A stretch of 59,806 bases of DNA, filler included, from Fonticula-like sp. SCN 57-25 (Eukaryota): assembly GCA_001724245.1 (NCBI GenBank). It is 11 parts of 11 records of this genome, joined end to end, with 100 filler letters (N's around TTAATTAATTAA, not from the genome) between each part and the next. Parts side by side here need not be neighbours in the genome. Positions count along the whole stretch, not along the records: positions 17,119 to 22,343 come from MEDX01000608.1; 10 more parts are not named here. One strand, given 5' to 3'. The position numbers were made by a program, and so were the translations under genes. This document shows, piece by piece, positions 1 through 59,806 of the stretch; positions within the stretch are counted from its first letter, which is position 1; every line of letters begins with the position of its first letter. The notes under the pieces are model-generated. The model had not been told where the DNA came from and did no database searches. It saw nothing but the letters and a program-made list of their open reading frames with translations.

Positions 1-2237
1 TGCTGCTCGTCTTGTACTTCAGCCACGGCGGCGGCAATTTTCGCCTCTTTGGCGCGCTGCTTTTTCTCCTGCATCGCCTTTCGCTTCTCCTCCGCCTCCT
101 TCATCTCGCGCCTCTTTTCCTGCTTCCTCTCCCGCTTGCGCCTTGCTTCAACGCGCCACCGCTCCAGCTGAGCCTGCCGCTTTTCCTCGGCGTCGGCGTC
201 GGCGGCGGCGGTGCCGAGCGGCTTGGGGCGCGCGGGCACGCGCGGCATCGCCGACTTTATGGCGGGGCGCTTGCGGTGCGGCGAGTCGCCGTCGTCAGAG
301 TCGCTGTCGGACGGCGCAGAAATGGCGGCGGACGTGTTTGATTGGCGCTTTTTGAGACGTCCGTTCATGTCATGGTCGGATTCACGTTCATCATCACTGT
401 CATCATCATCATCATCTTCATCATCATCATCATCATCATCTGCTTCATCAATGCCTTCATCAGAGCCTTCATCGTCATCTTCATCGTCATCAGTGCCTTC
501 ATCAATGCCTTCATCATCATCATCTTCTTCTTCATCATCATCAACTTTCCCGCCTTTCTTTCCCTTCTTCTTGTCTTTCTCCTCTTCTTCCTCGCTCGAT
601 ATTGTCTCTTTCATGCGACGCGAAAACCTTGCGTGGCCGAGCCGCGCAAGCTCAGCGGCCTCTTCGCGCTCCTTTTTGTCCTTTGAAGCGGTAGTGTCAC
701 GTGACTTGGCGGGGGCGGGGGCGGCGGTGGGGGGGATGGGGTGGGGGGGCGTCGTCGTCGGTGTCGTCGGCGCCGGACGAGTGCGGCGGTAATACAGAAG
801 AGGAGCCGAGCTGCTGGCGAGTGCGCTTGCGGGCGACCGCTTTAAATGGTGTGTCAGCGTGGCGGGAAAGGCATAAAAAAGATATAAATTGGGCAGACAA
901 AGGACATTAAAAGGACAGACGTGCATAGAAAGAAGACAAAACGGACACAAAAACACCATAAAAACACCATACAAACATCATAAACATCATAAAATCAGCA
1001 TAAAAAGACATAACAAACTGCATTCAATAAACATAACAAATGACGTACGTTTGCGGTCAGGGTTTGGGACTTCGACCTTTGAGAGCTTTGCTGGCGGAAT
1101 GTCTGCCTCGTGGCGTCGGCGTCTGCGGCCGCCACGGCCATCTTCACTATCGTCTTCATTATCTTCTTCTTCTTCCTCCTTCTCTTCCTCTTTTTCCTGT
1201 TCTCTCCTGCGCTTGCGCGGCGAGCTCGCGTCGGCAAAAGGGACCTTGCGGAACAAAAAGTCGTTTGCCTCGCCGCCGAGCTCGCGGTCCTGCTTCCCCG
1301 ACGACGCCATGAGCGTCTTGAAGGAGGACGGGTCGGCCACGGCGTAGTCGGTCGCGGCGCTGTTGCGCGTGTGCCGCCGCGAGCCGGGCGTGCCGTCGTC
1401 AGAGGGGGTGGAGACGGCGGGGGAGGGGGACTTGCCGCGGGTGATCGCGCCGCGCGTGTGGGGAGAGGGAGTGGCGGCGCGAGAGGGGGCGGCGGCGCGA
1501 GGGGTGTGAGAGGCGGACGGCGTAGCAGACTTGGAATTCGAGCGCGCCTGCGACGATCCCGACGATCCCGATGCGGATGCCGATGCCGAAGATGCCGATG
1601 ATGCCGACGATGATGCTGAAGGTGAGCGTGATGGGGGCGCATCGCCGCTGACGCGAATGAGTGTGCCGTCGGTCCACCTGTTCTGCCGCTGTATGGTCCA
1701 GTTGTGCCACATGCTGGGGCTCAGGAGCTCAAAGCGCGATCCCTGCGTCGAGTAGTGCATGTTGCAGACAAAGATGCCCTGATCGGCGAGCGACTGGGAC
1801 GATGCGTGCGAGACGCCGGGGAGGAGCTCGCCCGAGCGGCTGACGTTTGGCGGCCAGTCGGAGATGCCGCGCCGCGCTTCGGGGGGGCTCGTCGTCTGCA
1901 CAAAGCACTTGCGAAGGACGGCCTCGAGGTAGTTTTCGTCCGTGTGCTTGCTGAGGAAAATGTGGTTCGGAGGGTATCTATTCGCGACATCGGGCTGCTC
2001 CACAAAGTCCGCCTGGCGATAAAACCACTGCACGGTGATCAGCTTATTGCGCTCATTCACGCGCGAAAAAAGCTCCTTGATGATGCCAATGTGCGGCACG
2101 CCGCCCATATTGTTCAGCTCAACCACATCGCCAATCTTGATCACCGATCGCTTATAGTACACCGCGCGATACTTGGTCTTGCCTTTCGAGGACTCTAAAG
2201 GCTCGCCTAGAAATTGGCCCTGCAACTCATCGCTCAT
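1..2237 (-). CDS. BAH-domain chromatin protein with long acidic/low-complexity C-terminus (3' partial)
   Basis: ORF 987..2237 begins with a BAH-like domain (IKIGDVVEL...HIGIIKELF...ITVQWFYR...HIFLSKHTDEN...VLRKCFV). Intron 840..1048 (GTACGT...GCTGAC...AG). The downstream exon encodes D/E/K-rich sequence to the contig edge, with an apparent frame slip in G-runs near 710-750. Confidence 0.75.
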
Positions 2238-2733
2238 TAGATCGCAATATTTGGGCGCGGAAATGCAAAACCGCGCACTTTATCGTCTCCCGCCATGGCC
2301 GCTTTTACACGCCGTGTCACGCAACGATTTCGCGCCAAAATTGACAGTCATCCAATACGGCAATCGGGATTATTTGGTAGTCGCCCTGACTATGCCTATC
2401 GGCTTTTTTTGTTCGTGAAATACCTACTATTTCTTCTGGGCTATAAGCTGGGCCCTCTTTTCTTTCGCTTTTATATTTATTTTATTGTACAAGAGTGCTC
2501 TTCCGCCGCCGTGTGCCACTTCTATACTGCATGTCCACGCCGGTTATGACCGGGTGACTCAAAATTGCCACCCTGCACATCAAATCGGGGTGACGATTTC
2601 ACCACACCCTCATCCTTTTTTGTTTGCGTGTCAACGAACGTCAGCGCCGCCGACCACCTTGACGGTTCCGCTGCCATCAAAGTGACCCTCTTACCCTCCC
2701 CCTCTCCCCCCCTTCCCACCCGCCGTCTCTGTC

Positions 2734-3033
2734 ATGGGACGGTCTCCTACGCCCGGTAGCGCGACGGAGGACGCCAGCGAGCTGCTGCCCGATTCCGCTG
2801 CCTTTGTCCAGAGCAAGCAGGAGCGCCGGAAAGAAATCAACCGGCTCGCCGCGCGCCGCTCGCGCAAGAAGAAGGCCGACATGTTCCAGGAATTGCGCTC
2901 GCGGAAATCGGAGCTTTCGTCCGTGAACGCGAGGCTCAAGGCGGAGCGCCAGAAATTGTTTGAGGAGCTCGCGAGGCTCGAGTCGATCGTTGACCTGCAC
3001 GTGCACTCGGGATGCTCACAAAAGGCGCAGTAG
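2734..3033 (+). CDS. Small bZIP transcription factor, AP-1 (Jun/ATF/BATF)-like
   Basis: Basic region ERRKEINRLAARRSRKKK, five heptad leucines, C-terminal HVHSGC. An upstream exon cannot be excluded. Confidence 0.85.
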   Translation: MGRSPTPGSATEDASELLPDSAAFVQSKQERRKEINRLAARRSRKKKADMFQELRSRKSELSSVNARLKAERQKLFEELARLESIVDLHVHSGCSQKAQ

Positions 3034-3375
3034 GGCATCGGTGGGCAGGCCGCCGCCCAGCCGCAGTCGGAAATAACTGGATATTCGAGTGCCTAATGTT
3101 TCCCTTTTTTGAGTTTAGCGCTGTTTTCGGTTCTTTGCTGTGTTGTTTCCCTTTCCATTTCGCTATTGTATATCATCGAATGTGTTGTAGGAATGTAAGC
3201 CTCACCTTCCATAGCCCGCGCCCCGCTTTCCTCAATGTCCTCAATTATGATAACGTCTTTATTTTCATCTATTCGTCACGCTCGTTTCACGTATTTTGTG
3301 CTCACAAAAGCATAAGGAAAAAAATAGAAGGCGCCGATAGAGAAAGGCTACGAATGAAAATACAAAAAGGCACGC

Positions 3376-4016
3376 TTACACGTACTTGTCCTCCGAAAGG
3401 TCCTTCTTGAACTCCTTAATCCACTGGGGGTTGGCCTTGAGGAGCTCGTTCACCTGGACGCACGGGATCAGCACAAAAACAAGAGGGAAAAGAGGATCGC
3501 GTACAGTGACATCCTCGATCGGCTTGGCGCTCTCGAGGGCGGAGAGCTGGAGGCGGAGCTGGGAGAGCTGGGCCTCGGCGTCCTTGCTGACGGCCTCGGC
3601 GGCGCCAACCTAAAATTACGATAAGAAAAAGGGCCGAAAAGGAGGGCGGCAAGAGGACGCACAGCCTTGGTCTCGGCGGCCTGGATCTCGGCGAGCACCT
3701 GCGTGAGGTCGTACTTGGCAACCTTTGTGCTCTCAAAGGCCTTCTTAAACGAGTCAACAACGCCGGGGGCGGTAATGACCTGCTCGTAGTGCGCCCAGTC
3801 GATCGTGGCGGGCGTCTTGGTCAGGTTGGAGTGCTCACGCTTGAGGTCGTCAAGCTACGCGGAGCCACAAATGTCAGAAAACGAGTGGAAAAAAAGAGGA
3901 ATAAAAATTACCTGCTTGCGGAGCTGAACAATCTCACCGCGGGCCGACGGGCCGACGCGCTGGGCGAGCGAAAGCAGGTCCACCGACTGGCGAACAATTC
4001 TCGTCGTGCGGAGCAT
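3376..4016 (-). CDS. ATP5PD: Mitochondrial ATP synthase subunit d (4 exons)
   Basis: Spliced product MLRTTRIVRQSVDLLSLAQRV...TPATIDWAHYEQVITAPGVVDSFKKAFES...ALESAKPIEDVT...ELLKANPQW matches the subunit d pattern (IDWxxY, VDxFxKxF, PxEDxT). The 3' end is approximate. Confidence 0.85.
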
Positions 4017-4230
4017 GATGGTGAAGCAGGCGCGTGCAAGAGGGAAAAACGGTGGGGTGGCACGTAAACGCCTACCCTGAAATCCACCCGAGGGACGAAA
4101 ATCCACCTTCTTTGTCGCTCTCGGGGTAGTGCATCCCGATCGTGTCACTGGGGTGTACCATATTCGTCACCCCTCCTCCACGAGGTGCGCTGAGGGAAAA
4201 AAAGGGCGGGATGATGGCGAGGGCGCGAGT

Positions 4231-4347
4231 ATATTGATGATAACTCTGGTATTCCGAGTTTAAAAGGCCGCGGGCTTGGTAGAGCCGTTGTGTCCGAGTG
4301 ATATATGCTGTAGTTGTTGCCTTGCAGTCTGCTATGGGGATCTGATC
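4231..4347 (+). ncRNA. Candidate intronic box C/D RNA
   Basis: TGATGA at 4235-4240, CCGA (possible D') at 4254-4257, CTGA at 4342-4345, inside the putative host intron. Target uncertain. Confidence 0.4.
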
Positions 4348-4731
4348 AGCGCCTCTGGCGGCTGCATCCCCCCGGCTGCCGGTCCGCGGAAAGAGTGTCT
4401 TGTGATCGTGCAGTGTTTCTCCATCGTGCAGCCGTGTTTCTTTCATTGTGTTTTCGCGGACGTGTGGGTGCAGAAGAGGGGAAAGCGGGCGCACTGCTTT
4501 ATATTCGCTCGGTGCTCGAAGTGCTTCGCGGCCATGTTGTGTTTACCGTGTGGACCATAAAGGCGAGTCTGAATCCCGCTTCCCCTCTCGACTCTTTCCC
4601 TCTTTCCCACCCAAAAGTGTCTTCATGTCTGGCTAACCTAATATATAGTATTGAGAATGTCCTAGTCAAGCCTTTTTAAGTTGACTTTTTGGTACGCCGG
4701 GATGCCGAGATTATGGGGATGAAAGGGGATC

Positions 4732-4822
4732 GCTCTGATGAAACAATGACCTGCTTGACACCCGGCGTGGTTTCGACTGCGCTGGGAGAGAGATGCTAGC
4801 AAACCTCTAAGAAGTTCTGAGC
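4732..4822 (+). ncRNA. SNORD61: Box C/D snoRNA, SNORD61/U61 homolog (18S rRNA 2'-O-methylation guide)
   Basis: Box C TGATGA 4736-4741 and box D CTGA 4817-4820, with short complementary ends. The 13-nt guide CCTCTAAGAAGTT is the reverse complement of conserved 18S AACTTCTTAGAGG. The 3' end CCTCTAAGAAGTTCTGAGC matches the U61 3' end as I recall it. Lies in intron 4692..4885. Confidence 0.8.
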
Positions 4823-5193
4823 ACACCTTCTTTCTTTCTCTATCCTCCTGTTTTTTCTCTTTCATGATCGCTAACATTTGAATAGACCCCTTCGATCCGT
4901 CCTGTACGGCATCGCACACCGATCATGCGGCATCCGCCCAGATCTCTCGTCGTGCTTCCTAGCCGATGACCATGCGGCAACTGTGCAGCACAGTTATGCT
5001 TTTTGACTGCTGAGCCGTGCCTGCCCCATGGATCCCCTACTGATCCCCTGGTGATCTTTCCCTGATCCCTTCCCGATCTCTGTACCAATATAATAGTTTG
5101 TGCATTATAGCATGTAGGGAATACACCACACAGCAATTCAAAGAAGAACCGAAAGAAAAGAAAAATATACTCGCCCGACGCCTCTTTCGCCTC

Positions 5194-5873
5194 CTATTGC
5201 GTTCCTAGCGACGCCGCATCGATCACCATGGCATCGCCGTTTCCGATGGCGATGTCGTCATCCGCCTTGATCGCCGCGGCGGCATCCCTGTCGGCGTTGA
5301 CGTCGAAAAGCTTTTTAAAGCTCTGCCTCTGCTTGAGCTTTTCGTGCTCCTCAAACTCCTCTTCGTCCATGCGGCGGTACCGCTGCGGCATGAAGCGCTC
5401 ATCGGCGCCATCGTCCTCATCTTCGTCGGAATCGTTGAGGAGATCGTCGGGGATGTCTTGGTTTTGGACGCTGGGGGCGTGGGCAATGTCGCGCAGATTG
5501 TCAATGATCTTGGCCCTGGAGTAAAGTTAGACACGGAAAGGTCAGAAAAGGCAAGGAAAGTGAAGAAAAGGCAAGGAAAGTGAAGAAAAGTCAAGGAAAG
5601 GTAAGGATAAAGTACCAAGAAAGTATCAAAAATGTCACAAGAAAGTACCAAAAATGGCACAAGAAAGAATCAAGAAAGTATCAAAAAGTAACCAAAAAGT
5701 AACCAAAAAGTAACCAAAAAGTAACCAAAAAGTATCAAAAAGCAACAAAAAACTTTAGTCGTACTTGAACTTTTCGAGGTATTCACGCGTGTTGAGATTG
5801 TCCATATTTGTCGAGTGCGTATGAAGACGGAAATCCGGCGCATAATACTCCATATAGTCATTATACGGCAGCT
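5194..5873 (-). CDS. Class I histone deacetylase (HDAC1/2/Rpd3-like), last two exons (5' partial)
   Basis: Exon 5765..5873 [36 protein letters not shown] spliced to exon 5194..5515 [25 protein letters not shown]...; matches the HDAC1 C-terminal ELPYNDYFEYFGPDF...HAPGVQ pattern. Largely missed by the ORF track. Confidence 0.92.
5530..5755. repeat. Intronic short tandem repeats (AAAGGCAAGGAAAGTGAAGA x2-3; AAAAGTAACC x4)
   Basis: Directly visible inside the HDAC intron 5516..5764. Confidence 0.85.
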
Positions 5874-5950
5874 CTACACAAGCAAAGTTAGTAACAACAA
5901 TAAAACGTATTTAAATATGACCAAAAAGCATAAAAAATATGACCAAAAAA

Positions 5951-6050
5951 NNNNNNNNNNNNNNNNNNNNNNNNNNNNNNNNNNNNNNNNNNNNTTAATT
6001 AATTAANNNNNNNNNNNNNNNNNNNNNNNNNNNNNNNNNNNNNNNNNNNN
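5951..6050. other. Artificial contig spacer N44-TTAATTAATTAA-N44 (also at 11694, 17019, 22344, 27663, 32958, 38249, 43540, 49324, 54566)
   Basis: Identical 100-nt spacer with stops in all six frames, present ten times. Confidence 0.99.
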
Positions 6051-9000
6051 GCGCACATCATGGTCGCGTGCTCGTTGACACCCGACTTTTCGACGTCCTT
6101 GCAGAATGTCTGGTACGAGCACACAAAGACGCCGCATATCAAGCAGAGCGCGGGGTCCTTTGAGACCTTGCCGCAAATGTCGCACTTTACATCATTGACG
6201 TCCTTGAGAAGCACGTCGTAGCGGTTGGGCAGCGGGAGCAGGTAGTACGGGTAGGGGTGCGGCAGCTTGTGGCTGCTCGGCAGGTCCTCCTGCCACGTGC
6301 CTGTCCGCGCGCCGCCTTCGAGCACGCCGGTCGAGTAAAAGGAGAGACGCTCGCCAAAGGTCGGGATCTCGGGCTCGACGCTCGACGCGCGATCGGACGC
6401 GTCGTCGGTATCGTCCACGTCGGCGACGCGAAGGCGCTCAAAGCCAGCGACGCGCGCGCCGCGGCGGCTCCACGCGCGAAAGAGGTTGATGACGTCCTCG
6501 TGCGCGTCGGGCACAATCAGTTGCGTGATTGAGCCGAGCTTGAGGTACTGCTGGAGCTTGACGACCTCGGACGGCAGCAGCTCGCCGGGGACCGTCGACG
6601 GGTACCCGAGGTGCGCGTACACAAAGAGCGACAGCTGGCGCAGCGTCGGCAGCACAAACCGCCAAACGGTCTCACTGAGGGCGGCGGGCGCGGCCACGCG
6701 GTGACCAAGCGCGCTCATCGCGACGACCTGCGCGAGGTACTGGAACAGCGCCTCCTCATCGTCGTTCGGGCCGGGCGGCGGCGGCTCGTCAGTGTGGTCA
6801 TCAAGAACGGCGTCCAGCGACAACACAACATTCAGCAGCACCTTGGCGATCTGCGAGAGAACAGACAGGCGCACAACGTTGAGGATGCCGACCGTCGAGG
6901 CGGCCGGCGCGACCGAGGCAAGCAGCACCGCGCGCAGAGGAGACACTTCAAACGGGTTGTCACGCTCAGAGAACGACGCAAACCACTGGAAAAACGGGTT
7001 AGACCAAAATCAGCATACTATAATCGCGTACGGAAACGAGGAGGCGACCAAAGCGCTGGTCGACGTAGTGGACGACGTCGGCGCTCGTGAGAGTCGCCGA
7101 GAGCGTCGTTTGCGCGGCGCGCAGCGTAAGGAGCTGCTGCCGCGTGAGCGCCTCTGCAAAGCAGCCCTGTAGCATGGTATCGTGCCCGCGCAGTGCTACC
7201 TCCAGCGCCTCCATGGTGTACTCGTACACGGCGGCATACGCCTCAAACTGCTTCGGCTGGATGGATGGCTCGCGCTTGCCCGGTGAAAACTCGCCGCCGA
7301 GTAGCGCCTCGACGGCGGCCGAGAAAGGGTCCAGAATCATCGCCAGGCTCGAGCGGCGGCGTTGCGGGGCCGTTGTCGCACCCGCGGGTGACCCGCCGGC
7401 CGGCCCGGCCGCGTCCGCGCCCGTCGAGACAGGCTGCACGTCCGCCACCTGCACGCGGTCGACCGTGTCGCTCGACGGCTGCGTCTCGTCCAGCGCCGTG
7501 TCCTCGGCCACCTGCGCGGCTGCGCCACCCGTGGCCCCCGCGGGCCGGTTACCGTGCCGCATGCGGTGCACAAGCCGCTCCAAAAAGGACATTGACGAGG
7601 ACGGCCTGGGCGCCGACGCCGCTGATGACGATGACGGCGAGGATGACAGAGCGTCCGCGGACGGCGCTGCGGCCGCCGAGGGCGCCGGTGAGAGGCCGCC
7701 CAGAGGCGACGAGGCCTTGGCGACGTGGTACGCGTCAAGGATGCCTCCGAGGGCTACGCGGAAGGGCCGGTCGGGGATCTCGGCGGTGCACTCGAACGAC
7801 TTGCTCGACACGCTCAGGAAGCCGTTGCCGGGCGTCTTGCAAAGCGGGCACGCAAACAACAGGCCCGACATGCGCGGGATGCGCGACTTTACAAACGTCT
7901 TGTAGCACGCCGCGTGCATGTAGTGGCCGCACGATGACACAAACTTGCCCACCTTGCAGTCATCCGGCGGGAACAGCGGCTCGGCCTCGCCGCCAGAGTC
8001 GGACGGGTGCATCGGGGGAATCCATGGGCAGTCGAGGCCCTCATAGTCGCCGCCGGCGGAGGCGGCCGTCGTGGTCGCGTCCAGCCGCCCGCCGGCACGA
8101 ATCATCCGCGAGGTTTGCATAAAGGTCAGCACACCAGCGCCCTGCTCGGACGCGGCGTCGCCCTCCTTTGACTGCGCGGGCCGGTCCGACGGCTCCGTGC
8201 ACAGGATGCATACGTCCATCTTGAGCTCGGCGATGGGGTGAATGAGGTGCACCGGCGTGTTCAGGTCGTCCTCGAGGTCGTCGTTCTCAATCTCCTCAAA
8301 CATGGCCTGGTTGGCCGCCATGAACGACTTTTGACGGTTGGCAAACTCGAGCAGGATGTCGGCCTGCCGCTTCTTGGCGGCCGTCTTCTTGGCCTGCGCC
8401 GCCGCCTCGGCGTCCATCGACTGGCTCTCGCTGTCGTCGCCGATCAACTCCTTGCTGCGGAGCGCCTCGAGAGCGGCGCCGGTCGCGAGCTCGCGAAGGC
8501 GCGCAAGAGACCACTCAACGCGACCGTTGGCGCCTGCAGCGGCCGGCCTCCGCGCCATCTCCAGCAGAAGGTCCAGCACGGTGCAGTGCCACCGCTCGTC
8601 GGCGCTGCCAGCACCGTCGGTGGGGGAGCGCACGCGCGCAGGCTCGTACTCGTTCAGGATGAGGGCATTCGCAAACGAGGACGGCGCGTCGGGGATGTCG
8701 CCCTGCAGCACGAAAAGCATGAGAAACAATCAAGCCAACAAGGAGCTGCGTACAAAGGCGCCCTGGTCAGCAAGGCCCAGCACGATGAGGTGAACGCCGA
8801 GGTCGAGCAAGGTGGCGCTGGACGGCGGATCCGAGGGCGTCATCGTCGTTTGGGGCGACGCCTGGACAAGGCACATGTGAACGATTTGGATCATCAAGTT
8901 ACTAGAGAACAGCCGGCGGATGGGCGCAAATTGCGGCAGGAACGGGATCGGGCGGGCGGCGGTGAAGGTGTAGGACGCCCGCGACGCATTCTGGCGAACG

Positions 9001-11690
9001 CTCTCGGCGGCACGCTCGCGCTCCTCGCGGCGCATGAGCAGCGTGAAGGGGTCATACATGTGGAGGAACTCTTCCTTGAGCTGATACCGCCCCGCCTCGG
9101 TGCCGACCGGCGGCCTACATTGCCGCGCTCAGCAACGAAAAAAAACTTTCAAAGCAACGTTTCGTACCGGAACGTCGCAATCTCATTCAGAATCGTCTCA
9201 AAAAGCGGCGTTTCGGACGCCTCGCTATCGAGTGCGGATAGCTGCGAGTGCGTGAGTGGCCGCGCGACGAGCGCCTGGATGAGCAGCTGTCGGAGACTTG
9301 CCCCCGGCGGGCAGTCGCCCACGAGCCAGCGGTCGTTGAGGACGGATACGAGCAGCTGCAGCAGCTCCTCGGCGAGGATCGACACGTGCGCGGGGTCGAT
9401 CGACATGGTCACCTGCCCGCCAAAGTACGACGCGAGCTGGAAACGCGACAGGAGAAGCGTGAGGAAGTGCTCCGTGTCCAGCAGCGCCGCCGCAACCTGC
9501 ATCAGGTACAGGTCCTGCATGAACGTGGTGTCGCGCAGCGCGCCGCGGTAGTTGGTTACCTATCGCGATACAGATCAGCATACAGCAGCAGCGACAAAAG
9601 CCGCGCACCATGAGGTTCATGCTCATGCCGTTGCGGCGCCACATGCCAGCGTACACCTGCGCCTGAAGCAGGAACGTGTTGAGCGGCGCGTCCACCATCG
9701 ACAGCAGCCGGTCATTCATCGGCCGCGCGCCCTCAAACACAAATCGCAAATCGGGCAAGCTGTGGCATCCATGAGTCAGCGCGCTCGCAGAAAAGTAGAG
9801 CGTACCCCGCGGCCTTGGGCAGGGTCAGGAACACGCGAAGCGTGTGCGCAAAAAGCCAGTGCAGCGGGTGGTGCAGGGAGAGCGGCGTCCCGGGGGCCAG
9901 CACGCTCATCCGATACGCCTGCGGCTGCGCGCCCGTGCGCGTCGACGTCATCGTCACCGTCTCAACAAGCGCTCCCTCGTGCTCCGAGTCGGCAACCTCT
10001 CCCGTCACGATACGCAGCGTGCGATCGAGCGCCACCTCGCAGTCTGAAAATGAGCCGGTGAGCATCGCATGCACAAAAAAGACAAAACGGGCGCACCCTG
10101 CGGCTCAAGCGAGAGGAAGGACTGCGCAAAGAGCGGCAGGATGCGGGAGATGAGCTGGATCATTTGAAAGACGTTGAGCCAGCCGAGGTTGTCGTATAGC
10201 ACGTGCGTCGTGATCATGCGCTTTTGCGGGTCGATGCCCTGGAAGGACCGCAAAAAGTCAATGAACAGGTCGAGGTGGCGCGTGTCCTTGGTGATCGACT
10301 GCTGAACGACGCTCTTGGAGATGACGTAGCGTAGGTCGTGGACGACCGTCCGCAGGCGGTCCGACATCCGCTCGGTCTGCTCGAGGCCCTCGCCTAGCAA
10401 GAAGCGCCGGTCGCCCGTGATGGCCGTATACTCTGTCTCGTACATGGTGCGCATCTGCCGGTAGGAGCGCAAGATGGCATCCATCAGCGTCTTGAGCAGA
10501 TCGTGCTCGTCAACGATGAAGCTAAGGACGCTCGGTGTCGTGAGCAGCTGCAGCGCAATGTGCAGGTTGGAAAAGTCAGGGTCCTCGTCCTCATTCATGT
10601 AGTACTCGACGAGGTCGCTGTAGCTCCTGGCAAAGCACACGGCAAGCGCCTTTTTGTAGCGGACGTCCTCAAGCAGAAGCGAGTAGAAGAAAAGATCGCG
10701 GATGGCGGCGCGTGCGCGCTTCCAGTAAAAGCCAGAATCATTCAGGAGGAACATGATGTATGGGTACGTATCACCTCCAATGTCCTCAGTGTCGTCAGAC
10801 TCGACCAAAACGGAACAGAAAATGCCACGCAGAATCTGATTCTGCTTGCAGAGCTGTAAAATTCCATCAAGCAAAATCTACAAATCACCGTCGGCGCGCA
10901 TTTAGCGCTCAAAAAGCAAACCAGGTGAAAAGGCGGGGCGTACCACGACGGCCTCCTCGCACAAGAGCTGCTGCCACCGCGCGACGCTCGACCGCAGCGT
11001 GTGATTGACCGCCAAGAACCGCCACACGCGCCATGCCGAATCGAGGCTCGCCGTCTTTAGCAGGGTGTCGCGCCCGTGCTGGTCCACGGCCACGGAGCCC
11101 GCCTGCGCGCCCGACATGGACGGGCTCGGCCGGACCGCCTGGAACGCCGCGATCACCTCGTTGAAGGTGTGGTGTTCATCGTTGTACACGGTCACGCCGT
11201 AGTAATTCGGCCCCCATGCCAAGTGGTTGTGCCCTGACGTGGTCGGTAGCGGCGGGGGCAACACGGCCGCGGTGGACGGGAGGAGGGAATCCGCATCCGT
11301 GATCGTCGGCCTTGTGTGATTACGCAGGATGACGACGACAAACCTGAGCGCAAAAAAGGTTAGACAAGTGCGCCAAACTAAACACAACACCTACCGCATA
11401 ATGGTACGAATAGTGTCCGTCAAGTGCGCCTTGAGCCCTGGGTCGATGGAGGTATCCTCTGTCGTCTGGTGAATGGTGCAGCGCACTGGTACCTTCCACG
11501 CCTCCAGATCTCCGCAGTCGCAGCAACCTGCACGAGTTCCCGGCCCCATTCAGTATCACCGCGCAACAGTGGGCGTCATATATGCATACCGTTACCGCCG
11601 CTCACGTTGAAAAACACGTTGTGGCCCTCGTGATCGCTGGCGTGGTAGCACTCGGCACACATCACGCATGTGTCGTCGACCCCGCATGTT
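6051..11690 (-). CDS. UBR1: N-recognin E3 ubiquitin ligase UBR1/UBR2-like (multi-exon, partial at both ends)
   Basis: UBR box TCGVDDTCVMCAECYHASDHEGH...GCCDCGDLEAWK; ClpS-like VTVYNDEHHTFNEVI...VDQHGR; RING-H2 CILC...SSCGHYMHAAC...CPLCK; C-terminal LLPLPNRYD...CDICGKVSKDPALCLICG. Confidence 0.92.
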
Positions 11691-11894
11691 CTANNNNNNN
11701 NNNNNNNNNNNNNNNNNNNNNNNNNNNNNNNNNNNNNTTAATTAATTAANNNNNNNNNNNNNNNNNNNNNNNNNNNNNNNNNNNNNNNNNNNNCAGGCCC
11801 GCCGATAGGCACCTCGGTGCGCAAGCGCGCGCGCTCCTTTATAGTGCTAACGTTGTGTGGCTAGCTTGCCCCGCTTGCACCTGCGCCGTCGTTC

Positions 11895-14800
11895 ATGGGC
11901 TCGTCGTCATCTGGGCTCGGACAGGGCCCTAATCCCGCCGACGGCATGGGCTACGGGTACGACTCATATGGTGACCAGCATGAGGCTGACGCCACGCGGT
12001 GATCCTAGCGGCATGGTCGGACGCGGCGGTCCGCAGTCGTCGGGGTCGGCGAACCCTGTTCCCCAGGTGGCCCCCGCTGTGTCGACGAGCTCGCAGGCGT
12101 ACCGCCAGCTGAACGTGCGGGACGCCATGCGCTACCTTGATCAGGTCAAGCTGCAGTTTGACCAGCAGCCCGACGTGTACAACCAGTTCCTCGACATAAT
12201 GAAGGAGTTTAAGGCTCAAGTGTACGCCTATTTTGGCTTATATTAAACTGCGCTTTCTGACTCAAGGTGTGCAGCATCGATACGCCCGGTGTGATCCAGC
12301 GCGTCTCGTCGCTCTTCCGCGGCCACCGCGACCTCATCGAGGGCTTCAACACCTTTTTGCCGCCGGGCTTCAAGATTGAGCTGCCCGCCGACGACATGAG
12401 CATGATCACTGTGCACGTTGAGGGATCGCCGCAGGGATCGTTCCAGATCAACCCCAACGCGCCGATGCCGCGTACGCCGCCACTCACAATCCCTTTCGCT
12501 CTTGCCTAACCCTCTGCGCAGTGTCGATGACGTCGTTCCGCATGCAGCCTGCCCCCCCGCAGAACCAGTTTGCCTCTGCCCCGCCCGCCGCGCAAATGGC
12601 CGCGCCGTCGCACCCCTCCTCCTTTGGCGCCGCCACCCGCCGCCAGCCGATCGAGTTCAACCAGGCCATCAACTACGTCAACAAGATCAAGACGCGCTTC
12701 AGCTCGCAGCCCGACATTTACAAGAACTTCCTCGAGATTCTGCACACGTACCAGCGCGAGCAAAAGTCGATCAAGGAGGTGTACGACCAGGTCGCGCAGC
12801 TCTTCCGCAGCCACTCGGACCTCCTCAGCGAGTTTTCCCAGTTTTTGCCCGACACGAGCAGCCCGAGCAGCAGCGCGCAGCTCCTGCAGCCGATGGGCAT
12901 GGGAGGCGTCGGAGGGCGCGGGAATGCGCCGCCGCCGTCCGCGCCGGCGTCGGCCGAGCACTTTATGCAGCCCGTCCGTAACCGCGGCAAGCAGGCTGCG
13001 TCAAAGGTCAAGGGTCGTGCCGGAGTCGCGCAGCTCGCTCAGGCATCGGGCGCTGGAATGGGCGCTGGAATGGGCGTCGGAGGAAAGGTGCGTTATTGGG
13101 TTATTTTTGGTTTGATTTTGGAGCGTTTGTGGGCATTTTGAGACTTTTTGTGACTTTTTTTGTCGCCTTGTGTGATTTTGCATGCCTTTTTCGACCATCA
13201 ACTCACGCTTTCTTGTAGATGCGCGCCCCCGCTGGTGCCTCTGCGATGTACCCCCCCACTGCCGGCAGCCCCTACTACGCGCACAAGCCCGGCGCCGTCC
13301 CTCAGCGCCCCGGCGCCATGGGCATGGGCGGCATGGGCGCCTCCCTCGTGAGCACCGCGATGGCCGCCGGCGCTCCCGCTCACCAGCTCGACGAGATTGA
13401 ATTCTTTGACCGCGTGAAGCGCTCGCTCGGCAACCGCCAGCAGTACAATGAGTTCCTTCGCTGCCTCAACATGTTTTCGCAGGGCATTCTGTCCAAGCAG
13501 GAGCTCGTCGAGCTTGTCGGCAACTTTTTGAGCCGCCACGGTGACCTTTTCGAGTGGTTCAAGCGCTTTGTCAACTACCACGAGCCGCCGGCTGGCTCTG
13601 TCCCCTCTGACCGCCGCCCCCTCCCCGAGATCCCGTCGGTCGACTATAGCAAGCTGCGCCGCCTCGGCTCGAGCTACCGCGCGCTCCCCCGCTCGATGCA
13701 GCAGCCCAAGTGCTCTGGCCGCACCGACCTGTGCGAGGAAGTGCTCAACAATGTGTGGGTGTCTGTCCCGATCTGGTCCGAGGACGCGCCCTTCCTCGCC
13801 TCCAAGAAGAATGTCTACGAGGAGGCCATCTACAAGGCCGAGGACGAGCGCTACGAGCTTGACCACGTGATCGAGGCCAACCTTGCCACGATCCGCGTGC
13901 TCGAGGGCCTTGTCCGCAAGATGCAGACGCTCACGTCTGACCAGCAGAACCGCTTCCGCCTCGGCAACAACCTCGGCGGCACGTCCGAGGTGATCTACCA
14001 CGTGGCGATCCGCCGCGCGTACGGCACGCACGCCACCGAAGTCATCAACGGTCTGAAGCGGAACCCCGTCGTGTCGGTGCCCGTCGTGCTTGCGCGCCTC
14101 ACGCAAAAGGACGACGAGTGGCGCCGCGGGCAGCGCGAGTGGAACAAGATCTGGCGCGACATTTACACAAAGAACTATTTCCGGGCGCTCGACTACCAGG
14201 GCATCAACTTTAAGGGCAATGACAAGAAGACGCTCATGTCGCGCGCGCTCGTGCAGGAGGCCGAGACGCTGCTGCAGGACCAGAGGAAGCGCGCGGAAGG
14301 GTCGCTGTCGGCGCGCCCGCTGCCCCAGTTTGAGTTTGAGATGGGCGACGCCGACTTGCACCGCGACGTGCTGCATATCGTGTCGGCGCACCTCGAAAAG
14401 GTGGGCGGCATTAGCAATGCCGACAAGGACAAGATTGATGTGTTTATTCACTCGTTCTTGGCGCGGTATTTGCGATTGGATGCGGCAAAGTTACCAATGT
14501 CGCGGCAGGCGCAGCAGGCGGCGACGGGTGCGGCCGATAGTGATGGCATGGAAGTCGATGTTACAAGCACGGGGTCGGTCGATCCGGTTCCTGTTAGGCG
14601 TACGTGAAATGTGGATTTTGGGGTGACATTATGATGATTTTTGGTGGGTTTTTGGTGGGTTTTGGTGCCTTTTTGATGATTTTTGGTGACAACTTCATGT
14701 TTTTGTGCCACTTTTCTGCCACTTTTCCACTTTTCCTGACGTGTACTTTAGCGACGCTTGATGCCGCCGTTGATGCTGCGCGCGCCCGCAACGACGCCGA

Positions 14801-16294
14801 GACGCTCTTTGCGAGCAACGTCATGTACACCTTCTTCCGCCTGTACTACTTTTTGTACTCGCGCCTCGGCATGGTCAAGCAGCTCGGCGAGCAGCTCAAG
14901 GACAACCCGCATGGCGCCCGCCGCCTCAACACGGCCGCGCGCAACCTCGGCCTCCAGCACAAGCTCCGTACGTTGATGAGGTTTTTGTGAGGGTTTATGC
15001 TAATATAATGTGCAGAGGAGCAGCCCGAGAACGGATGGTACAGCTTTTTGCTCGAGTTGATCGACCGCTTTGTCGATGGCAAGGTGCGATTTTTGTGTTT
15101 TTTTGTTGCAAAAAATGCATCAAACGAGTATTTTTGCGTCTTTTCTCGTCTTTTTGCTCTTTTTGCTGTCTCTTTGCGCTCATTTTCCATCTTTCCTCTC
15201 TTCCTTTTCCACCTTTTACTGACATCTCCCCACAGCTTGATGCCCAGCGCTTTGAAGACACTGTCCGCGACGTCTTTGGCATTCAGTCCTACCCCCTCGT
15301 CACTGTCGACAAGCTCACGCACGGCCTCCTCAAGCAGATGCACAATGTCGTCGGCGACACTGTCAGCCGCCGCCTCATCGGCCTCTACTTTTCCTCCTAC
15401 GGCATGGAAGCCCCGTCTCTCTTTGTCGTCACCAACGACGAACTGCGCGAGTCGCGCGACGCCCTCGACGCTGACGCCGACAAGGACGCCGAAACTTCCG
15501 CGAGCTCGCGCAAGAAGGAGGAGCGCCGCCGCGACGAGTCGCTCCGCCGCCGCGCTGGCGACCGCACCGACAAGGACAAGGATGATGACGCGATGACGGA
15601 CGGCGCCGCCGCGTCGCCCGCGCTCACTTCTGTCGCGAGTGTCGCTGTTGGCGCTGACGGCAGCGCGTCTGGCGAGCCGCGCGCGCGCATGCCCAACCTG
15701 CGCCGCCCGCAGCTCTACTCTTCGTCGCTCCAGAATGACGAGAGCGCGAGCGAAATCGAGGCCGTTCGCGAGGAAGTTGAGAGCATTATTGGCGGCGAAA
15801 ATGTGTTCAAGATTGATTTCGGCGGCGAAGCGCGTCTTTTGAGCATTCGTCTTTTGCCGCGGCCGCTGTCGGCGCGCTGGAACCAGTCGGAGGGCATGGA
15901 GGCGCGCTGGTCGCAGTATGTCGACCAGTACGTGCGCATGGAGCGCACTGCCCCCGAGCTGGAGCCGAGCTCGCGCGTGTTTTTGCAGCGCGCTTGCAGG
16001 CACCGCGACGAGGCGCGCGACAGCACGCTCATTGTCGCGAACCATCTCGAGTGCAAGATCTGCATGAACACGTACAAGATGTTTTTCGTGGCAAACACGG
16101 AAGACTTTTTGTACCGCCCGCAAAAGGCATTGTCGGTGGAGGAGTTTAAAAAGATGGGCGAGAAGAGGGCGGAAAAGTGGCACCGCTTCTTGGAGGGTGA
16201 GAGCGGGTGGAAGCGCGGCGGCGAAGCCAACGGCGTTGACTTGAGTGTTGGTGTTTCCGCCGCGGCGCCTGTTGCGGAAGTCGCGGCCAACTAA
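11895..16294 (+). CDS. SIN3: SIN3 transcriptional corepressor (PAH1-3, HDAC-interaction domain, C-terminal domain)
   Basis: PAH1 [17 protein letters not shown]...[12 protein letters not shown]...[12 protein letters not shown]2 [28 protein letters not shown]...[18 protein letters not shown]...EDERYELD; C-terminal [21 protein letters not shown]. Several GT-AG introns. Confidence 0.96.
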
Positions 16295-16464
16295 AGATCG
16301 GCGCAAGATCAGCGGTGGTCTTTTCATATATTTACTTGGTTTTATCGCGGAATACAGCACGTATGATGTATCGTATTCTAGGCTAGGCGTAGTATTCTTT
16401 TGTTATATCTGTTGTCTTGACCTGGCCGTGCCTTTTTGTACGCGGTACAATGTATAGCACTCTA

Positions 16465-16625
16465 TCACTTGAGATTGGGTCCACTATTGAACAGATCCTG
16501 GGCCCATAGACACTCTTGGTGTTGATATGGCCTATATAACCATACAGACACTCTTGGTGTTGATATGGACTACAGAATCATATGTACACTCTTGATCTTG
16601 CCGATAGACACTATTGATCCGAGGC
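16465..16625. repeat. Degenerate ~38-nt minisatellite (AGACACTCTTGGTGTTGATATGG core)
   Basis: Two exact 23-nt copies 38 nt apart plus 2-3 decayed copies, downstream of SIN3. Confidence 0.7.
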
Positions 16626-17118
16626 CATGATGATCGGAGCTTCGTTGACCAGAGCAGTTTGATCTGACTTTAAGACAGTCTTTTTGTCGCAATAAACTCA
16701 TAAAATACACTCTTTTAATCCCACTGGCCCGCCTATAATTCTCCCCGCTCTGTCCCCTCTCGCTACATCACGCTAGATGCCGCTCTGCCCTGCTCTGCTC
16801 TCCTCTTCTGGCCCACCTGCTAGTCAACGGTAGGCGGTTTTGTTTGAACCGCCGACCAATCACGGATCGGGAAAGTATTTTTGGGATTTGCACAGGCCTG
16901 CCACAGGCGTGTGCTCTATTTGAGGCTCCATCCGGCCAAATACTCAGTGTTGGCACAAATCAAATATACCGTGGCCTGCCCATATTGTTCAATGCACACC
17001 GATCATAGTGATGAGACGNNNNNNNNNNNNNNNNNNNNNNNNNNNNNNNNNNNNNNNNNNNNTTAATTAATTAANNNNNNNNNNNNNNNNNNNNNNNNNN
17101 NNNNNNNNNNNNNNNNNN

Positions 17119-17941
17119 AGTTTTACTATCAGCTCGTTCCCAAGCGTCTCCCGCAGTTCCCATGGACGCCATGGCCTGCCGCGCCTCAACTGAGGCCCTC
17201 TGCAAGGACGTGGAGCCAAATTCACGCCGCTACGTCCTCTTTCTATCATCGTGAAGCGCGCTGGCGCATGATCAACCGCTGCCACCCGCTGAACTATCGC
17301 CTTTATGAGGCGGACGACCCGCGCACGAATTGCGCACGCGGCTGCCCTGTGCGCGAGACTTACGAGCATGCCTTTTTGGAGTGCCCGGTGGTCCGCTCGC
17401 TATGGGACACTATGTTGACTCGAATCCGTTCGCTGTGGACGCTGCCGCCGATGCCGAGCTTGCTGCAGCTGCTCGTCTCGCCGGACACGATGATATGTTC
17501 GCTTCCGCAGGAGACTCAAAAACGTCTGACGTTTGTTTTGAACTGTGTGGTGAGGCATATCTGGCGTATGCGTCCCTCTGCGTACACCGCTGCGCCCGTT
17601 ACGACCTCTCCGCAACACCTGCTGGCTTCATTCGAGGCCTCCCTCGTGCATGATCTGACCATCATCAAGGCACTCGACCCCTCGCTGGAGACCTGGATCT
17701 CCGCCCTTCGTCCGCTATATAGCGGGTGACCTCTCTTGTTCGTTTTCACTCTCTTGTCTATGTATTATCGTGTGGTCTGCTGTGCTATGCTGTGATGCTG
17801 TGCTATGCGGACAACTGATATGGTGTGTCATCGTTTGTCACGATTTGGTCAGATTTGAGATCTGACTGGATCGTGCAGCAGCCTACCGTTGAGGTCGCTG
17901 CTGGGTGTTGCTCTTTGTAATGCTACAATACATTCTTTAAA
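17119..17941 (+). mobile_element. 3' end of an L1/Tx1-type non-LTR retrotransposon (ORF2 C-terminal zf-RVT knuckle + 3' UTR)
   Basis: Open frame 17121..17729: ...TWSQIH...EARWRMINRCHPLN...CARGCPVRETYEHAFLECPVVRSLW, the Cx2-3C-ET-H-F-CP-W motif of L1-group ORF2. The 3' UTR has a GC hairpin and ends AATACATTCTTTAAA followed by CCCTAA. Confidence 0.85.
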
Positions 17942-17958
17942 CCCTAAACTACTAACCC
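17936..17958 (+). repeat. Left telomere-like inverted terminus TTTAAACCCTAAACTACTAACCC
   Basis: Matches the reverse complement of 22237..22259 at 20 of 23 positions, with the first 12 perfect. Confidence 0.7.
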
Positions 17959-18085
17959 CTCCAGCGAAGATGAACTATAAATGCAGTTGTAAAAGCTTTA
18001 ATATATTGTCTTTCCCCCGTACTACAAACTCACTGCGAGTGACCGGCGAACGCACCCAACAAGTTGAAGATCCTTCATCGGTTCT

Positions 18086-19696
18086 TCATTTCGTTCTGTT
18101 CGGCCAGATCAGCTTGAGAAGCATTTCTTGGCGAGTCACGAATTCCTCTTCCTTCCCTCTCAGGACGTTAGCTTCCGCTAGGAGCTTGACACTGCCTTCC
18201 ACAACTTCCTCAGCGGCAGAGACACGGAAGGAGCAAGCGGTCGCCAGCACGGCGCCATTGACAATCTCGGCCATGCAGAAACACCAGTAGGAGGGCGCCG
18301 ACGGGTGCGTGGCGACAGCGTGGCATACCTCAATGAGGCGGGATTCATCTCGACGTAAGAGCACGATATGAGCAGCAAGTTTCATGCCGTACACGAAGTT
18401 CCCGAATCCGGGGTACACATGTTGGTACGAAATGAAATCCGGCAGCCGGCTGAGACACTGGCCCTTCACAGGCACCATGGACATCTGGGCCGAACCAGAT
18501 GAAGCGGCAGCGGCGGTGAAATCCGGAGCCACAGCGGCATTTTGATTAATGGATTCCAGCTGTCCGGACATTGCTACGCCCAGCAACTGCAATAACTTTT
18601 CCACTGTGGGGTGCAGCTCGCAGCTCGCCGACGCGGGAATGACAAGCTGGGAGACATCCGCCGAAGCGGCGGGCCACTGGAGCGGGATCCACGTGGTGGT
18701 TGCACTTGCTGTAGAATCCAACTCAGAGACGACGTCCACGGTGACCACGAAGTGGAGGTCGAACATGCTGAAGCAGGCCAGATATGGGCAAGGCTGAAAT
18801 TCGCTCAGCGGCGATACAAACGAGCGCACGTTGCTGTAGCGCACGAAATCGGCCATACTTGCCGGTTTCCACCCTTCGGCCGTTGGAGTCGGTGCCGCCG
18901 TGACGAATAGCTTGAAGGTCGGAGCTGCCACGTTCTCCGGATTTGCGACGTTAGCTCGAAGTGCGTTCTGATGAACAATGTGGCTACACAGGAAACGTCG
19001 CAGCGCTTTCTCGAGATCCATGAGCCCGCTCAGAACCAAACTTCTACGTTCGATTGTGTCCGCCACTGCGAAGTACTTCTCGCAGTCGTGCACAATTCGG
19101 CGCCAGAGAATTGCGGCCACGGCCACCCAGAGCCAGTGGCCGTAGTCGTAGGTGCCTGTCACGCCCGGATTCGCCTTGCGAGCCTGCAATATAGGCTTTA
19201 GTTTCCCTTCGCATTCCCCAGTGACTCCCTCGCAGGATACCAACTTCGTGCAGTCTGCCATCTTGTCTGTGCGGCAGCACAGGTAATCCTTCACTTTATC
19301 CGGCGCCACAATTCTCCCGTCCTTGAGATGCTTCCCCCCTCCACCCAGCTCCATGAGCAGGCAGTTGGACTCGATGTGGCTGCCTGCGATGAAGACGGCG
19401 AGGTCGCCTTTTCCGTCGGCCGACGGCATCGTGGTGCGCCAGCAGAGGCCACAGTACGAAGGAAGAATGTCGCGAGTGTTGAGCCGAGCACTGGTCAGCA
19501 GGAGCTCCGAGTACAATGCAGGATCGGCGTCCATCATCTGCAGCGGACTGGTGGTCTTCACTACCGTCAGCGCTGCATCGTTGAGCTCCTTCATAATTTT
19601 GCCGGCACCGGCAGATGATTTCAAGACCTTCGCTGCTGCGCCGACCGCCGACTGCAGACGAACGCGGGGAGAGGTTGAGGAGGAGGTGAAACTCAT
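18086..19696 (-). CDS. Intronless protein with a putative HNH/His-Me-finger nuclease-like domain
   Basis: Probable ATG at 19696. Motifs YCGLCW...GSHIE...KDYLCC...SCEGVTGECE...YGHWLWVAVAAILWR resemble the CxLC-SHI-LLCxxCE-WLxxxxxSxxWR pattern of bacterial-type HNH-family proteins. Confidence 0.55.
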   Translation of the reverse strand: MSFTSSSTSPRVRLQSAVGAAAKVLKSSAGAGKIMKELNDAALTVVKTTSPLQMMDADPALYSELLLTSARLNTRDILPSYCGLCWRTTMPSADGKGDLAVFIAGSHIESNCLLMELGGGGKHLKDGRIVAPDKVKDYLCCRTDKMADCTKLVSCEGVTGECEGKLKPILQARKANPGVTGTYDYGHWLWVAVAAILWRRIVHDCEKYFAVADTIERRSLVLSGLMDLEKALRRFLCSHIVHQNALRANVANPENVAAPTFKLFVTAAPTPTAEGWKPASMADFVRYSNVRSFVSPLSEFQPCPYLACFSMFDLHFVVTVDVVSELDSTASATTTWIPLQWPAASADVSQLVIPASASCELHPTVEKLLQLLGVAMSGQLESINQNAAVAPDFTAAAASSGSAQMSMVPVKGQCLSRLPDFISYQHVYPGFGNFVYGMKLAAHIVLLRRDESRLIEVCHAVATHPSAPSYWCFCMAEIVNGAVLATACSFRVSAAEEVVEGSVKLLAEANVLRGKEEEFVTRQEMLLKLIWPNRTK

Positions 19697-19937
19697 GGCA
19701 GTAGAACTTGGGGGAGGGCAGCAAAGGAGACAGCGACGCAGGCTCTCGTCTTGCACTGGGGGTGCAGAGCCCCAAACCGGTTCTACCCCCCATCTTTCAG
19801 ATTGTCCAATCACATCGCCGCTCTCTTAGGGCCAAATTATCTGTGCTACACCCAATCGCGTGTGAGGGTCGTGCTACGTCAAATCCGAAATGAATTAAGG
19901 GTACTGTATCGTGTGTTCGTCGCGCATCGGGAATATC

Positions 19938-21701
19938 ATGTCCAGAAGCGATGAAATATCAGACACCATCAGGCGCCTGCTACAATACGAGGAGGTTACG
20001 GTGAATGACGAAGGTTGGGCGTCGTTAGCCTCGCTGGGGTCGGCCATTCGCAATGAGGGATACGTTTTCCCGGGAAAGTTAAAATCCTATTTGAGGACGT
20101 TTGACTGGCTTGAGTTGGGTATAGTTGGCGGTAGCAAATGGTATGTGCGCCTATGTGACGGCAGTGATACCGAACAATCGTCTTCGCCGGCCGTCTCGCC
20201 GGCCATCTCTCCCCTTGTGATGATGTCTACCAACCCATTTGCAGGTAGACTTGCGCCTGCTGAAACATCACCCGGCACCACTCTTGGTGCGCCCATTTGT
20301 TCTGCTCCATTCATTGTGGCACCTGTGGAATATCCTGCCTTTTCCAACGGCACGTTTGCTTCTCGATCCCCTATCAAGTTTGTCGAACTCCTTAGACAAA
20401 TGTCAGTCCCCTCCTCTGAATCTGCTGCCACGTTGCCCGGGTCCTTTGCTTCGTCACCTCTTCGACCGACCAAAGCGCGCCATCTCATTGTGGGTCGAGC
20501 GCCGGCAACTCGCGGCCATTTTGGCACCCTGCCTAAGAGTCCCGGCTATGCGTCGCCTGTAGATGGCGACTATGTGTCGCTCAACACGTCGCTTCCTTTT
20601 TGCCTGCTGACGGTTGGCCTTCAGGGCGCGGGCAAGTCGCACAGCCTTGCTGTGACCATGGAAAACTGTCTTGCTCACACTCCGCCCGTGCCGACTATTA
20701 TTTTTCACTTTGACAAGGACGAAACAAACGTTTGCGAGGCTGCAACCGTTGCGTTCTCCAAAAACGCTAATCGCAGTCTCGTTGTCTTTGTGTCGCCATC
20801 ATATTTCAAGCAACGCAAGGCGTACTATAGTGGCACTCCTAGCTGCACAGTTTTGCCGCTGGTATTTCGATGGCGGACTCTCACGGCCTCGTTCTTGCGC
20901 AGTTTGATGCGCATTAGCGTGGACGACAAGATGCCTCTGTATATGACGGGCCTGCTCGAGGAGCTCCGCTCGTTCCAAAAGGCGGACCGCAAGATGAGCT
21001 ACGCCGAATTCCGTGCGAAACTGGAAGAAGACAGCGGCAAGCTATTGTCTAGCCAGTCGTCACCCCTTGCGCAGCGCCTCGCATTGCTAGACGCATTCGT
21101 TGCCGAGTCGGAGCAGAACTCGGAGTTGCTCGCCATTGTTGACCAGTGCAACGGTGATGTGGAAACAATACTGGCGAACCAGGCCGAGCCGTGTCTGGTC
21201 GTTTTTGATCTAACGGACCCGTTGCGCACTGGTGAAGAGGCAAATGGTATCTTCCAGGTCGTCCTCGGCATGTTTCAACGGATTCCGGCCGAGCGCCTCA
21301 AGCTGGTTGTTTTTGACGAAGCGCACAAGTACCTTAATCAGAACGGCGATGACGAGCTTAGTAAAACCATAACAGAGATTGCGCGCGAAATGCGCCACAA
21401 TGGAACTGCCTTGGCTGTTTCCACACAGTCCCCTCGCACGCTCCCTTCCGAGCTCCTCGAGCTTGCATCCATTGTTCTCATGCACCGATTCTCATCTCCC
21501 GATTGGTTCAACGTTCTCAAGCAGCGACTCCCCATCCAGGACACAGATTTTCCGCGCATCCAAAACCTTGACACAGGCCAAGCCTTGGCATTCAGTCTGT
21601 ACTGGGCGTTGGAGCAAGGGACGATTACCCACAACGTGCACCTCATCCAAGTTCGCCCGCGATACACAATTGATGCAGGCAAGACACGCACTTTTACCTA
21701 G
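19938..21701 (+). CDS. Intronless LOTUS/OST-HTH + HerA/FtsK/VirB4-like P-loop ATPase
   Basis: N-terminal DEGWASLASLGSAIR...KLKSYLRTFDWLEL...WYVRL (OST-HTH/LOTUS-like); Walker A GLQGAGKS; Walker B LVVFDEAHKYL; HerA-type REMRHNG...VSTQSP...MHRFSSPDW; C-terminal RPRYTIDAG. Confidence 0.8.
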   Translation: MSRSDEISDTIRRLLQYEEVTVNDEGWASLASLGSAIRNEGYVFPGKLKSYLRTFDWLELGIVGGSKWYVRLCDGSDTEQSSSPAVSPAISPLVMMSTNPFAGRLAPAETSPGTTLGAPICSAPFIVAPVEYPAFSNGTFASRSPIKFVELLRQMSVPSSESAATLPGSFASSPLRPTKARHLIVGRAPATRGHFGTLPKSPGYASPVDGDYVSLNTSLPFCLLTVGLQGAGKSHSLAVTMENCLAHTPPVPTIIFHFDKDETNVCEAATVAFSKNANRSLVVFVSPSYFKQRKAYYSGTPSCTVLPLVFRWRTLTASFLRSLMRISVDDKMPLYMTGLLEELRSFQKADRKMSYAEFRAKLEEDSGKLLSSQSSPLAQRLALLDAFVAESEQNSELLAIVDQCNGDVETILANQAEPCLVVFDLTDPLRTGEEANGIFQVVLGMFQRIPAERLKLVVFDEAHKYLNQNGDDELSKTITEIAREMRHNGTALAVSTQSPRTLPSELLELASIVLMHRFSSPDWFNVLKQRLPIQDTDFPRIQNLDTGQALAFSLYWALEQGTITHNVHLIQVRPRYTIDAGKTRTFT

Positions 21702-22215
21702 CACTGTAACGTATCATGGCCATGACGATATTAATCAGACATGGGCTAGTTTTGTTTCAGGGTCCATTTGGTTTCAAAATCCGGATTTTATTGTAAGCGG
21801 TTGAAATCCAGCAGGATTCCAAAAGGGTAGGTCTAAGCATCATCGACTTTATTTTGATCGATGATGCGGGGCCGTCAGTATCATCCAAATTTTGAACGGC
21901 TCATTCCTAGAGTATTAGAAGATCTGCGATTCAACCAAATTTCAACCAAATTCGATCAGAAATGGGTTACCAGTGGCCACGTATGACGAAAATCAATCAA
22001 ATTCGGCCACTTAGTCGGTTAAAGCTAACGGAATTTCAAAGCAAATTTGGTTGAAACTTGAAATTCGGATGCGGATGGACGAGCCGCAAGATGACGACGT
22101 CGCTGATCGTCGACGTGCTGCCAGCGAGGATGCAGTCGGCGCTACTGCTACGTCGCCGGTACCAGCAAGTCAAGCCGAACGTGCTAGTAGTGCCACTGGC
22201 AGTGGACGCAACGTG

Positions 22216-22259
22216 TTAGGGTTAGGGTTAGGGTTAGGGTTAGGGGGTTAGGGTTTAAA
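22216..22259 (+). repeat. Interstitial telomeric tract (TTAGGG)5-GG-TTAGGG-TTTAAA
   Basis: Directly visible; followed by ~85 nt of non-telomeric sequence. Confidence 0.95.
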
Positions 22260-22473
22260 ATAGTGTATTAAAGTGCTATGCACCGGACGGGGACCGCAGT
22301 AGCCCGCCCTTACAAAAGAAACGATTTAAATCATGCAAGATCTNNNNNNNNNNNNNNNNNNNNNNNNNNNNNNNNNNNNNNNNNNNNTTAATTAATTAAN
22401 NNNNNNNNNNNNNNNNNNNNNNNNNNNNNNNNNNNNNNNNNNNTATCTATTTGTTGTTCTAATTTCTTGAAAG

Positions 22474-23550
22474 GTTACATTTAGATGGCTTAGCCGGAAA
22501 CTAGGGACATCGGCCAAGGAAGCGCGGCAGCATTTGGCCTCTTTCTTGGCGAGCAAATCGGGTAGCTCGGACGACAAGGTAGTTGCGTGTTTTACGTTGT
22601 CGGGCAAGCCCCGCGATAATCAAGGGGGCCAGACAATTTTGCTGGTTCCGCAGCCTGAAGTTGACTCTGCGAAAGCATTGTTTGATGGCGAGCCTTCCGT
22701 CGAGATCTACAGTGTGCAGCTCGCCGTTCCCTCGGACACGTCGGTCCTCTGGGCATCGGGTCGTGAAGGGTCCTTTGACGTGTCGACGGTCGCTAACCGT
22801 TTCTCCCATGTATCATTTGGCGACATTCAAACTGTTGAGCCTCCAAAGCGCGCCAATTCCGTCGCTGCCGCGCCCGCGCCGCCCGCCCCTGCTCCGGCGC
22901 CCAAGCCCGCCGCGCCCGGCCCGTCGCCGCTCGCTTCAAAGCCTGCGGCCACCATGGGCAAGGCCACCGGCAAGAAGCAGGCGACAAACTCATTAGCGGC
23001 CGCTTTTAAAAACGCAAAGCCGGCGCCGCCCAAGCCGGTGGAGGAGGCCAAGCCGGCGGCGGTGGAGGAGGACGTCGTCATTGAATCAGAAGAGGAGGAA
23101 GAGGAAGACGATTTTGTCGGCGCGCGCCGCCGTCACGGCCGCGTGCGCGCTGAGACGCCAGAGCCCGAAGACAACCTTGACGCAGGGGATATGGTGGACG
23201 TCGGCAGCGAGGAGCCCGCCGGCGCGGCTGCAGAGCCCGCTGCCCCGGCCGGTGACATTGAGAGCGCCGTACGGAAGCGCGCCGCGCCCGCCGACGAGCC
23301 CGCGATGCCGCCGCCGGCACCCGGGATGACGCGCAGGCTGGTAACCAAGAAGAAAAAGTTTGTCGACGAGCGTGGCCGTACAGTCACCGAGACGGTGCGC
23401 GAGTGGGAGGAAGTGCCCATCGAGGAGGCGGGAGCCACAGCGGCCGCAGCGGCAGAGGAAAAGGCGCCCAAGGAGGCAGCAGAACCGGCGGCGGCACCTG
23501 CGGCGGCCAAGACCCAAAAGACGCTTATGAGCTTTTTTAGTAGGAAATGA
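22474..23550 (+). CDS. POLD3: DNA polymerase delta subunit 3 (p66/Cdc27/Pol32), 5' partial
   Basis: Exon opens after an AG with VTFRWLSRKLG...ARQHLASF; C-terminal KKKFVDERGRTVTE and terminal PIP box QKTLMSFF. Confidence 0.88.
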   Translation, partial: VTFRWLSRKLGTSAKEARQHLASFLASKSGSSDDKVVACFTLSGKPRDNQGGQTILLVPQPEVDSAKALFDGEPSVEIYSVQLAVPSDTSVLWASGREGSFDVSTVANRFSHVSFGDIQTVEPPKRANSVAAAPAPPAPAPAPKPAAPGPSPLASKPAATMGKATGKKQATNSLAAAFKNAKPAPPKPVEEAKPAAVEEDVVIESEEEEEEDDFVGARRRHGRVRAETPEPEDNLDAGDMVDVGSEEPAGAAAEPAAPAGDIESAVRKRAAPADEPAMPPPAPGMTRRLVTKKKKFVDERGRTVTETVREWEEVPIEEAGATAAAAAEEKAPKEAAEPAAAPAAAKTQKTLMSFFSRK

Positions 23551-23934
23551 GCTTTTTTACTCTTGGTTTGATTTTAAATATACGTATAATTATGTGAACT
23601 CCTATGTCACCCTCCGGCCCGCTGCGTCGAGTCGTAGCGTAGACAGATGAATGAACACCGTCGAGTGAACCCATCAAGCGTTCATGCAGTATCTTTGAAG
23701 TGCAGATTACGACAAGCATGGTGAAACTGCCAATTGTCAAGGCTCTGTACCACCCCATAATTTTTTCTCCGATGGTCCCGCTAAAAGAGCGGATCATTCT
23801 TCAAAATAGAACCCGTTCGCGCGTCTTGATTGGACAGTACGACTTGCACCGACCAATCAAAGGTACCGTTCACTTGGAATTTTGGTACGATTGGAAGGGT
23901 TCCAAGGGTCGCTGCCTGGTCGCTGAGGTGAGCG

Positions 23935-26900
23935 ATGGGGGACGCGGACGGCTCGACAAGTACGTCTTGAGGGAGGGTTGTGGCAATTTAGGAGCGCGGT
24001 GCTCTATCTATGTATATTGTCGTGTCTATCCCCCTTTTTTGCCGGCCCACCATTAACTCTATTATTTGCGTAGCCTGCTTCAAGTGCGGGTTGCCGATCC
24101 TCGATGACTCAGCGGAGCTCAATGGTAATCCGCACCATTTGACCTGCCTCGTGTGTGAGGAGTGCGGCATCAAGCTCCTTACAGAGATTTTCGAGCAGGA
24201 TGGCGTTCTTTACTGCCAGCGCGACTACATGAAAAAGTTTGGAAAGCGGTGTGAAGGTTGCGGCGAAAACATTGTCGGCGCGATGCTCGACGCGGGGGGC
24301 ATGTTTTACCACCCCGACTGCTTCAAGTGCGCTCGCTGCAAGCGTGTTTTTGAGAGCGGTGACTCGTTTAGCATTGACAAGGGGTGCGTTCTTTTTAATG
24401 TTTGAATGTTTACTGAAGAGCTGGTCGCTGCAGCGAGACGATTTGCAACGGCTGCGTTGGGCTCATGTGCGGCTGCTGCAACGGCGCCATCACCACCGGA
24501 CAGTACTTTACCTTGGGAACGGACGACGGCCCGCAAAGTTTCCACGACTACTGCCATGTGTGCAGCAGCTGCCGCAATCCGCTCAGCGAAGCGTCCATCA
24601 TGTGGCACGAGGGTTTGCTGTACTGTGTGGAGGACTTTAGGCGCCTCTTCCCCAACATTGACGTGCGCATCCTCCAAGGAACCAGCGCGTCGGCCGCTAC
24701 CAGCGCCGAGGAAGCTCGTACGCTCTTTTCAAGTGAAAGCTGAATGAGCTAACCCTCTATGCTTTTAGCCACGGCCGCAGACAACCTTGTCCACTTTGGC
24801 GCCATCGACGATGCCTCAAAGTGCGTTGCCGGTGCCCAATTCTTTTGCCTCATGTGTCTGACGTGCTTTTCTTGTAGAAATGCGCTTTGGCTCTTCAAGG
24901 AAAAGGCCATTTCGGCGAGCGAGGCCGAAATTGTTCTCCGCGCGAATGGTGCCGTTGGCTCTTTTTTCGTGTACCAGACGGCGAGCGACCGCTCCCGCTC
25001 CTTTGCGCTGCTCTTCCGCATGGGCGAGGAGGACATTCGGCATTTCCGCATTGTAGAGGACAATGGCGAGTTCCGCCTCAACAACCGCAAGGAGCTTTTC
25101 CCGAGCGTGCTGGACCTCATCGCCCACTTTAGACAGACACCGCTTGTCGAGGACCGCTGCCTCGGCGAGCCCATCGAGTTTAGAATCCTCAAGGAGTACT
25201 TGTCCAAGCAGAGCATTCCCGAGACTGTTCCGGATGAGTCCCTGGACGACTACATTGACCAGACGGGCCAGATTGCTGCCCTTGACGTGATTATCGACGC
25301 TGCCACGCGGCTCGAGGAGGCGTACTCGGCCGACGAGACTAAGCAGGCATTCCTGGGCGTCCTGCGGCAGACGCTGTCGAGCGCGCGCGCCAGCAAGGAG
25401 TTGCTCTCGAGCCTCGTCCAGCTCACCGCGAGCGGCGCTTCGCTGCAGGAAATGGACGGCAAGAGCAAGTTCCAAAACCAGCAGTTTTTCAAGAGCGCGC
25501 TCATGGCGCTCGAGGCCGAGCTCATCAAGCAGCAGCAGGAGATGCGCGCCCTCGAAGCAGAAGTTGACCTCTTGGAGCCGATCTTGCCGACGGAGCAGGG
25601 TACGTTTTTGGCGCTCTCTTTCGGTGCATCTTGGCGGCGTCTGACCTTTTTTTTGTCTTGTAGAAATCGAGGCTGCGGTGGAAATGATGCCGATGGTGGA
25701 AGACGAGCAGCTCGAGATTCAGCTTGGCCTGACTCACTTTGGCCGCTCGATCAAGGGCTTTATCAAGGAGTTCTGGGAGTCGCGCGCCAAGGTTAACAGC
25801 AAGGGCGTGACGTCGGAGGAAGAGTTGGCCGAGCTTGCCAAGGCGGTGCTTCCGTTTGTTGACAACATTCCGCTCCTGATTAAGGAGAACAAGGACGTGC
25901 GCAAGCGCATCAAGCTGCAGGGCTGCTCGCTTCAGACGTTCCAATTCCTGCTCCAGACGGCGTATGTGTTCCCGCACATCGCTGCGCTGTTCCAGCGCTA
26001 CGCCAAGACGGACCAGGACTACTTGACGGTGACCGAGTTCCGTTCGTTCCTGAACCAGCAGCAGGGCGTGCGCAACCCGGAGGCCACGCTGCGCCTCTAC
26101 TATGCAATGTCGGGCGGCTCGATGATCCTGAGCAGCCGCCGCGAGGCGTTTGAAGTCTTTGGCGAGCACCTTTCGGTGACCCGCGAGGGCACGCTGCTCA
26201 TCTTTGGCTTCACGTCGTTTGTGCTGAGCCAGCAGAATGACATTTTCAACATGAAGCACGCGCAGGTGTACCAGAACATGACGCTCCCGCTGTCCAACTA
26301 CTTTATCGCCTCGTCGCACAATACATACCTCGAGGGCGACCAGCTAAAGTCCAACTCGTCATGCGACGCTTACCGCCGCGTGCTGCAGTCCGGCTGTCGC
26401 TGTATCGAGCTTGATCTTTGGGACGGACCCAAGAACGACCCGATTATTTACCACGGCTACACGCTTACCTCCAAGATCCGCGCGCGCGACGTGCTCGACA
26501 CGATTGCAAAGCATGCGTTTGATGCGTCGCCGTACCCGCTCATTCTTTCCTTTGAGAATCACTTGTCGCTCGCGCAGCAGCAAACGATGGTGCAGCACAT
26601 TCGCGAGGCCTTTGCGCCCGGCGTCGTTCCCAACGCGGAGAACAGCAAGTTTTGGGATGCTGACCCGCACTCGCTGCCGTCGCCCGAGGAGCTCAAGGGC
26701 AAGATCCTCATCAAGAACAAGGCGCACCCGTCGCGCGGCTACCTCGCGACCAACAAGGCCAACAAGCAGCACGCGCGCATCGCGCAGGAGATGAGCGACC
26801 TTGTCGTGTACACCAAGTCGGCGCGCTTCCCGACGCTGCGCGAAGCGCTTGGCTCAAAGTGCTACGAGATGATGTCGCTCGCCGAGAAGAAGGCGATGAA

Positions 26901-27662
26901 GGCGTGGCGCCAGAGCTCGAACGTGTTTATGCAGCTTAACGGAGCGCGCCTCCTGCGCACGTACCCCGACGGCATGCGCTTTGACTCGTCCAACTATGAC
27001 CCGCAGCCGCTCTGGAACATGGGCACGTCAATGGCGGCGCTCAACTACCAAAAGCCCGACCGCGCGATGCAGCTCTCGATCGGCCGCTTCCTCCAGAACG
27101 GCAACTGCGGCTACACGCTCAAGCCGCCGGTGCTCCAGGAGCTTGCGACGCAGGGCGTTGCCGCGACGCCTGTGACCTTTTTCAAGCTGACGACCAAGAT
27201 CCTCGCCGGCTACAACCTGCACCACCCGCGCAACAAGCGCCGCCTCAACCCGCTCGTTGAGGTTGAGGTTGTGGGCGTGGAGGAGCTCTCGCAAGTTTCC
27301 GCGCCGGCCAAGTTGGACCGCGGCAACTACGTGTGGGACGAGACCTTTTCATTCAACGTGTTTGTCCCCGAGGTCGCGCTGCTGCGCATCACGGTCATGG
27401 ACGACAAGTTTGGCTCGAAAGACATCGTCGGCCAGTTTACCTTGCCCCTCGAGAGCCTGCAGCAGGGCTACCGCCCCGTGCGCCTCGTGTACCCCAAGCC
27501 GTTTGAGTACATGTCGCACCCGCACACGTCGTACATCCTGCTGCACGTCAACATTTCGGGCGTCAGCAAGCGCGTGCTCCCCGAGGCCGGCGACGTCGAC
27601 ACGGCCGACTCGACCATTGCCGTCATCACGTCCAAGAACCAAAAGGAGGACGTGCGCACCGC
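23935..27662 (+). CDS. 3xLIM - SH2-like - helical - EF-hand-like - PI-PLC X/Y - C2 fusion phospholipase C (3' partial)
   Basis: Five short GT-AG introns join the ORFs in frame. Three LIM double zinc fingers; SH2-like W...EAEIVL...GSFFVY...RHFRI...FPSVLDLIAHF; PLC-X IASSHNTYLEGDQL...GCRCIELDLWDG...YHGYTLTS; PLC-Y RTYPDGMRFDSSNYDP...ALNYQ...NGNCGY; C2 domain. Confidence 0.88.
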
Positions 27663-27774
27663 NNNNNNNNNNNNNNNNNNNNNNNNNNNNNNNNNNNNNN
27701 NNNNNNTTAATTAATTAANNNNNNNNNNNNNNNNNNNNNNNNNNNNNNNNNNNNNNNNNNNNCGCCAGTCCCTC

Positions 27775-29213
27775 TCACTTTGCCTTCTTTGCCATCTCAC
27801 TAAGCGCCTTTGGATTCGAAAACCAGTCGGCCCCGCCCTCATCTTCATCATCATCATCCTCAAGCGGCCGCTTTGCAGTCTTGGCATTCACTTGAGGGGC
27901 AGCCGATGCAGCACTTGCAGCACTCGCAGCCGGCAGCGCATTCACTTGAGGGGCAGCTGCAATTTGACCTACTTGAGGGGCAGCGCCCATTTGACTTTGC
28001 GCCTGCTGCTGCTGCCACCATACGACGTACTGGGCGTACCACTGCGCGTACGCCTGCGGATCCGTGACACCCGCGGCCTTTGCAAACTGCGCGGTCGTGT
28101 CCGGGTACTGCTCGGCGTCGAGCGTGACCATAGAGTCGACCACGTTACGCGTGAGGCTGTCGGGGTTGTCAAAGTCCTTGCGCGCCAAAAACTGCTTGAG
28201 GAACTCGGCCGTCATCTCATCGCTCGATTCCTGGATCGATTTCGGGTTCGGGTCTTCGACGGCCCAGCGAATGTTGATGATCTCGTTGTTGTCGAGGGAT
28301 TGCAGGTTGAGGGCTTCCTTGGCGAACTCGGCGCAGCAGCGGCGCTCGTAGCGCACAAAGCCGACCGCCTTGTTGATCAGGATGCGGACTGAGGGAAGCG
28401 AAAAGTGTCAGTGGAAAGTGCAAACTGCAAACTGAAAGAAGCGTACTGTGCTCGACGCGGCCAAACTGGCCAAAGTGCTTTGTCAAGACTTGCTGTGGGC
28501 CAACGGGTTTAGCAAAGTGGCTCTCACATGCACAACAACAATATAACAGCAACAAAACAAAGATTTTGTCCTTCTTTTCCCAATCAAACAACACTTTTCT
28601 CCACTTTTCCCTCACTTTTCCCCATTTTCCCACTCTTTCCTGCATCGCACCTCTGGGTTGCCGCGGACGCTGATGCCGCCGACGTAGAGCGTGCGATTGT
28701 CGCGCTCAAAGTTGCCGACGCCGCCCATGTCCTGCCGGTCCAGCCTAAACTTGTCTCGCCCAAAGCAGTCGCGCAGCATGTCCTCGCGGAACGTGAGCGG
28801 CGGGGCCTTGTGGAGGAAGCCGCAATCGGCGCCCTTCATGCAGCACCCGCTAATCATGCGACAGTTAGACCATGTTTGCAGTTTGCAAGAGACACGGCGT
28901 ACCGCGCAAAGTCGAGGCAAATAAACGCGTTTTCGTGGAAAGACCCCTTTGTAAAGCCAGAATCCTTTTTCAAGTCCAATTTGGTCGTCGCCTTTTCCCG
29001 GCGGTTCTTTGGCACGCGGTCGCCGCCCGTGTGGCGGTTGTACCAGATGTTGTACCCGGTCGCGCCCGGCGGAGGCTCGTCCGAGCGGTTATGCGGAGTG
29101 TAGGAGGTCACCTGCTTGCGCGCAGGGCGCTCCGCCTTGGTCGTCTCGGCCTTGGGCGCGGCATCCGCAGCAGCAGGCACATCGGCCGCCGCAGGATCCT
29201 CCGCCGATGACAT
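27775..29213 (-). CDS. CWC2: Pre-mRNA splicing factor Cwc2 (CCCH zinc finger + RRM)
   Basis: RPARKQV...YNIWYNRHTGGD...FICLDFAR-GCCMKGADCGFLH...DCFGRDKF...DMGGVGNF...NRTLYVGGI...AEFAKEAL...INIRWAVEDPNP. Confidence 0.92.
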
Positions 29214-29359
29214 TGTGTCTACTCAACAAATGACCACGTGGATACCTGAGAATGGATGGTTCAATCGTAGAGTAGCCAAGAGTACAAACAAATCAGAGAA
29301 ATCAGACAAATCAGAAGCAATCAGCAGTGCGCGTGGAGCCATCGACGAGCAGCGCAAAA

Positions 29360-29796
29360 ATGTCGGACGGCATGTCGAGCTTGTGCGTAGCGGCGCGGAA
29401 AGGGGGACATTTTGTTTTTGGTTCGTTTTTTAATAAAGGTTTCGTTCCGCAGGGGCCATGAGGAGAGGCAAATCATTGAGAACTTCCGCCAAGAGATGGC
29501 GGTCGCCAATGCGCAGGAGCTCCTGTCGGTACGTCCGAGCGCGACTAGCCTTCCTTTGTTGCTCATTCTCGGCACTATTAGCGCATCAACAACCGCTGCT
29601 TTGCCAAGTGCATTCCGAAGCCCGGGAGTAAGCTCGACTCTTCGGAATCCGTGCGTTTTTGCTCTTCTTTCCCTTCATTTTGGCTAACCTCTGCTCGCAG
29701 GGCTGCCTCAACAAGTGCATGGAGCGGTACATGGAGGTATGGAACACGGTCGCTCGCGTATACGCCGGCCGCGTTCAGCGCGAGAGCGGCCGCTAA
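29360..29796 (+). CDS. TIMM13: Mitochondrial small Tim chaperone Tim13 (4 exons)
   Basis: Spliced product ...RQEMAVANAQELLS-RINNRCFAKCIPKPGSKLDSSES-GCLNKCMERYMEVWNTVARVY; twin CX3C motif. Confidence 0.92.
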
Positions 29797-30012
29797 TTAA
29801 ATTTTATCTCTCTTTAAAATTCCAATTTCCTTTTCCTCCTTGTCATAATAAACCTCATATCTACATCAGATGCAGGGATATCGCATGGCGGTCGCGTTCA
29901 GCATTCACTATACAAAAGTGGCAGAAACGTCACATATCATTTGAATATATATTAAATATACGCAAAACGTACACGCTCATTTAAAATTTTTTGTGAAAGG
30001 CCCTTTTTCGAT

Positions 30013-30562
30013 CTATGCGTTGACGCGCTTCTCGACGACATGGGCATCTGCGGGCGAAATGTTCTTGTAATAGTCCTTGATTGTCTCGGTGATGGCAAAC
30101 CCGTTGCGCTCATAAAACGAGCGCGCCTCCTCGTTGTCCGCCTGCACGTGCAGGAACACCGCCGTGACATTCCTGTCGACGGCGCAAGCATCGAGCACGT
30201 GCTGCAGGAGCGCATTCCCGACGCCCAACCGCCGGTACGGCGCGAGCACGCCGAGGGTCATAATGTAAACCTTCACCTCCTTCTGGTTGCCCGTCGGCTC
30301 CTTGCGGAAGCACACGGCACCGACGGCGCAGTCATTGTAGTACGCTATCGGGCGGCATCGGGATCAGCGATCGGGAAAAGTGGGCGGGAACGGGAAAGAG
30401 CGTACCGATCTTTGAGAGATGCGCAGGTGGCGAGCCCTCAACGAGCTTGGTGTAGAAAGAGGGGTTGTAGCTGACCGGGAAGAGGACGGAGTTGAGGCGC
30501 TTCACCTGGCCAATGTTGTTTGGCGTGACATCGCCCAGCTGCACGAGCGTACGGCTCCCCAT
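30013..30562 (-). CDS. NAA50: N-alpha-acetyltransferase 50 (NatE catalytic subunit), 2 exons
   Basis: LGDVTPNNIGQVKRLNSVLFPVSYNPSFY...VGAVC...YIMTLGVLAPYRRLGVG...FLHVQ..NEEA..FY. Confidence 0.93.
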
Positions 30563-30869
30563 CGTGCGCGCCAATCAGAAAGATCAGGCGAAATCAGAAG
30601 AAATCAGAAGAAATCAGCGAACACAGAAAGGAAACCTTTTGCGCTGCGTGGCCGGAATGGAGTGAAGAAAACGAGCAAGATGCGCCGAGTTTAACCACAT
30701 GGAGAGATAAAGATGAACGAGCTTGGGACTGTCGAGTGAGGCGGTCGTGCCTCTCTCTAGTTGCCGCAGCGGCACAGTCAACCCGTGATCTGCTCACGCT
30801 GAATCCCAGGGCGCTCTCTCGTGCTCGGGCCGGGAGAGGCTTCGCGTCCCGGATCTGCAGCGGAGGCAG

Positions 30870-31130
30870 CGGCCCTGCGCTGCGAAGGTGCCAGGCAGCG
30901 TAGACGGCGGCCAGCCGCAGCAACCTACGTTGCATCACGCAGTCGCCCAGCTCGCGCTCGTGCGCACACGGCAGTCCCAGCGCCATGCGCGTGTGGGCTG
31001 TGCACTCGGCCATTGGGATGCGCGTACGGACCTCCTCCTCAATCTTCGCCACCTGCTGGCGAATGACAAACTGCGCCTTGAGGGAGACAACTTGGTGCAG
31101 TTCTGTACGATTTGAAGCCAATAATACATA
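30870..31130 (-). pseudogene. Decayed MULE/Mutator-type transposase fragment (SWIM-like)
   Basis: ...LHQVVSLKAQFVIRQQ...ECTAHTRMALGLPCAHE matches the C-x-GLPCxH SWIM finger of fungal-type MULE transposases; no intact DDE ORF. Boundaries approximate. Confidence 0.5.
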
Positions 31131-31249
31131 GTTACATTGTGCTAACGCGTACGTAGGCAAAGACTGGGTTGTTCCGCGTTGCGAGCAGGATGCCCTGCAG
31201 TTCCTCTTCGGTTTTCATGCGAATCTCCCGCACGAAACGGCATCGTGTC

Positions 31250-31860
31250 GAATACACGGCGTCGCTTGCAAGCACGTTTTTGTTGATGTGCCAGCGGCAT
31301 ATCACGCATGGCAGGCTTCAGCGCAGCACGTCGGTCGGACTTTTTCCACTTGCAGGTGAAAAAGATCCGCTCGATGCTGTCAGATGACGCTGGGATGGAG
31401 AAGACTCGCACCGCCAACGCGGCGAGCAAGCCAATCTTGTGACTCTCAAAGAGCATACGCGGCACCCACGGAAGGCCCGGCGTAATGTCCGCTTTCACCA
31501 TCACATCGCGGAAGGCGAGCGCGTCGTGGTCGGCGAACCGAAGCAGCTCTCCTATAAACCTGTCTGCCTGGTTTTTGACATGTGCAGAGGCAACCTTTGG
31601 TGTACGTTTAAAAACAAGTGTGTTTTTGCCGGCTTTACTAAGTCTTTTGTTATGATTAGTGCTCCACGTCGGCGAGTGCTGCAAACGCGAGCAGTTCAAA
31701 GTCCCAGAGACGACCGTTGCAACGCGCTTGGAAAAGGGCGAAAAGCTCGCGTGCGATTGCGTCGGCCTTTGCCGCATCTTTGCTGCTCAGCTGGTTACCC
31801 GCAGTGCAGTAATATGCCACAATATTGGTCTGTATTGCATCGATAAATTCCCCGATCAAT
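31250..31860 (-). pseudogene. Decayed hAT transposase C-terminal (dimerisation domain) fragment
   Basis: LLAALAVRVFSIPASSDSIERIFFTCKWKKSDRRAALKP fits the hAT dimerisation motif (LAxxxLSIPASSxxxERxFS...RxxL); upstream frames are broken. Confidence 0.7.
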
Positions 31861-31927
31861 AAAAATCAGACAAAATCAGACAAAATCAGACAAAATCAGA
31901 CAAAATCAGAAGGAATCAGATAGAATC
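31861..31927. repeat. Tandem repeat (AAAATCAGAC)n, six AATCAG units
   Basis: Directly visible 10-nt period. Confidence 0.9.
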
Positions 31928-32333
31928 GACGTAATTAGAACTCGGCCCATCTATTGATCGGTCCAGATTACAGCGTGTTAACTAGAGTATCCATAGTTAA
32001 CATTCCTCAAAATGCCTTAGCAACCGCGACATGAAACTTTTATCCCATTTCCGACCATATATTACCTTTCGCAACGCCCCAACCATGCACGCGCCGCGCA
32101 CAAACATGAGACGCCGCCGTCCGCCGCTTCCCCCCCTTCCCACTGCTATCACGTTGGCACCCAATCGTGTTTGGCTCCCATTGGCTCGATGCAACCTGAC
32201 CGACCAATCAGATCGCGCCAATCGCGCCCCCAACCCCCATTCCCCACTTTGAATTCGCGTAATCCGAGCGGGATGGAGCGGCCCGACCGCGCATAACGCT
32301 TTGTCCTTGCTGCTGCGTGGCGGCACGATTGGC

Positions 32334-32957
32334 ATGGCGCCCAACTCAATGTCCGCGGAGGGCCAGGCTCGCCCTGCGTCGCTCTCGCGCAACCAGTCCA
32401 AGACGGACATCAAGTACTTTCCCGGCAAGGGATTCCGCGAGGTCGTGCTCAATCCCAATGACAAGGGCCCCGGCCTCAACTGGCTGCACATTAACTTTTT
32501 GATCGTGCTGCCCATCATCGCGCTCTTTGGCGTGTTCACCACGCCGCTGCAGGGCAAGACGCTCCTCCTCGCCGTCGTCACGTACTTTCTCGCCGGCTTT
32601 GGCATCACGGGCGGTACGTGCTTGGCATTCCTCTCCTGCTTTTGCTGACACGCGGCATTGCCCAGGCTACCATCGCATGTTTTCGCACAAGGGCTGGGAT
32701 GCCGTCCCCGCCGTCCGCTTTGTCATGCTCCTGATCGGCGCGATGGCCATGCAGGGCTCTGCCCGCTGGTGGTGCCGCAACCACCGCGCGCACCACAAGT
32801 TCACCGACACGAGCAGGGATCCCTACAATGTCCGCAAGGGATTCATGTACGCGCACTTTGGCTGGATGATGTACAAGCAGGATCCCAAGGAGGTCGGCCG
32901 CGCCGACATTTCTGACCTCGATGCCGACTGGATGATCCGCTTCCAGCACAAGTACTA
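32334..32957 (+). CDS. Acyl-CoA delta-9 desaturase (OLE1/SCD-like), 3' partial
   Basis: GFGITGG-YHRMFSH (His box 1), QGSARWWCRNHRAHHKFTDTSRDPY (His box 2), GFMYAHFGW; one short intron. Confidence 0.92.
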
Positions 32958-33057
32958 NNNNNNNNNNNNNNNNNNNNNNNNNNNNNNNNNNNNNNNNNNN
33001 NTTAATTAATTAANNNNNNNNNNNNNNNNNNNNNNNNNNNNNNNNNNNNNNNNNNNN

Positions 33058-35073
33058 GACTGCCTTTTTCATCAACAACAGGCTTTTTCTTATGTTTCTT
33101 AAGCATCTGTTGTAATTCTTGATATTGCTTAGTCTGTAGTGACTTATCCCGCCCACTCTGTTTCGCAAATTCTACGTAGCCAATATCACTATCCCTTGCC
33201 TTGACTGTACACAGCTTTTCATTGATCCCAATGTAAGACTTGTCAGGGGAGGAAGGTAGCGTCTTCTTATGCATTCTATCCATTTCTTCTCTTCCAATCT
33301 GGTTACGAATCGAAGGTACTCCTTTTACGGTGGTAATTTGTGGTATATCATAGTACTGATCGAGAATATGTTCTGGAGCTGTTCGCATCTTCAAAGGAGA
33401 TTTACATTCTTCTCGAGAACTCATCTTTCCAAAATCAATGGAGTGCATTCTCGGGAAAAGGGGACCATAATTGGGATTATTAAATCCAATATTCGATGTA
33501 ATTGTTCGATTAATTAGTGGGGGCCTTCTTGTCTGTCTGTCCATCATCACTGGAGATCTTAAGCGATCCTTGACAGGATCCAAATTAATATCGAAATAAT
33601 CTGGTGACAAGAGCTGTTTCAGTGTTGCTTCGGCAGTATTAGTTGGTGATGGAATAGTAAACACAGCCTCTCTTCTCATTTGTTTGTCGAAAACTGCCAA
33701 AAATGGTGCTCGAGGGTTGGTCGAGTCGAGCTCATGAGATATTGTCCCTCCTCTAAAGCCCTCTCTCACTTCTACTTTCAATACAGTATGTTTTTCTTCA
33801 GCATCCTCTTTCTTGTTCATCAATATGGGGTTAAGATCTGCAACTGCTGGGTGAAGACGTTGTTTTCCTCGATCCAATTGTTTCTCGAATTTTATGGGGG
33901 TTATGCTCCGCGGTACTTGAGGGTCGAAAGTCTAGACAAGCAAAATGATAAGCCCACAATACAAGTTGTAGAGAAACAATATACTGTTCTACTCACATCA
34001 TAAAACCTGTTGTGGGCAGGTAGTTTGATTTTTGGGTTACTGTCAACATCTGAAAGAGCTAACTCTATTCCAATGCGTGTTGCCTTTCGTTGTGTCGCTC
34101 TAGTGGCGATTTTTTCAAAACAAATATGGCCTCCAATGCGAGTGTCAATTGCAGAATACTTTGGGTCATATTGCAAGGTTCCATAGGGAGAAGGTTTGAA
34201 AAGTTTGCTGCCCCTCTCCCTCCCCATCTGTTTGTCCAGTGGTGTAATGAGATTAGGTCTGACCTCTAATTTTACTGGGTCACAATCTGGCCAATATGCA
34301 CCAATTGATGGTGTCTCTGAATATCGGGTGTCTCTTGTTGTCTTGCTTACGAAGGCACTTGTTCCCTTTATTGGAGATTGGGATCTTCGTTTCTCGATCC
34401 AGTTGCTGATATCCTCGGATAATCTGGGATTTGTATCTTCTGCACTCTTTGGTGATTCTGGGTCATACTGTGGAAATTGTGTTTCCTCAAACGTAGGTCT
34501 GGAGTTTTGTTCACCAGTTTCTTGCAACTGATCTCCTTCGCTTATTGTCTCAGGGTATTCTTGATCGTTACACGACTGCTGCGATCTTCGGTCCATTCTT
34601 TCGCTTGCACTTCGAATAGTAGAATTTGCATTCATTAGCACCATAACTTTTGCCTTTTCTTCGACAACATGATACCGAGGATAATAATATCCAACTGGGG
34701 GTACTTCCTTCCCTTGTCCTTGCGACATTCTCCCCATAAAACCAGTATTACTGTGTCTACCAGTACATGAAAAGCTGTAAGACATTTTCTTGTGTTGCTT
34801 GGCGCGAGAGTTATGGGATGGTGGATGGTGCTTGGTGCTCGATTCTAACAAATCCATCATTTCTACAACACTAATCTTTGACAATCGCCTTCTCCTGTCG
34901 CTACGGCTCTCCTCTTTTACCCCCTTGTCTCCACTTCTTATCACTTCACACTTCCTGTTGCTACTACGGTCGGCAGCGCGACCCAGCGTCGATACAAGGG
35001 CTGTGTCTCTGAGAACGCGCTGCACCATTTTATCAATTGACTTCCGTTTGTTCTCCTGCGCCTGTCCCTTCAT
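33058..35073 (-). CDS. Uncharacterised protein with PxxGxY and FxKQxxR repeats (SHIPPO/STPG-like, possibly axonemal), 3' partial
   Basis: ORFs 33901..35073 and 33002..33877 join in phase 0 through intron 33932..33996 (GTGAGT...CTAG). Repeats VPPVGYY, TPSIGAY, LDKQMGR, FEKQLDR, FDKQMRR, FAKQSGR. Confidence 0.55.
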
Positions 35074-35153
35074 AACTAATCCAATCCAGCATAACTGGCA
35101 TCTACTGAATTAGTCAACTTGTTGATATAGTCAACCCGCAAATTCCTTGTTCG

Positions 35154-36713
35154 ATGATGTCACAGTACGCTGGTGACGGGACCAAGAGTGGCACAGTATT
35201 TCAGCAGCAGCACACTTACGATGCCAAAGTTGGACGACTTGTGTCTGTTGATGAGCTCACAAAAGAGCTGCAAATGAGGGGCCAGTTCGACAAGTGGCGC
35301 GAGCAGTTGCAGAGAGAGCTGCGCGAATCCGGGAAACTCGAGGAGCTGCGCGTCGAGTCGAGCAGACTGCTGGAGACGAGCAACGTGCTGAAACGCGCGC
35401 GCGCACTTGCCTCCTCCGAGCGCATGACCCACGCGCTGCGCAAGCAGCTGTTCGAGGAGATACGCTCCTTTCTCCTGGACTCACCGCTCGTCGAGAAGCT
35501 CACCGATGCGCTCAGATCCCTTGTGCAACCGGCACTCGGTGCAGCAATGCAACAAGAGGAATCCACAGTAGTCCAGCAGCAGCAGCATTCTACAGTTGTA
35601 CAGCAACAGCAACAACCAGATGTAGCAGTGGTACCACCACCACCACCACCACCACCACAGCAGGATACAACAGTGGCTGTACCACCAGCAGCAGCAGCAG
35701 CAGCAATAGCACAGCAGGATACAACAGTGTCTACAATTCCAATAGATCAGGATACAACTGTCACTGTGCCACCACCACCAGCAATAGCACAGGATACAAT
35801 TGCAGTTCCACCACCAGCAATAGCACAGGATATAATAACAATTCCAGTAACTACACTACCAGATATAACAGTCACTGCACCACCTGTACCACTTGCAACA
35901 ACAACAACAACATCTGTACTACTTGCAACACCACCTGTACCACCTGTACCACTTGCAGCACTTGCAGCAACTACAAGACCTGAACTTGTACCACTTGCAA
36001 CAACTACAACACCACTTGCACCACCTGCACAGGAGGAGGACACTTGCACTCCTAAAAGCGCTACAAAGCTACGAGGAATCGCAGGAGAGCTGAGAAGCGG
36101 AATAGCAGCGTGCTTCCAGATGCTTGCGTTCCAATATGAGCAATCTCTGCAGTTCAAGGAGCAACAGCAGGAGGAGGAGCGCCAGCTGCGTATCGACAAG
36201 GAGCGCCAGCTGCGCGTGTCCAGGGTCACCTCTTCCACCACCACCTCTGGTACCACAAGCGCGAGTGCCCCGCAGAAGATGGGCGTCACCCGCGAGCTGC
36301 TGCAAAAACTGGAGAAGCGACTGGAACTGCGTTCCGCACAGCGAGGTTCCGGACACTCTTCGCTCTCTCGCGCAGTCAGAGCGTCCACCTCTTCTTCATC
36401 GGCAGCAGTGAAGCACTGGCAGCGCCAGCAGCAGCAGCAGCGACGCGTCGAAGAGGAGGAGAGTGGTGGTGTGAGTCCACCGCCCGTTGAGGAGGACTTT
36501 CTCGAGGAACCGGTGCCACTGGGGTCGCGGGTGACGCCACCCATGCCGCAGCTGGTGCCCGGTGGGTACACCCCGACGAGACGCAGTGCGAAACAGTCAC
36601 CGGAGATGAGTGCAAGGAGAAGGCACATTTACACGGAGCTCTTTGGTGCTGGTGACTCGGACTCGGAATCGTCAGACCGTTCCAGTGACCCAAAGCGTCA
36701 AAGGAAGCAGTAA
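35154..36713 (+). CDS. Protein with an N-terminal BOD1/Shg1 (COMPASS-associated)-like helical domain and P/T/Q-rich repeats
   Basis: 519-aa ORF; DELTKELQMRGQFDKWREQL resembles the Shg1/BOD1 LKxxGxFDxxR motif. Confidence 0.5.
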   Translation: MMSQYAGDGTKSGTVFQQQHTYDAKVGRLVSVDELTKELQMRGQFDKWREQLQRELRESGKLEELRVESSRLLETSNVLKRARALASSERMTHALRKQLFEEIRSFLLDSPLVEKLTDALRSLVQPALGAAMQQEESTVVQQQQHSTVVQQQQQPDVAVVPPPPPPPPQQDTTVAVPPAAAAAAIAQQDTTVSTIPIDQDTTVTVPPPPAIAQDTIAVPPPAIAQDIITIPVTTLPDITVTAPPVPLATTTTTSVLLATPPVPPVPLAALAATTRPELVPLATTTTPLAPPAQEEDTCTPKSATKLRGIAGELRSGIAACFQMLAFQYEQSLQFKEQQQEEERQLRIDKERQLRVSRVTSSTTTSGTTSASAPQKMGVTRELLQKLEKRLELRSAQRGSGHSSLSRAVRASTSSSSAAVKHWQRQQQQQRRVEEEESGGVSPPPVEEDFLEEPVPLGSRVTPPMPQLVPGGYTPTRRSAKQSPEMSARRRHIYTELFGAGDSDSESSDRSSDPKRQRKQ

Positions 36714-37001
36714 AAATTTGCTGGTGGTTCTTCGCTTTGTGTTGTTCCATGAAGAGCACACACATACATACACACACACACATGCACACAGTGAAACTAC
36801 TCTTGTTCGCGATGCTCTCTCCACCGCAATTGCGGTCAACTTGTTAGAATTACAACACTCAACCATGGCAAACTGTATTACGATATTCACGGTATTTGTG
36901 ATTAGTTGCACTATGTTGTTTGTTTTCGTTTGTTTTTCTTGTTTCAATTCGTTCAATTCGTGAAACGAGAGGGACAAGTGTTGAACACACACATTCACAA
37001 A

Positions 37002-37472
37002 CTAATCAGTGTGCTTGATGCAATTGTCCACTAGTCCGAGCAACTTGCTGTTCTCCAAGGCTGCAGCGACACGCTCCTTGTCTGCAAGCTGCTTGTTGAC
37101 TGCGTCCTCGCTCTCGTGGGTTCCCTTGGCGACTCGTATGTCGACCTTGAAGCGCTTCGGGATGCTTCTCAGTAATTTGACGCGTATGCTGAGTCCGATG
37201 AGCGTGGACATGTTGCAATGGGTGACGGTTGGTGTGAATTCGATGGTCACTAAATTGCCCTCCACCCAGATGTGTTCAAGACGGAGCACTTTGAGCTGCT
37301 CCAGGGTGAGTGGGTGCTCCGGGTCCAGAATGTGGCGAATGGTCTCAAAAATTTCGAGAGAATCAATCTCATCCGTGATCTCCTCGTTCATATTTTCCCA
37401 TCCGGCTCGTGAAATCTTCTTCACTTCGTAGACTTGTGGATTCGGGTTCTGCATGTTGTCCGCTGTCTCCAT
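37002..37472 (-). CDS. CIAO2B: Cytosolic Fe-S assembly factor CIA2B/MIP18/FAM96B
   Basis: NPNPQVY...IRHILDPEHPLTLEQL...FTPTVTHCNMSTLIGLSIRVKL...GTHESEDAVNKQLADKERVAAALEN. Confidence 0.95.
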   Translation of the reverse strand: METADNMQNPNPQVYEVKKISRAGWENMNEEITDEIDSLEIFETIRHILDPEHPLTLEQLKVLRLEHIWVEGNLVTIEFTPTVTHCNMSTLIGLSIRVKLLRSIPKRFKVDIRVAKGTHESEDAVNKQLADKERVAAALENSKLLGLVDNCIKHTD

Positions 37473-37868
37473 TTTTTTTTGTTTTTTGCTGTTTACTCGC
37501 GTTTCTGCTTCTGAAATATTTTTTTTGGTCAAGGTTGAACACAACTTGTTATTGTTTCAGTTTTGGTGGAATACTCCAGAGAGATGAGGTTCTGTGTTTT
37601 CAAATGAAAAGTTTGTCAGCCTTGTATCATATCCATCACCTACAACAACAATCGTGAACCTTACAAACATGCAAAGTAAAGCAAAAGAGATCAGAAACAT
37701 TCGAAGCAAACAGTAGAGACCTTTTTTTTATGTGCGATAATCCTTGTTCTTGTGAAATATGTGGAGGTAACTGGCAAAATATCAATAAATTACATGCTGC
37801 ACGTTCTGTTTCATTGTTGTACCAAGGTGGTTTGTTTTTTTTCTCCATTAGTAATAATAATATGCAGT

Positions 37869-38248
37869 TTATTGTTGCTCTGACACTTGGTACAACATTA
37901 CCTCTCTGTAACAAGACTTGGTGCTTCTCTCCTGTTCACAGTGGACCAGTTTATCTCCTCGTGTGATCTGTGAGCACATCTGTGAGGAGCAGGTGGCATT
38001 TGCCACACTCAACAAACAATACACTACAAGGACAACTCTTGAGAAGGAATCTTGTGAGACATTGGTCATGTTGGCTAGGAGCAGGGCTAGCATTGCTAAA
38101 CTCAACAGGGCACTCTCTACAACAGTCTCTAGGCCCAATTGTTGCAGGATATCGTCCGTTACGTGGACAATAAAGAGAGTGATTAACAGAAGGACCAAAC
38201 TGTAGCTCATTAGCATCACCAATACCAGCTGTTCTCCTCGCAAAATCA
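37869..38248 (-). CDS. Possible 3' end of a membrane protein
   Basis: Open frame from the contig edge with three hydrophobic segments; no family recognised. Confidence 0.3.
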
Positions 38249-38439
38249 NNNNNNNNNNNNNNNNNNNNNNNNNNNNNNNNNNNNNNNNNNNNTTAATTAA
38301 TTAANNNNNNNNNNNNNNNNNNNNNNNNNNNNNNNNNNNNNNNNNNNNCTGTCCCTGCACCCTGATTCCCCTTCTGATTCCTCTGATTCCTCTGATTCCC
38401 ACGCATCCACCCCCAATTCCACCCCCAATTCCACCCCAG

Positions 38440-38948
38440 TCCCGCGCAAGGTTGCCCTGGAACTGCGCACGTTCAAGCGCTGCCCCGGCGAGCACTGCCA
38501 GCGCGTCCTTTCCCGCCACGAACCCAAGGCAACAAGCGCCGTCCTCAAGATCAACTGCACCGCCATGGCCATGGTGCCATCCTTCTTCATCTCGAATCAC
38601 GTGATCATAAATGGTGTCCACGTGGCCGACACGGTCGCGCTGACCTTTGTGAACCCGCTCGACGTCCGCTGTCACGTGACCTTGTCCGTCGACTTTGGAT
38701 CGGCATCTTTTCCCACGTCTGAATTTGATGTGGCGGCGGCGGCGCTGATCGAAGACGATGACGAATCGGACGCTGTGATTGGTGGAGACGAAAAAGAAGA
38801 CGGTGTGATTGGTCGGTTGAGAAACACGGTGACGGTGATGATGAAGGTGATGCAGGGGGGTGATGTTGGTGTGAAGGTGATGGCGGTGTATGAGGCGGCG
38901 GGGCAAAAGGTGGAGTATGTGGCGAGGATGAGGTTGGATAAGATGTAA
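38440..38948 (+). CDS. DCTN4: Dynactin subunit 4 (p62), last exon
   Basis: PRKVALELRTFKRCPGEHCQRVLSRHEPKATSAVLKINCTAMAMVP...VALTFVNPLDVRCHVTL...RNTVTV parallels the p62 C-terminus (SLRCRKCEHNLSKPE...LTLTNP). Confidence 0.75.
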
Positions 38949-39341
38949 TGTTGTAATAAAGTATATTTTGATATAAATGTATTGATGTCTTATGGGGATC
39001 AATGAAAGAAAGAAATGTCTGATAGATGATAGATCATGACTGTTTGATAGATATCTGATGAACGATGGATAAATGGTACAAATATGATGATATTGAACAA
39101 AGTGTCATTAAGTTGTTCATTTGATGATATACATGTACATTTACATGTTCATTTATGTGTTCATATGTGTCCATTCACGTGTTCATATATGTCATATGTA
39201 TCACTGAATACAAATGTTTAGTATACAGTCATGAATCACTGATTCTTCAGATACTGTATCACTGTGTGTGGCATAACATACAATAGTATTTCGTATTTTT
39301 CCTTATTCTTATACTTATTGCAATACAAAATTATATCAGTC

Positions 39342-40229
39342 TTACGCAAACCTCTTGTGCAGCCCATTCAACTGCTCCAAGATCAAAAACGTAAACACCG
39401 TATGCGGCCCCAACCTCAAAAAATACGGCGTGAACCCCTTCCACAATCTCAGCACGCCCTCCTCCTTCACGACTCTCACGAGCACCTCCAGCGCGTTCTT
39501 GTACTCTGGCACGCCATTGACGTACTTTTGGTTCTGGATGCGCGTCTTTGTAATGTCGACGGGCATCGATGCGCACGTGGCGACGAATCCAGAGCAGAGC
39601 GATGCGGCGAGATGCAGCAGCACGCCTTCCTGCATCGCGCCTGTTTTCAATATGACTTCCTTGGCCTGAGAGTAGGAGGCGAGCTGGGCGGCGTTGAGGA
39701 CCATCGCGCGCGCGACGGTCGGCATGGCGCCGCGCCAGAGGGCGAGGATGCCTTCTTCGCGCGCGACGCGGATGAGGGCATCAAAGACGTTGCGGTAGCC
39801 GCGGCGCTCGGCGGCGGGGAGGGAGCCGTCGGCCATCATGCGGACGAGCGCGACTTCGGCGGGCGTGCCGACGATCGCGCCGACGCCGCCGGCGGTCATG
39901 CCCATGGCGACGCGAAGGGCAAAGGTGGGCGCTTTTTCATACTTGCGCGTCGCGGCATCCTCGAGCGTGTTGTAGACGCCGAGGCGCGTTGTGGTGTACG
40001 TCGCCTGGCGGAGAAGGCCAGCGCTGAGGCCGGCGTACAGGCCAGTGATGCCAGAGGTCGACAGGATCTCGCGGATGACGGCGGCGCTCGAGGATGAGCC
40101 GAGCTGCAGGCGCGTCTTGACAAGATCGAGAGGCTGCACGATGCACGTGGCGCCCATGCCGGAAAGGCCGCCAAAAAGGAATTTGACGGCGGCGCTCGAC
40201 TGGGGAGTAGAGCTGCTCGAGCTGCTCAT
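39342..40229 (-). CDS. SLC25A11: Mitochondrial 2-oxoglutarate/malate carrier
   Basis: KFLFGGLSGMGATCIVQPLDLVKTR, GLLRQATYTTTRLG, GTPAEVALVRM..DG, RAMVLNAAQLASYSQAK, RLGPHTVFTF; three carrier repeats. Confidence 0.93.
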   Translation of the reverse strand: MSSSSSSTPQSSAAVKFLFGGLSGMGATCIVQPLDLVKTRLQLGSSSSAAVIREILSTSGITGLYAGLSAGLLRQATYTTTRLGVYNTLEDAATRKYEKAPTFALRVAMGMTAGGVGAIVGTPAEVALVRMMADGSLPAAERRGYRNVFDALIRVAREEGILALWRGAMPTVARAMVLNAAQLASYSQAKEVILKTGAMQEGVLLHLAASLCSGFVATCASMPVDITKTRIQNQKYVNGVPEYKNALEVLVRVVKEEGVLRLWKGFTPYFLRLGPHTVFTFLILEQLNGLHKRFA

Positions 40230-41288
40230 GATGGGCAGAGGATGGCCGATGCCACGCAGCAGTGCTTGCACAAAAGTGCTGAAAAATCGTGTTGACCAAT
40301 AGGAAGTCGCCAAGAGATGGATTGACCAATAGCGTGACTTTGATGACGGTGCAATTTGGTCAGAGGTGTCGCCTGGCAACGATGCGGAAAAGGATGCGGA
40401 AAAGAATAATAGCAAAAAGAAGAAAAAAGATATCATATTGACAATTATAATGAAATAAAAAAAAGACAGGAATAAAGGTCTTTAACAAACAAGAGTCATA
40501 TTAGCAGTCAAAGTAATGGGTATTTTCTCTTCATAGGGCCAGCTAGGGAACGATAGTTGAAAAAACTGTATGGACACAATATAGCAAAACGTTAATAAGA
40601 AGTGTAGGTAAGGTAAATAAACTCTTATTATATAATTGTTGAATGACTCTTTTTTGTTATATTTTGTTATGTATTGTCCATCGAGCAACCTTCACGGTAA
40701 GGTCTTTTATCACGTTCCCATATCTACCACGAGGTTGCTGAACCATAATATATTTCCCACACTCCTAATTATTCTCTATATTATATCCGTCAATTCACCA
40801 ATAGCCTTTCTCATTCACGTCTTTAAACACAACTTTTATTGTACAACTTATAGTCCAATTCGCCGCACCTTTGAGATCGTTTGGCGGGAATCATGAAAAT
40901 CAGACATAATCAGCGGAATCAGACGCGATCTGCCTTGGCGGTCGGGCCGCGACGACCACCAGACGACCGCGGGGATCCCGGCGCTGGTCCGCCCCCTCTC
41001 CGCCTTTATTTTCTCTATTGGTCTGCACCGACGGCGACGTATAATTTTTCTCTGTTTTTTCTGCGGCATTGATTGTGATTGCGTCGTCAATCGCCCACCT
41101 TTTCCCTTTCTTGGCGCCTCGTGCTCACTTCGCTTCATCTTGCGGCGTGTTTCATCCCGCCCCCCGTCATCGCATCGGCCTCTTTCCCTTTCTTTCCCTT
41201 TCGCGGCCCTTTCCACTTTTTCGCCTCTTCCTATTGGCCGCTTTTCTCCCATTCCGCACTTTCAACCTTTTTCTTCTCATTCCTCGTC

Positions 41289-42946
41289 ATGATGACGTCT
41301 GACGTGACGCCCATGCATCCCCCCCTGCATCACCCCGGCCCGCTTTCCTCGGCCTCTCCCCACGACGCCTCCCGTCACATCCGCGTCGCTCCCTCTCTCG
41401 AGATCCCGCTCAGCCCGCGCCTCTCATCTCCCATACTCCATCATCGCCCGCATCCCATCCCTCTCTCTCCTCATTTCGCCATCGCCAGCGGCATCCCATC
41501 CCCATTGAGCCCGGCATCGCCATCCTCATCCTCCTCATCCTCCTCATCCACATCCACTCACCCACCCCGCCACCCCCCCCCTCCCCTCTCCACCACATCT
41601 CCCACCGGGATGCTGCTACCAGCCCATCCCGCGCTCGAGAAAGCGTACCTGAGCAGCCCCCATCACGAGCGCCTTCTGACGATCTACCGCCTGCTAAAGC
41701 TGTGCTCGGCGGCGCACTTGCAGTTGGTGAGTGTTGTGAGTGAGAGTTTGAAGGAGGGGCATTCGACGCATCAGGATGGGCTGCCGACGGAGGCGTCACT
41801 GAGGGCGTCGGTGAACGATCCAGGTGCGAATTAGGGCATTTGGGAAGCAGTGGGAAGGTGGGAAGTAATGGGAAGCAGAATGAAGCTGGGAAGTATGTTG
41901 TGTATATGATATATGAAAATGATGTTGAATATGATATTGTATATTTGAGTGTTGAATGTGAATGTATGAAGAGTGTGAATATGACACTTTGAATGTGACA
42001 ATATGACACTATGATACTTTGAATATGACACTGTGAATGTGACATTGTGAATGTGTGAATATGACAATATGACACTGTGAATGTGAATGTGACACTATGA
42101 ATGTGACAATATGACATTGTGAATATGACACTGTGAATGTGACACTGTGAATGTGACACTGTGAATGTGACAATATGAAAGTGAAAATGAAAGTGAATAC
42201 TGTATGTGAACATGATATTGATACTGTATGTGTGAGTGATGAATGTGAAGAGTGTGAATGTGACAATGTGACACTGTGAATGTGACACTATGATTGACAT
42301 AACACTGTATGTGTATGTGAATATGATACTGTATGTGAACATGATACTCTACTGTATATGATACTGTATCATTTATGATCATATTTTCTCTCTCTTATCC
42401 TCTTCCTCCCCCATTCTCACCCAATCACAGAGCTCCTCTCCAACACGTGCACCTCCGGCCTCATGTCCTCCATCCCCGACACTTCCGAAAAGCTCTCCTC
42501 AATGCTCCCTTTCCTCTCCCCTAGCAACACCACTTGCGCCGACATTGCTTTTTCGTTTGCCACAGACGCCATCAAGATCATCTGCAATCAGACAAATCAG
42601 ACAAATCAGATCAATCAGAATCAGATTGGTCAGATGAATCAGATGAATCAGGGCATGAATCAGGGCATGAATCAGACACTGAATCATGGAAATCAGATGA
42701 ATCAGACACTGAATCATGGGAATCAGGCACTGAATCAGATGAATCAGACACTACTGAATCAGTCACTGAATCATGGGAATCAGAGCATGAATCAGAGCAT
42801 GAATCAGGAGAATCAGGACAATCAGATGAATCAGTTGAAATTGTTGTTGGTGACGATGGCGGTTCATCCAGTGTATGGGGCTGATCAGGTGAAGGAGGTG
42901 GAGGGGATGATGGAAGTGTTGAGGCAGAGGGAGGCAAAGTTGAATG
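41289..42946 (+). CDS. Smaug/SAMD4-ZCCHC2/14-like N-terminal domain protein (first two exons, 3' partial)
   Basis: Exon 41289..41823 splices (phase 1) to 42431..42946: ERLLTIYRLLKLCSAAHLQLV...SVNDP...MLPFLSPSN...LLLVTMAVHPVY. This parallels Smaug LPLLKPGN/ALIHPA and ZCCHC14 LLFTMASLHPAF. Contains an NQ-repeat insert. Confidence 0.55.
41950..42370. repeat. Intronic minisatellite (~14-nt GTGAATGTGACACT units)
   Basis: Many degenerate GTGAAT/GTGACA units inside intron 41824..42430. Confidence 0.9.
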
Positions 42947-43689
42947 GTATGTGAAAGGGGAAAGGAAGGGAAAGGAAGGGTTATTGTAGGGTATTGTAGG
43001 GTTATTGTATGGTATTGTGTGTGTTATAGTATGGTATAGTATGGTATTGTGTGTGTTCATGTGTGTGTTCATATGTGGGTATATGTGTGGTTTGTGAGGG
43101 TTATAGTATGGTATTGTGTGTGTCCACGTGGTTGTAGTGTGTGTTTCAGTGTGTGTTTTAGTGTGTATTCATGTGTGTATGGTAGTGTTTGTGTGTGTGT
43201 ATGGTGTATGAATGTGTATGTATGTGTGTGTGTATCAGTCTATGTATGTATGATTGTCAGGGTATGAGTCTGGGGTGGATATTGGATAGTGTATGTATGA
43301 GTGTATGTATGAGTGTATGTATGAGTGTATGTATGTGTATGATCATGTGTGTGTTCATGTGTGTTTTTTCTCTCTTTTCCTCATTTCTTCTCCTTTTTCC
43401 TTCTTTTCTTCTCCTTTCTTCATCTTTTCCCTTCATTTCCCCTTCTTCTCCTCTTCCCCTTCACTTACTAACACGTTCCCTCTCTTCTTCAGCCCCCCTC
43501 CCCCCCCTCACGACCCTCCCCTTCTCCGCCTCCTCCCTCNNNNNNNNNNNNNNNNNNNNNNNNNNNNNNNNNNNNNNNNNNNNTTAATTAATTAANNNNN
43601 NNNNNNNNNNNNNNNNNNNNNNNNNNNNNNNNNNNNNNNGAGAGAAAATACGGCGAGGAAAAAGAAAACAATACTGAAAAGAGACGTAC

Positions 43690-43762
43690 CGCTAAAAATC
43701 ATGGCGAGGGAAGCGCCGGCAAAGCCGAAAAACGGCGCGTAGGCAGGGCACAGCTCCGACAT
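43690..43762 (-). CDS. ATP6V0C: V-ATPase 16-kDa proteolipid subunit c, first exon (3' partial)
   Basis: MSELCPAYAPFFGFAGASLAMIFS followed by a GTACGT donor. Confidence 0.88.
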
Positions 43763-43858
43763 TGCCGCGGGTGTGCTGGCTGCCGTGCAGGTCGAAAGAG
43801 GACAAAGCAGGTTTGGGTGATTAGTTGATCATTCTAATTTGTTGATGACCATCAAATC

Positions 43859-43888
43859 GTGACGTCACGGATGTGTATGTGACGTCAC
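43859..43888. promoter_or_regulatory. Two perfect GTGACGTCAC (CRE/ATF-type) palindromes upstream of V-ATPase c
   Basis: Copies at 43859-43868 and 43879-43888, ~100 nt upstream of the ATG. Confidence 0.55.
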
Positions 43889-44049
43889 ATGCAACGGGGA
43901 CCAAAAGTTCAAGACTGGCTTTCAAATTGTTGAATAGAAAGAACATTATGTACAAAGCGTAGGCTCGTTTACAACAAGCAATAGAAACGGCGCGTCAAAA
44001 TGCCCGCGTCGCTGATCTCCTGCTACATTTTTGGTAATTTTGGCATCGC

Positions 44050-44881
44050 CTAGTTGGCGCGCGTCGAGCCGATCAGCTTGGTGAACTCTATTGGCGACAG
44101 TAAAGTTAGCCTCAAAGCAATAATGAAAATATTGCCACGCACGCTCAAACTTTATGCTCTCCTGGGTGACGGCGGGCTTGATTTCGTTGTTTTCGTTCTT
44201 GGGGATGCGGATCATGCCGTTCTCCTCGGTCCACCCGGCCTCCTTGATGAACGCGGTCAGCTCGGCGCCGCTGAGGCCCAGCACCTCGCCGACAAGCGAG
44301 AGCTTAACGGTCTGGTATACAGACGAGATCACGAAAGCAATGTCTGGCGGGCGGGATCAGCGGGCGGACAGCAATAGAGTGATTGTCGTACACTTGCGGA
44401 CGGCGGTGTGGAAGCCATTGATGCCGGCCACAAGATCCTTGACCGAGTCGAGCGACTTCCAGAAAGCGGCGTACTGCGCGGTCTCGAGAAGGTCCTGCAC
44501 GTTCAGGACGCTAACAATGAGGGGGTCCTCAGCCTTGGCGGGGTTAGCAGGCGATCGGGCCATCCGCGACAATTCGTACGGCAGACTCGGGGAGGAGAGC
44601 GAGGCCGAGCGAAAGGTCATTGTTGGGCAAGTGGGCGAGCGACTTTAGCAGAATACGCGCGCACACCGTCTTGTTAATATGGCTCGGGTTGAACTGGTAC
44701 CTGAATTCGCGCGTGAGAATCGGGCGTGATCATCGTCATCATCATCGTACAGCTTGAGCACGGCGAGGTTGGCGTTCACATCGTAGGTGCCATCGCGGCA
44801 CTGGGCATCCACGCCGGCCTCGAGGCTGGCAATGTTCTCCGGGTTGTAGCGGTCAACGCCGTCAAGCTTGATGGCGGCCAT
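44050..44881 (-). CDS. EIF3K: Translation initiation factor eIF3 subunit K (5 exons)
   Basis: LDGVDRYNPENIASLE..VDAQ...YDVNANLAVLKL-YQFNP...ILLKSL...LLETAQYAAFW...ESIKFE. Confidence 0.93.
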
Positions 44882-45117
44882 GGCGCGGTGGATGCTTGGA
44901 TGCGCGCCGCGGATGCCGTCTGGATGCAACAGCCCAAATGCTGACAGCGCAAAGTGATCCACGGGTGATGGGCAGAGATTGCAAGATGGGCGGCAAATCG
45001 ACCGAATTTCGGTAAAAGTTGACAAAAAGACGAGAGAAAACTTTGTTTTAGACTGTGCTTTTCATAAAAGTACACACAATAGCGAGACAGTGCAAAACGT
45101 CGTATACTTATATTACA

Positions 45118-47071
45118 TCAGAATTGCGGCCCAAACAGTGACACGATTCCCGCGACGCATGCGGCCGCCACGATGGGCTCGGTTGGCGACGCCGCGCACG
45201 AGAGCACAACGCTTCCGTGCGGCGTCGTGAGCGCCGGTAGCCCCACAGCATCGCCGTCGCCCTCTATCGCCTGCTGCTGCAGGTCTAGCACCTTGATCGT
45301 CGCGCGCTCTGGAAAGTACACAAAGCGGCCGTCCGGGCTAAAGCACGGCCCCCTGAGGTAGTCGATCGCGCTCGGGTCCACCGGCGCCGTGGCCATGAGC
45401 GCCGCGCGGCGGTCGTCTAAGCGCGCGTTAGAATGCCAGAAGCATGGTTGCGTAGCGCGGTACCTCGCAGCTCGTAGACACATATGCGCTGACCGTGCGC
45501 GTAGGTGGGCTGGGCGAGCAGCCGGGTGCCGCTCGCGTCAAACTGGAGAAAGAGGCAGCGCAGACCCGGAATGTCAATGATTTCGAGGCGGTTGACGCGG
45601 CGCGAGAAGGCGCGCAGCCGGCATCGGCACGAGGCGTCGAGGCACTTTTCGCAGAGTCAGCAAGATGATATAAAGATGAAAGCATAAAGATACTGATACA
45701 ATTGGCTATACATGCAAAAACATACACAATGTACTCGTACTGACAATGAATTCAATGGGCAATGCATGCAGTTACAACACTGACTATGCTTGTCTACTAC
45801 ACAAAAGTATATACAAACACAAACGTACCTGCGCGTGTCGACACCTTCTAGTAGCTTCAGCAATGTCATCAAAAGCGACACCCTCAAAGTCACGTGGGAG
45901 CCTCGTGGCATCAAGGTCGTGCACGACATACACAAACGGCCTGAATGTACAAAACGCCATTCTGCGCCCGTCGGGCGACACGGCCATCCGCATGACCGGC
46001 ACATTAATCCCGTAGCGCGGCCGCGACAACTGCTCTTCAGTCGCAATGCCCTTTAGATACACCACGTGGTCACTTGCCTCATCAGTCTCATCATGACCAT
46101 CTTCATCATCTTGATGGAAATGTTCACGGGAAAAGGAGGGAAGAGATGACTCGTCCAGGGCCGACTCAGGACCTTCACTGCTCACGTGGCCATGTCCAAG
46201 CGAGACCTTGTCAATGGCCGAGCACGTGGCCGTAATTGTCCATGGGTCGGTTTCAACTTCATTTGAACATGTCCATGGGTCTGCCACTGATCCACCGCAA
46301 GATGAAAACTGGGCGACGTCCCAGCAAAGGACAGAGCGGTCAAAGCCGCAGGAAAGAAGAAGGCCGGTGCCAGGAACGGGCTCGGCGTTCTTTATCCAGT
46401 CTGCGTGGCCGCGCAGTGTGCGGACGGGGGCGGGTCGGCCGCTGGTGTCTGTGAGCCGGCGCGCATCCCAGATGCGGACGAGGTTGTCATCGCCGCCGGT
46501 TGCGAGGTACGACGCGTTCAGGAAGCGAGCGACGTTCACGCAACTCTAGAAAGGGGTCAGCAAGTGCAAGGGGCGGGGAGAGGAGAGGGGCAAACAGGGC
46601 AAGTGTCAATGTGTCAAACACGGCATCTTGCAAAGGAAAGAGGCAATTGAGCACAATGCACACATCAAAAGAAAGAAAGAAGGCGACAATATCAATGCTC
46701 ATGTACAATAAAAGTACACTTTTCACTCAGTCAGGCTTCACTCACACAACATCCCTCACGCTTCCCAGCCCCCTGTTCCCCTGACTCTCCTCCCGCATGA
46801 TCCCACGTCCAATCACGCCCATCAGTCATGTGCGTACGTCGTGTGCATGCTCGACGCGCGTCGCTATTTCACCCGAATGCCCGTCGAGCACGAGCAAAAG
46901 CCGGTCCTGCCCGCATCCCACAAGCTGCCGGCCGTCGGGCGAGTACTCGAGCGTAAAGATGGCGCGCTCGCTATGACGGCGGCTCGACACGTGCGCCAGG
47001 CGGCCGCGCAGGCTGGCTTCAAAGCAGCCGCGCGACCCAAGGCCCGCTTCCCTCTCCCAGACGAACCGCAT
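45118..47071 (-). CDS. DCAF10: WD40 protein DCAF10/WDR32-like (multi-exon)
   Basis: AIFTLEYSPDG...HAHD-SCVNVARFL...LATGGDD...GHADWIKN...SCGFD...MRMAVSPDG...VHDLD...CFSPDGR...VSLFGPQF; motif order matches DCAF10. Start approximate. Confidence 0.8.
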
Positions 47072-47585
47072 CAGGAGGCGGCACGTCAACTATGGTCTTC
47101 CGACAAAGCCGGGTCAACGCCATGCTTGTTCAAAGACCGCTCCGGCCGCAAAACTAGATCACGTGACTTCCCATCAAATTGCAAGACAGACGAACTCTGC
47201 ACGGCCACGTAGGATTAACGCATGCGTTCTGTGGCCTTAAGTTTGAGCGCCCCGCGTTACACCAAGTTACCTGCGCGTTGCTTGAAACGTTCACAGGACA
47301 TAGCGTATCATGAGAACTATTTGTTACCGTAAGGTTTTTGCGTTTAAAAATTATTTGATGGAGCTATGGGCAAAAGAAATAGAGATCCTTGACTCTTATG
47401 ATGTACTGAGCGCATCATGTATTGTGTACTGGCACTGAGCTACTCGAGCAGTGTTTCAAACCAATAAACTATTCCACGTGACAATTATGTTTGCCTTTCC
47501 CTATTAAAAATGACCTCTACCAGTTGCCCATGATCTTCCTTTCCATATTGATATATTACTTTCGGTCATTGTACACCCGCCTCGC

Positions 47586-48714
47586 CTACGCGCTGTAGGA
47601 CGACGCCGCGCCCGCCGTCGCCGACGAGCCCGACGTCGCCTCGTCGTCCTTCTTGTCAACCTCCGCGTTCTTGATGAGCTGATCGATCTCGGCGGCCTTG
47701 AGGAAGCGGAAGGCGGTCCGCCCCCCCTCGCGCGTCAGCACGCCCATCTCGACTGTGAAAGTGTTAGCAAAATGGTCACAGCCCTGCCACAGCAGTGCGT
47801 ACTCTTCTCGGCGTTGAGCGAGGTCGAGTCGAGCGTCTTTGCGAGGACCTTGACCGAGAGCTGGAGCGCCTGATCGAGCGAGAGATCGTCAGAGTCGGGG
47901 AGCTGAGCCTTGAGGATCGCGTGCGCGGCGACGCTGTTGGCGCCAATGCAGCTCGCGCGGCAGCCCTTGTAGTTGCCAGAGGGGTCCGACTGGTAGAGCT
48001 GGAAGCCAAAGTGGCGATCCCACCCGGCGTACAGGAACGAAACACCAAACGGACGAAGGCCTGGGAAAGAGTCAGTTAAGCGGGAAAAAAGCAAAGAGAC
48101 GCACCGCCAAACTGAGTGTAGCCCTGCTTCACGTCGCACAAGTTGCCGACAAGCTGCTCAACGGGCATCGGCTCGTTGTACGTCAGCAGATGACGCTGTG
48201 TGATGGCGCGCGCGCGCGCGAGGAGAATGTTGGCATCCGCAGTGATGCCGGCAATGCTCGCTGCAATGTGCCTATTCAAAGATCAGAAACAGGGAAAGGA
48301 AAAAAAGGAAAACGTACTCGTCAAGAATGTACGTCTTTTCATTCGACTTTGTTGGCTCGAGGAGCTTGGATGAAACGCGGCGCTCTGCAGAAAGAACAAC
48401 GCCATCCTTGGACATGACGCCGAGGCACATGCCGGCGTGGCTGATCGCCTCCATAGCATACTCAATTTGATAGAGACGGCCTGAGTGGGGGGAAAAGAAG
48501 AAAGGGACGTGAGCAAAAGAAAAGGGAAATGGAGCGCGGTTTCATACCTTCTGGCGAAAAGATCGTCGTGCGCGCATCGTACCGGCGAGCCTACAAGAAA
48601 GGAAACAAAGCGCACAAAGAAAGACAAGGAAAAGAAAGAGAAAGCAACAAGGAAGACAGAGCGAGCCGCATTATGTCAGAGAAGCAGCAGAGAGACACCG
48701 CAAAGGCGCACCAT
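47586..48714 (-). CDS. PSMA4: 20S proteasome subunit alpha-3 (PSMA4/Pre9); first coding exon contributes only the ATG
   Basis: ATG|GTGCGC at 48714; [31 protein letters not shown]...[26 protein letters not shown]...[11 protein letters not shown]. Confidence 0.95.
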
Positions 48715-49423
48715 GATGACGATGCTCCTGTGGCGGATCCCTCGGTTGATGGAAACACCCAAAAGTTCGTCATCGTCGTTTTCAAACCGACCTTTCCGGG
48801 CGGGGGCGGCAGAATGGGAGATTGTCTTGAAGTAGCACAGAAACACGGGCTGCTCAGCAGAGAGGGTGCCTCGCTGGCAGTGTGCTTTGGCCAGGTAGCT
48901 ATGTAAGCTACTTTGTCGTTTACGTGGCCGATGGGCATCATGGACCGTCAGCATCTCCAGATTCATCATCGGTCTAGCCGGCTTCTAGCTGAGCCCTTTG
49001 AGTAGTCTTTTTGAGGTGTGCTTTGTGCATTGAAGGAAAGGAAAGGAATTCGGTAATAGTGTTTCATTATATATACACAAATGTAAAAGGGCAGAGTAAA
49101 TATAAACTCGCTCCAAATAGCTTGACTCCAAAGAGTATCATGTCCATGTTCAAGTGACAAGCTCTACAGCAGACGAGTTAGCAACCATAAAGCAAAAACA
49201 CACACAAGTATAATGGCACAAAATAGTGTTGCAAAGTGAATCAGACTAGCGCCAAACAGGCATTTGAATCAACAAGGCCTTCGACCTCCTTTCATTCGAC
49301 CGTCGTGATGTTGTCATCATACANNNNNNNNNNNNNNNNNNNNNNNNNNNNNNNNNNNNNNNNNNNNTTAATTAATTAANNNNNNNNNNNNNNNNNNNNN
49401 NNNNNNNNNNNNNNNNNNNNNNN

Positions 49424-50170
49424 GCGAGCGTAAAGAACCTCAAGCTCGCGAGCGCCGCCGCGCCCGTCATGGAAATGCCGACACACCTCACATGGCCGTC
49501 GCGCGTCTTTCAAGCACGGCTCGCGCGCGAAGCGACCGTTTTCAACAAAATCTCGAGCAATCTCGTGCGCACCGGCCACGGCCTTTCGCTCGCCGACCTC
49601 CGCATGCGCCGCGTCGATCTTGCCGCCGTCATCGCGACAAGCGCGGCGCTCATAAAGTGCGCCGTCGAGCAGCGCATGCTGCCGTGGTGGCGCCTCCAAG
49701 CGGAAAAGGAAGCCGAAGCCCACGTGGACGGCGCACCTGTCCCTGAAATTACCGAGGCGCTCGAGGCGCAGTTCTGGCTCGATTCCTGGAATCTGCCGCC
49801 GCGCAGCTACGAAGCACTTGCCCGCAGAATGCTGCAGGAAGTCGAGCCGGCGCTGCTCGAGCCAATCGAAGCAGTCGACAGGTCGCTCGTCATGCGCGCC
49901 CACCACGTGGACCTTCCCATGTACGTCGAGATGCTCGCCAAGAGCAGGCCGCGCGCCGATCTTGACGAGGCCGATGTGCAAGTGGCGGATTCGGGCGAGG
50001 CGTCCATGCGCATTATGAGGCGGTTCCAGGGAAGGTGCAATATCGAGTCGGCAAGGACGACGGCGCTCGAGCTCTTGCATTGGATTAACGGGGCGGCAGA
50101 GAGGGTGTGGGGCAAGCCAGAGATTACGTCAACTGCGCGCTACTCAATCGCCGCCACTGGGCTCTTATAA
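49424..50170 (+). CDS. Uncharacterised protein, 5' partial
   Basis: GC-rich open frame from the contig edge to TAA, followed by an AT-rich 3' UTR; no family confidently recognised. Confidence 0.55.
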   Translation, partial: ASVKNLKLASAAAPVMEMPTHLTWPSRVFQARLAREATVFNKISSNLVRTGHGLSLADLRMRRVDLAAVIATSAALIKCAVEQRMLPWWRLQAEKEAEAHVDGAPVPEITEALEAQFWLDSWNLPPRSYEALARRMLQEVEPALLEPIEAVDRSLVMRAHHVDLPMYVEMLAKSRPRADLDEADVQVADSGEASMRIMRRFQGRCNIESARTTALELLHWINGAAERVWGKPEITSTARYSIAATGLL

Positions 50171-50671
50171 GTAAAAGTAACTTTTTGTATACATTATTAT
50201 TATCATTTTGCATTGCCATTCATGTCTAGTTCAAGTGACCTTTTGCCTTGTTATGAGTCAAAGTAATAAACATTCATGTTTGAATTGGTAAGAAACGTAT
50301 ATTCGTATTCAGCTGCACTCTATGCGGCACGCTACAGCGATGCAAGAAAAGAAAAATGTGTGTTATAAATAACGCCAATTCACCAGATCCATATCAGTAC
50401 AGAAACGGAGGGCACGGCACGGCAGGCGCGTCACAGCGACCCCACTAGTGTATCAACATCAGATAAAATGCAAGAGAGCAATAAAAAAAAAGTGGGGGAT
50501 ATCACTAACACGAAGAGAGGCACTCTAGCGAGTGTGGCACGAGGTAGAGCGCGCTTCTCGCGCAAAGAAAAGATACTACATATAGGCAACCAAACGGACA
50601 AGACAAGAAAAAAAAGTCACGTGACCAGTCGCGCGGCCCGCTGCAGCCCGCTGCGCGCGCGCGTCACGTGC

Positions 50672-51911
50672 TTAATCCTCCTGGTCCGCGTGCGCCTCGA
50701 GCTGGTTCTTGGTGAGCGTGTTGCAGTCGACCGCCTCGAAGCGCTCCTTGAAGAGCGCGATGATCTCCTCGGTGGTCATCTTGGGCTTGCCCTCAAAGTG
50801 GTGGATGCTCTTGGCGAGCTTCTCGAGCTGACCGGTGAACACGTGGAAGCCGACGTACATGACGTCAATGCCCTCAAAGACGATCGACTTGTTGGTGTAA
50901 AACTTTTCATAGTCCTTGTTGAAGCGCGAGGGAAAGTCGCTCCAGTGCGTGCGCGAGTTGAGGTGGTGCAGGATGTGGTAGCCGTCATTGTAGCTCACCT
51001 GGTTGCCAAAGTTGTTCATCGTGATGTAGGCGGAACGGTACGAGTTGTTGGGCTCCTTGGGGTCCACAAAGATGTGCTGCGAAAAGTTGCCAAACATCAT
51101 GAGGAACGAGCTGAAGCAGAAGGGAAGAATCAGCGTGAAGAGGGCGCCGACAGGGTTGTACTTGTAGGCCGAGGTCAGGATCACCCAGAAGAGCGCCATG
51201 TTGATCACGCAGCGCGCGAAAAGGTCGTAGCGGTGGCGCTTGAAGGCGTAGTACGGGAGCTGGACCCAGATCGCCGCAAAGTAGCGGATCCAGTAGAGCA
51301 AAAAGTGAGGGAAGTAGTTGCGCTGGTAGGGCATCGTCGACGAGACATCCCACGGGAAAACGTTGTTCTCGGCGTGGTGCATGACCACGTGGTGCATGTA
51401 GTACATGCCGCTGGGCACGCCAAAGAGGGGCGACACAAAGTACGGGAGGATCAGGTTGGCGAGGGTGCCGGGCCACCAGCCGGCCTTCTTGAGCGAGAAG
51501 AGGCGCAGATGCTGGGAGTAGTGCAGCGTCAGGAGGTAGCGGCCGAGGTAGAGCACATAGTTGGTGACCATGTACACAATGCCGACCATCCAGTTCGACA
51601 CGATCGGCGGGCCGAAAAAGATGAGGAGCGCCATCGGCACCGTCGTCACGAGAATGTTGAACATAAAGTGGAGCATGGGGATGTCGCGCTGATCCTCAAG
51701 GTAGGGAGCGACCTTGTTGGTCATCCACACGGGCATCTTGAACAGGAACTCGTGGCGCTCAGCGACATGGTCATAGTGGTTCGGGAGCTTGGACAGATCA
51801 TCCTCGATCGTCGGGATAGCACCCTTCACGCGCTTCACTGTAAACACAGAGAATCGTTAGGCGATCCCGGCCAAAAATCAGCGATCGGCGCCACGCACCG
51901 GCGGAGGACAT
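50672..51911 (-). CDS. Membrane fatty-acid desaturase-superfamily protein (three His boxes)
   Basis: Short exon 1 (MSSA) plus a long exon; LHYSQH, HHVVMHH and NDGYHILHH boxes; several transmembrane segments. Confidence 0.85.
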
Positions 51912-52287
51912 CACACTGGCACTGTCAGCGACTCTGCCGGACAATAACAGACCAGAAAAGAGGAGACCGATCGCGCAACGGAAAGTGGGTCGACGCGCGC
52001 TTTTCCCCGGTAGTCTGCCGTCGGCCGAGCAAGAGAAAACACACACTGCAGTCCTGCGTGGTCAAACTATTAATTCCAAAAAAGGCAGGTAATCGCGCAC
52101 GCCAATTGGCTGCCAGCAGATTCTGGCACGTTGATTGGCTGAAATAATGTTGCCCGACTAAAGTGCCGATGATCGGGGGAAAGAAGGCTGTGAGCAATGC
52201 TGCGGGCAGTGATGTGCACAATAAGTGAACAGCATTGTGACAGCCTTGCGCCAGGAATCTCCCCACACTTGTCGAGACGTCGCAGAG

Positions 52288-53296
52288 ATGGCCGTCAAGA
52301 TTGTCGCCGTTGTGCTCGCCGCACTGCTTGCGGTTGCCGCTGCGGGCCAGTACCCCACCCCGAGTTTTTACCGCCGCCTCACCCTGAGCGATCCCTACGC
52401 GCAGAGCTTCTGCATTGAGAATGGCAATTCCGTACGTTTATCACTGTTTTTGTCCTCTCGTCTTACACCATGCGCGCAGGGCACTGCCCAGGGCACGGGC
52501 GCCCAGATGCACACCGCTGTGCAGGCCTGCCAGTATGGCCAGATTGCTGCGTACGTCTCCTTGACCTTTGGCATCCAGATCCACGTCGGCAACATTGGCG
52601 GCGTCTTTGCCGCTGGCGTCGATCTCGGCTCGCAGCGCGATCTCGAGGCCAACTACACCAACGGCGAGAGCGCGTACATCTCCCTGTACCACGACACCGG
52701 CATTTTCCACATGTCCAACGGCGACGGCGGCTTTTACACTTTCCCCTCGCACGAGATGGACCAGGCGCTCTCGTGCACCGACAGCACGTACGAGTTCCAC
52801 CCCGAGGTCGACCACGTGTACATCGTGCGCTTCCCTCTTCCTCGGCGCTACTTTTGCATGTGCTGACCCGCTGCGTCGCATAAAAATAGGTTCGTGTCAC
52901 TGAGAAGGAGGGCTGCACCGACATTGACCGCGAGAGCACCGTGATCGCCAAGCTCGTCGTCCTCGAGGTCGCCGCCGACAACAGCTTCGTCGTGATCCGC
53001 TGGGACATCCTCGAGGCGGTCGAGTACTACGATGGCGTACGTTTTACATTAATCCTTTTTGCTTTGCATTAACACCGCGCTTTTGATAGACCGCCGCTAA
53101 CCAGACTGCCGATCGCGCGCTCGCCGTCGGCACCACCGCTCTCATCTTTGTCATCTTTGTGATCGTCGGCCTCATCGCGTCGGCCGTCTACAAGCGCCGC
53201 GGCGGCAACTTTAGCTTCTCGACCCCGTCGTTCGGCGGCTCGACCAACTCTGCCTCTGAGGCCCCCGCCCCGCGCAACGAGTACAGCACGCTCTAA
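52288..53296 (+). CDS. Type I membrane protein (signal peptide, unknown luminal domain, TM, C-terminal YSTL)
   Basis: MAVKIVAVVLAALLAVAAAG signal; 3 short introns; TM ALIFVIFVIVGLIASAVY-KRR; terminal YxxL motif. Confidence 0.75.
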
Positions 53297-53505
53297 GCGG
53301 CTGCTTTTCTTCAACGCGCTCGCTAGACATGCGCGCGACTAGAGTACACGTATCAGAAAAGAATGCTTGCAGTATTTGTTATTATGAACGTATAATACAC
53401 ATATGTAGGGTTCAATAAGCGGTCCCAATAAGCAATAAGGCACGGGGGAAATCCGCTCGAAAATCTATCAAAAAGTAACAATGCAAATAATTAAAGTCGA
53501 TGCAA

Positions 53506-54565
53506 TTATGAACTCGACGCCAGTTTGGCGGCGAGGCTGTAAACCGCGCTGTACATTGAAAGCGGTCCTCCCGGTCTAATCAACGTCAGTTGCAGAAATA
53601 AACAAAAAGAATCTTCGTACCGATTCCACGCGAGGTCGAGCGCACTCCTGACGAGCCGCGACCGCAGCGCGTCCGCCTTTCCCGCCCTTTTCGCCTCATC
53701 AATCACCTCGAGCGCCTCTGTCACGGCGCTCTCCATCGACCCCTCTTCCATCCTATCAAACAACATTGCATTGAACGCGCTATCTAGTCTTTCTTTCGCG
53801 CGCTGCGCTCCAATCAAAACCGAACTCGGGCGGTCAATAAGGAATTCGCGCAGACCGCCGACGCCCGTCGACACGACAAGCGCGCCAAACAAAAGTCCCT
53901 CTGCGGCAACAAGTCCAAATGCCTCTGTCTGTGATGGCACAAAGATGACGTCAGCAGACATGCGGACGAGCGGCCCGACGCGGTCCTGCTCTTCGGGCGT
54001 TGTGAGCAGCACTGCGCCCGCGTCGCGCATGCGCAGCAGGTCCGACATGGGAAAGTCGTGCGGCTGGCCCATGAGGACGAGAAGGGCGTCGCCGCGGGAG
54101 AAAATGTGGCGCAAAAGTGGCTCGCAAAGTGCAATGCCTTTGTTGACCTGGAAGCGGCCGATAAAGAGGATGATTTTTGTGGTGGCGGAAAGCGAGGCGG
54201 GGAAAACGCCCATTTGAATAAGGGAAAGGCGCGCGGCGGACTTGGCAGCGCCAATGGGGGCAATGCCAGGGTCGCTCTCGACGAGCGCACGTGAAAATGT
54301 CGCGTTGTGGCGGCGGAGAAGCGCGTCGTCAAAGGGGTTTAGCGAGGAAAAGTCGACGCCGTTTGAGATTCCGATAAAGCGGCCGCGGCGCGCGTGCGCC
54401 ATCAGCGAATCAATGACGAGCATTCGGTTCACAAAGTCGAGTTTTTGCTGCACAATCTCGCGGGCGAGGAGGACAGAGACGCACGTGGCAACGTCGGCGA
54501 CGCGGATGCCATAGTCGGCAATGTAGACGCGGTCGTTGCGGATGCGGGTGTCGGTTGGGTCGCGC
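53506..54565 (-). CDS. GT-B glycosyltransferase, GlgA/starch-synthase (GT5)-like C-terminal half, 5' partial
   Basis: GISNGVD...NP..D..L, ILFIGRFQVNKG, ADVIFVPSQTEAFGLVAAEGLLFG, STGVGGL; short intron near 53576-53620. Confidence 0.75.
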
Positions 54566-54665
54566 NNNNNNNNNNNNNNNNNNNNNNNNNNNNNNNNNNN
54601 NNNNNNNNNTTAATTAATTAANNNNNNNNNNNNNNNNNNNNNNNNNNNNNNNNNNNNNNNNNNNN

Positions 54666-54747
54666 CCTCCTCATCATCTTTGCCCTCGTCCTCGTCTGCA
54701 AGGGCGGACCCGGTGGCAAGGAGATCGAGCTCGACTACCGTTCTTAA
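54666..54747 (+). CDS. 3' end of a membrane protein
   Basis: LLIIFALVLVCKGGPGGKEIELDYRS-stop, followed by AATAAA. Confidence 0.45.
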
Positions 54748-55181
54748 GCGCCGAAGCGCCGTCGCTATTTAGGGCGTGACGTATCTGCTCATTGTTTGAC
54801 AATAAAAATGTCTCATTGGGCAAATCTTTTCTTTCCTGTTCGCTGGGTCAAATGAAGCGCGTAAGAGTAAAGCGCGGTCCACGAAAGTCATGTTCACGGT
54901 CCACACCCCCTTGAAATGGCGTCAGCATCCGAACATCAATGGTCCGACCTTTGAACCATAGCACGGCAAAGTACAATATCATTCTTTAGTATGTTCTTAA
55001 GTGTGGCCGCTTGGCCTGCAGCGTGTGTATGTGTTGCGCGCTGCGTCTCTTAGCGGCGCGCCGCCCTGGCCACTCTTTGCAATTTTTCGAAAAGGCCCAT
55101 TTCACCAGCATTTCACGTGGAATCCTGAATGGATCGGCGTGCAAACTAGATCAAGTTTGCATCCCACCACGAGGCGGCAGG

Positions 55182-56665
55182 ATGGCGGCGGCCGTGATGC
55201 CTCAGCACGTCCAGAAGCTGGACCAATTCATCAGTTTGAAGCACAACCGCGTTGACAATGTACGAGAGTGGTTTTTTTCACGTTTATTGCCGCGTTTGCT
55301 TACCTTGGAAAACAGCCCACCGGCCTGAACTACCCCGACACGATCTATGGCGAGTCGGGCAAGTTTGACCTCGAGGCTTTCAAGAGCGTGCGTGCTGATG
55401 TTTCTCGGTGTGCTTTTAGTGCTGATAATATGTATTGTAGGAGGTGAAGGTGAAGGTTATTTCTCGCGAGGATCGCCGCCTTGAGTTTGACTTGATCAAT
55501 GTTGATGCCCCGATTGCGAATGCCATCCGCCGCATCCTGATTGCCGAGGTGCCGACGATGGCCATTGAAAAGGTGTACATTATGAACAACACCTCGATCA
55601 TTCACGACGACACGTTTGCGCACCGCCTCGGCCTTGTGCCCATCAAGGCGGACCCTCGCTGCTTTGAGAACAAGCATCGTACGGCCATCCCCCTTTTTCT
55701 ATACGAATCTAACCCTCGTGATGCCGCTCGCCCCACAGCCGATCAGGAGCCGAACGACGACAACACGCTGGTCTTTACGCTGAACGTCAAGTGCACGTTG
55801 AACCCGCACGCGCCGGCCGACGCTACTGATCCCGCCGTCCGCTTCATCAATTCGAGCGGTACGTGGTGCTCATTTTACCGCAATCTGTTGTTTGATGGCT
55901 GATCCCGCGATGCCAGTGTACGGCCGCGATCTCGTGTGGGTGCCGCAGGGAAGCCAGGAGGAGCGCTTTGCGGCCGCTCCGGTCGGCATTGTCGACGACG
56001 ACATTCTGATCGCGAAGCTGCGCCCGGGGCAGGAGATCGACATGGAGTTGCACTGCTACAAGGGGATCGGCAAGCTGCACGCCAAGTGGTCGCCTGTCGG
56101 TACGTTGAAAGAAAAGATATTTAAATGGGCGCAGAATGCGCTAAATTTCATTTCTTGTGTGTTTTTTCTTTACAGGGACGGCGTCGTATCGTCTGTTGCC
56201 GGTGATCACGTTGAAGAAGGAGTTTGTGGACGAGGAGGCCGACAAGCTCGCAAAGTGCTTCTCGGCCGGTGTTATTGCCATCGACAATGTCAAAGGTTTG
56301 TCTTTTAGTGTGCTTTGACGCGTAAATGTTTCTAAATTTTCATTTTTAATAGGTAAGCGCGTTGCTCGCGTGGCGAATGCGCGCAATGACTCGATGAGCC
56401 GCGAGGCTTTCCGCCACAAAGAGATTGGCGATCACGTCGAGATCGACCGCAACCGCCGGCATTTCATCTGTACGTACTTTATTTTTGTTTTCGTTGGCTC
56501 TGTCGGCTCACACAGCTCGCGCGCGCAGTTTCTGTCGAGTCGATCGGCGCGCTGCCGCCAGATGTGCTCACGCGGGAGGCGATCAAGATCCTGATGGCAA
56601 AGACGCGCGTTGTCCGCGCGGACCTCGACGCCGCACTGCAGGGCGACGACGGAATGGACGCGTAG
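55182..56665 (+). CDS. POLR1C: RNA polymerase I/III subunit AC40 (RPAC1), multi-exon
   Basis: EFDLINVDAPIANAIRRILIAEVPTMAIEKVYIMNNTSII...AHRLGLVPI...ILIAKLRPGQEI...GIGKLHAKWSPV...HFI-SVESIG. Confidence 0.95.
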
Positions 56666-57638
56666 AATCGCCTTTTTTGTGTGTGTCTCTGTGTGTGCGC
56701 GCGCGCGTTGCGTGTGCGTCTGCGTGTGTACTTTTTAGAACGTTCAATACAAACTCGAAAATGACAGTCAAACCTGGAATAGCTAGTGCACGCACACGCG
56801 ACAGTTGTTCATACACTTTTCGCTATATTTACGCCGATGAAACAGTAAACGAAAAGGTGCCCCGCACAGGAGACAGATCAAATTGGTTGTGACCAGGCTT
56901 CCAGGGCATCACCTCGATAAGTAAAGCTTGTGTATCCTCGCGCACCTTGCTATGCCTCCTACCGCGTGATCGCGGAGTGGCTGCCATAGTGATATTCACT
57001 TGTATCGTGTGCGTCCAGTGGGATGTGCGATCGTCCTTTCGTTGCTCAATACCTTCCAGCGCACTAGCGCACAACGCTAGAATAGGTCTGGCGGCTCTGG
57101 CCCAACCAAGTCTCTGGAGGGCACCTGCGCACGGCGGCACGGATGCTCCTCTGACAAAACAATGCCGTTATCTCGAGGCTCGAGGAAGTACAGTGTCAGT
57201 GTCTGTCATTTTCGTGCGTGGGCTGATGTTCAACGGCGCCGACAAGTTCGTGATCCGGCAGCACGTTAGCAAAAACAACGAGAGCTCCTGCAACGGCCGC
57301 TGGGCGGCTGGGGTTCGCTGCTTTCTTCGGTCAGGTACGGTTCAAACCATCAATTATTACTGTATGGATATCACCCTATCGTCGTATGGATAAAATTAAT
57401 ACATAGGGGCTCGGGGCCATTGTCTCGTGTTCGTTCTCTTCGATTTAGGGTGTCCCCTGTCTCGTGTTACGATAACGATCATGCCGGCATTCAACTAATC
57501 CAGGGTAGATTCGGACCCTGCGATCGATTGGAAGCAATCGCAGAGCAATCGTGCCAATCATCAGCAAGGGCTTAGGCTGGGGTTAAAGTGGAATGCGGTA
57601 GCAAAAAAAGGGCGCAGGCGGGTTGACACTCAGCATCG

Positions 57639-59806
57639 ATGAGGGGATCCCACAAAAGCGCGGGGCACTTGCCACATACGGTGGTTCTCCTGGCGCTGTT
57701 GGCGGTCGGTACGTAGCGAATTACTTGAATAATATCAGGATTTTGACCACTCGCCTTTTTGCAGCGGCCACACAAACCAATCTAGTGAGGCTGAAAGATG
57801 GCGTAATCGTTCATACTGATATGTTTCCGTACAACCAACAAAATGGAACCATTCCTTATGGTACGTTCAATTTCTCCCTACGTCGCCATAAAACGAGCTG
57901 AAGTGTGTTCTGACTATTTTCGTGGTAGTCATCCCCGCTTCATATAATTGGGGCGCCGGGACTCCAGACCTATTTCCACGATCCACCAATTATATGCACT
58001 TTGACATTTCCTCGTTTGCTGTACGCGGCATGGCTGTACCTTGCGTTTTGCTGATTTTTGACAGCCCACTCCTGCCAGATTTTGCGCCACCGGGACCCCA
58101 AAATTTCACCTCCACTCGTACGTCGTGCCCAACAACCTCCCAACTGAATGTGGTGGTAATATAAACGATACGAGGATCCCCGATGGCATCGTGACGGATG
58201 TCCCGGCGACTGAATGGTGCGAACAGATCATTGTCAGCAGAGTCTAACTCGGGGATGCCATCTTGTAGGACATGGCAAGATATTCAGTTTCCCGGCCCGC
58301 CCTTGACTAGCAATCTGGGAGGCCGCGCCATTGCAGCAGCCTACACCTCAACATCCGGTCTGTACGACATCGCTGCCCACTAATTTTTAACTTCAACTGA
58401 CCATTCACCAATATTAGGTGGAACTACGTTCCCATTACCGCAACAATGCTTAATGCTGCCGTCCGCCAGAGCACGACGAACGTATGCCAAACGCTCCACC
58501 AACATTTTGTGCTAATCGTTTGTCACAGATGTCCCTGCGCCACCATATTTTTAATGATGTGCTTATTTGCTTCATGTCGGGATTTTCTGGCATATCTGTT
58601 GCTCCCTATGTCACCTTTGACTACAATACCTGCGACGAGAACGCGCAATGCATCGAAAACACCTGCATCTGCAACCCTCCCTATCTCGGAACCGGAACAA
58701 TCTGTTCGAGTACGTGAACGTGCCAATGGCAATAGTAGATGACTTATAACGATTGTAATTTCAGCTCCTACGTGCCCTGCTGCATTTATAGGCAATGCAA
58801 ACTTTCCCGTCACCAACAGCGGCGATACTGCAACTGGCGTCTGCGCGACCACCTATGCCGGCGCCCCAACCTCAAAGTGCACGATTTCATCATGGGGAGC
58901 TCTTGGAGGCACGGCGTGTACAAGTACGCTGCCAATCTGTTCTCAAATGTCACATTTCTGACCATTGCATCGCAGAGCTGCAATGCCCCACGAGCACGGA
59001 CAATGTCGGTGGCGCAACATTCTTGCCCGCTAATGCGGGGACAACGGGCACGGGCTATTGTATCTTGGGCTGGACCGGCTCCGCGACGCGCGCCTGCAAC
59101 GACAACGGGCAATGGGCGGCCACCGCGACCACATCGTGCACCAGGATCTCGTGCGCGGCTACTACAAAGGAGAACGCTGCTTTCCCGCAGACCGAGAGCT
59201 TGACGACGGCGACGGGTTCCTGTGTTGACGGCTACACGGGAACCCCACAGGCAACGTGCTTGGCGTCGGGCACATGGGGCAACGTCGCGCCTGGCTGCGC
59301 CCTCAAAGTCTGCGCGCAGCTGGCGGACGACGTCAACAATGTTGTGTGGCCTGCCACGAACGCCTTTGCCACCGCGACTGTGACCTGCTCGAGCGGGTAC
59401 GTCGGCTCTCCGTCGCGCCAGTGCTTGTCGTCTGGCTCGTTTGGAGAGGTGACCGGGAGCTGCGTGCAGCTCAAGTGCGCCGCGGGCAGCTTCGAGAATG
59501 CAAACTGGGGCCTGACGAATGCAGGCGCAACGGCCACAGGCTGGTGCGTGTCTGGTTACTCGGGTGCCCCAAAGCGCGACTGCCTCATTACGGGCGAATG
59601 GTCTTTGACCGTGGGTGCTCCGCTGTGCACCCGCAACCTGTGCCCCGCCGAAACGTCCAACAACACCGTGTGGCCCGGCAACACGCTGCGGTGGGCACCT
59701 GTCAGCCTGGATTTGGCGGCTCGCCTTCCCGCGAGTGCCCGGCAGCCGGTGAGTGGGGTGCCATCTCGAACCCTTGCGCTCAGATTTACTGCCCGGCGAC
59801 ACAATT
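57639..59806 (+). CDS. Secreted/cell-surface protein: signal peptide, EGF-like module, tandem ~54-aa Cys-rich (Sushi/HRM-like) repeats; 3' partial
   Basis: Signal-like TVVLLALLAV; many short introns; CDENAQCIENTCICNPPYLGTGTIC; repeats C...WP.T.A..TA.G.C..GY.G.P.R.C...G.W......C from ~58975 onward. Missed by the ORF track. Exon structure approximate. Confidence 0.75.

Follow-up and report, generated by a model that had tools for sequence, protein, structure and literature searches.

Two divergent intronless genes, one encoding a predicted HerA-fold ATPase, probably lie in single-copy host DNA between two inward-facing LINEs of an uncultured microbial eukaryote

The MADS defence protein MAD8 carries an ATPase domain at its C-terminus, and in bacteria it adjoins MAD7, a protein of about 520 amino acids. 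PMC13662399 terms MAD7-MAD8 an ATPase-nuclease module. The HerA/FtsK superfamily includes HerA-NurA, SIR2-HerA, TdpA and the C-domain of DndH, and to judge by structure titles, solved HerA-fold ATPases are mostly in complex with effectors. There are also retroelements with an end that adjoins telomeric repeats in one set orientation, namely TRAS/SART of insects, MoTeR/FoTeR of fungi and Athena/Coprina, and the LINE elements described below share this property. MoTeRs insert in telomeric tracts (PMC12857005), and the short reverse-complement telomeric repeats of Athena and Coprina allow attachment to G-rich overhangs (PMC8557442).

The locus compared with these systems here lies in a window (the whole stretch of DNA that was analysed) of 59,806 nucleotides. 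The window is made up of eleven separate pieces of ~5.1-5.9 kb each, with ten 100-nt linkers between them, each of the form N44 + TTAATTAATTAA + N44. The piece at positions 17119-22343 is one contig, and it holds the whole of what an earlier note on this DNA proposed to be a telomere-repeat-bounded cassette of 4.3 kb. The features of this contig and its borders are as follows.

17019..17118, no strand: artificial linker, left end of the contig carrying both genes
17119..17729, plus strand: 3' part of the LINE-a ORF2 (C-terminal region of the reverse transcriptase, zf-RVT)
17730..17941, plus strand: LINE-a 3' UTR, which ends AATACATTC-TTTAAA (TTTAAA at 17936-17941)
17942..17958, plus strand: after the LINE-a 3' end, a single CCCTAA unit and degenerate bases resembling telomere sequence; with TTTAAA, the left inverted arm
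18086..19696, minus strand: intronless ORF, standard code, for a 536-aa Cys-rich orphan protein
19697..19937, no strand: divergent intergenic spacer of 241 bp between the 536-aa and 587-aa ORFs
19938..21701, plus strand: intronless ORF, standard code, for the 587-aa ATPase protein
21702..22215, no strand: non-coding 3' flank with a short repeated segment and a 28-nt inverted pair
22216..22253, minus strand: (CCCTAA)-type tract directly behind the LINE-b 3' end, reading (TTAGGG)5-GG-TTAGGG on the plus strand
22254..22343, minus strand: last 90 nt of the LINE-b 3' UTR, which ends AATACACTAT-TTTAAA
22344..22443, no strand: artificial linker, right end of the contig carrying both genes

A metagenome contig of 11.3 kb (L001) includes the whole window contig, with 99.98% identity across 5225 nt. 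The source of the two-gene stretch is an uncultured microbial eukaryote found in bioreactor and wastewater metagenomes, and the four sequencing runs listed for it include no RNA run. Both ORFs, and the divergent spacer between them, are present under the standard code as the earlier note gave them. A ciliate-type nanochromosome was ruled out, given these open ORFs and a GC content of about 50-57%; the CCCTAA repeat also differs from those typical of ciliates. The note had further contrasted the two intronless ORFs with intron-bearing genes elsewhere in the window. Since the window is composed of unlinked contigs, that comparison sets unlinked contigs side by side, and it serves as a caution that linker-joined contigs give unlinked genes the appearance of neighbours.

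On L001, a LINE ORF2 with reverse transcriptase and zf-RVT regions is found on either side of the two-gene segment, and the 3' ends of both elements face inward. The full ORF2 of LINE-a, on the left in the window, encodes 940 aa (L001 7780-10602, minus strand), and that of LINE-b encodes 991 aa (L001 3-2978, plus strand). Both are matched by RVT_1 (6.4e-28 and 9.7e-29, respectively) and by zf-RVT. Judged by these predicted reverse transcriptases, the flanking elements are of the non-LTR type. The remark that no transposase is encoded is correct for the interior of the proposed unit, but the zf-RVT match of the LINE-a ORF2 tail (17268-17729, plus strand) stands directly to its left. The two copies are 63% identical in ORF2 protein and 67% identical in DNA over 2993 nt, and both run off L001 or break before their 5' ends, with no 5' junction or target-site duplication visible.

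These elements differ from TRAS/SART, MoTeR and Athena/Coprina in that they are L1-like LINEs with RVT_1 and zf-RVT, and are neither REL-endonuclease nor Penelope-like elements. A search of the upstream LINE fragment for an APE-type endonuclease returned no Pfam match. The same region has YAPN-like and GDFN-like motifs (L001 10778-11125, minus strand), which we take to be APE-type endonuclease motifs. Their presence presumably sets this L1-like LINE apart from the Penelope-like Athena and Coprina, which are endonuclease-deficient.

The inverted ends described in the earlier note are real. The arms at 17936-17958 and 22237-22259 match at 20 of 23 positions (87%), and read along one strand the two ends are TTTAAA-CCCTAA ... 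TTAGGG-TTTAAA. However, the inverted match continues outward past TTTAAA (AATACA-N3/4-TTTAAA), which places it outside the proposed unit and within the LINE UTRs. The distance from the ORF2 stop to TTTAAA-CCCTAA is 207 nt in LINE-a and 273 nt in LINE-b, and the orientation relative to each LINE is the same. A third such junction is found at a contig end in runs X1-X3, where ...CCCTAAGGATTTAAACCCTAA adjoins the final 48 nt of the LINE-b UTR, so that the junction sample is a small one of two full LINE copies (67% identical) and one loose end. Because each LINE ends with AATACA-N3/4-TTTAAA and is then followed by CCCTAA repeats, the supposed telomeric inverted ends are LINE 3' termini. The left arm lacks a telomere tract, having one CCCTAA unit followed by degenerate sequence, and the right side has about 6.5 CCCTAA units in a tract of 38-49 nt. 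Thus, the description of a telomere-repeat-bounded unit does not hold, as its ends belong to the two flanking LINEs and its left arm has the one unit.

The window has exactly two copies of the 12-mer TTTAAACCCTAA, one per strand. With up to one mismatch, 0.08 occurrences are expected, and two matches were seen in none of 100 shuffles. Local alignment of the two ends gives a score of 20, compared with a maximum of 17 among 300 random pairs from the same contig. Global alignment of the last 25 nt of both UTRs gives 17 matches, a value that 295 of 2000 random UTR 25-mer pairs also reach, so that these ends are not more alike than random pairs. Consequently, the case depends on the local-alignment control and on the exact 12-mer and where it lies.

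Elsewhere on the contig, the 3' flank has a short repeated segment, marked by raised contig depth and loose ends near window positions 21858-21916, and a 28-nt inverted pair at 21936-21963 and 22033-22060. With regard to single-event origins, 3' transduction by LINE-a is ruled out, as the far end is the reverse complement of the tail and not a direct tail. Twin priming of a single LINE is likewise ruled out, as the two copies share just 67% identity.

We consider it probable that the 4.3-kb cassette is not a unit, and that it is instead single-copy host DNA with two divergent intronless genes, bordered by two inward-facing LINEs. Two copies of one LINE family would have inserted independently on either side of the segment with their 3' ends inward. 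Perhaps UUUAAA(CCCUAA)n forms the end of the LINE RNA, or else TTAGGG-like sites are where the element nicks and primes. Each 3' junction would then receive, through target-primed reverse transcription, a tail whose length varies.

The inner 4.3-kb segment is a single Logan contig with a flat depth of 17.1 (X1) or 9.57 (X2, X3). LINE-a has a depth equal to that of the segment and is joined to it within one contig, and the X2/X3 contig extends from the telomere tract through the left junction and into LINE-a (L001 3303-8332). The LINE-b side is a multi-copy flank with a summed depth of 130-790 (X1) or 22-146 (X2, X3), and the summed depth of the LINE-b family in X1 is 8-46 times that of the inner segment. 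No empty-site joint linking the two ends of the segment was reported among the Logan contigs, which can miss rare variants.

It is rather unlikely that the LINEs are instead telomere-repeat-specific elements (TRAS/SART-like) inserted in pre-existing host TTAGGG tracts, with a segment that was once, or is now, subtelomeric or a healed chromosome fragment. Both sides resemble a retroelement-extended chromosome end, wherein G-strand repeats are followed by the antisense LINE 3' end. In addition, at the loose end in X1-X3, 3' fragments seem to follow one another head-to-tail with CCCTAA in between, and arrays of this kind are typical of repeat-targeting elements. Nevertheless, there is just one CCCTAA unit on the left, the excess depth of LINE-b in X1 fits a family that is dispersed better than one confined to telomeres, and LINE-a is present at the depth of the segment on the same contig. 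Compared with known telomere-associated retroelements, the junctions here adjoin single-copy genes and no proven chromosome end, and only three were seen.

The right-hand telomere tract (L001 3254-3302) was skipped as a repeat, and no listed Logan contig bridges it. As the LINE-b 3' end is multi-copy, the right junction might be an artefact of assembly, in which CCCTAA repeats common to both brought a true end of the segment together with some other LINE-b copy. We regard this as very improbable, given that the same tract, including its variant GG unit, is found in three assemblies (the window contig, L001 and L002, which possibly share source samples) and that the tract is just 38-49 nt in length. 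The usual short reads are longer than this.

The earlier note proposed a nuclease-ATPase conflict module, mobile or acquired horizontally, with telomere-like inverted repeats at its two ends. The depth data are unfavourable to it: the segment is single-copy and flat in depth, and no joint between its ends was reported among the Logan contigs. The ends, which match in inverted orientation at 20/23 positions and each have TTTAAA, can be read as inverted termini with a 6-bp duplication, and the ATPase is of the HerA type. On the other hand, the inverted match runs on into the LINE UTRs, ORF2 lies at a matching distance on both sides, no nuclease is detectable, and a branch with 100% support separates the eukaryotic clade of the ATPase from bacteria. 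The note's own refuting conditions (single copy, no empty site seen, no nuclease fold found) already speak against this proposal, and we find it scarcely credible.

The 587-aa protein has a winged-helix-like domain (residues ~1-72), a disordered linker (77-177) and a HerA-fold P-loop ATPase domain (~180-587), with Walker A at G227-S234 and Walker B at D460-E461. Residues G227, G230, G232, K233, S234, D460 and E461 are invariant across 30 sequences of the family, in which a DEAHK box and an STQSP motif are also conserved. The AlphaFold model has a mean pLDDT of 78, with 85-97 in the core. The top Foldseek matches of this model are all HerA-type chains (E-values from 4.5e-14 to 1e-8), and there are 150 matches at E <= 0.001. 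They include 4d2i (HerA, 4.5e-14), 8wfd (7.9e-14), 9x1m (2.2e-13), 8wld (5.3e-13) and 7es4 (5.5e-10), and TdpA, HerA-NurA, SIR2-HerA and the DndH C-domain are matched as well. The family profile also matches HerA chains in the PDB (8xau, 1.7e-8). On the strength of these models, the product of the plus-strand ORF is a genuine P-loop ATPase with the HerA fold, and its family is eukaryotic. The protein has the fold and the Walker A/B motifs in common with the HerA/FtsK superfamily, although identity to those structures is just 12-19%, and it differs in being eukaryotic and stand-alone, in having another N-terminus, and in that no nuclease or SIR2 partner was identified.

The HerA part of the LOTUS-HerA/FtsK assignment made in the earlier note is thus borne out, whereas the LOTUS part fares less well. 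The OST-HTH model (PF12872) scores 14.8 bits on residues 7-41 (E = 0.026), which is below the gathering score of 23.8, and the domain is clear at the N-terminus of 2 of the 30 family members (best 8e-15). Residues 1-72 are modelled as helix-strand-helix-helix-strand-strand (H2-16, H30-39, H48-52, E58-62, E68-72; pLDDT 68-84), and BLASTP of the first 80 residues against family member P0018 gave no match. A putative LOTUS domain in the plus-strand protein is therefore weakly supported. The N-terminal winged helix probably binds nucleic acid, and the P-loop domain is predicted to be of the hexameric type. An NTP-driven nucleic-acid translocase would be the most likely role of the protein.

The nearest bacterial relative of this ATPase is the C-terminal ATPase domain of MAD8. 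The PADLOC mad8 profile PDLC04140 matches residues 213-552 (3.5e-16), and 220 bacterial loci match residues ~183-585 at 23-33% identity. In 61 of 80 bacterial loci, MAD8 has a length of 1750-1950 aa; its ATPase is C-terminal. The window protein lacks its long N-terminal region and has no match to NF047742 (NCBIfam antiphage_MADS8), which bacterial locus L013 matches at 3.1e-56. There are 41 non-self matches to the ATPase family, found in chytrids, Dikarya, protists and one giant-virus contig. In the tree, the ATPase is placed inside a eukaryotic clade, and a long branch with 100% support separates the bacterial sequences. This grouping, far from bacteria, gives no sign of recent acquisition from them, contrary to the suggestion of horizontal acquisition.

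There are only three other clusters related to the 536-aa protein among 1.84 billion representatives, and one of these is fused to a SET methyltransferase. The four family members share invariant residues C82, C85, W86, H107, E109, C112, C140, C141, C155 and E156, and the protein probably binds zinc, which is a candidate role. The note had called it an HNH-like nuclease. A stretch of the form CxxC ... SH(I/T)E (C82, C85, S106, H107, E109) in our view loosely resembles HNH_2-type motifs, and the Cys-rich region has no invariant Asn or second His after H107. None of the four members (including P0044-P0046) matches an HNH Pfam model at E <= 1, and the 536-aa protein matches no Pfam family at this threshold and nothing in PADLOC or NCBIfam. 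Sequence searches of the PDB returned just noise at E > 0.6, and ESM Atlas gave no usable match for the whole protein or for residues 60-210. The structural model is of low confidence, with residues 73-160 at a pLDDT below 50; Foldseek found 0 matches to it at E <= 0.001, and the best VIA wide match (Z 5.1) is on a helical hairpin. Compared with HNH/His-Me finger nucleases, then, the protein has no HNH model match, PDB sequence match or fold match, and the nuclease label finds no support in Pfam, PADLOC, NCBIfam, the PDB, Foldseek or VIA.

The adjacency of the ATPase and Cys-rich genes is most likely ordinary gene packing. Alternatively, the two genes might work together as an ATPase-effector pair that is not mobile, comparable in a eukaryote to MAD7-MAD8, HerA-NurA or SIR2-HerA. 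In that case, the Cys-rich protein would be a new effector regulated by a HerA-like ring. The head-to-head arrangement across a shared 241-bp spacer speaks for such a pair, as do the description of MAD7-MAD8 as an ATPase-nuclease module in PMC13662399 and the prevalence of effector complexes among solved HerA-fold ATPases. Among 80 bacterial loci, the relatives of the ATPase have PP2C phosphatase as a neighbour in 52 and lie directly downstream of MAD7 in 59, and the latter association leaves room for a functional pairing here. The neighbour in the window, however, is unrelated to MAD7. It has no mad7 match in PADLOC or NCBIfam, and a MAD7 homologue was ruled out by hhalign of its family (A2) against the MAD7 alignment (30 of 54 ORFs), which gave a probability of 0.1%. 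In addition, there is no nuclease or other family match for the 536-aa protein, and one allele of its gene is frameshifted.

Distribution also argues against the pair, as the matches to the ATPase include named chytrids and Dikarya, whereas none of the three partner clusters is from a named organism. No homologue of the 536-aa protein was recovered from the fungi that have ATPase family members, or from the viral collection, in which none of 43 pattern matches was confirmed. Four loci of that collection have a long ATPase match (L005-L008), with no partner homologue within 10 kb. The loci with 536-aa homologues from other organisms, L003 (3513 nt) and L004 (2208 nt), are too short for a neighbour, and are thus uninformative on linkage (0 of 2). 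Taken together, these observations cause us to consider a functional pair quite improbable.

A more far-reaching reading is that the RNA of an L1-like, endonuclease-bearing LINE lineage has reverse-complement telomeric repeats at its end, with TTAGGG DNA as the site of priming. Another is that the two genes form a eukaryotic pair of ATPase and effector, with a new effector fold, whose logic derives from MAD7-MAD8 or HerA-effector defence modules. We consider these readings unlikely.

Had a eukaryote carried a mobile nuclease-ATPase module capped by telomeres, this would have been remarkable, but the ends are assigned to LINEs and no nuclease was found. What the locus does offer is a eukaryote-wide family of stand-alone HerA-fold ATPases, kin to MAD8, as a candidate defence-type domain shared across domains of life. 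There is also a small orphan Cys-rich family with one SET fusion, and a LINE family whose 3' junctions bear telomere-complement repeats. If its RNA does end in such repeats and prime on TTAGGG DNA, this LINE lineage of an uncultured protist or fungus would have converged on what is seen in Athena/Coprina and TRAS/SART.

A scan of the window reveals eleven pieces of ~5.1-5.9 kb joined by ten 100-nt linkers, each built as N44, TTAATTAATTAA, N44:

5951-6050, 11694-11793, 17019-17118, 22344-22443, 27663-27762; no strand; N44-TTAATTAATTAA-N44 linkers (window sequence)
32958-33057, 38249-38348, 43540-43639, 49324-49423, 54566-54665; no strand; the same linkers, continued (window sequence)

The piece at 17119-22343 (5225 nt) encloses the whole finding, with 84 nt between the finding's right end and the next linker. 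The linkers separate this contig from the rest, and therefore genes elsewhere in the window are not its neighbours; the comparison with other window genes drawn in the earlier note falls away because the window is split into unlinked contigs. The chain of contigs is probably a metagenome bin. Any finding that spans the linkers, or is compared across them, is suspect. Eukaryotic domains (BAH, Sin3/PAH, SH2 and mitochondrial carrier) are encoded on other pieces. Both ORFs described for the locus are present, with a 241-bp spacer between them:

18086-19696; minus; 536-aa partner protein
19938-21701; plus; 587-aa ATPase

Scanning metagenome contigs with the family of the 536-aa protein gave 151 pattern matches, of which 4 were confirmed, and found the metagenome contig L001 (11,298 nt). 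The window contig lies wholly within L001 (99.98% identical, a single 1-nt gap; L001 3167-8390 corresponds to window 22343-17119). A second metagenome contig, L002, is 100% identical to window 18675-22343 and extends 59 nt beyond it. The long ORFs that flank the segment in L001 are ORF2s of non-LTR retrotransposons, and both 3' ends are directed into the segment:

L001 3-2978; plus; ORF2 of LINE-b (right flank), 991 aa, RVT_1 (9.7e-29) and zf-RVT
L001 7780-10602; minus; ORF2 of LINE-a (left flank), 940 aa, RVT_1 (6.4e-28) and zf-RVT

These ORF2s share 63% identity in protein and 67% in DNA across 2993 nt, and the window ORF adjoining the left end (17268-17729) is the ORF2 tail of one LINE (zf-RVT). 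The sequence TTTAAA-CCCTAA sets in 207 nt past the ORF2 stop in LINE-a and 273 nt past it in LINE-b. A third TTTAAA-CCCTAA junction occurs where a loose contig end, ...AATTACCAACCCTAAGGATTTAAACCCTAA, is joined to the final 48 nt of the LINE-b UTR. Near the end of L001, outside the window contig, is a perfect 60-nt palindrome (L001 11125-11184) at which Logan contigs give a different joint, and which is likely an assembly artefact.

The inverted arms (17936-17958 and 22237-22259) do match at 20 of 23 positions. Across 59.8 kb the 12-mer TTTAAACCCTAA is present at exactly two places, one on each strand, where 0.08 occurrences would be expected; none of 100 shuffles gave two matches. Local alignment of the two ends scores 20, compared with a maximum of 17 among 300 random pairs, and reaches outward past TTTAAA as far as AATACA. 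Global alignment of the last 25 nt of the LINE-a and LINE-b UTRs gives no significant excess likeness (17 matches, equalled by 295 of 2000 random UTR 25-mer pairs), and thus the argument from the ends depends on the exact 12-mer, on where it lies and on the control for the local alignment. Since ORF2s with inward 3' ends each have TTTAAA-CCCTAA behind them, the inverted repeat is built from the 3' ends of two LINE copies that have diverged, together with the reverse-complement telomeric repeats behind each. The telomere-capped unit proposed in the earlier note is therefore replaced by the ends of flanking LINEs. Its description of the ends as telomere repeats holds for the right arm, a true (TTAGGG)5-GG-TTAGGG tract, but not for the left, where a single CCCTAA unit is followed by degenerate bases.

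The segment is thus flanked by two LINEs whose inward 3' ends carry TTTAAA-(CCCTAA)n. Such ends could form if telomere-complement repeats either terminate the LINE RNA or serve as its priming site, whereupon target-primed reverse transcription would leave a tail of variable length. Known telomere-associated retroelements offer parallels, TRAS and SART among them. Athena/Coprina elements carry reverse-complement telomeric repeats (available portion of PMC8557442), and MoTeR/FoTeR elements insert into telomeres (available portion of PMC12857005). With three junctions only, the telomeric repeats may be carried by the LINE or may have been present already at the target.

Three sequencing runs (X1-X3; bioreactor or wastewater metagenomes from two studies) contain the stretch. 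The figures for X2 and X3 coincide, and the two may represent a single data set; because all three may be assembly sources the runs are not independent of the assemblies. Logan contigs of these runs were aligned to L001 at 88% likeness. The inner segment forms one contig in X1 (depth 17.1, L001 3303-7593) and one in X2/X3 (depth 9.57, L001 3303-8332), the latter crossing the left junction into LINE-a, whose depth there is about the same as that of the segment (9.64 versus 9.57). The LINE-b side is multi-copy, as its summed depth is 130-790 in X1 and 22-146 in X2/X3. The comparison passes over the telomere tract (L001 3254-3302); no listed Logan contig crosses it, and so the right junction rests on three assemblies. 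The segment is single-copy by contig depth, and no joint between its two ends, as an empty site would show, is reported among the Logan contigs of X1-X3 on L001, which does not bear out the suggestion of a mobile unit. A one-base allele difference lies near window 18402 (L001 7114): the window and X1 keep the full 536-aa frame, and in L001, X2 and X3 a missing base causes a frameshift that shortens the ORF to 437 aa. The flank 3' of the ATPase (window ~21740-22116) includes a short repeated segment (contig depth 43 versus 17 in X1, with loose contig ends near 21858 and 21916) and a 28-nt inverted pair (21936-21963 and 22033-22060). These features may represent a small non-autonomous element.

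Of 8000 candidates scored against the 587-aa protein, 41 besides the protein itself are relatives at E <= 0.001, including sequences from Powellomyces, Boothiomyces, Geranomyces, Chytriomyces, Podochytrium, Cadophora, Macrolepiota, Verticillium and Clathrospora, as well as MMETSP and EukProt transcripts. When the window protein is aligned with 29 relatives, Walker A (G227-S234), DEAHK (460-464) and S495/Q497/P499 prove invariant. The earlier note called this protein a LOTUS-HerA ATPase. The HerA part stands: the family profile matches HerA chains (8xau, 1.7e-8; 8yho, 6.2e-8), Pfam detects HerA_C in 9 of 30 members, and the AlphaFold model (mean pLDDT 78, core 85-97, disordered linker 77-177) matches HerA 4d2i (4.5e-14), TdpA, HerA-NurA, SIR2-HerA and the DndH C-domain. 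The LOTUS part is weak, scoring 14.8 bits against a threshold of 23.8. OST-HTH is detected in 2 of the 30 members, and BLASTP of the window ATPase against an OST-HTH-bearing one gave no match. Residues 1-72 have a modelled topology that is compatible with a winged helix. PADLOC assigns mad8 to residues 213-552 (3.5e-16).

A prokaryotic genome scan returned 220 relatives at 23-33% identity; 80 of them were retained. In 61 of these 80 loci the ATPase domain forms the C-terminal end of a protein of 1750-1950 aa; a ~520-aa protein is encoded upstream in 59 and one of ~229 aa downstream in 52. One bacterial locus (L013 113-7871) encodes MAD7 (3.5e-164), MAD8 (3.1e-56 for the N-terminal model) and a PP2C phosphatase. 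The order MAD7, MAD8, PP2C phosphatase is conserved in it and 58 further loci (within L012-L091) from Bacteroidota, Chloroflexota, cyanobacteria and others, MAD7 lying upstream in 59 of the 80 and the phosphatase downstream in 52. MAD7-MAD8 is an ATPase-nuclease module of the MADS system, according to the available portion of PMC13662399. As for the partner, MAD7 homology was rejected: hhalign against 30 of the 54 MAD7 ORFs gave a probability of 0.1%.

A quick 52-row tree took in the window protein together with 23 eukaryotic sequences out of the 41 hits, the viral-collection locus L005, and 27 bacterial loci drawn from the 80 by taking every third one and adding L012. Eukaryotic and bacterial sequences fall on opposite sides of a branch supported at 100%, with the exception of L012. 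The window ATPase clusters with sequences from the environment and from chytrids, and its terminal branch is four times as long as the family median (1.36 versus 0.34). The protein's catalytic motifs are all intact, and it may be fast-evolving or under relaxed constraint. The L012 homologue (108-2372, plus strand, 754 aa) nests among eukaryotic rows next to the relatives P0016 and P0018. It adjoins a FadB-like gene on a 7.4-kb contig of a Sphingomonadales metagenome-assembled genome, and could be a eukaryote-type copy in a bacterium or a mis-binned contig. L005 carries an ATPase homologue (3-938, plus strand, 41% identity) at the end of a 47.7-kb contig and is placed within the eukaryotic clade. 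It looks like a giant virus because a Pox_A22/Ydc2-type resolvase, a BspA-type LRR protein and a Clp protease adjoin the homologue.

For the 536-aa protein, a Pfam search at E <= 1 returned no family, PADLOC and NCBIfam gave no match, a word-indexed search found the protein itself alone, and a profile search with its family recovered only itself and P0044. Three other clusters were found among 1.84 billion representatives (51%, 43% and 38% identity). The HNH-like nuclease claimed earlier is unsupported at the level of these sequence searches (Pfam, PADLOC, NCBIfam), since no family matches and the fold model is too poor to judge (mean pLDDT 57.9, residues 73-160 below 50). With this low-confidence model, Foldseek gave no matches at E <= 0.001 and VIA-wide a top Z of 5.1 to a helical hairpin. 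Members of the family have in common a Cys/His-rich stretch with invariant residues (C82, C85, W86, H107, E109, C112, C140, C141, C155). Its closest relative to the window protein is P0044 (L003 391-3219; 51%, 943 aa). Because P0044 has a SET domain at its C-terminus (2.2e-13) along with additional Cys-rich stretches, there is a hint that the family may have a chromatin-linked role.

The distributions of the two families outside this lineage argue against a conserved ATPase-partner pair, because in the searches made here the ATPase family is present in named fungi and the partner family in no named organism, and because the four loci of the viral collection that match the ATPase over a long stretch all lack a partner homologue within 10 kb. 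The two partner-homologue loci from other organisms are both too short to include a neighbour. The nuclease, mobility and telomere-capped readings are not supported. The ATPase annotation stands: the 587-aa protein is a eukaryotic, MAD8-C-like HerA-fold ATPase. Thus, the observation is real and the unit is not, and the locus is an ordinary pair of single-copy genes with a LINE inserted on either side.
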